From contig JALVCQ010000084.1 of NCBI GenBank assembly GCA_027009805.1, positions 1-33,142 of the forward strand: a DNA stretch of 33,142 bases. The letters run 5' to 3'. The position numbers were made by a program, and so were the translations under genes. The DNA is from Bacteroidota bacterium (GTDB lineage Bacteria; Bacteroidota; Bacteroidia; JAADEI01; JALVCQ01). The notes beneath the pieces are model-generated. The model was not told the DNA's origin and searched no databases. It worked only from the letters and a program-made list of their open reading frames with translations. This document shows, piece by piece, positions 1 to 33,142 of the stretch; the first letter of the stretch is position 1, and each line of letters opens with the position of its first letter.

Positions 1-120
1 GCAACAGAGGCTTGGTGTTCATCACCCCGCGGGAAGTCCGCGCAGGATGTTTGAAGACGAGCGAGAGCGGAAATAAAAGATGCTGGCGTTGTCCCACAGA
101 ACGAATCTCGGTTGGTGGAA

Positions 121-128
121 CAAAAGTA
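121..128 (-). promoter_or_regulatory. Bacteroidota sigmaA -7 box (TACTTTTG), probably driving a gene truncated at the left edge
   Basis: Exact TAnnTTTG match on the minus strand. An open frame follows leftwards (ATG near 23, MNTKPLL..., running off the window). Confidence 0.45.
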
Positions 129-150
129 AAGAAACCTCTGCCCCTCTGAG

Positions 151-179
151 GCGGGCGTCAGCCGCCCTCTGACGCCCGC
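151..179 (-). terminator. GC-rich hairpin downstream of the sigma factor gene, possible terminator
   Basis: Perfect 11-bp stem GCGGGCGTCAG/CTGACGCCCGC with a 7-nt loop. No adjacent U-tract. Confidence 0.45.
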
Positions 180-246
180 TCCCCTCAAGCAATATCGGAG
201 TGTGTTTTGTGTATTACAATGTTGTCTATCGGTCTTATGTATGTTT

Positions 247-804
247 TTATGATATGGCTTCTTGAAAATGGGGGTGTCCTTCAAGGAATCGGCGCATTTT
301 GTTCAGACCATACCGGTAGCGCCCCAGCACGGTGTTGATATTGGTGTGGGTGAGCTCGGCGATCTCTCGAAATTTTTTGCGTTCGAAAAAGCGAAGCCGA
401 ATCACGTCGCTCTGCTCCTGCGGCAGGGCGGAAAGCGCCTCGTAGATGGCGTGGTGTTTTTCTTCTTCCATCCGGACTTCTTCCGGCGAACGCTGCGCAT
501 GACAATAGAGATGGAAAGGCTCTAAGGCACTCACGGACCGGTGTTTTTTTCGCCGATAGTAGTCGATGAGAAAATTGCGCACCAATCGCATGACCCATTG
601 CACCGTCTTGCCTTCTTCCCGATAGCGGTTGTTCTTGACTTTTCGCATGATCTTCACGGCCATCTCCTGAAACAGGTCATCCGCTTCCATCGGATCCTTG
701 ACGTAGCCGTAGATATAACCGTAGATTTGATTTTTCCTTTGAAGAAACACCTCCAGCGGCGCGCTTGTTGAAACATTGTTGGATGTGTGCATGACGTCTG
801 CCAT
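247..804 (-). CDS. RNA polymerase sigma-70 family ECF sigma factor
   Basis: Region 2 motifs (EADDLFQE, WVMRLVRNFLIDYYRR) and region 4 HTH (LPQEQSDVIRLRFFERKKFREIAE...INTVLGRYRYGL); 185 aa. Confidence 0.92.
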   Translation of the reverse strand: MADVMHTSNNVSTSAPLEVFLQRKNQIYGYIYGYVKDPMEADDLFQEMAVKIMRKVKNNRYREEGKTVQWVMRLVRNFLIDYYRRKKHRSVSALEPFHLYCHAQRSPEEVRMEEEKHHAIYEALSALPQEQSDVIRLRFFERKKFREIAELTHTNINTVLGRYRYGLNKMRRFLEGHPHFQEAIS

Positions 805-844
805 AATCGTTTGTTTTGTGGTGTCCTAAAATCAAGCAATCTTT

Positions 845-3616
845 ATGCCAACAGCGAGCGGGATACGAATTAAAGAGGCTTATCAGCACAACCTTCAGGA
901 CATTGACGTGTGGATTCCCCATGACCGGCTCACGGTGATTACGGGGCCGTCGGGCTCGGGCAAAACATCACTGGCACATTACGTGTTGTTTCGGGAGGGG
1001 CAGCGGTTGTATGCCGAGAGTCTTTCGACCTACCTTCGGCAGTTTCTGGGCAGTGTGATGAAGCCGCACGTGAAACAGATTGAAGGGCTTTCGCCCACGG
1101 TCACCATCCGCCAGCAGCATCGCATTACGGAGACCAACCGCTCGACGGTGGGCACCGCCACCGACACCTATCACTATTTGGCTGCACTGTATGCGGTGGT
1201 CGGTGAAGTGGTCTCGCCCCACACGGGACAGGTGCTCACCCCCGCCACGCCTGCGTTGGTTCTTGACGCGGCGAAAAGGAGCGCAGGAGAAGAAGTGGTG
1301 ATCGGCTATCCGCTGGATGCAGAGCTGCTGATGAAGCATGCAGGCGCCTACTTGCAAAGCCTCTTTGAACAGGGCGTTCGTTATTTATGGCAGCAGGGGC
1401 GGCTTATCGAGCTTGAGCCGTTTGTGGAGTTTGTTGCCGGGATGGCGTCCGTTGGTGACATATGGGGCCGGGAAGATTGGTCGGAGGCGGTGGTGGTCAA
1501 AGGGGTGTTTTCGCCCTCTGATGAAGCGCCGTTATATGAGGCCGCACAAGCGGTGCTGGATGAAACGGGGAGGTGTGTGATGATGATACGCCGGGGGGAC
1601 GAATGGCAACGCCTGACCTTTCACACCCGCCTGTACGACGGCACGCAGGAATATCTGGCTCCCTCGGAAGACCTCTTTAACTTCAACAACTCTTACGGAG
1701 CCTGTCCGGCATGTGAAGGTTTTGGATTGGTGATGCGCCTGTCTGAAGAAAAGATCATTCCGGACCCGTCGTTGTCGGTGCGGCAGGGCGCCGTGGCTTG
1801 CTGGAAAGGCGAGCGGGCCGGGGAGTTGCTGGCGCAATTTATCGAGCGGGCGCCCCGCTATGGTTTTCGGCTGGATGTGGCGTATCAGGATTTGACGCCG
1901 GAAGAGAAAGCCCTGTTGTGGAAGGGCCGTGATGGCTTGATGGGGATCGAAGGCTTTTTTGCGATGCTGGACGGAAAAACCTACAAGCCGCACGTGCGCA
2001 TGTTTAAGGAGCGCTTTATTGAGCGCCTTCCTTGTCCTACCTGCGAAGGCTATCGGTTGCGTCCCGAAGCGTTGGCCGTCAAGGTGGGCGGCAAACATAT
2101 CGGCGAACTGGCCCGAATGGAAGCCGCCGATCTGCTGGATTTCTTAGAAAATCTGCGCCTTTCGGAACATCAGCAGAAACGGGCCCGCATCCCGCTCGAA
2201 GAAGCGCTGCACCGCCTCCGCATGATGAAGCAATTAGGGCTGGGATATATCACACTCGAACGCACCATGCGCACCCTCTCCGGCGGCGAATGGCAGCGGG
2301 TCCAACTCCTGAAAGCCGTACGCAATGCCATGAGCGGCATCACCTATATTCTGGATGAACCTACGGTGGGGCTGCATCCCACCGACACCGCCCGGCTGAT
2401 AGCGGCTTTGCGGGAACTGGCCCGGGAAAATACCGTCGTGGTGGTGGAACACGACGCCGAAGTGATCCGGTCCGCCGATTACGTGGTGGAGTTGGGCCCC
2501 GGGGCGGGGCAGTATGGCGGCCAGGTGGTTTTTGAAGGGCCAGCCGATGATTTTGCCAAAGCCCAAACCCTGACGGCGGACTATATTCACGGCCGACGGC
2601 GGGTGGAGGGCCGCCGGCCTGAAGCACTTCCGTCCCAAACGTCCGAGTGGATACGCTGGCAAGGCGTTCAGAAACACAACCTCAAAGGCGTGGACGTGAC
2701 CGTTCCGCTGGGTCGAATGAGCGTGATTGTAGGGCCTTCCGGCGCCGGAAAGTCCACGCTGATGCAGGAAGTCATGTATCCCTCACTGGCCGGTGTCCTG
2801 TCGGCAAGCACCGCCTATGCCGCCATGGAAATTGAGCAACCGCCCGCCTGGGTGGACCTGGTCGATCAGAAAAGCATCAGCCGGTCGTCCCGCTCCAATG
2901 TGATGAGCTATATCGGCCTTTATCCCCTCATTCGAGCGGTGTTCGGCCAACAAAAAGAAGCCCTTCGGATGGGATTGACGGCCGCTCACTTTTCCTTTAA
3001 CTCTAAAAAGGGACATTGTGAAAGCTGCAAGGGCGAAGGCGTTGTTTATATCGACTTGCAATTCATGGCGCCGGTGGAGATGGTGTGCCCGGAATGCGGC
3101 GGCAAGCGGTTTAAGCCATCGGTGTTGGAAGTGAAGGTGGGTGGCAAGACGATTGCCGACATGTTTGATATGGAGGTCTCGACGGCTCGCACGTTCTTTT
3201 CCGATGCGGAAGAGATGGCGCCTTATTTCGATGTGTTGGAACGGGTCGGATTGGGATATCTGCATCTGGGTCAGACCACGGCCCAGCTGAGCGGCGGAGA
3301 ACTTCACCGCCTTAAAATCGCCCGCCACCTGCTGGAGCGCTCCGAGGAGCCCGGCATTATCTTTTTCGATGAGCCGACCACCGGCCTCCATCTTCACGAC
3401 ATTGCCACGTTGCTCAAAGCACTCGATGAGTTAGTGGCCCAGGGACACACGGTGGTGATTATCGAACATCATCCCGATGTGATCCGGAGCGCCGACTGGG
3501 TCATTGAGTTGGGGCCCGGGGGCGGAAAATCGGGCGGCCGCCTCCTTTTCTCGGGGCCGCCGCAACAGTTTGTCCAGACGGATTCGCCGCTGGTTCCTTT
3601 TATCCGGCAGCGCTGA
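845..3616 (+). CDS. uvrA: Excinuclease ABC subunit A (divergent UvrA, probably second paralog type)
   Basis: Two Walker A motifs (GPSGSGKTS, GPSGAGKST), two LSGGE signatures, DEPT Walker B, zinc-binding CPAC/CPTC and CESC/CPEC, and ELGPGAG/ELGPGGG motifs. Confidence 0.93.
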   Translation: MPTASGIRIKEAYQHNLQDIDVWIPHDRLTVITGPSGSGKTSLAHYVLFREGQRLYAESLSTYLRQFLGSVMKPHVKQIEGLSPTVTIRQQHRITETNRSTVGTATDTYHYLAALYAVVGEVVSPHTGQVLTPATPALVLDAAKRSAGEEVVIGYPLDAELLMKHAGAYLQSLFEQGVRYLWQQGRLIELEPFVEFVAGMASVGDIWGREDWSEAVVVKGVFSPSDEAPLYEAAQAVLDETGRCVMMIRRGDEWQRLTFHTRLYDGTQEYLAPSEDLFNFNNSYGACPACEGFGLVMRLSEEKIIPDPSLSVRQGAVACWKGERAGELLAQFIERAPRYGFRLDVAYQDLTPEEKALLWKGRDGLMGIEGFFAMLDGKTYKPHVRMFKERFIERLPCPTCEGYRLRPEALAVKVGGKHIGELARMEAADLLDFLENLRLSEHQQKRARIPLEEALHRLRMMKQLGLGYITLERTMRTLSGGEWQRVQLLKAVRNAMSGITYILDEPTVGLHPTDTARLIAALRELARENTVVVVEHDAEVIRSADYVVELGPGAGQYGGQVVFEGPADDFAKAQTLTADYIHGRRRVEGRRPEALPSQTSEWIRWQGVQKHNLKGVDVTVPLGRMSVIVGPSGAGKSTLMQEVMYPSLAGVLSASTAYAAMEIEQPPAWVDLVDQKSISRSSRSNVMSYIGLYPLIRAVFGQQKEALRMGLTAAHFSFNSKKGHCESCKGEGVVYIDLQFMAPVEMVCPECGGKRFKPSVLEVKVGGKTIADMFDMEVSTARTFFSDAEEMAPYFDVLERVGLGYLHLGQTTAQLSGGELHRLKIARHLLERSEEPGIIFFDEPTTGLHLHDIATLLKALDELVAQGHTVVIIEHHPDVIRSADWVIELGPGGGKSGGRLLFSGPPQQFVQTDSPLVPFIRQR

Positions 3617-4507
3617 CTATCGGCGAAATTCAGGAGCCACCCGCGGATGCTTAATGCCTTCGCTGTAATCGTAAAATCCGCGGCCGGTTTTGACGCCCAG
3701 GTGTCCGGCGTCCACCATCTTAATGAGCAGCGGGCAGGGCGCATACTTGGGATTGCCCAGCCCTTCATGCAGCACGTTCAGGATAGCCAGACACACGTCC
3801 AGCCCGATAAAGTCCGCCAGATGAAGTGGGCCCATCGGATGATTCATCCCCAGCTTCATGACCGTGTCGATTTCTTCCACGCCGGCCACGCCTTCATAAA
3901 GGGCATAAACGGCTTCGTTGATCATGGGCATGAGAATGCGATTGGCCACAAAGCCGGGATAGTCATTGACGACGACGGGCGTTTTGCCCAGTTCTTTGGT
4001 AATCGATACGATCCGCTCGGTCACACTGGCTTCGGTGCGCCATCCGTTGATGATTTCCACGAGCTTCATCACCGGCACGGGATTCATAAAGTGCATCCCG
4101 ATGACCTGCTGGGGCCGTTTGGTGACGGCGGCGATTTTCGTGATGGAAATGGAAGAGGTGTTGGTGGCCAGGATGGCTTGTGACGGTGCATGACGGTCGA
4201 TGGTCTCGAAGATTCGGGCTTTGATATCAAAGTTTTCGGTGGCGGCTTCCACCACCAGTTGTGCACTTTTTACACCCTCTTCCAGCAAGGTGGTGGTCTG
4301 GATTCGTTGGAGGGTCTGGGTTTTTTCTTCGTCGGAGATGATCTGTTTTTTGAGCATTCGGTCGAGGTTGCGCTGGATGGTCTCAAGGGCTTTATCGAGG
4401 GCCGAAGCACTGATGTCCACAAGGGTAACGGAAAATCCTTTCATGGCAAATACGTGGGCGATGCCGTTGCCCATCGTGCCGGCGCCCACAACGGTGACGT
4501 TCATCAT
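3617..4507 (-). CDS. hbd: 3-hydroxybutyryl-CoA dehydrogenase
   Basis: GAGTMG Rossmann motif, NTSSISIT, GMHFMNPVPVMKLVE, GFVANR, HPMGPL. Start moved to the ATG at 4507 (MMNVTVVG), where the Rossmann fold begins. Confidence 0.92.
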   Translation of the reverse strand: MMNVTVVGAGTMGNGIAHVFAMKGFSVTLVDISASALDKALETIQRNLDRMLKKQIISDEEKTQTLQRIQTTTLLEEGVKSAQLVVEAATENFDIKARIFETIDRHAPSQAILATNTSSISITKIAAVTKRPQQVIGMHFMNPVPVMKLVEIINGWRTEASVTERIVSITKELGKTPVVVNDYPGFVANRILMPMINEAVYALYEGVAGVEEIDTVMKLGMNHPMGPLHLADFIGLDVCLAILNVLHEGLGNPKYAPCPLLIKMVDAGHLGVKTGRGFYDYSEGIKHPRVAPEFRR

Positions 4508-4621
4508 GATGGTTTCAGCGGTTTGATGGGTGCAAAGTTCTTCTTTTGGGGCCAATCCGTCGGTTTCTGAGAAGTCGCTGCTGTTTCAAGGCATGTATTA
4601 GGGAAAGCGGCGGTTTCCTGA

Positions 4622-6250
4622 CTATCGCCTTGGATTCCACCACAGAAACGCCGCCCGAGGCGTGCGGATGATGTAGGTGCCGGGGGCCAGATGGGGCGCC
4701 GGCTGCTGTCCTTTCCGGAAAGATTCCACGGCGGTGGTGGCGAACTCGGCCACCTGTCGTCCATTCAAATCAAACACTCGCACCGGCTGGTCGGACGACT
4801 GCCCTATAAAATGCCATGTGGCGGTGGTGTCTTTCCATAGGGCGGCGGATTGCTGCAAGAGAGTGAGGGCGGCGTCGAAGTGCGGGATGCCGTAGCCGAA
4901 GACATCGTCGGCAAGCGGGGCCAGGTGGGCGCTCGTTTTGATGGCTTCGAGGATTTGTCGGGGATGAGGGCGACGGGAAGGGAAGGCGCTGAGGAGGGCG
5001 GCGGTCATGCCGGAAATCATGGGGGCGGACAGCGAGGTGCCGGAGGCTCGGATGAGGCGCATGCGGCCGGGGTCGGTGCTGTTGTATATCAGGCAGGGCA
5101 CGCGCACGCCATAGGCTGCAATGTCGGGCTTGGTGCGTCCGTCGGCGGAAGGCCCCCGCCCGGAAAACGCCGCTGCGCGTCGCTGGGAATCGACGGCTCC
5201 CACGCATAAGATGCCGCGGGCATCGGAAGGGGCTGAAATATGGTGCCACCTGTCAGCGCCCCAATTGCCGGCACTCACCACCACGATGATGCCTTTCTGC
5301 GCCGCCATCGAAGCCGCCCGGGAAGAAGGCGCCGTCCAGCCGTCCATGTCCTGATAGGTGTGGTTCATGGCGGGATGGTCGAAGGTGGTATAGCCCAGCG
5401 ATGAGTTGATGATGTCGGCCCCGGCGCTGTCGGCGCGCTCGGCGCCCATCGCCCAGAAATATTCTTCAATGAGGTATTCTTCGGCGCCGTTTTCGGTGCG
5501 ATAGAGCATAAACGCCGCCTCGGGGGCCAGTCCCATGAAATAGCCCGGGGCATCTGCGGCGATGGTGGACAGCACCAGCGTGCCATGGCTGTGATGGCCA
5601 TATACGAATGGCCGCCCCGCCACAAAGTCGTAGGCGTCGAGAATGCGCCCGTCCTGGAATAGGTGAGCGAAGGCGGACATAGAATCCATGCCCAGGAAGC
5701 CGGCGTCCAGCAAGGCCACTCGGACGCCTTTCCCGCGCCGGCCCCTGCGGTGAAGGGACGTCCCGCCGTGAAAGGTGAGGCTATACCAGCCCATGCCGTA
5801 TTGGCTGGAAAAGGGCGGAGGAATGTCGGTGACCTCGACCGGCAGGTCCAGTTTCGACAGCCGCCGCTCTACTGATTGCTGCACCACCGACGGGCGGACA
5901 TAGACCACCTTTTTCACAAAGGGACGGCTGACAAGCGCCATCGCCCTTGCCGAATCCATCGTCACGAGGGCGGCGTTCAGCCATCGGCTGGTGCCGATGA
6001 TGGTGCCGCCGGCCTTGCGAACCGAGTCCAGCAGGGTAGGGCTGACGGGAAGGTCGGAAGAATCAAGGCGAATCAGTGCACGGGCCCGCCTTTCCAACGC
6101 CGCCGGAGAAAGAAACTCGCCCGGCCGCTGGAAAGTGTAGGGCGTGGGGGCTTTCGAGGTAAAATGCACGGCAAAGGTGGGATAGGGTTGGGCGCCGAGA
6201 CGCCCGATGAAGAGGCAGAGCAGGAAGAAAAGAAAGCGATTAGGGGACAT
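4622..6250 (-). CDS. S8 subtilisin-family serine peptidase, secreted, with T9SS CTD-like tail
   Basis: Signal peptide. Catalytic triad motifs LLDAG, HGTLV, GTSLSAP; oxyanion SAGN. The C-terminal VFDLNGRQV...LAPGTYIIR resembles a type A T9SS sorting domain. Confidence 0.9.
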   Translation of the reverse strand: MSPNRFLFFLLCLFIGRLGAQPYPTFAVHFTSKAPTPYTFQRPGEFLSPAALERRARALIRLDSSDLPVSPTLLDSVRKAGGTIIGTSRWLNAALVTMDSARAMALVSRPFVKKVVYVRPSVVQQSVERRLSKLDLPVEVTDIPPPFSSQYGMGWYSLTFHGGTSLHRRGRRGKGVRVALLDAGFLGMDSMSAFAHLFQDGRILDAYDFVAGRPFVYGHHSHGTLVLSTIAADAPGYFMGLAPEAAFMLYRTENGAEEYLIEEYFWAMGAERADSAGADIINSSLGYTTFDHPAMNHTYQDMDGWTAPSSRAASMAAQKGIIVVVSAGNWGADRWHHISAPSDARGILCVGAVDSQRRAAAFSGRGPSADGRTKPDIAAYGVRVPCLIYNSTDPGRMRLIRASGTSLSAPMISGMTAALLSAFPSRRPHPRQILEAIKTSAHLAPLADDVFGYGIPHFDAALTLLQQSAALWKDTTATWHFIGQSSDQPVRVFDLNGRQVAEFATTAVESFRKGQQPAPHLAPGTYIIRTPRAAFLWWNPRR

Positions 6251-6902
6251 ACAGCTGGGTTAAGCGTTCGCGAATACGGAGGCCGTCGATTGTGTCGCCG
6301 TTGAGGTTAATTTCGAGCGAATCGTAGATAAGGCGGGTGATGCCGGAATCGCGGGTCAGAAGATAGGCCGTCCGATAGTAGTCGATAGCGGTGGAGTCGG
6401 CGCGATGAATCAACCATGCATGCAGCGAATCGGACTGTTGGTAATAGGCCCGTGTGGAAGGATGAGGATCGTATAAATAAAGGTCCCATTCCGCCCTGTC
6501 TTGCACCGGAAAGACGGCGAATAAAAGCGTTTGCCCCGGCCGTTGGAGCAGCAAGCGGTTGGAGTCCACCACAAACGTTTCAGCATAGGCCTCTTGCCAT
6601 GGGGCCGAGGTGTCGGCCCGGCGATAGTAGTGGTAGGCTGTCAGGTGAAGCCGATCTTCCTGGTTGGTGAAGGTGTCGGCGATTTCCATTTTGTGGAAAT
6701 AGGGGACCGTGTCGATGGTGCCGAAGAAGCTGTTCAAAATCACAGAGTCGCCCTGCCAGATAAAATAGGCTCCCTTCTTGAGTGGCATCCATTGTTCGTA
6801 ATGTGCGTCGGAGGCACGGTTCGAGGCCGGCATCCATTCTTCCGTCCGGTTACACGCCCCGATGAGGGCCGGCACCAGCCACAGCCATATTCTGAACTTC
6901 AT
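6240..6902 (-). CDS. Hypothetical lipoprotein
   Basis: Internal ATG at 6902 gives MKFRIWLWLVPALIGA-C, a lipobox. Many D-S/T motifs. Overlaps both neighbouring genes. Confidence 0.75.
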   Translation of the reverse strand: MKFRIWLWLVPALIGACNRTEEWMPASNRASDAHYEQWMPLKKGAYFIWQGDSVILNSFFGTIDTVPYFHKMEIADTFTNQEDRLHLTAYHYYRRADTSAPWQEAYAETFVVDSNRLLLQRPGQTLLFAVFPVQDRAEWDLYLYDPHPSTRAYYQQSDSLHAWLIHRADSTAIDYYRTAYLLTRDSGITRLIYDSLEINLNGDTIDGLRIRERLTQLYVP

Positions 6903-8016
6903 GTGCAGATTGCGTTTGTGTGATAATACCGCCGCCCACCACCGCATCACCTTCATAGAAAACCGCCGACTGGCCCGGCGCCACGCCATACACCGGTTCC
7001 AGAAATTCGACTTCCACGCGGCCGTCATCGGCCGGCCGGATGCGGGCGCGGGCGCCTTCGTGTTTATATCGCACTTTCGTGATGACGTCCCTTGGGCCGT
7101 CCAGGTGGTCGTATCGGATCCAGTTAACGCCCGTCACCGTCATCGCCCGGCAACGAAGGGCCTCCCGAGGGCCGATGACGACTTCGTTTTTAACCGGATC
7201 GATATGTACGACATACATGGGTTTGCCCAACGCCACGCCGAGGTTTTTACGCTGCCCGATGGTGAAAAAGGGATAGCCGGGGTGTTGTCCGATCACTTCG
7301 CCGGAGATAAGTTTGAGCGGCCCGGGGCCGATGTATTTGCCTAATTTCTCGGCCTGCCGGCGCAAGAAGGCCCGGTAGTCGTTGTCCGGAATAAAACAAA
7401 TCTCGTAGCTTTCGCTTTTACGGACCAGCTGGTGATATCCTCGTTGGAGGGCCATCCGGCGGATTTCGGCTTTGGTCAGCCCGCCAAGGGGCAGCAAGGT
7501 GCGCGCCAGCACATCCTGTGTCAGTCCCCACAACACATACGATTGGTCTTTCTTCGAGTCCCGCCCTTTGTAGATGACCCAGCGGCCGTTTTCCTGCTTC
7601 AGGTGAGCGTAATGGCCGGTGGCCAGATAGTCGCAATTCAGCTTGTCGGCCTTGTCGAGGAGGGCTTCCCATTTGATGAAAGTGTTGCAGAGGACGCAAG
7701 GGTTGGGCGTACGGCCGCTGAGGTATTCCGAGACGAAGTTGCGGATGATTTTATCGCCGAACTCGGCCCGCAGGTCCAGCACGTAGTGCGGGATGTCATA
7801 TTCGACGGCGATGGTGCGGGCGTCGTTGATGCTGTCGAGGCTGCAGCATCCGGTTTCTTTGCCGGTGGCGCCGCTGCTTTCGTAGTCCCAGGTTTTCATG
7901 GTGATGCCCACCACGTCGTATCCCTGTTCTTTGAGCATCACAGCGGTCATGGTGCTGTCGATGCCGCCGCTCATTGCTACGAGCACCCGCCCTTTATTGC
8001 GCATGTGCGATATCAT
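6850..8016 (-). CDS. mnmA: tRNA 2-thiouridine(34) synthase MnmA
   Basis: SGGIDS PP-loop, TPNPCVLCN, ATGHYA, KDQSY, ESYEICF, TIGQR, APGQSAVFY. Confidence 0.97.
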   Translation of the reverse strand: MISHMRNKGRVLVAMSGGIDSTMTAVMLKEQGYDVVGITMKTWDYESSGATGKETGCCSLDSINDARTIAVEYDIPHYVLDLRAEFGDKIIRNFVSEYLSGRTPNPCVLCNTFIKWEALLDKADKLNCDYLATGHYAHLKQENGRWVIYKGRDSKKDQSYVLWGLTQDVLARTLLPLGGLTKAEIRRMALQRGYHQLVRKSESYEICFIPDNDYRAFLRRQAEKLGKYIGPGPLKLISGEVIGQHPGYPFFTIGQRKNLGVALGKPMYVVHIDPVKNEVVIGPREALRCRAMTVTGVNWIRYDHLDGPRDVITKVRYKHEGARARIRPADDGRVEVEFLEPVYGVAPGQSAVFYEGDAVVGGGIITQTQSAHEVQNMAVAGAGPHRGV

Positions 8017-9239
8017 TCAATGTCGGTGTTCAGCCTGAATCGGGCGATGCGCCGGTTGCCCCGGTCGGCCACGTAGAGGGTCTTATCGTAGTATGCCACG
8101 CCCACCGGCTGGTCGAACTGGAACGGCCCTGCGCCATGCCCCCCAAAAGAAACGATAATATGGCGGGTTTCGTTCATGGCGGGCAGGGGCGGCACGCCTT
8201 CGATGCCTTTCTGGGTGAATTGATAGACCGAATCGCGATCCCTGTCCACCACAAAAATGTAGCCGGTCTTATCGCCTGCTACACAGACGTCGGCAGGGGC
8301 GGAGAACCGAAAAGGGTCATAAAGAAATCGGCGGCCTTTGGAATAGTCTTTTTGCAGTAAAGAAGCGTTTTCCTCGTAAGAAACCCCCACGTTTGGATCG
8401 ACCACTTCCCGAATCCAGAGGGTGGCAAATTCGGCCGGTGGTTGGGTGGCCTGTGTGATGAGGAAATCATGCGTTTCAGGAATACCGTAGATGCGTTGCG
8501 GCGGAGCGGCAAATCCGGCGATGGCGGTGGCGTTGACCACCGACTTGAGGTCCGGAAAGATGGGGTTGAGTCCAAAGGCGTAGCCGGTGTTTTCGCCTTC
8601 GGCGGAAAAGAACAGTACGGCATTGTCGGGCCATGCCGTGGAGGCGAGGTTGTTAATGGGGCCCTGTCGGAGCGCATATAGTACGTTGTCGGCCCGACAG
8701 GCCAGGCCGGTGAAGCGGGCGGCGGTGTCGGAAGCCCGCACACCGATGAGCCGGCGCGACGGATCGGCAAAAGGATGGATGAGGGTGTCTTCCCACACCA
8801 CCGAGCCTGCCCCCGCCGTGTGTGAAAGCCGAAAGATCGCCGGCAGGGAATAGGTCTCCGAGTCGTTGACGGAATAGGCGATGCGGGCGGCCACGTAGAG
8901 ATGCAGGCGGCGGTCCTGCGTGACGTCGGTGGCATCGGTAAAGGGGATGAGACGATGCTCCTTGCCGGTAAGGTCCAGCACGTGCACGCCCTTTTTATCC
9001 ACCACATAGACCATTTCATCATAACCGATGAAAATGTCTTGAAGGTCTTCAAAGCCTTCCCAGAAAGGCAAGATGGGCACGTATCCGATGGTTTGCGGGA
9101 CGGCGGTGGGGTCGATGCGCCCTTCTTCGAAAATCTCATCGACGGTGGGGTCGTCGATGGTGCCCCACATCTTGTCGCAGCCGGCCAGCACGACGAGGGC
9201 TGCGATGGCAATGAACCAGCGTTTTCCTTGCATGCACAT
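8013..9239 (-). CDS. Lipoprotein with NHL-like beta-propeller repeats
   Basis: Lipobox LAGC. C-terminal FGGHGAGPFQFDQPVGVA...LYVADRGNRRI is NHL-repeat-like. Confidence 0.75.
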   Translation of the reverse strand: MCMQGKRWFIAIAALVVLAGCDKMWGTIDDPTVDEIFEEGRIDPTAVPQTIGYVPILPFWEGFEDLQDIFIGYDEMVYVVDKKGVHVLDLTGKEHRLIPFTDATDVTQDRRLHLYVAARIAYSVNDSETYSLPAIFRLSHTAGAGSVVWEDTLIHPFADPSRRLIGVRASDTAARFTGLACRADNVLYALRQGPINNLASTAWPDNAVLFFSAEGENTGYAFGLNPIFPDLKSVVNATAIAGFAAPPQRIYGIPETHDFLITQATQPPAEFATLWIREVVDPNVGVSYEENASLLQKDYSKGRRFLYDPFRFSAPADVCVAGDKTGYIFVVDRDRDSVYQFTQKGIEGVPPLPAMNETRHIIVSFGGHGAGPFQFDQPVGVAYYDKTLYVADRGNRRIARFRLNTDIE

Positions 9240-9242
9240 TCG

Positions 9243-10250
9243 TTAATCAAGATAAGCGGCGATGGTCAGGGCTTGCGTCCACCCTAAGGCACCGCGGGAG
9301 CGGAGGGCATAATCGGCTCGGATACTTCCAAAGCGCCATGGCCATCGGAACCCCGCCCCAAAGGCGGGCAGGCGCCGTTCGTCGGTGCCTACTTCATAAC
9401 CGGTCCGAAGAAAGAACCGTTGCCGGTAATTGTATTCAACGCCGATGCTGATGGTTTCGTTGTTATCCGTAGGATGGTTGAGCTGGACGGAAGCGAGGAG
9501 TTGGTGGGCGTTTTGGTACACCAACTCGCGAACCACCGAAAGGCGGAAGACAGCCGGTGGGATGATGTGGTCGCCCCGGCGAAGCGAATCATCATCCGTG
9601 ACAGGGCCGACGGTGGGTTGCATCATAAATCCGAAGTTGGAAGCCGTAACGCCGATGCGCGTCAGCCGCCGCAGGCGGAGGTCATATACAAATCCGAGGT
9701 CCACCAGGAAAGCCGTGTTGGAGACTGTGTAAAAACTCTCATGAAACAGGCGGGCGGTGATGCCGAAGTTGAAATGCCGCGTCAACACCATGGCATAGGA
9801 AAGGGAAGGGATAAAGGCCAGATAGGCGAATTGGTCGCCGTTGCCGGTGGGGTGAAGTTCGTCGGTGACGTTCATATAGCCGGAGGAGAGGTTGGCCCAT
9901 CGGAACGCCCAGTATTTGGTGTAGCGTCGGGAGTAGGTGAGGGTGGCGGCGCCGGCCCGAAGGCCTGCGAGGTAGTGCAGATAATCGCCCTGAAAGGCCC
10001 AATGGACGGAATCCAGCAACGGCAGAGCGCCCGGATTCCAGAAGGCGGCCGCCGGCGAGTTAAGCATCGCCGTCACGGCTCCCTCCATGGCCATGGCGGC
10101 CGCATCCGTGGGTAGTTTGAGGGCGGCGGCGCCTGTGGTGGCCGTGCGCGAGTCGCCGTAGGCGGGCAACAGTTGTGCAAAAGCCGTCCCCGCGCCCAGA
10201 CCGATGGCTATTAACGTCACCCGTAATCTCCGAAGAAAAATGCCCAACAT
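9243..10250 (-). CDS. PorV/PorQ-family (FadL-like) outer-membrane beta-barrel
   Basis: LKLPTDAAAMAM...AFWNPGAL N-terminal signature and amphipathic beta strands. Start at 10250 (MLGIFLRR) is preferred because a -7-like box lies just upstream; the ORF track extends to 10283. Confidence 0.8.
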   Translation of the reverse strand: MLGIFLRRLRVTLIAIGLGAGTAFAQLLPAYGDSRTATTGAAALKLPTDAAAMAMEGAVTAMLNSPAAAFWNPGALPLLDSVHWAFQGDYLHYLAGLRAGAATLTYSRRYTKYWAFRWANLSSGYMNVTDELHPTGNGDQFAYLAFIPSLSYAMVLTRHFNFGITARLFHESFYTVSNTAFLVDLGFVYDLRLRRLTRIGVTASNFGFMMQPTVGPVTDDDSLRRGDHIIPPAVFRLSVVRELVYQNAHQLLASVQLNHPTDNNETISIGVEYNYRQRFFLRTGYEVGTDERRLPAFGAGFRWPWRFGSIRADYALRSRGALGWTQALTIAAYLD

Positions 10251-10362
10251 CGGGGCGAAAATAGCGGATGCCCTTTCATTCATGACCGTGCACGCCTCCG
10301 TTTATCGGCGTGAAGGTAACAGACAAAGCGGCCTATCATCATTGAATGCCCCATCCGACGCT

Positions 10363-11700
10363 TTACCCCAAAGGAGGGCCGGAATGGGAAAGGGCCCGGG
10401 CGCGTTTTTTCGCATAGATAATAGCACCCCCCGCCAGCAAGACATAGAGTGTGAAAATAGCCGCCATCTGGATGGGTTGGTGCATCAACTCATAATAAAG
10501 AATCAACACACCACCGGCGGCTAACGTGAGCATGGCGCCGATTGCTATAATGGGAGAAGCATGTGTTTTGTCTTTGATATGATGATTGGCCATGGCCACA
10601 AGAAAAGAGACTAACAAGAAAGTGATACTGCCAAATTCGAGGATCAATTGTAAGCCTCCCACCAGAATTAACACCCCGGCGAGGGCGGCCATGGTGAGGA
10701 CGGCATTTACCGGGATATGCCGGCGTCGCCGACGGAGCCATGCCGGCAGATAGCCGTCGTCGGCAATGCGCGCCATCTGGCGGGAAGCGCCGAATACGGT
10801 CCCGCTGAGGGCGCTGCTGGTGGCTAAAATCGCTCCGAAGACTACAAGGTCGTAGCCCAGCCGGCCGATGACTTTCTGGGCCCCGGCGGCCAGCGCATAT
10901 TCCTTCCCATGAATGATGTCTTCGATATGAAGGGCAAACAACGCCCCCACCGACAGGATCACGTAAATCATCATGACCGTGATGATGGCGGCGTAAATGG
11001 CCCGGGGGATATTCTTTTCCGGACGTTTCATTTCATTCACGGCGTTGATGACCAGTTGAAAGCCTTCATAGGCCACGAATGTGATGGACGCGGCAATGAG
11101 AATGCGGAGAAAAGGCGTCTGCCGGACATCTTGCGCCATTTGCTCGATAAAGGTCGTAAAGTCGGTTTTCCCATGCGTCATCAAGAGGATGGAAATAACC
11201 GCCAGAATCAGCGTCTTGGAATAGACCATGAGGTCTTCGATGCGTCCCATGCCTTTGACACTCCATAGGTTGATGAGGGTAAACACCCCCAGAATGCCCC
11301 ATGCCACGACCTTGCGGGTCCACGCGCTGTCGGCGAAATCTGTTCCGCTGATGGCATAGGAGGAAAAGGTGTAGGCATACAGCGAGAGGGTGCTGATGTA
11401 GCCGAACACCGTCAACCAGCCGATGGCGGCTGCTGCAAGGTGCGACTTCGGATACGTCCGCTTGATGAAGGCATACGTGGCCCCTTCATCTCGATAATAT
11501 AACCCTAATTTGACGTAAGAATATCCCGCCAGAAGGGCCATGAGCCCTCCCAGGATAATGGCTATCGGGGTAAGATAACCAATCATCGACACCGAGATGC
11601 CGAGGATGGAAAAGATGCCGCCGCCCACCATTCCACCGATGGCGATGGCCATCACTTCCACAAGGCTTAGACTTTTCCCTCGGCTGCGTAAGTATTTCAT
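10363..11700 (-). CDS. APC family amino acid permease
   Basis: IGGMVGGGIF TM1 motif, FVAYEGF TM6 motif, NEMKRPEKNIPRAI, about 12 hydrophobic segments. Confidence 0.92.
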   Translation of the reverse strand: MKYLRSRGKSLSLVEVMAIAIGGMVGGGIFSILGISVSMIGYLTPIAIILGGLMALLAGYSYVKLGLYYRDEGATYAFIKRTYPKSHLAAAAIGWLTVFGYISTLSLYAYTFSSYAISGTDFADSAWTRKVVAWGILGVFTLINLWSVKGMGRIEDLMVYSKTLILAVISILLMTHGKTDFTTFIEQMAQDVRQTPFLRILIAASITFVAYEGFQLVINAVNEMKRPEKNIPRAIYAAIITVMMIYVILSVGALFALHIEDIIHGKEYALAAGAQKVIGRLGYDLVVFGAILATSSALSGTVFGASRQMARIADDGYLPAWLRRRRRHIPVNAVLTMAALAGVLILVGGLQLILEFGSITFLLVSFLVAMANHHIKDKTHASPIIAIGAMLTLAAGGVLILYYELMHQPIQMAAIFTLYVLLAGGAIIYAKKRARALSHSGPPLG

Positions 11701-11791
11701 AGCCTTTGTGGCAAGCGCGGCTTATTATGACGAAGATACAGCACTTCACATTTAAGAAGAAAAAAACACCTGGAAAGCGGTACCGAATACA

Positions 11792-11834
11792 AAAAGAGAA
11801 GAGGTGAGGCGCCCTGATAAGGACACCTCACCTC
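11792..11834 (-). terminator. Rho-independent terminator of tRNA-fMet
   Basis: Minus strand reads GAGGTGAGGTGTCCT-TATC-AGGGCGCCTCACCTC followed by TTCTCTTTT. Confidence 0.8.
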
Positions 11835-11844
11835 CGGTGAAACG

Positions 11845-11916
<72 letters not shown>

Positions 11917-11928
11917 ATTCAGCGGCTG

Positions 11929-11936
11929 CAAATATA
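11929..11936 (-). promoter_or_regulatory. -7 promoter box for tRNA-fMet (TATATTTG)
   Basis: Exact TAnnTTTG 12 nt upstream of the mature tRNA 5' end. Confidence 0.75.
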
Positions 11937-12093
11937 CAACGCTTTTCCTATAGCAGGGGTTCCGCGGATAGATTTTCGGTGAAGATTGTAATGATGGCGT
12001 GACCGGGTCCAAATTAGGTTTTTATTTGGAGGCGTCCTATTTTTTTACATTTCAAAATAACAAAAAGTTGTGGTGTTTTGAGAAGGGCCGTTC

Positions 12094-12101
12094 TACTTTC
12101 G
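12094..12101 (+). promoter_or_regulatory. -7 box variant (TACTTTCG) for nirS
   Basis: TAnnTTCG variant 27 nt before the ATG, followed by an A-rich leader without a Shine-Dalgarno sequence. Confidence 0.55.
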
Positions 12102-12128
12102 CATGCGTAAACCAAATCTAACGTAACC

Positions 12129-13820
12129 ATGCGAAACTCCACAGTATCCCTCTGGATGGTGATGTTGCTTCTTGGCGTTTATCTGGCAGGTTGTAAGGGC
12201 GACTCTCAGCAGAAAGCGGCCGAACCGGAAACGGAAGAAGTCGGCTCAGAACCCGCGGTCACGTTGACCAGTGAAGAGATGGCCCGTGCCAAGCAGATTT
12301 ACTTTAATCTGTGTGCGGGATGTCATGGCGCTACCCGACGAGGTGCCACGGGACCTTCGTTGTTGCCCGACGGCGATGGCAAATTCCCCGCCACGAAAGA
12401 ACTGGGCACCGAGGCGCTGACTCATATCATCATGAACGGGCTTCCGGGGGGGATGCCCGACTGGGGAAAACAGGGCGTGTTGACGGAGGAAGAAGCCAAG
12501 CTGATGGCCAAATACCTTCAATTGCCGCCCCCCCCGATTCCGCAAATGACGATGGAAGATGTCCGCAAGTCATGGAAAGTTTACGTGCCCGTGGAAGCGC
12601 GTCCCACGCGTCCGGAAACGCAACGCAACTGGAAAAACTATATGGGCGTGATCTTGCGGGATGCGGGAAAAGTGGCCATCATAGATGGCGACACCAAAGA
12701 GCCTGTTGCTGTCCTCAATACCGGTTTCGCCGTCCATATCTTGCGTTCGTCCAGCTCCGGACGATATTTTTATTCTATTGGGCGGGATGGAAAAGTCACG
12801 CTTATCGATCTGTGGCCTGAAAAACCGCAGATTGTGGCTGAAGTAAAAACGGCTTTCGACGCCCGATCGGTCGAGGTGTCGAAATATAAAGGGCCGCAAG
12901 GTGATTTTCGAGACAAATACATCATTGCCGGCGGATATGTACCTTCTCATTTCGTGGTGTGTGATGCCATGACGTTGGAACCGCTTAAAATGGTGAGCAC
13001 GAAGGGAAAAGTGCTGGATACGGGTGAGTATCTCGAAGAGGCCCGGGTGGCCTCTATTGTGGCCTCCCACCACGATCCCCTCTGGGTGGTCAACGTCAAA
13101 GAGACCGGTATGGTGTGGCTGGTGGATTATTCCGACCTGGATAACATAGAGCAAAATATCACCAAAATCCCTACCGCCCGATTCCTTCATGACGGCGGAT
13201 GGGACCATTCGGGCAAATACTTCTTAGTGGCCGCGAATGCGGAAAACAAAATCGTGGTGATCGACGTGCCGAATAAAAAGCTGGAAAAAATCATTGAAGT
13301 GGGCACCAAGCCTCATCCCGGACGGGGCACCAATATTCAACATCCGAAATACGGCCATCTGTGGCTGACAGGCCATATTGGTGAGGGGCTGGTGGCCGCC
13401 ATTGCCACCGACCCCGGCCCTCATCAGTGGGAAGTAGTCGAGAATGTTCGCATGCCGGGCGTGGGCGGCGGCACCCTCTTTATCAAGTCCCACCCGAAAT
13501 CAAAACACGTGTGGGTGGACCGCCCCCTCAATACCAACGAGGACCTGCAACGCACGATTTACGTATATGATGCCGCCACCATGGAACTGAAGAAAACACT
13601 CAGGGTGCCGGATCGATACAAAGCTCGCGCCGTGCATCTGGAATACAACAAGAACGGTGACGAAGTGTGGGTGTCGGGGTGGGCTAAAAAAGACGACGAG
13701 TCGGTGTTGCTGGTGTTTGATGACAAAACATTGGAGCTGAAAAAGGAAATTACCGGAGACTGGCTGGTTACGCCGACCGGCAAATTCAATGTTTACAACA
13801 CGGCCCACGATATTTACTAA
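12129..13820 (+). CDS. nirS: Cytochrome cd1 nitrite reductase (NO-forming), lipoprotein
   Basis: Heme c motif CAGCHG and Met ligand GMPDWG. d1 proximal His in GFAVHILR, both catalytic His in FLHDGG and PHPGRG, C-terminal TPTGKFNVYNT. LAGC lipobox. Confidence 0.95.
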   Translation: MRNSTVSLWMVMLLLGVYLAGCKGDSQQKAAEPETEEVGSEPAVTLTSEEMARAKQIYFNLCAGCHGATRRGATGPSLLPDGDGKFPATKELGTEALTHIIMNGLPGGMPDWGKQGVLTEEEAKLMAKYLQLPPPPIPQMTMEDVRKSWKVYVPVEARPTRPETQRNWKNYMGVILRDAGKVAIIDGDTKEPVAVLNTGFAVHILRSSSSGRYFYSIGRDGKVTLIDLWPEKPQIVAEVKTAFDARSVEVSKYKGPQGDFRDKYIIAGGYVPSHFVVCDAMTLEPLKMVSTKGKVLDTGEYLEEARVASIVASHHDPLWVVNVKETGMVWLVDYSDLDNIEQNITKIPTARFLHDGGWDHSGKYFLVAANAENKIVVIDVPNKKLEKIIEVGTKPHPGRGTNIQHPKYGHLWLTGHIGEGLVAAIATDPGPHQWEVVENVRMPGVGGGTLFIKSHPKSKHVWVDRPLNTNEDLQRTIYVYDAATMELKKTLRVPDRYKARAVHLEYNKNGDEVWVSGWAKKDDESVLLVFDDKTLELKKEITGDWLVTPTGKFNVYNTAHDIY

Positions 13821-13859
13821 GGCAGGCCTTTACTCAGAGGTTTCCAAAGGGCTTGTGTC

Positions 13860-15839
13860 ATGAAATATGTAATTGTCATGCTGGCAATGGCTATTGGTGT
13901 GCTTTATGCGCAGCCGGTGGCCGATACGGTTCAGCTAAAAGACGCTGTGGTAACGGCCCAATCCGTACCCGCTGACCCTTCCCAGTCATTGTATCGGGTG
14001 GAAGTGGTTCCGGCCGCCATGTTTCAGAGAATCGGTGCCACTCATGCAGCCGAGGTGCTTTCCCATCTGTTGTTTGTCGATGTATCAGAGGCGACCACGC
14101 TGGGCGGCTCTGTATCGATGCAGGGGATTGACGGCCCTCGGATTAAAATAATGGTGGACGGCGTACCTGTGGTGGGGCGGTTGAAGGGGAACATTGATTT
14201 GCGCCATTTACCGCTTTCCGAGGTGGAACGGATAGAGGTCATCCGAGGGCCGGTGTCGGCGCATTACGGCACAGACGCGGTGGGAGGGGTGGTCAATATT
14301 ATTACCCGTCAAAATAGAAGGGCGGGACTTCGGGGACGGGCCTGGGGATTATATGAAAGTGTCAATGCTTTCAACGCCGGTTTAGCGGTGGGTTATGGCT
14401 TTGGAGCGCATGATGTGCAAATAAGCGGTTCGTTTCATGACTTTAAAGGGCTTTCCACCGATCCGGAGGTGGCGCGAAGTCTGAACTGGAATCCACGCAA
14501 CCAGTTGGGCGGACAAGTCACCTATCGTTATGCGCTTTCGAATGCGTTGGACGCGGGTTATACCGGCCGGTATTTTCAAGAAATGATGCAAGAGTTTGGG
14601 GAAGCAGATCCACATGGTCGGATTCGGGATAAGGACTATTACACCTCTCGTATGGACCATGTGTTGCGTGTCCAAGGAAATGTAGGGAAGGCTCATTATG
14701 TGGATGGATATGTAGCGCATCTGAGCTATCAGCGGTTTCATGATACCTGGAAGGTGGACCCGCAAACGGGGGATGTGACGCTGGATAGTCGGGATACGCG
14801 AGCAAAAAACAAAGTGAAATATACGCATGTGGGGAGCCGCACCCAGTTTGCCGGCCGAAGGAATGCACCGCTGCATTATGCCGTCGGCTATCAGACCGAG
14901 CATGAAACCACCGAGGGCGGCCGAATTGCCGATGGGAAGAAGCAGTATTGGACGGCGGCGGTGTTTGGAGGCGTGGATTATGCTTCCCTTCAGGGGTGGC
15001 GTGTTGCCCCTTCCATGCGACTGGTTTACAATACCGTTCACGGCCTGTTGGTAACGCCCTCTTTTCAGGCTTCCTATCGGTGGGCGCAGCGTCATCGGGT
15101 AATCGTCTCGTATGCGCGTGGATTCCGATCGCCTTCCCTTAAGGAACTTTATCTCGACTTCCGCATCAACGCCGGCCCCATTACTTATGTGATTGAAGGG
15201 AATAAAGACCTGAAGCCGGAGACGTCCGATCATTATGAGCTGCGGTATGAATATCGGGGGCCTATTAAGGGTGGCTTTGGGGGCTTATCGGTGGAAGGGT
15301 TTTATAACAACGTAACGGACCTCATCGCCCTGAGTCCCATGCAGAATTTCCATCGTCATTATATCAATGTGGAAAACTATCAGTCGGTCGGGGGGAATCT
15401 CATCGGTCATTATCAACGGGGCGACGCGCTAACCATCAAGGTGGGCGGCGGCATCCTGGGAAGATATAACAAGTTCTCGGAAAATGAAGAGGCGGAGCGC
15501 TTTCTGTTTTCGCCGGAGGCGGTGGTGGACGTCACGTATCGCCTCCCTGTGGTGCACGTCCTGGTGAGTGCTTCTTACAAATACAGCGGACCACGACCGG
15601 GATATGTGCTTAATGAGCAGGATGAGGTGGTGGAGGCGGTGGTTCGGGATGCTATCCATCGGATGGACGTGAGCATGAGCCGAAAATGGTGGAACGATCG
15701 GATTGAGGTGGTGTGCGGCATCAAAAATCTTTTTGATGTCCAAAACGTCGAGTCGTTTTCCGAGGTCGGGCAGGCACATGCGCGGGATATGGTGTTGTGG
15801 GGGCGGAGCTATTTCGTTCGAACAAGTTTTTCCTTTTAA
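13860..15839 (+). CDS. TonB-dependent receptor, HmuR/CirA/BtuB-like (tetrapyrrole or metal-chelate uptake)
   Basis: Signal peptide, DAVVTA TonB-box-like segment, plug motif VERIEVIRGPVSAHYGTDAVGGVVNIIT, FRSP and NKDLKPE (FRAP/NPNL-like) motifs, terminal Phe. Confidence 0.9.
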   Translation: MKYVIVMLAMAIGVLYAQPVADTVQLKDAVVTAQSVPADPSQSLYRVEVVPAAMFQRIGATHAAEVLSHLLFVDVSEATTLGGSVSMQGIDGPRIKIMVDGVPVVGRLKGNIDLRHLPLSEVERIEVIRGPVSAHYGTDAVGGVVNIITRQNRRAGLRGRAWGLYESVNAFNAGLAVGYGFGAHDVQISGSFHDFKGLSTDPEVARSLNWNPRNQLGGQVTYRYALSNALDAGYTGRYFQEMMQEFGEADPHGRIRDKDYYTSRMDHVLRVQGNVGKAHYVDGYVAHLSYQRFHDTWKVDPQTGDVTLDSRDTRAKNKVKYTHVGSRTQFAGRRNAPLHYAVGYQTEHETTEGGRIADGKKQYWTAAVFGGVDYASLQGWRVAPSMRLVYNTVHGLLVTPSFQASYRWAQRHRVIVSYARGFRSPSLKELYLDFRINAGPITYVIEGNKDLKPETSDHYELRYEYRGPIKGGFGGLSVEGFYNNVTDLIALSPMQNFHRHYINVENYQSVGGNLIGHYQRGDALTIKVGGGILGRYNKFSENEEAERFLFSPEAVVDVTYRLPVVHVLVSASYKYSGPRPGYVLNEQDEVVEAVVRDAIHRMDVSMSRKWWNDRIEVVCGIKNLFDVQNVESFSEVGQAHARDMVLWGRSYFVRTSFSF

Positions 15840-15851
15840 ATTGAATACATC

Positions 15852-17129
15852 ATGCGTTACCTATCTCATCTAATCGTCACGACAGCGTTATTGGCCGGCG
15901 TTACGTGGTGGGTGTCGGCCCAGGAGTTGACCCTTTCGGGGGCGTTTCGTCCGCGCTTTGAACACCGTTACGGCTACGGCCAATTGGCTTCGCCGTCTCA
16001 ATGGCCTGCGAATTGGGTGTCGCAACGGACGCGATTAATAGCGGATTATCGTTCGGATGCGGCCGACGCCCGCATCGTCTTACAAAACGTACGGGTGTGG
16101 GGTGATGTGTCCACATTGAGCCGTTCTGATCGGTTTATTGCCTTTCATGAAGCGTGGGCGCGGGTGCCCTTATGGAGGCGGCTGAGTCTGAAAGTGGGGC
16201 GACAAGAAATTGTGTATGACGATCATCGCATCTTTGGGAATGTGGGGTGGGCGCAACAAGCCCGCAGCCATGACGCGGCGGTGTTGACCTACCGCTCGGC
16301 CGACCGGAAAACCCGGCTGGATGTGGGGGGCGCTCTCAACGCCAACAAGGAAGAGAAGTTTCGGAGCTATTATCCAAACACGGCGGGATATAAGGACATG
16401 CAATATCTGTGGTTTCATCGGGATCTGAATAAAGTCGGCGTGAGTGTGTTGGCGTTGAATGTGGGGCGCGAATATCCGGGCACGGCCGCCGATACTTTTC
16501 GGATTGACAACATGCAAACGCTGGGGGGACGTGTGGTGTATAAAGACAAAGGCCTCAGCGGTGGGGTAGCAGCCTATTATCAGGGGGGGAGGCAGGCCGG
16601 TAATGCTGTGAAGGCGTTTTATTATGCCGGAGAGGTGAAATACACCAAAAACGGCGTCACGGTGGGCGCGGGGCGCGAGTTCCTTTCAGGGAAGGCCACC
16701 AACGATTCCGGATCGGTGGTGAAGTCTTTTGCCCCACTGTTCGGGACCAATCATAAGTTTAACGGTTGGATGGACTATTTCTACGTGGGCACCTGGATGA
16801 ACTCGGTGGGCCTGGAAGACATTTACGGGGTGTTGTCGGTCAAGAAAGGCAAGACCGCGGTTACCTTGATGCCGCATCTGTTTCGGGCGGCCGCCGATGT
16901 GTATGACGGCTCGCAAAAGTTGTCTCGGACGTTGGGCACCGAAATCGACCTGAGCGTCAAGTATAAGCTGACGCCTTCGGCGGCGCTGGTAGCGGGTTTT
17001 TCCACGATGATGGCCACGGAGACGATGGAGGTGATGAAAGGTGGGAGCAAGGATGAGTTTAATCGGTGGGGGTGGATGATGTTGGTCATTCGTCCGCGGT
17101 TGGGACATTGGCGGTTTGAGGGGCGCTGA
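15852..17129 (+). CDS. Alginate export (AlgE-like) family outer-membrane porin
   Basis: FRPRFEHR, SQRTRL, KVGRQEIVYDDHRIFGNVGWAQQARSHDA, FAPLFGTNHKFNGWMDYF, LGTEIDL motifs. Confidence 0.85.
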   Translation: MRYLSHLIVTTALLAGVTWWVSAQELTLSGAFRPRFEHRYGYGQLASPSQWPANWVSQRTRLIADYRSDAADARIVLQNVRVWGDVSTLSRSDRFIAFHEAWARVPLWRRLSLKVGRQEIVYDDHRIFGNVGWAQQARSHDAAVLTYRSADRKTRLDVGGALNANKEEKFRSYYPNTAGYKDMQYLWFHRDLNKVGVSVLALNVGREYPGTAADTFRIDNMQTLGGRVVYKDKGLSGGVAAYYQGGRQAGNAVKAFYYAGEVKYTKNGVTVGAGREFLSGKATNDSGSVVKSFAPLFGTNHKFNGWMDYFYVGTWMNSVGLEDIYGVLSVKKGKTAVTLMPHLFRAAADVYDGSQKLSRTLGTEIDLSVKYKLTPSAALVAGFSTMMATETMEVMKGGSKDEFNRWGWMMLVIRPRLGHWRFEGR

Positions 17130-17154
17130 GCGGCTTCCTTGTTTGGTATGGATA

Positions 17155-17373
17155 AACGGGCGGCGGCCCCGCGGGGCCGCCGCCCGTTGCTCGTTCGCGT
17201 GAGGGGCCCGAAGGGCGCCGAGGCGCAAGCCGAGGCGGACCGAAGCCGTCAGGCGAAGGGCCGAGGCGGGCAGCCGAGCCCGCAGGGGCCCGACCCGAAG
17301 GCGCCCGAAGGGTAGGGGTTGTAGGGGCGATGCATGCATCGCCCATGAAGGCGCCGAAGGGACACGCCCAAAG
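17155..17373. repeat. Composite palindromic intergenic element (BIME/REPIN/MITE-like)
   Basis: Perfect 34-bp palindrome at 17155-17188, then clustered mini-hairpins (GCCC-GAA-GGGC, CCC-GCA-GGG, GCC-GTCA-GGC) and a direct repeat GAAGGCGCC(C)GAAGGG. Confidence 0.65.
17321..17344 (+). repeat. GTAG-type REP sequence
   Basis: GTAG tetranucleotide foot directly followed by the perfect palindrome GGGCGATGCATGCATCGCCC. Confidence 0.7.
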
Positions 17374-17378
17374 CTTCT

Positions 17379-18773
17379 TTACAGCGAATGGCCAAACACG
17401 TAATTGAACAGAATGTAGGCCACCGTGAAGTAGATGCCCATCCCGGTGAGGTCGTTGAGGGTAGTGATGAAGGGGCCCATGGCCACGGCGGGGTCGATAT
17501 CGAGCTTGTGCAGGGTGAGGGGAATGACCACGCCCATGACGGTGGCCATGAGGATGACCACAAAGAGCGCGATGCTGACGGTGAGGGTCAACACCATCGA
17601 ATCTTGAAAGACAAGGCCGTAGGCGAAGATGAGCAGGCTGGTAATGCCGGCGATGAGCGTGCCGGTGATGAGCTCTTTGGCGAGCACTTTCCAACCGAGG
17701 GCCTGAGGACCGTGGGCGGCCAACGACTGGACGACGATGGCGCTGGCCTGAATGCCGGCGTTGCCGCCCATCGCTGCGATGAGCGGCATGAAAAAGGCCA
17801 TGGCGGGGTGCAGGCGGATGATGTCGCCGAACCGCCCGATGATGCGGCTGTTCAACACGCCGCCCAGCAGGCCGATCAGCAGCCACGGAAGGCGGGCCCG
17901 GGCAATTTCCCAGGCCGAGTCGGACACCTCCACGTCTTCGGTCACCCCCGTGAGGATGTTGATGTCTTCTTTGACTTCTTCTTGAAGATATTCGAGGATG
18001 TCGTCGATGGTGATGCGCCCCACCAGGCGGCCTTCCTGGTCAACCACGGGAAGGGAGACGAGGTCAAACTTTTCAGCGATTTCGACGATTTCCCGGGCGG
18101 GCGTATCGACGTGCACCGCCGGCACTTCTTCGGCCAACTTGTCCAGCGGCGTGTGGTCGTCGGCGACAACCAGCTCTTTGAGCGACACCTGCCCGCGCAG
18201 ACGTTGGGTTTCGTCCACCACATACACCGTATAGATTTCGTCGATTTCCCGTCCTTTCCGGCGGATCAGGTCCAGCGCATCCCGAACGGTGTAACGGGCG
18301 GGGACGGCGATGAATTCTGTGGTCATCAAGGCACCGGCGGTGTCTTCTTGATGGGTGATCAAATAGAGAATCGACTCCGCCCTGTCGGCGGGGATGGTAT
18401 GGCCGGCTTGCTCACGAATCATCCGCAGCACGGCTTCTTGCCGGTCCTGAGGCATCAGGCGGATGAGGTCCACGGCGTCGTCGGGGTCGAGATGCGGCAG
18501 GAAGCGGCGGACGAAATCTTCGGCCGGCAGATGTGCCAGAATGCTGCGGGCGTCTTCTTCTTCCAGTTCGGGCAACACTTCCGCAGCCACGTCGTCCGGA
18601 AGCAGCTTAAAAAGCCGCAGGACTTTGTCTTCATCTAACTCATCGAACACATCGGCGATGTCGGCCGGGTGCAGGCTCAGCAGGATGCGGCGGATCTGTT
18701 CGGTGGGGCCGGTTTCAAGGAGCCGTTCGAGGTCTTGAACGATCTGCTTTTCCAATACGCTGTTGGGATGCAT
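17379..18773 (-). CDS. mgtE: Magnesium transporter MgtE
   Basis: LHPADIA N-domain, tandem CBS domains (TAGALMT, GRITIDD), ARLPWL, GGNAGIQ, IDPAVAMGPFITTLND. Confidence 0.97.
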   Translation of the reverse strand: MHPNSVLEKQIVQDLERLLETGPTEQIRRILLSLHPADIADVFDELDEDKVLRLFKLLPDDVAAEVLPELEEEDARSILAHLPAEDFVRRFLPHLDPDDAVDLIRLMPQDRQEAVLRMIREQAGHTIPADRAESILYLITHQEDTAGALMTTEFIAVPARYTVRDALDLIRRKGREIDEIYTVYVVDETQRLRGQVSLKELVVADDHTPLDKLAEEVPAVHVDTPAREIVEIAEKFDLVSLPVVDQEGRLVGRITIDDILEYLQEEVKEDINILTGVTEDVEVSDSAWEIARARLPWLLIGLLGGVLNSRIIGRFGDIIRLHPAMAFFMPLIAAMGGNAGIQASAIVVQSLAAHGPQALGWKVLAKELITGTLIAGITSLLIFAYGLVFQDSMVLTLTVSIALFVVILMATVMGVVIPLTLHKLDIDPAVAMGPFITTLNDLTGMGIYFTVAYILFNYVFGHSL

Positions 18774-18783
18774 CCGATGGGGG

Positions 18784-19557
18784 TTATGGGCGGTGTTGCA
18801 AATTTGCTAATCGTTCGGCGGCCCGTATCCACGTGGCGATATCGACGGCTTCGGCCCGCAGCTGGTCGATGCCCAGCTCGGCAAAGACGGGCAGCCATGC
18901 CGCCGGGATGTTGTTTTTCAGTTTTTTCCGCCGGTGGCGAAATCCGACCTTGATGACCCGCAGCAGGTGGTCCGGCGTGACGGCGGGCAGGCGGGATTTT
19001 CGTTCGAAACGCGTCACAGCCGACCACACCTTCGGTTGTGGAGAAAAAGCCGTAGGCGGCACGTCAAATAAGTAGGTGCGCTGGTAAAAAGCGCCCACCA
19101 GCACCGACAAAATGCCGTAATCGCGGCCGCCGGGGCGGGCCGTCAGCCGTCGGGCTACTTCCCGTTGCCACATCCCGCCCCACGACGGCACGTACGTTGC
19201 CCGTTGCATCACGTGCACCACCAGCGGCCCCGAGATCGAGTAGGGAAAATTGCCCACCACGCTCACCGGTGCAGGCACGTCCGCTTCAAAAGCCCATTGC
19301 AAAAAGTCTTGATGCAACACCTGCACGTCGGGATGGGCGCGACGCAGCTTTTCAGCCCAATAGGGGTCCACTTCCACCACCCACAACGTTTTGTCGGGAT
19401 AGGTGGCTTGCAGGGCCCGTGTCAGCATGCCGCCGCCGCCGCCCACTTCAATCACCGAAGGAGCGGCGGGACGCAACGCACGGGCGATCTTGCGGGCAAG
19501 GGCGTCGTCTTTCAGAAAACACTGCCCCAGCCGGCGGGAGGGACGGACTAAACGCAT
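18784..19557 (-). CDS. rsmA: 16S rRNA m6,2A1518/1519 dimethyltransferase RsmA/KsgA
   Basis: LGQCFL, EVGGGGG SAM motif, GNFPYSIS, QREVARRL, YGILSV, FSPQPKVWSAV, RRKKLKN. Start moved to the ATG at 19557. Confidence 0.93.
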   Translation of the reverse strand: MRLVRPSRRLGQCFLKDDALARKIARALRPAAPSVIEVGGGGGMLTRALQATYPDKTLWVVEVDPYWAEKLRRAHPDVQVLHQDFLQWAFEADVPAPVSVVGNFPYSISGPLVVHVMQRATYVPSWGGMWQREVARRLTARPGGRDYGILSVLVGAFYQRTYLFDVPPTAFSPQPKVWSAVTRFERKSRLPAVTPDHLLRVIKVGFRHRRKKLKNNIPAAWLPVFAELGIDQLRAEAVDIATWIRAAERLANLQHRP

Positions 19558-19561
19558 GGGC

Positions 19562-19569
19562 CAAAGGTA
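19562..19569 (-). promoter_or_regulatory. -7 box (TACCTTTG) for rsmA-mgtE
   Basis: Exact TAnnTTTG 4 nt upstream of the ATG. Confidence 0.65.
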
Positions 19570-19703
19570 AGGCAAACGGACAGCGGCGGTTCTCACCGAC
19601 AACAGAGGATACAAAAAATGCCCCCCCCCACGTGATACGTCACCCAGGGCCGGAGAAGGATGCTTCTGTGCTCGATTCATGGATGGATTCCCGCCCGGGT
19701 CCC

Positions 19704-21572
19704 TCAAACCGTAATGGACAGGTGGCGCTCCAGATGCCCGGCGATGTCTTCGATGGGGTCTTGACGAACGAACAGCCGCCCCCACGTTTCCAATGCGATG
19801 AATTTGGCTACATGATACCGTGGAAAACGGGTTCTTAGAAATTCCATCTCATCAGGCTTCAGTCGAAATGTCTCGCTGACGAATCCGTTTTTGAAGAATG
19901 ATTCATCGGCTTGCACATAATGCAGTCCGAACATTGGAAATCCCATTTTCTTTTTGTAGATGAGGCTGTCAGGTAAATATTTCGCAGCCAACCGCCGCAC
20001 AATCTTTTTGTCGATTAAAAAGGGGTGTTTGTAATTGTAGAATCGCCGGATACGGCCGATTTTATATTCGCTGGGTAAGTTGATGGCAAACTCGAGAATG
20101 GACTCGTCGAGAAACGGAAAACGTGCCTCGATGGAATGAATCATTCCCATGCGGTCGTTTCGCCATAGCAACGACACGATGCCTTCCCGAAGCATCTGCA
20201 AGGTCAGATAATGTTCCTGCCGTTTGTTCGGGGGTAAAAAGTCGAGTTTGGCCATTCCCTCCTGCCGAAGCAGGTCGCGTGTGAAGTTGTAAAGCATCTT
20301 TTCAAAAAGGACCTCCATTCCGGCGGCGCCGCCCCCCTGGATATAGCTTTTCAGCGGCGGAAACAACGCATACAACTTGTTCAGCAAGGTGAACGGCAGG
20401 CGAATCAGGGCATTGTATCGGCGGGTGAGCAAACGGGGATACCCTAAGAACAATTCGTCGGAACCTTCGCCGGTCAATACGGCTTTCACCTGTTCCGAAC
20501 GGGCCATCGCCGAAACGTTGGAAAAGGGGACTGCATTGGTGTGTACCACAACGGGCGACTCGTAGTGCCAGGTGACTTTTGCAAAATCCCGGATAAAATA
20601 TTCCGGCCGGAAGGGATAGTCAAAAAGCGGTCGTTTGACAGCGCCGGCCAGACGTTGGGCGTCTTCAAATTCGGAATATTTCCCCAATACATTGGCCGTG
20701 AAAAGCTTAAAGTCGCTGTCGGCATAACGATCGGCATAGACGGTGATCAGGCTGGAATCAATCCCACCGCTGACATAGGCGCCCATGGGCGCGTCGCTGA
20801 TGAGCATCTTTTTCACCACCGAGGCCATCAGCCCGTCCAGTTCTTCCAGCGCGGCTTTGAAACCCGCTTTCCGGCGCCGTTGATATTGTTCGGGAGAAAT
20901 GAAGTCGTCCAGCCGACAATACGTATGGGTTTTCTTCCCCGCAGGAGAAAATTCGACCCATGTGCCCGGCGTCACGTGGACCGCTTCTTTGAAAACGGTT
21001 TCGTATCGGGATTTTTCCAGGATGCCCAATGTGGAATACAACAGCCGAGGCTCATCAAGCGTCAACGGGAGGGTGTGCGATAGGGCTTTCAGCTCGGAAG
21101 CGAAAAAAACGGTGCCGTTTTTTTCCGCATAAAAAAGCGGCTTGATGCCCACCCGGTCCCGGGCCAATACCAGTCGTTGCGTATGGCGGTCCCAGAACGC
21201 AAAAGCAAACATGCCTTGAATGGCTTGTAACGTCTGTGATACACCATATTCGAGCAAATGGCGATATAAAACCTCTGTGTCGCTGGTGGAGCGGAAGCGC
21301 ACGCCTTTCTCCTCGAGTTGTCGGCGCAGTTGTTGGAAATTATAGATTTCTCCGTTGTAAACCAACATGCGACCGTCCTCTCCGAAAGGCTGATGTCCGC
21401 GTTCCGATAAGTCCAGAAGGCTTAATCGGTTATGCGCCAGTCCCGCATGTTCGTCTTGATAAAAACCGGTGTGGTCCGGACCTCGGTGTGTTTGCAATGA
21501 GGCGGCTTGTTCCAGCCACTTGGGGGGGCTCCACTTACCATTCCAGTGGAAAAAACCGGCAATCCCACACAT
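19704..21572 (-). CDS. asnB: Asparagine synthase (glutamine-hydrolyzing) family amidotransferase
   Basis: MCGI Ntn N-terminus, HRGPD, YNGEIYN, SDTEV, RDRVGIKPLFY, SGGIDSS, TGEGSDELFLGY, EARFPFLD. Confidence 0.92.
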   Translation of the reverse strand: MCGIAGFFHWNGKWSPPKWLEQAASLQTHRGPDHTGFYQDEHAGLAHNRLSLLDLSERGHQPFGEDGRMLVYNGEIYNFQQLRRQLEEKGVRFRSTSDTEVLYRHLLEYGVSQTLQAIQGMFAFAFWDRHTQRLVLARDRVGIKPLFYAEKNGTVFFASELKALSHTLPLTLDEPRLLYSTLGILEKSRYETVFKEAVHVTPGTWVEFSPAGKKTHTYCRLDDFISPEQYQRRRKAGFKAALEELDGLMASVVKKMLISDAPMGAYVSGGIDSSLITVYADRYADSDFKLFTANVLGKYSEFEDAQRLAGAVKRPLFDYPFRPEYFIRDFAKVTWHYESPVVVHTNAVPFSNVSAMARSEQVKAVLTGEGSDELFLGYPRLLTRRYNALIRLPFTLLNKLYALFPPLKSYIQGGGAAGMEVLFEKMLYNFTRDLLRQEGMAKLDFLPPNKRQEHYLTLQMLREGIVSLLWRNDRMGMIHSIEARFPFLDESILEFAINLPSEYKIGRIRRFYNYKHPFLIDKKIVRRLAAKYLPDSLIYKKKMGFPMFGLHYVQADESFFKNGFVSETFRLKPDEMEFLRTRFPRYHVAKFIALETWGRLFVRQDPIEDIAGHLERHLSITV

Positions 21573-21601
21573 ACAACCTGATTTTGGGAAAATGTGAGCG
21601 G

Positions 21602-21609
21602 CAAAACTA
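21602..21609 (-). promoter_or_regulatory. -7 box (TAGTTTTG) for asnB-like gene
   Basis: Exact TAnnTTTG 29 nt upstream of the ATG. Confidence 0.6.
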
Positions 21610-21747
21610 CTCTCCCCATTTAGGTTCCGAAGCCCGTGAGATAATGCCCGCCTCCTCCTTCACCCTCATCGATGCTGATGGCGCCGCCGGCCGTTTTTCC
21701 GGTGGTGGGGGCACACATGCCCTCCCTCTTCCGGATAAGACTATCAG

Positions 21748-22127
21748 TGGAGCCGGAGGGATTCGAACCCTCGTCCGGTGATGGCTTCCACTCACCCTCT
21801 ACATGCTTAGGTCCGGATTCGATGCTTGGGCAAAGCGCAGGTGCGGACCCCACCTATACGCCTTGCCGCAGCCTTCGCTGATACTCGGACCGGATGGTCG
21901 AAGGCGCTCCCATCCGGCCGGTCGGTGGAAACCGACGCCCCTTGAAGCAGCTTCACCGACGCAGCCGCTTCGGGACGCTCGTGCCTATCGGCCTTGCCGA
22001 TTAGGCAGCGAGAGCATACGAAGTGTTGCCATGTAAAAGTGGCACGCAGGTTGAGATTAACGAGCCAACCTGCAACGCTCGGCATGCAGGTGCGCAGACA
22101 ACCATCCCGTCGATGCCTGTCGGCCCC
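21748..22127 (-). ncRNA. ssrA: tmRNA
   Basis: 5' GGGGCCG pairs with 3' CGGCTCC-A (G3-U alanine identity), T-arm GGTTCGAATCC, internal tag frame at 22030-22001 = GNTSYALAA*, 380 nt. Confidence 0.97.
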
Positions 22128-22140
22128 ATGAAATCGAGCA

Positions 22141-22148
22141 CAAAGGTA
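22141..22148 (-). promoter_or_regulatory. -7 box (TACCTTTG) for tmRNA
   Basis: Exact TAnnTTTG 13 nt upstream of the mature 5' end. Confidence 0.75.
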
Positions 22149-22319
22149 ACGCCCTTCCCCTATGAAAAGTTCATCATAGATAAAAAATGCCGGAGTAGCT
22201 GATAAGGCAATGAAAGAAGCGGCGGTGGAAATGGGTAGGAGAATAATCGGATTTTTGTATGTTTGTGTGTCCTTCATACGCTTTTTTGCGTTTAACATTA
22301 TGCGGTAAAGGCACAAGCA

Positions 22320-22961
22320 ATGCTGGAGGTACAATTGGTTTCTCCGTTAAGCCCTGTGTATCAAGTGTGGGAAAAGGGGAGGGATGAAAGTGGGAGAAAA
22401 ACGTCTCCCGAAAGTGAAATGATAAGAGAATTGGCTCGTGAGTTGGAGGAATATGCGTCTATGGTCGCCCGGAGTCCCCAACCGCTTCGGAGAATTGAAG
22501 AACATTTTCATCAGTTGGGGACGATGTTTATGAAAATGATTTCGTTGGCAACCGAAGCCGGCTATCTGTCAGACATAGAAAAACAAAAGGAAATTTTGGA
22601 AGCGCGATTTAAGGAGCAGGGCGAGGCACAGGCATTGATGCGAAGAATATATCATCAAGATGAGTTGAATCGATCGGCACTGTCGAAGTTCCAGTTATAC
22701 GAAGAGAAGATAGCAAGACCGGATGACGTGTGGGAATTTGTCCAGACGGCAGTGTCTATGAGCATGCTTTTGATTGCCTTATTTTGGGCGCTCGATAACG
22801 GTTTGCCTGATGATAATATGAGGAATCTTCTTCGAGATCTGAATAAAGTCTTGACAATGTATGAGGAGCTGTGTGATCGCATTATAGAAGAAGTGCATGC
22901 TCATGTGCTTTATAAAAAGTTGCATAGTGAGGACATGTTTACACAAAAGGCACTTCATTAA
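22320..22961 (+). CDS. Hypothetical alpha-helical acidic protein, candidate antitoxin
   Basis: 213-aa E/L/M-rich ORF in AT-rich DNA, with TATGTTTG box at 22258-22265. Overlaps the next ORF. Confidence 0.7.
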   Translation: MLEVQLVSPLSPVYQVWEKGRDESGRKTSPESEMIRELARELEEYASMVARSPQPLRRIEEHFHQLGTMFMKMISLATEAGYLSDIEKQKEILEARFKEQGEAQALMRRIYHQDELNRSALSKFQLYEEKIARPDDVWEFVQTAVSMSMLLIALFWALDNGLPDDNMRNLLRDLNKVLTMYEELCDRIIEEVHAHVLYKKLHSEDMFTQKALH

Positions 22962-23289
22962 AAACAGAGAAGATTCGCGCATATCAGCCAAGGTAAGAGC
23001 GAAGTGCAATGACTTTATCACTGTTTGTTGCAATTCTAAAGGTCACAACGACTTTATTCGGCGATGCAAGGAGACATACCGAGGCGGTAAGTTTGGATAT
23101 AGATGGCTGAAAAATGATCGGGTATTTTCTTTTACAATTAAGGTGCGCGGGAAACCTGAGTACCGCATTACGGGATTGGTGGAGGTCAGCACCCAAACGG
23201 TTTTCGTTGTCTCCTTGACCACCCGAGAGGGAGCCTATAAGATTGACGTGAACACCCTAACGCCTCAGGCGTTTGAGTGTATAGATTAA
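22927..23289 (+). CDS. Candidate RelE/ParE-fold toxin
   Basis: Basic ~120-aa protein; C-terminal EYRITGLV...TVFVVSLTTREGAYK matches the RelE pattern YRI...V.V....R..Y. Start uncertain (GTG 22927 or ATG 22897). Confidence 0.55.
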   Translation: MRTCLHKRHFIKNREDSRISAKVRAKCNDFITVCCNSKGHNDFIRRCKETYRGGKFGYRWLKNDRVFSFTIKVRGKPEYRITGLVEVSTQTVFVVSLTTREGAYKIDVNTLTPQAFECID

Positions 23290-23334
23290 GTGAGGAATGG
23301 GGGAGATAGAAGGGAATGGCGGGCGTGTATGGGC

Positions 23335-23342
23335 TACCTTTG
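23335..23342 (+). promoter_or_regulatory. -7 box (TACCTTTG) for gpmI
   Basis: Exact TAnnTTTG 28 nt upstream of the ATG at 23371. Confidence 0.65.
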
Positions 23343-23370
23343 TCATAGACTTGGCAAAACTTTTCAACCG

Positions 23371-24951
23371 ATGCCTCCGACGCGGGTATGTCTGATCATT
23401 TTGGACGGCTGGGGACATGGCCCCCCCGATCCTTCGGTGAATGCGATAGCGGCGGCGCGAACGCCGTTTATGGACTCGCTGTATGATAAGCATCCGCACA
23501 TCGAACTGCGGACCAGCGGGGAAGACGTGGGGCTGCCGCCAGGGCAAATGGGCAACTCGGAAGTGGGCCACATGAACATCGGTGCCGGCCGCGTGGTCTA
23601 TCAGCCGCTGGTGTTGATCAACAAATATTTTGAGGAGCGTTGGTTCGACCGGCATCCCGTCATTCAGGAGCTGGTGGAATATCTGCGGAAAACGGGCAAG
23701 AAGCTGCATTTGCTGGGGCTGGTCTCCGACGGCGGCGTGCATTCCCACATTGAACATCTAAAAGGGCTGGTGGAGATGTTCGAGCGGCTGGGCGTGTCGC
23801 GCTGTTTCATTCACGCTTTCATGGACGGTCGCGACACCGACCCGCACAACGGCGTGCGCTACATCGAGGCGCTTCAGCAGTTCTTGACCGGTAAGAAGGG
23901 AAAAATCGCGTCCATTATCGGGCGTTATTATGCAATGGATCGGGACCGTCGCTGGGAGCGTATCGCCAAAGCCTATCATTTGCTGGTTAACGGAGAGGGC
24001 AAGCCCTTTACTGACCCCGTGGAAGCCGTGCAGGCTTCCTATGCCGAAGGGGTTACCGATGAGTTTATCCTGCCTGCGGTCATCACCGATGCTGCGGGCA
24101 AGCCGCTGGCTACCATCGAAGAAGGCGACGCCGTTCTCTTTTTCAACTTCCGCACCGACCGCGGCCGACAGCTTACCCGAGCCCTTACGCAAGAGGACTT
24201 TCCCCAATATGACATGAAGCGCCTGCCGCTGTTTTACGTTACCATGACGGAATATGACAAGGCATTTCAGGGCATCCGGATTCTGGTGGAAGAGCAGAAG
24301 CTGACCAACACGCTGGGCGAGGTGATGGCCGCTCGTGGACGCACGCAACTGCGGATTGCCGAGACGGAAAAATATCCGCACGTCACCTTCTTCTTTTCCG
24401 GCGGACGGGAAAAGCCTTTTGAAGGTGAGAGGCGGACGCTGATCCCCTCGCCTAAAGTGCCCACCTACGACCTCCAGCCCGAGATGAGCGCCGAGCCGGT
24501 GACCGAAGCCGTCATCCAGCAGATGAAAACGCATCATCCCGACCTGGTGGTGCTCAACTTTGCCAATCCCGACATGGTGGGGCATACCGGTGTCTTTTCG
24601 GCGGCGGTGAAAGCCTGTGAGACCGTCGATGCTTGCGCCCGGCGGGTGGTGGACACCTGCCGGACCGAAGGCTATATTCCCATCATCACGGCCGATCACG
24701 GCAATGCCGACTATATGGTCAACCCCGATGGCACGCCCCACACCGCCCACACCACCAACCCCGTGCCCTTCTTTATCCTCGCACCCGTGCATTTTCTGCA
24801 CGACGGCGGAAGGCTGGCCGACATCGCACCCACGATTCTTTCCCTGATGCGCATTCCCATTCCGGAAGAGATGACCGGAAAAGTGCTTGCTGCTTATGAC
24901 AACGCCGACTCATCGGCGGTTATCGCCGGGCAACACGGTAAGAAGACGTAA
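23371..24951 (+). CDS. gpmI: 2,3-bisphosphoglycerate-independent phosphoglycerate mutase
   Basis: IILDGWG, GQMGNSEVGH, SDGGVHSH, DGRDT, GRYYAMDRD, AETEKYPHVTFFF, NPDMVGHTG, TADHGN, HTAHT. Confidence 0.98.
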   Translation: MPPTRVCLIILDGWGHGPPDPSVNAIAAARTPFMDSLYDKHPHIELRTSGEDVGLPPGQMGNSEVGHMNIGAGRVVYQPLVLINKYFEERWFDRHPVIQELVEYLRKTGKKLHLLGLVSDGGVHSHIEHLKGLVEMFERLGVSRCFIHAFMDGRDTDPHNGVRYIEALQQFLTGKKGKIASIIGRYYAMDRDRRWERIAKAYHLLVNGEGKPFTDPVEAVQASYAEGVTDEFILPAVITDAAGKPLATIEEGDAVLFFNFRTDRGRQLTRALTQEDFPQYDMKRLPLFYVTMTEYDKAFQGIRILVEEQKLTNTLGEVMAARGRTQLRIAETEKYPHVTFFFSGGREKPFEGERRTLIPSPKVPTYDLQPEMSAEPVTEAVIQQMKTHHPDLVVLNFANPDMVGHTGVFSAAVKACETVDACARRVVDTCRTEGYIPIITADHGNADYMVNPDGTPHTAHTTNPVPFFILAPVHFLHDGGRLADIAPTILSLMRIPIPEEMTGKVLAAYDNADSSAVIAGQHGKKT

Positions 24952-24968
24952 TGTAAAAGTGGATACAG

Positions 24969-25385
24969 ATGGGCAAGCGAAAAAGCTGGCGTGAAAAACG
25001 CGATACAGCCCGACCGCCGCAGGTGAAGGTGCTGGACAAGCCCTTTGCCGGCATGCAGGCGGGGCAGAAGATGCTTATTCCTTCGCCGTCGCAAATCGAC
25101 GCGTATCTGCGCGCCATTCCGCTGGGTGAAAGTCGAGACGTGCCCACGATGCGCCGTGAACTGGCGGCCCGAAGCGGCGCCGATGTGACCTGCCCGGTGA
25201 CCACCGGCATTTTCCTGCGTATTCTGGCCGAAGCCGCATGGGAAGAGATGCAGCAAGGCAAACCCGTCACCGAAGTCACCCCGGTCTGGCGTGTCCTGGA
25301 TGCCCGGGCACCCTTGTGGAAAAAGGTCAGCTTCGACCCTGCGCCCTTCCTCGAACAGCGCACGAAGGAAGGCTTGCCGGCTTGA
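24969..25385 (+). CDS. MGMT/ATL-like DNA-binding protein lacking the PCHR cysteine
   Basis: IDAYLRAIPLGE...RRELA HTH-like segment, and TPVWRVL at the position of the PCHRV motif. Confidence 0.55.
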   Translation: MGKRKSWREKRDTARPPQVKVLDKPFAGMQAGQKMLIPSPSQIDAYLRAIPLGESRDVPTMRRELAARSGADVTCPVTTGIFLRILAEAAWEEMQQGKPVTEVTPVWRVLDARAPLWKKVSFDPAPFLEQRTKEGLPA

Positions 25386-25485
25386 ATCCGCCCCTTGGAA
25401 TCCACCGGCAAACGCCCGCGCCGAAGACGCCGGACGGCCTCCAAAAGCGGAAAGACCATATTTGCACCCCCTGTAAACAGTGACC

Positions 25486-27834
25486 ATGGCATCACGTAAA
25501 AGTTCGCAAAAACAGCGCGCCGTAATCATCGTCGAATCGCCCACCAAAGCCCGAACCCTCGGAAAGATTCTGGGCAAACAGTATGACATCCGTTCGTCGT
25601 ATGGGCATGTCCGGGACCTCGACCCCAAAAAATTCTCGGTGGATATCGACAAAGGGTTTGAACCGCATTACACCGTCTTGCCGGAAAAAAAACAGGTGAT
25701 TGCCGACCTGAAAAAAGCCACCCGCAAGGCTGATGCCGTCTATCTGGCTACGGATGAAGACCGGGAAGGGGAAGCCATCTCATGGCACCTGAAAGAGGTG
25801 CTCGGCCTCGATGAGGAGACGGCCCGCCGCATCGCATTTCACGAGATTACGCCGCGGGCCGTTAAGGCGGCCCTGAAAACCCCCCGCAGCATTAACATGG
25901 ATCTGGTGTATGCCCAGCAAGCCCGCCGCATTCTGGATCGCATCATCGGCTATCAGCTTTCGCCTATTCTGTGGCGCAAGCTGCGGATGAAAAACCTCTC
26001 GGCGGGACGGGTCCAATCGGTGGCGTTACGCCTGACGGTGGAACGGGAAGAAGAGATCGCCCGCTTTCAGGCCGAACGCTATTTTGACGTGCGGGTCGTT
26101 TTTACACCGCCGATGGAAGACCATCCCTTTGCGGCCCGCCTTCCGGAACGGGTGGATGAGGACGCGGCCCGACGCCAGCTGGCCCTTTATCCGCAGGCCG
26201 CCTTCAAAGTGGCGGAAAAAGAAACCAAACGCGTGCGCCGGAATCCCCCCGCGCCCTTCATCACGTCCACCCTCCAGCAGGAAGCCCACCAAAAACTCGG
26301 CATTCCGGTGGCGCAGGTCATGCGCATGGCCCAACAACTCTATGAAGAGGGCTACATCACCTACATGCGAACCGACTCCACCCATCTGGCCCCCGAAGCC
26401 ATTGAAGACATCAACCGCTATATCGTGCATCAATGGGGCAAGAAATACGCCCAACCCCGACAATACACGGCAAAGAACAAGCTGGCGCAGGAAGCCCATG
26501 AAGCCATCCGCCCCACCGATATTCGTCGGACCGAAGTGCCCGGCGACCCCGCCGTCCAGCGCCTTTATGCACTCATCTGGAAGCGCACGGTGGCCGGGCA
26601 GATGGCCGCCGCCGAGTTCGACCGAACCACCCTTAAAATCACCGCCGACAATGTGGCTGAATTGATGCCTCTGCAAGCCACGGGCAAGGTGATGATCTTT
26701 GACGGGTTCCTTAAAGTCTATCAGCCGTCGCAGCGGGAGGATGAGACGGATGAAAAGGCTGACCTCCCCGCCGTGGAAGCAGGGCAGCCCCTGCGTTGGC
26801 TCGAAGCGGTGGCCAAAGAGAAAATGACCCGCCCGCCCTATCGATATTCCGAAGCTTCGCTGGTGCGAAAACTCGAAGAGCTGGGCATCGGCCGCCCTTC
26901 CACCTACGCGCCCACCATTGCCACCCTGTTGCGGCGGGAATACGTCCGAAAGCAACACATCCCCGCCGTCCGTCACAAAGTCCGCATCCTGCATGCCCGT
27001 CCCGACGGCGGCATGGAAGAACAGACAGTGGAAGAACCCTACGGCGGCGAGAAAAACAAACTGGTGCCCAGTGACGTGGGCAAGGCGGTGGTGAATTTCC
27101 TCACCGAGCACTTTCCTGAAATCATGGACTATCGCTTTACCGCCGAAGTGGAAGATGAATTGGATGCCATTGCAGCAGGCAAGAAAAGATGGCGGGACCT
27201 GTTGAAAGCCTTCTATACCGAGTTTCAACCCCAGTGGGAGTCGGCCCAGAAAATCGAAGCCGTGAAGATCGAACGGGAAATGGGCCGCCACCCCGACACC
27301 GGCGAACCCATCTATTTGAAATACGGCCCCTACGGCCCCTATATTCAACTGGGAGAAGGCGGTGAAGGCCGTCCCAAGCCGCGGTTTGTATCGCTGCCCA
27401 AAAACGCCTCCATCGACGACATCACCCTCGAAGAGGTCTTGCGCCTGATCGCTTTTCCCCGAAACCTCGGCACCCTGGAAGGACATCCCGTGGAAGTGCA
27501 CATCGGCCCTTACGGGCCCTATCTGAAATGGAATGGCAAAAACTATCGCCTTCCCAAGACCTATGACCCCGCCGCCCTCCAACTGTCGGCGGCCGAGGCC
27601 GTCATTAAAAACGCCGGCAAACGATCGGAACGCAATAAAGTCATTCATCAGTGGGCGCACGAAAAGGGAACCGTGGAAGTGCGTCAGGGACCTTACGGCC
27701 CCTATATCCGGGCGATGGGGAAAAACTATAAGCTGCCCGAAGGAGAAGACCCCCAAAAACTCACCCTCCAACGCACTTTGGAACTGATTCAGCAGATAAA
27801 ACCTTCTCGTGGTAGGCGCCGACGAAAAAAATAA
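25486..27834 (+). CDS. topA: DNA topoisomerase I (type IA)
   Basis: IVESPTKA TOPRIM, ATDEDREGE, SAGRVQS, GYITYMRTDS catalytic Tyr, AHEAIRPT, GIGRPSTYA, three GPYGPY C-terminal repeats, basic tail. Confidence 0.98.
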   Translation: MASRKSSQKQRAVIIVESPTKARTLGKILGKQYDIRSSYGHVRDLDPKKFSVDIDKGFEPHYTVLPEKKQVIADLKKATRKADAVYLATDEDREGEAISWHLKEVLGLDEETARRIAFHEITPRAVKAALKTPRSINMDLVYAQQARRILDRIIGYQLSPILWRKLRMKNLSAGRVQSVALRLTVEREEEIARFQAERYFDVRVVFTPPMEDHPFAARLPERVDEDAARRQLALYPQAAFKVAEKETKRVRRNPPAPFITSTLQQEAHQKLGIPVAQVMRMAQQLYEEGYITYMRTDSTHLAPEAIEDINRYIVHQWGKKYAQPRQYTAKNKLAQEAHEAIRPTDIRRTEVPGDPAVQRLYALIWKRTVAGQMAAAEFDRTTLKITADNVAELMPLQATGKVMIFDGFLKVYQPSQREDETDEKADLPAVEAGQPLRWLEAVAKEKMTRPPYRYSEASLVRKLEELGIGRPSTYAPTIATLLRREYVRKQHIPAVRHKVRILHARPDGGMEEQTVEEPYGGEKNKLVPSDVGKAVVNFLTEHFPEIMDYRFTAEVEDELDAIAAGKKRWRDLLKAFYTEFQPQWESAQKIEAVKIEREMGRHPDTGEPIYLKYGPYGPYIQLGEGGEGRPKPRFVSLPKNASIDDITLEEVLRLIAFPRNLGTLEGHPVEVHIGPYGPYLKWNGKNYRLPKTYDPAALQLSAAEAVIKNAGKRSERNKVIHQWAHEKGTVEVRQGPYGPYIRAMGKNYKLPEGEDPQKLTLQRTLELIQQIKPSRGRRRRKK

Positions 27835-27839
27835 GGAGT

Positions 27840-28748
27840 GTGTCCTCGCCCGAATCGTTGGATATTGAATATGTGGCTTCGCTGTTGAAGCTAAGTTCGG
27901 ACGCCAGCCCGAGGGTTTACCGCCCCGTCAATCAGCATCTGGACGACCTGGGCATCGACCTGTTGCCCTTTTTGAAGGAAATATTTTATCGTGACCCCGA
28001 GCTGGCGCCGGTGGCCCGCCGATGGTGGGGGCGCCTGATAATGGCCGACCTCAAAGCCGACCTCCGCCGCTGGCAAACCGAACAGGGGGAAGACCTGCTC
28101 ACGGGCATCACCCTGATGACCCAGGCGGCTTATCCCGAGATTTCCCGAGACGACCTGCATCGGGACGTCTTCCAGCAAATCCTGCGGGTGTGGATGGAAG
28201 CCAAAAGCTACTATTCCCTGAAAGAGCTCATTCAGTCCATCAACCACACCCTTTTTCAAGTCGAAGGATATCAGGGTAATGATGAAGATTTTTACGCCCC
28301 GGAAAACTTTTTCCTGCACTGGCTGCTGGCTCATCGCCGCGGCAGCCCGCTCACCCTATCCATCCTCTATATCCTGATAGGGCAACGGCTGGGCGTGCCG
28401 GTGTTCGGCGTCAACCTGCCCTACCATTTTGTGGTGGCGGTCATGGAAAACGCCCCGCCGCGGCCGGGCGGATTTCCCGCAGCGGACCCGCCGCCCTTCC
28501 CACAGCCCGATGAGAAAGTGGCTTTCTATATCAACACTTATCGGAAAGGGGCGGTCTTCTTTCATCATCAGCTCAAAGACTTTCTGGTCCAGATCGGCCA
28601 TGAACCCCGACCGGAATATTTCCAGCCGTGCACCAACACCCCGATCGTCACCCGCATGGCCCGTAATCTGGAAGTGGCTTACGAGCGCATCGGCGACGAA
28701 GAAATGGCCGGACGATACCGTGCACTGCGGGAAGTGCTCGATGATTAG
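27840..28748 (+). CDS. SirB1/transglutaminase-like (Transglut_core2) protein
   Basis: GYQGNDEDFYAPENFFL...RRGSPLTLSILY...GVNLPYHF signature. GTG start. Confidence 0.8.
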   Translation: MSSPESLDIEYVASLLKLSSDASPRVYRPVNQHLDDLGIDLLPFLKEIFYRDPELAPVARRWWGRLIMADLKADLRRWQTEQGEDLLTGITLMTQAAYPEISRDDLHRDVFQQILRVWMEAKSYYSLKELIQSINHTLFQVEGYQGNDEDFYAPENFFLHWLLAHRRGSPLTLSILYILIGQRLGVPVFGVNLPYHFVVAVMENAPPRPGGFPAADPPPFPQPDEKVAFYINTYRKGAVFFHHQLKDFLVQIGHEPRPEYFQPCTNTPIVTRMARNLEVAYERIGDEEMAGRYRALREVLDD

Positions 28749-28835
28749 ACGCTTTCCAAAGGCATCTATCATCAAGACCGCTGTCGCCGGTTTGATATTT
28801 TCGCACGGAAATAACGGGCACCTTGTTACGTCATC

Positions 28836-30134
28836 ATGATGCATGAAATAGGCACGTGGGTCGCCATCGGTGCGGCGGCCGTGGGTTATCTGTTTTTCTT
28901 GTGGGGCGGGCGGCGGTTTACCGATCACCGTTTTTCGTCGTTTCTGACCACCTTGTTGGGAGCGTTGGCCAGCTACGGCGCGTATGTGTGGACGGGCTCG
29001 CTGTGGTGGGCGCCTCTGCCGTTTATCTTCTTCCTCCAACATCGCTTTTTAGGGGCTGCGGCGGCCCTGGCCAGCCATGCCGTGCTGGTGTTGGTCATCG
29101 CGCTTTTTATCCAGATCGATGACCCCACCGGCGCCATGACTTTTTTCGTTGTCTCCTGGCTTTACGGATTGCCCCTGGGAGCCATTCGTCTGGTGGAAAG
29201 CGTTTCTCAATATTTCAAGGTCAGCCTGCTGGCGGGCCTGATTTTCCTCGGCGGATATTTCTTAGGACATCTTATCAGTTCGGCCGATGCCGCGGCTTCG
29301 CTGGTATGGGGCCTGCTGTATGCCGGCGGACAAACCCTTATCTTTCTGGTGGGGTTCTCGTTGTATTTCCTGTATGAAATGAGCGTGGGCAAGGCGTCGC
29401 CGTTGAAACTGATGGAGCTGGGTGATATGAATCATCCGCTGCTTCAGCGTCTCCGTCAGGAAGCCCCGGGCACTTTTCAGCATTCCCTCAACGTGGCCAC
29501 GCTGGCACAGGAAGCCGCCGAAGCCATCGACGCCAACGGCCGACTCGCTTACGTGGGCGCTCTGTTCCACGATGTGGGAAAGCTCAAGCAACCTGAATAT
29601 TTTATCGAAAACTTCATGGGCAGAGAAAATCCGCATCACGCCCTCTCACCCGAAGAATCGGCCCGCATCATTATCGCACACGTGCCCGAAGGTGTGCGGC
29701 TGGCGAAAAAACACGGCCTTCCATCGTGGATCATCGACTTTATCCGCACCCATCACGGCACCTCACGCGTGGAATATTTCTACCGCCAGTTCTTCGAAAA
29801 CACCGGACAAACCAACGACGAACAATTCCGGTATCCCGGACCGCGCCCCCACACCACCGAACAGGCCATCCTGATGCTCGCCGATTCCATCGAAGCGGCA
29901 TCCCGCTCACGCGCCGAATGGACCGACGAAGAAATCCGCCGCCTGGTCAGCAATATCTTCCATCAAAAGCTGGCCGAAGACCAGCTCGAAGACGCCCCTT
30001 TGAGCTTCGCTCAACTGAAAGAATTGCAAAAGGTGATGACCCACCGCTTGCAAGCTATTCTCCATAAGCGAAAAACCGACCCGCCTTCTTCCCAACATCC
30101 CGTCCAGCAATCCCCGGCAACGACATCGCAATGA
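28836..30134 (+). CDS. Membrane HD-domain phosphohydrolase, PgpH/7TM-HD-like (candidate cyclic-di-AMP phosphodiesterase)
   Basis: Multiple TM helices, then HPLLQRL...APGTFQHS, HDVGK, YFIEN, HHGTS, FRYPGPRP, MLADSIEAASR. Confidence 0.85.
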   Translation: MMHEIGTWVAIGAAAVGYLFFLWGGRRFTDHRFSSFLTTLLGALASYGAYVWTGSLWWAPLPFIFFLQHRFLGAAAALASHAVLVLVIALFIQIDDPTGAMTFFVVSWLYGLPLGAIRLVESVSQYFKVSLLAGLIFLGGYFLGHLISSADAAASLVWGLLYAGGQTLIFLVGFSLYFLYEMSVGKASPLKLMELGDMNHPLLQRLRQEAPGTFQHSLNVATLAQEAAEAIDANGRLAYVGALFHDVGKLKQPEYFIENFMGRENPHHALSPEESARIIIAHVPEGVRLAKKHGLPSWIIDFIRTHHGTSRVEYFYRQFFENTGQTNDEQFRYPGPRPHTTEQAILMLADSIEAASRSRAEWTDEEIRRLVSNIFHQKLAEDQLEDAPLSFAQLKELQKVMTHRLQAILHKRKTDPPSSQHPVQQSPATTSQ

Positions 30135-30436
30135 CGGCTGTTATGCGCAAAAAATGGGTGGGACAGCCCCCTGAAGCCATTTGCGAAGACTGGCGCCGCC
30201 GCGGCTTTTCATGCGACGTATGGATCGACCCGCCGGGCCGCTGCTGGGAGGACTTCGTCCATGCCGTGGATGAGCTGGTGACGCCCCTCGACGGCCCGAT
30301 GGAATTTGAAATTGACGGAGAAGTCTATCACCTCGACCCCGGCGATGAAGCATTCATCCCCGCCGGCGCCCTCCATTCCGCCCGAAACCGCTCCCACCAA
30401 ACCGTCCGCTGGCTCTACGGCTACCGCTCTTCCTGA
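30131..30436 (+). CDS. Cupin domain protein
   Basis: H-x3-E (FVHAVDE) and PGDEAFIPAGALHSARN cupin motifs; ATGA overlap with the upstream gene. Confidence 0.88.
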   Translation: MTAVMRKKWVGQPPEAICEDWRRRGFSCDVWIDPPGRCWEDFVHAVDELVTPLDGPMEFEIDGEVYHLDPGDEAFIPAGALHSARNRSHQTVRWLYGYRSS

Positions 30437-30526
30437 ATCCGGAAATAGGGGAAACCACCATGCTATTGCGCATGGGGTGTCCCCATGCAAGGCGATAACG
30501 CGTTGTTCGCTGTTTTGAAAGTTCGT

Positions 30527-30534
30527 TAAATTTG
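30527..30534 (+). promoter_or_regulatory. -7 box (TAAATTTG) for the PKD protein gene
   Basis: Exact TAnnTTTG with TTG 21 nt upstream; ATG 19 nt downstream. Confidence 0.65.
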
Positions 30535-30553
30535 CTGACAGACCGATGATGAG

Positions 30554-33142
30554 ATGACCGCCTTTCGCATACCCTTTCCGGCCCTCATGGGACTGGTGGG
30601 GCTGTGTTTATGGCCTCCCACACCACTCTCCGCCGGCGATCTTCTGGGTAGCGATATGACCTGGCAATGCCTGGGAAATAACCACTATAAGGTCACCCTG
30701 AATATTTACAGGGATTGCACGGGGACGCCTTTGGGCAATACGCCGATGGTGCTTGGCTATCATTGTGCTTCCGACACCAGCCTGTCCGGCGACAGCGCCT
30801 TGTCTTCTACGCCGCTTATTAACGGCATGGATATTACGCCGGTGTGTGATGATACGTGCACGCCGTGCAGTGGAGGGACAAACTGCCTCGGCTATGGAGT
30901 GGAGCTCTATCGATATGAGTTTACCGCCGATGTGACGACGCTCAAAAACGCCGGCTGCTGTATGGTGCGTTTTTACTGGAAGGCTTGTTGTCGGAGCAGC
31001 ACAATAGATAATTTGTACAACCCCGACACGACCGACCTCTATATCTATGGCGAGGTGGATATTTGCGATTCTCCCTGCAACAACAGCCCCACCTATTCCC
31101 TCCTGCCCCTGATGGCCGTGTGTATAGGGCAAGACGTCAGCTATACCCTGGGAGTGGTAGATGGAGACAACGATTCTATTGTGGTCGTTCTGGCCCGGCC
31201 GCTGGAAAACGGCCCCACTAATGGTGATTTGGGAACTGCTTTTCAAACCGTCCCCTATATATCGGGCTATTCGATGAATAAGCCGCTTAAATTCTTGGGC
31301 TGGCCCAATGCCAACTTGCCATTACCTTATGGTTTTCATATCGACCCGAGCACGGGCGAGTTGCAATTTCGGCCTGTCCAACTGGGCGCCTATGTGATCG
31401 TGCTGGAAATCAGAGAATACCGCAATGGCCAACTCGTGGGTCGGATGCGCCGGGATATGGCGGTGAGGCTTGTCGCCTGCCTCTCCCGGACGAGTGTCTG
31501 GCCCCCGGCCCTGAGTGGCATCAATGGAACGAACGGTTTTTTTATTGAAGCATGTGAAGATGAGCAATTGTGTTTCAATATTTACTCCCATGATATGGAT
31601 ACGGCGGATTCGCTGACGCTGTCGTGGAACGCCGCCATTCCGGGGGCGACCTTTGTGGTGACGCCGCCGCCGGTGGCACAGCGGCAAACCATTCAGGGGC
31701 CTACCGGACAGTTCTGTTGGACGCCTCCTGTGGGGACTGCGCGGACCAGCCCCTATCAATTTACGGCCGCCGTGGTGGAACACGGATGCCCTCTGCCGGT
31801 CGTCAAGAGGCGCAACTACTTCATACGCGTGAAACCCAAACCGAGAGCCACCTATACCGTGGACACCCTCGGATGCGCACGGGCGGCTTTTTCGGCCGAA
31901 CTGACCTCAGGGGAAGCCGATTCGTGGCGATGGGACTTCCCCTCGTTGCAACCGCCCCTTCAGGTCTTGCAGAAAAATTTTACGCTCCAATTTGAAACGC
32001 CCGGACAATGGCATTATTTCTATCTGAACGTCATCGACGACGGGTGTACGGCCCAGTATTATGATTCAGTTTTCATCGATACGGCCGCAGCGGTGAGTCT
32101 TACACCCATTGACACCCTTGTGTGTGAAGGCGACACAGTACGATGGAACGCCCGTCTCCGATTTACATCGTCTGCCGCTCATATTGGTTGGTCCACAGGC
32201 GATTCGAATGTAACGTCGGTAACAATGGTGGTGGATACGCCGACGCTTATCAAGGTGACGGTAAGCCATTCAGACGGATGCACGGCATCGGACTCTTCTT
32301 TTGTGGGCGTGAAGGAAGTGCCGCGGGTGGATGTCATCGACACGATTCGGACTTGTGCGGAAGATTCGGCGACGCTGACGGGGCACTACGCGCTTACCGA
32401 AGATTCGGGCCGGGTGATTCAGTGGTTTCAGCACAACACGCTTATTGATACGGGTCTCTCGGTGCGGGTATATGTGCAAGGGCCATACATCCTTCGGGTG
32501 ACGGCGCAGGGCGGGTGTTGGATGGAAGACACGGTGGTGCTTGACAAGATGCCGTCGCTGGACCCGTTATTGCCGGATACGATATGGGCCTGCCCCGAGA
32601 ACCTGGTGTATTTGATGCCTCAGTCGGGGGAAACGGGTAATGCACACTATGTGTGGTATGAGATGTCTTCATCCCATCCGGTGGGTGAGCAGCGTGGACT
32701 ACCAGTGAGTTTGGAGGTCCCGAAGACGTTTATGTTGCATGTGTGGGAGAGGTTCGACAGCATCGATTGCGAGGCGTGGGACACGATTCATGTCAGTCTT
32801 TACCCGGCGCCGGAAATAGACTTCTCCGCCCGCCCGCAGCAAGGCTGCCAGCCGTTGCAGGTGGATTTTGCGAACCTGACGACGATAGCGCAGGGAACGG
32901 TGACGCGTTATGAATGGCAGTTCAGTGACGGTCAGCGGGCTTCGTTGAAGAACGTGCGGAAGACGTTTGATTCGACGGGGAGCTATGACGTGACGTTGAT
33001 AGCGGAGTCGGACCGGGGGTGTGCGGACACGCTGACCCGAGGAGAATACATCGAAGTGTATCCGGTTCCTGAGGCTCGTTTTTCGGCGGTTCCTCGTGTG
33101 ACGACGGTGGTGGCGCCTCGGGTTCGTTTTTTGAACGAGTCG
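30554..33142 (+). CDS. Large secreted Cys-rich PKD/Ig-like domain protein (probable T9SS cargo), 3'-truncated by the window
   Basis: Manual translation is open for 863 codons: MTAFRIPF...LSAGDLLGSDMTWQCLGNNHYKVTLNIYRDC...CCR...NNSP...EYRNG...RRDM, then a PKD motif GCQPLQVDFAN...YEWQFSDG...GSYDVTL. Not in the ORF track because there is no stop in the window. Confidence 0.88.
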   Translation, partial: MTAFRIPFPALMGLVGLCLWPPTPLSAGDLLGSDMTWQCLGNNHYKVTLNIYRDCTGTPLGNTPMVLGYHCASDTSLSGDSALSSTPLINGMDITPVCDDTCTPCSGGTNCLGYGVELYRYEFTADVTTLKNAGCCMVRFYWKACCRSSTIDNLYNPDTTDLYIYGEVDICDSPCNNSPTYSLLPLMAVCIGQDVSYTLGVVDGDNDSIVVVLARPLENGPTNGDLGTAFQTVPYISGYSMNKPLKFLGWPNANLPLPYGFHIDPSTGELQFRPVQLGAYVIVLEIREYRNGQLVGRMRRDMAVRLVACLSRTSVWPPALSGINGTNGFFIEACEDEQLCFNIYSHDMDTADSLTLSWNAAIPGATFVVTPPPVAQRQTIQGPTGQFCWTPPVGTARTSPYQFTAAVVEHGCPLPVVKRRNYFIRVKPKPRATYTVDTLGCARAAFSAELTSGEADSWRWDFPSLQPPLQVLQKNFTLQFETPGQWHYFYLNVIDDGCTAQYYDSVFIDTAAAVSLTPIDTLVCEGDTVRWNARLRFTSSAAHIGWSTGDSNVTSVTMVVDTPTLIKVTVSHSDGCTASDSSFVGVKEVPRVDVIDTIRTCAEDSATLTGHYALTEDSGRVIQWFQHNTLIDTGLSVRVYVQGPYILRVTAQGGCWMEDTVVLDKMPSLDPLLPDTIWACPENLVYLMPQSGETGNAHYVWYEMSSSHPVGEQRGLPVSLEVPKTFMLHVWERFDSIDCEAWDTIHVSLYPAPEIDFSARPQQGCQPLQVDFANLTTIAQGTVTRYEWQFSDGQRASLKNVRKTFDSTGSYDVTLIAESDRGCADTLTRGEYIEVYPVPEARFSAVPRVTTVVAPRVRFLNES

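Follow-up and report, generated by a model that had tools for sequence, protein, structure and literature searches.

Organization of the nirS locus

The window, by which we mean the whole stretch of 33,142 nucleotides analyzed here, DNA present in vent communities, carries three consecutive genes encoding the nitrite reductase NirS, a TonB-dependent transporter (TBDT) and a porin, bounded by a tRNA gene on the left and followed by a hairpin on the right:

11844-11916, minus strand: tRNA-Met(CAT), called by ARAGORN; left bound of the module
12129-13820, plus strand: nirS, 563 aa, from its Pfam domains
13860-15839, plus strand: TBDT gene, 659 aa, from its Plug and barrel domains
15852-17129, plus strand: gene for an AlgE-fold porin, 425 aa, from an Alginate_exp match and a fold search
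17155-17188, plus strand: GC-rich hairpin with a 15-bp stem, 26 bp past the porin stop codon, from reading and folding the sequence

Re-measuring the gene positions returned exactly the gaps given in the preliminary description of this DNA, 39 bp between nirS and the TBDT gene and 12 bp between the latter and the porin gene, and the three genes are confirmed as one tight operon. Independent contigs from four other runs, none longer than ~1 kb, cover the two inner junctions and not the outer borders: a contig of run X5 bridges nirS and the TBDT gene, and one of run X2 bridges the TBDT and porin genes, at 99-100% identity. The hairpin likely marks the operon end. The region around it (17130-17210) folds with -49.5 kcal/mol (z = -3.2), and the hairpin has no T-run and was therefore missed by the terminator scan. 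Neither terminator-like sites (6 vs. 7.1 expected) nor sigma-70-like sites (5 vs. 4.4 expected) exceeded their numbers in shuffled sequence. Mis-binning of the contig was rejected, as the same-genus genome G001 has counterparts of eight flanking proteins, with 50-79% amino-acid identity.

NirS retains its heme-binding residues

Two enzymes commit fixed nitrogen to loss as gas; NirS is one of them and, to our knowledge, the only enzyme that uses heme d1. The NirS of the window matched the Cytochrom_D1 family (PF02239) with 386 bits against a cut-off of 25.5, alongside a Pfam cytochrome c domain, and aligned to Pseudomonas aeruginosa NirS with 538 bits at ~50% identity. We take the sites of the P. 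aeruginosa enzyme to be CxxCH, Met88, His182, His327, His369 and Arg156/185/198/225/372. The heme c residues C62, C65, H66 and M109 of the window NirS align to C47, C50, H51 and M88, and the d1 residues H203, H354 and H396, as well as R177, R206, R219, R246 and R399, are conserved. The protein hence combines an N-terminal cytochrome c domain, which carries CxxCH and its Met ligand, with an eight-bladed d1 beta-propeller that retains the proximal His, both distal His and the arginines that bind the carboxylates. An intact NirS with heme c motif, Met ligand, proximal His and both catalytic His had been proposed from the sequence, and the alignment confirmed it. All 11 linked NirS proteins compared share these 12 heme c and d1 residues without exception, and judging by them the enzyme still looks d1-dependent. 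Its N-terminal signal peptide ends in LAGC, and, unlike in the canonical P. aeruginosa system, NirS is predicted to be a membrane-tethered lipoprotein.

Heme d1 and tetrapyrrole synthesis are missing from the genome

None of the 20 large ORFs scanned in the window is a d1 gene. The window's genome (2.0 Mb, 100% complete by markers) was searched in full, the window included. It encodes a single Cytochrom_D1 protein, and profile searches of the whole genome recovered no NirF or NirN, no NirJ (best score 60 bits, cut-off 515), no SUMT (best 30 bits, cut-off 185), no NirDLGH-type domain and no HemB. HemA, HemC and HemD were likewise missing genome-wide by tblastn at E <= 0.01. The searches proved able to find their targets: of 35 other nirS genomes, 25 gave NirJ, and all 3 positive controls for NirDLGH were recovered. 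The preliminary description had noted only that the d1 genes were missing from the 33 kb. The searches for NirJ, NirF, NirN, NirDLGH and NirE/SUMT extended this to the whole genome, and the claim proved too narrow, since all tetrapyrrole synthesis (HemA/B/C/D and SUMT) is missing as well.

The canonical cluster of P. aeruginosa is given as nirSMCFDLGHJEN in part of the text of PMC8756737, which also gives the taxa of its NirS trees. The window NirS is orthologous to that of P. aeruginosa and shares its catalytic and d1-binding residues. The two systems differ in what surrounds nirS: TBDT and porin genes replace nirF, nirDLGH, nirJ, nirE and nirN, which are missing throughout the window's genome.

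The TonB-dependent transporter

Pfam matches to Plug (69 bits) and the TonB barrel (86 bits), the structural model (pLDDT 80.8) and the N-terminus together identify the second gene product as a TBDT, a class with a plug inside a 22-strand barrel; its signal peptide is followed by DAVVTA, which resembles what we take to be the TonB box consensus. The best NCBIfam matches were TonB-B12 (TIGR01779; 143.6 bits, cut-off 599.7) and the heme/hemoglobin receptor families TIGR01785 (128.8 bits, cut-off 316.85) and TIGR01786 (114.6 bits, cut-off 323.75), all well below cut-off. The earlier view of a tetrapyrrole-type TBDT beside nirS agrees with this adjacency and with TonB-B12 and TonB-hemin, albeit both below cut-off, being the best matches. 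The genome has 13 Plug-bearing frames; 11 of these TBDTs were tested, and no other receptor among them is of tetrapyrrole type.

The best fold match was BtuB, the Escherichia coli cobalamin TBDT (E 3e-32, TM 0.84 on the target), which is also the only solved TBDT to align across most of the protein (residues 30-490). In the fold search, BtuB, Cir, PfeA, PhuR and ChuA scored alike, and the fold does not identify the ligand. Like the function that we propose for the window TBDT, BtuB takes up a finished tetrapyrrole cofactor that is used as it is. It differs in its sequence (identity ~20%, and a TonB-B12 score for the window TBDT of 144 against 600) and in passing its ligand to BtuF/BtuCD for use in the cytoplasm, whereas the window TBDT has no linked inner-membrane partner.

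A derived receptor lineage accompanies nirS in Bacteroidota

Across Bacteroidota, the gene immediately after nirS encodes a homologue of this TBDT in 10 of 10 loci examined. NirJ was found in none of the 11 Bacteroidota nirS genomes (best score 51 bits, beside the 60 of the window's genome), nor did any of them encode a second D1 protein of NirF/NirN grade. These genomes include assemblies of 2, 6 and 9 contigs, and the absence of NirJ is therefore not a binning artefact. When compared with their 28 best-scoring non-linked homologues, the linked TBDTs were separated by a branch with SH-aLRT support of 95-97 in two trees, and 0 of the 28 fell among them; G036 holds one copy of each kind, generic and linked. 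The loci share ancestry and represent one evolutionary event. In a 41-row tree, which carries a long-branch warning, the proteobacterial outgroup attached among the linked TBDTs. The expectation that the TBDT clade co-occurs with nirS is thus upheld for one derived lineage and not for the wider family, which is present in 142 of 401 Bacteroidia genomes without a link to nirS.

The linked lineage departs from its relatives in what we read as a remodelled binding region. Heme TBDTs have a conserved His between FRAP-like and NPNL-like boxes, and the window TBDT has no such His. In the generic family, the motif F-V-D-I-N-H-N sits between LKELY and GNxNLKxE boxes, with V, D, N and H present in 28 of 28 relatives. 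The motif is replaced, with an insertion, in 10 of 10 linked TBDTs, and the invariant His becomes Y, F or I in these (Tyr in the window TBDT, which keeps the LKELY and GNxxLKxE boxes). The plug residues R74, D78 and L81 are also altered in linked TBDTs. As a bare count, replaced conserved columns (12 of 132 in the linked lineage, and 3 to 23 in control long-branch lineages) are not exceptional; we rejected this count as a sign of changed specificity, and the information lies solely in the kind of motif that was replaced.

The surrounding genes changed as well. The generic locus runs hemophore, CbiX-like gene, PepSY_TM-like gene, TBDT gene, HmuY-like gene. Some nirS-linked loci (type B: L017, L069, L071 and L021) have an adjacent HmuY-family protein and keep the surface and outer-membrane parts only, the CbiX-like and PepSY_TM-like partners, which we read as serving iron extraction, being gone. 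The window locus is of type A, without a HmuY partner, and tblastn found no HmuY-family hemophore or lipoprotein in the window or the whole genome. The closest characterized counterparts are the HmuR/HmuY loci of Bacteroidota, whose prototype is that of Porphyromonas gingivalis. Their TBDT belongs to the same family (28-35% identity), and type B relatives keep a T9SS-anchored HmuY-domain protein and a HmuY-like lipoprotein (33-38% identity). Unlike HmuR/HmuY, the linked lineage forms its well-supported separate branch, lies in an operon with nirS, and lacks the invariant loop His and the CbiX-like and PepSY_TM-like genes, with type A lacking HmuY too.

Such an ancestry raises the question of whether this is simply a heme b or iron receptor of the usual kind that sits beside nirS because denitrification is rich in heme and iron, with d1 arriving by another way. 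The widespread parent family, flanked by HmuY-type hemophores, speaks for it, as do the lack of HemA/B/C/D in the window's genome, where none of the 10 other TBDTs tested is heme- or B12-like, and the frequent co-regulation of heme receptors with anaerobic metabolism. Of the 10 other linked genomes tested, however, 9 encode HemB, and the congener G001, equally a heme auxotroph and equipped with two heme-copper oxidases, has neither such a TBDT nor nirS; in our view a need for heme b does not explain the nirS-TBDT linkage. An ordinary heme receptor would also sit poorly with the lost loop His and partner genes, and would leave the d1 source of NirS unexplained in 15 genomes without NirJ. We consider it unlikely as the sole role. 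A shared role is a different matter: the origin of the TBDT lies in a heme-uptake family, heme b may still be among its substrates, and because the window's genome has no tetrapyrrole synthesis and one tetrapyrrole-type receptor among those tested, a general heme role is possible there.

Receptor-linked nirS genomes lack NirJ in two phyla

A different, heme-type TBDT adjoins nirS in four proteobacterial loci (L040, L046, L047 and L048), and NirJ was found in none of these four genomes. The three complete receptors (L040, L047 and L048) match the PhuR/HasR/ShuA/ChuA families (TIGR01785/TIGR01786), scoring 294-359 bits as heme/hemoglobin receptors. They share with the window the pairing with nirS and the absence of NirJ, whereas the receptors themselves have little in common with the window TBDT beyond the plug (TIGR01785, 129 against a cut-off of 317 for the latter). 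We regard the proteobacterial and Bacteroidota pairings as convergent, the former adding one or two further events. Overall, 0 of 15 receptor-linked genomes have NirJ, compared with 25 of the 32 nirS genomes in which no receptor adjoins nirS, and no such TBDT occurred in the flanks of the 25 NirJ-positive loci. The anti-correlation with d1 biosynthesis genes that the preliminary description had proposed to test was thus observed for NirJ. The other 7 of the 32, three of them Chloroflexota, also lack NirJ, and its absence is thus not confined to receptor-linked loci.

These seven genomes could be taken to indicate an unrecognised pathway for d1 or a substitute, or another heme in the d1 pocket, with the TBDT unrelated to cofactor supply. 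Most linked genomes can indeed make uroporphyrinogen-derived tetrapyrroles, as seen from their HemB and, in G036, from hemA-hemC and hemD adjoining the cluster. A de novo route is impossible in the window's genome, however, which lacks HemA/B/C/D and SUMT; all d1-contacting residues are conserved, the carboxylate-binding arginines included; and the linked clusters have no gene in common that would be a candidate for biosynthesis. We hold this explanation to be quite improbable, more so than an ordinary heme receptor.

The porin is a candidate nitrite/nitrate channel

The third gene product had been described as AlgE-like and placed within a d1 scavenging module. The fold bears out the first point: its AlphaFold model (pLDDT 79.6) retrieved AlgE, the P. 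aeruginosa alginate export porin, first, with TM 0.64-0.70. The Alginate_exp score (PF13372) of 23.7 bits lies just under the cut-off of 25.2, and the neighbours are nirS, the TBDT gene and mgtE; only the fold is AlgE-like. The AlgE pore is electropositive, and both proteins have conserved basic residues suited to anions, in the 18-strand-type porin the invariant R33, R35, R59, R61, R81, R117 and R126. Unlike AlgE, to which it is 13-14% identical, the porin has no alginate genes nearby, and its relatives are tied to nirK, nirS and narK.

The second point was not borne out. In 12 of 12 other loci examined, porin homologues lie beside nirK-nirV-senC or narK/moaA genes, and we therefore rejected the porin as a heme d1 component. 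Given these neighbourhoods, it is more likely a nitrite/nitrate channel, and we put it forward as probably an outer-membrane channel of this kind. This nirK-, nirS- and narK-associated family offers a second lead, a candidate Bacteroidota nitrite/nitrate channel.

A model for import of heme d1

We propose the window TBDT as a candidate heme d1 importer. The reading we favour, with somewhat better than even confidence, is that it supplies apo-NirS with heme d1 by importing the cofactor to the periplasm. The suggestion of d1 import in the preliminary description stands in so far as the pathway is missing, the TBDT lineage tracks nirS and linked TBDTs were never found with NirJ. Gene content, operon layout, the missing pathway, linkage at the level of the lineage and the conserved residues are what we show; the ligand, and its hand-over to NirS, we infer.

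In this model, nirS, the TBDT and the porin would form a self-contained periplasmic nitrite-reduction cassette in a host unable to make tetrapyrroles. The TBDT would capture heme d1 or dihydro-heme d1 shed by d1-producing denitrifiers, and TonB energy would drive the cofactor through the outer membrane. It would then be loaded in the periplasm onto membrane-tethered apo-NirS; since canonical systems insert d1 on the periplasmic side, no inner-membrane transporter would be needed. The arginine-lined porin would let nitrite in, and the NO produced by NirS would be removed by NorB/NorQ/NorD, encoded elsewhere in the genome.

A broader form of the proposal is that heme d1 is traded, with a nirS guild spanning at least two phyla (Bacteroidota and Pseudomonadota) that has abandoned d1 synthesis entirely, takes the ready-made cofactor from true denitrifiers through independently evolved, dedicated TBDTs, and loads it in the periplasm onto membrane-tethered apo-NirS. 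To this we give even chances. We know of no measurement of free heme d1 in nature, and a search of titles and abstract openings, with subscription journals outside its scope, returned no description of heme d1 uptake or scavenging. Cofactor cross-feeding is already known for cobalamin. If heme d1 were exchanged likewise, denitrification capacity would be a community trait, and the nitrite reduction of the carriers, hence part of the environmental NO/N2O output, would depend on their neighbours. Surveys of the nirS gene would overcount autonomous denitrifiers, so that nirS marker and MAG data would have to be read differently, and the failure of some nirS-positive isolates to denitrify in pure culture could be accounted for. 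Heme d1 would also be a new substrate class for TonB-dependent transporters. Since two near-complete genomes, G445 with 2 contigs and G306 with 6, and a named isolate, Pseudomarimonas salicorniae CAU 1642, also contain the nirS-TBDT pair, the idea is directly testable.

Inheritance and mobility of the cassette

The distribution of nirS is patchy. It occurs in 5 of 401 genomes of the class Bacteroidia, and both nirS and the TBDT gene are missing from the same-genus G001. The tRNA-Met gene, which adjoins the cassette and has a 93% identical 100-nt match in G001 (the remaining DNA being ~70% identical), may mark the insertion site of the module; G001 is fragmented, with a gene order unlike that of the window, and no clean insertion site was delimited there. 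The rarity, the absence from G001 and the adjoining tRNA gene would all fit a recent, non-functional passenger in which NirS stays apo and has no role. Several observations run against this. The three ORFs are intact and closely packed, NirS is 56-72% identical across Bacteroidota families with all 12 key residues kept, and NorB, NorQ and NorD are retained in the window's genome. Moreover, the groupings in the NirS tree match those in the TBDT tree, a sign that the two genes have long been inherited together under selection. We therefore judge a passenger very improbable.

The cassette moves as a unit, which we count in favour of d1 import: in L018 it is placed between norB and norQ-norD, and in the window's genome norB-norQ-norD are contiguous on a different contig.

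Organization of the nirS operon

The preliminary description had noted an intact nirS gene closely followed by a TonB-dependent transporter (TBDT) gene and a porin gene. Coordinates, Pfam domains and 12 cofactor-site residues confirmed this, with intergenic gaps of 39 bp (nirS/TBDT) and 12 bp (TBDT/porin).

Features of the operon and its borders
11844-11916, opposite strand to nirS: tRNA-Met, upstream of nirS
12129-13820, forward strand: nirS, 563 aa
13860-15839, forward strand: TBDT, 659 aa
15852-17129, forward strand: porin, 425 aa
17155-17188: GC-rich hairpin with a 15-bp stem, after the porin stop codon

NirS carries a Cytochrom_D1 domain (386 bits) and a cytochrome c domain, and the TBDT a Plug domain and a TonB barrel; the porin matched Alginate_exp below threshold (23.7 bits, cut-off 25.2). 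Positions 17130-17210 have a folding energy of -49.5 kcal/mol (z = -3.2). The flanks are housekeeping genes (an amino-acid permease, a PorV-like protein, MnmA, MgtE, KsgA, AsnB, iPGM and TopA). Both internal junctions were bridged by short contigs from independent metagenome runs, at 99-100% identity over the stretch. Runs containing this DNA are labeled hydrothermal vent metagenome, making heme d1 producers plausible neighbors.

The tRNA-Met (11844-11916) is the only part of the window 93% identical to G001, a genome of the same genus that lacks the nirS module and has this tRNA gene next to uvrA. On the other side, between porin and mgtE, lies a GC-rich repetitive spacer (17196-17372) that in other runs showed depth spikes, joints skipping 38-95 nt and loose ends, and thus differs among populations.

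The encoded NirS aligned with that of P. aeruginosa at 538 bits and retains the CxxCH motif, the Met ligand, the proximal His, both distal His and five Arg of the d1 pocket. The 12 heme c and d1 positions, by P. aeruginosa NirS numbering, were complete in 44 of 45 NirS compared, among them all 11 receptor-linked proteins of this set; the sole exception (L052) lacks four N-terminal positions owing to a split alignment segment. Judged by its sequence, the window's NirS looks fully functional. It starts with a signal peptide of the lipoprotein type (ending LAGC), and all ten Bacteroidota NirS examined have signal peptides ending in Cys (LAGC, SYSC, TISC, LASC, MYSC, VTGC, LTAC or VIGC), with a charged linker after the Cys. 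All ten are thus predicted to be lipoproteins, whereas the NirS of Pseudomonas and Paracoccus are soluble periplasmic proteins.

Absence of heme d1 biosynthesis genes

The window's assembly (2.01 Mb, 232 contigs) is rated 100% complete and 1.86% contaminated, and the lack of d1 genes noted earlier extends to the whole genome. Neither NirJ (best 60 bits, cut-off 515) nor SUMT (30 bits, cut-off 185) was found, nor any NirDLGH-type domain, and the genome encodes a single Cytochrom_D1 protein, hence no NirF or NirN. Searches for HemB, and tblastn searches for HemA, HemC and HemD (E <= 0.01), also returned none. The searches themselves work, since NirJ-like genes were recovered at E <= 1e-30 in 25 of 35 other nirS genomes (13 exceeding the curated cut-off) and the NirDLGH domain in 3/3 positive controls. 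The organism can thus make neither heme d1 nor any other tetrapyrrole. It still uses hemes, as indicated by cytochrome c maturation genes and four COX1-family genes. One of the latter is NorB, 74% identical to that of a Flavobacteriaceae nir-nor cluster (L018) and adjoined by NorQ and NorD on contig C205. In L018 the order is norB - nirS - TBDT - porin - norQ - norD, while in the window's genome norB-norQ-norD are contiguous and away from nirS, so nirS-TBDT-porin acts as a cassette.

HemB is missing from both the window's genome and G001, and HemA/C/D and SUMT also from the former; both encode heme-copper oxidases. The lineage, with its small genomes, is therefore auxotrophic for tetrapyrroles.

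nirS and its receptor across Bacteroidota

Few genomes of the phylum carry nirS: 5 of 401 sampled from the class had NirS-grade matches, as did 4 of 401 in a phylum-wide sample, the window's genome included in each. Together with three metagenome-assembled genomes (MAGs) of a named genome collection, these samples gave 11 Bacteroidota nirS genomes. NirJ was absent from all 11 (best score 51 bits), as was a second D1-domain protein of NirF/NirN grade, and the NirDLGH domain from the eight tested. Additional D1 matches were a weak one in G043 (57 bits summed) and one of 42 bits in G494 and G497 that is shared with the nirS-less G441. The NirJ-less assemblies include some of two (G445), six (G306) and nine contigs (G193); nirS without a d1 pathway is a pattern, not an assembly gap.

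The association proposed in the preliminary description held across genomes. In 10/10 Bacteroidota contexts (the 11 genomes minus G497), nirS has a homologous TBDT downstream in the same orientation, in one of two arrangements.

Arrangements of receptor-linked nirS in Bacteroidota
Type A: nirS, then directly a TBDT of 660-675 aa (window, L018, L019, L070, L167, L168)
Type B: nirS, a T9SS-tailed protein of ~415 aa, a 740-aa TBDT, an HmuY-like protein and a cytochrome c (L017, L069, L071, L021)

When 39 nirS loci and further Bacteroidota genomes were tallied, NirJ was present in none of 15 receptor-linked genomes (counting G497, its nirS context aside) versus 25 of 32 nirS genomes without an adjacent receptor, and no heme-type receptor appeared in the fetched flanks of the 25 NirJ-positive loci. 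The seven genomes with neither are three Chloroflexota, two Chromatiales and two Magnetococcales MAGs. Since the genomes are related, the receptor-linked cases are taken to represent a single origin in Bacteroidota plus one or two in Proteobacteria.

The ten Bacteroidota NirS (window, L017, L018, L019, L021, L069, L070, L071, L167 and L168) form one clade (SH-aLRT 99), with groupings resembling those of the TBDT tree. The nearest NirS from outside Bacteroidota belong to a Planctomycetota MAG, followed by Aquificota and two unclassified MAGs; each of these carries a NirJ-like gene (a weak match, 111 bits, in the Planctomycetota).

In the Cytophagales MAG locus L021 (8295-11668), a NirK-like gene with copper oxidase and cytochrome c domains is divergent from the nirS-hemophore-TBDT-HmuY cluster, giving this locus nitrite reductases of both types.

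A remodeled branch of a heme receptor family

The wider TBDT family is common and has no tie to nirS, with homologues at E <= 1e-40 in 142 of 401 class genomes. Of 20 such generic loci fetched (L106-L125), one annotated with Pfam encodes, in order, a T9SS-tailed HmuY-domain protein, a CbiX-like protein, a PepSY_TM-like protein, the TBDT and an HmuY-like protein; most others agree by ORF size, and in some an FMN_bind/Fer4 protein replaces the PepSY_TM-like one. This layout points to heme capture and iron extraction, and the CbiX-like protein looks like a candidate CbiX-type dechelatase. As accessory proteins, type B clusters encode orthologues of the generic hemophore and HmuY-like protein (33-38% identity); the nirS-linked clusters lack CbiX-like and PepSY_TM-like genes.

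In a 39-row tree, eight nirS-linked TBDTs formed one clade (SH-aLRT 97) comprising subclades A (99) and B (100), with none of the 28 best-scoring unlinked homologues inside it. After two TBDTs of a second class were added, the 28 still fell on one side of a branch (95); in this enlarged tree the proteobacterial outgroup joined among the linked TBDTs, a placement carrying a long-branch warning. One genome, G036, holds both a generic and a nirS-linked copy. One generic row (L088, from G219) is flagged unpublished, and the conclusions are independent of it.

All family members share the boxes LKELY and GNxNLKxE. Between them, generic receptors have the motif F-V-D-I-N-H-N (V, D, N and H in 28/28), and all ten linked TBDTs carry an insertion of one to four residues, the motif His becoming Tyr or Phe in type A and Ile in type B. 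Plug residues R74, D78 and L81, invariant in the generic family, also differ. The motif His presumably stands where HemR/ShuA-type receptors have their heme-iron ligand, and this likely ligand site is altered in the linked TBDTs. Overall, 12 of 132 conserved columns were replaced in the linked lineage, an unremarkable count given 3 to 23 in other long-branch lineages.

Could the receptor beside nirS simply take up heme b? In the window's genome it is the only tetrapyrrole-like receptor among 11 TBDTs tested (13 Plug-bearing frames overall), and there it may have a dual role. However, nine of the 10 other linked genomes tested encode HemB and therefore have no need for imported heme b, and G001, likewise without HemB and with two heme-copper oxidases, encodes neither nirS nor a linked-type TBDT (best match 29 bits). 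The receptor thus tracks nirS rather than heme auxotrophy.

Receptor-nirS pairs in Proteobacteria

Four proteobacterial loci (L040, L046, L047 and L048) have a TBDT of a different lineage beside nirS, a convergence in another phylum; L047 is from an isolate, Pseudomarimonas salicorniae CAU 1642. The three complete receptors scored 294-359 bits against the heme/hemoglobin families TIGR01785 and TIGR01786. NirJ was absent from all four genomes and the NirDLGH domain from the three tested.

In the Rhodoferax MAG locus L040 (5814-11402), from a genome in which neither NirJ nor NirDLGH was found, the heme-type TBDT is divergent from nirS, and the gene after nirS encodes a D1-domain protein of 444 aa (NirF/NirN-like, 85 bits) that lacks a cytochrome c domain. 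In the Chloroflexota MAGs (L029, L030 and L031), nirS comes with neither a neighboring TBDT nor, at E <= 1e-30, any NirJ-like gene in the genome; should they truly be auxotrophic for d1, another uptake route is required.

Proposed uptake of heme d1 and the role of the porin

The operon, the missing pathway, the lineage-level co-inheritance, the remodeled receptor and the conserved d1 pocket are direct observations. We propose that the TBDT would import heme d1 or dihydro-heme d1 and that lipid-anchored apo-NirS would receive this cofactor in the periplasm. Transport across the outer membrane would by itself be sufficient, because in Pseudomonas the last steps of d1 maturation and d1 insertion are periplasmic. 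Full-text literature searches found no publication on heme d1 uptake. The receptor part of the suggested d1 scavenging module is supported, though not proven, and the pairing would be a new form of TonB-dependent tetrapyrrole acquisition. If true, this has real consequences, and it is directly testable in cultured carriers.

The porin part of that module was corrected after inspecting 12 porin loci (L155-L166; eight of the best matches and copies from four nirS genomes). Homologues occur in 96 of 401 class genomes, namely 5/5 with nirS and 91/396 others. Five loci read nirK - nirV-like - senC - porin, and seven lie in clusters of narK-type MFS, hemerythrin and moaA genes; these nirK/narK neighborhoods speak against a heme d1 component and for a substrate role. 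Given these contexts, an AlgE-like model and a family rich in invariant Arg, we read the porin as a putative outer-membrane nitrite/nitrate channel bringing substrate, which suggests that this AlgE-fold family is an outer-membrane nitrite/nitrate channel family in Bacteroidota.
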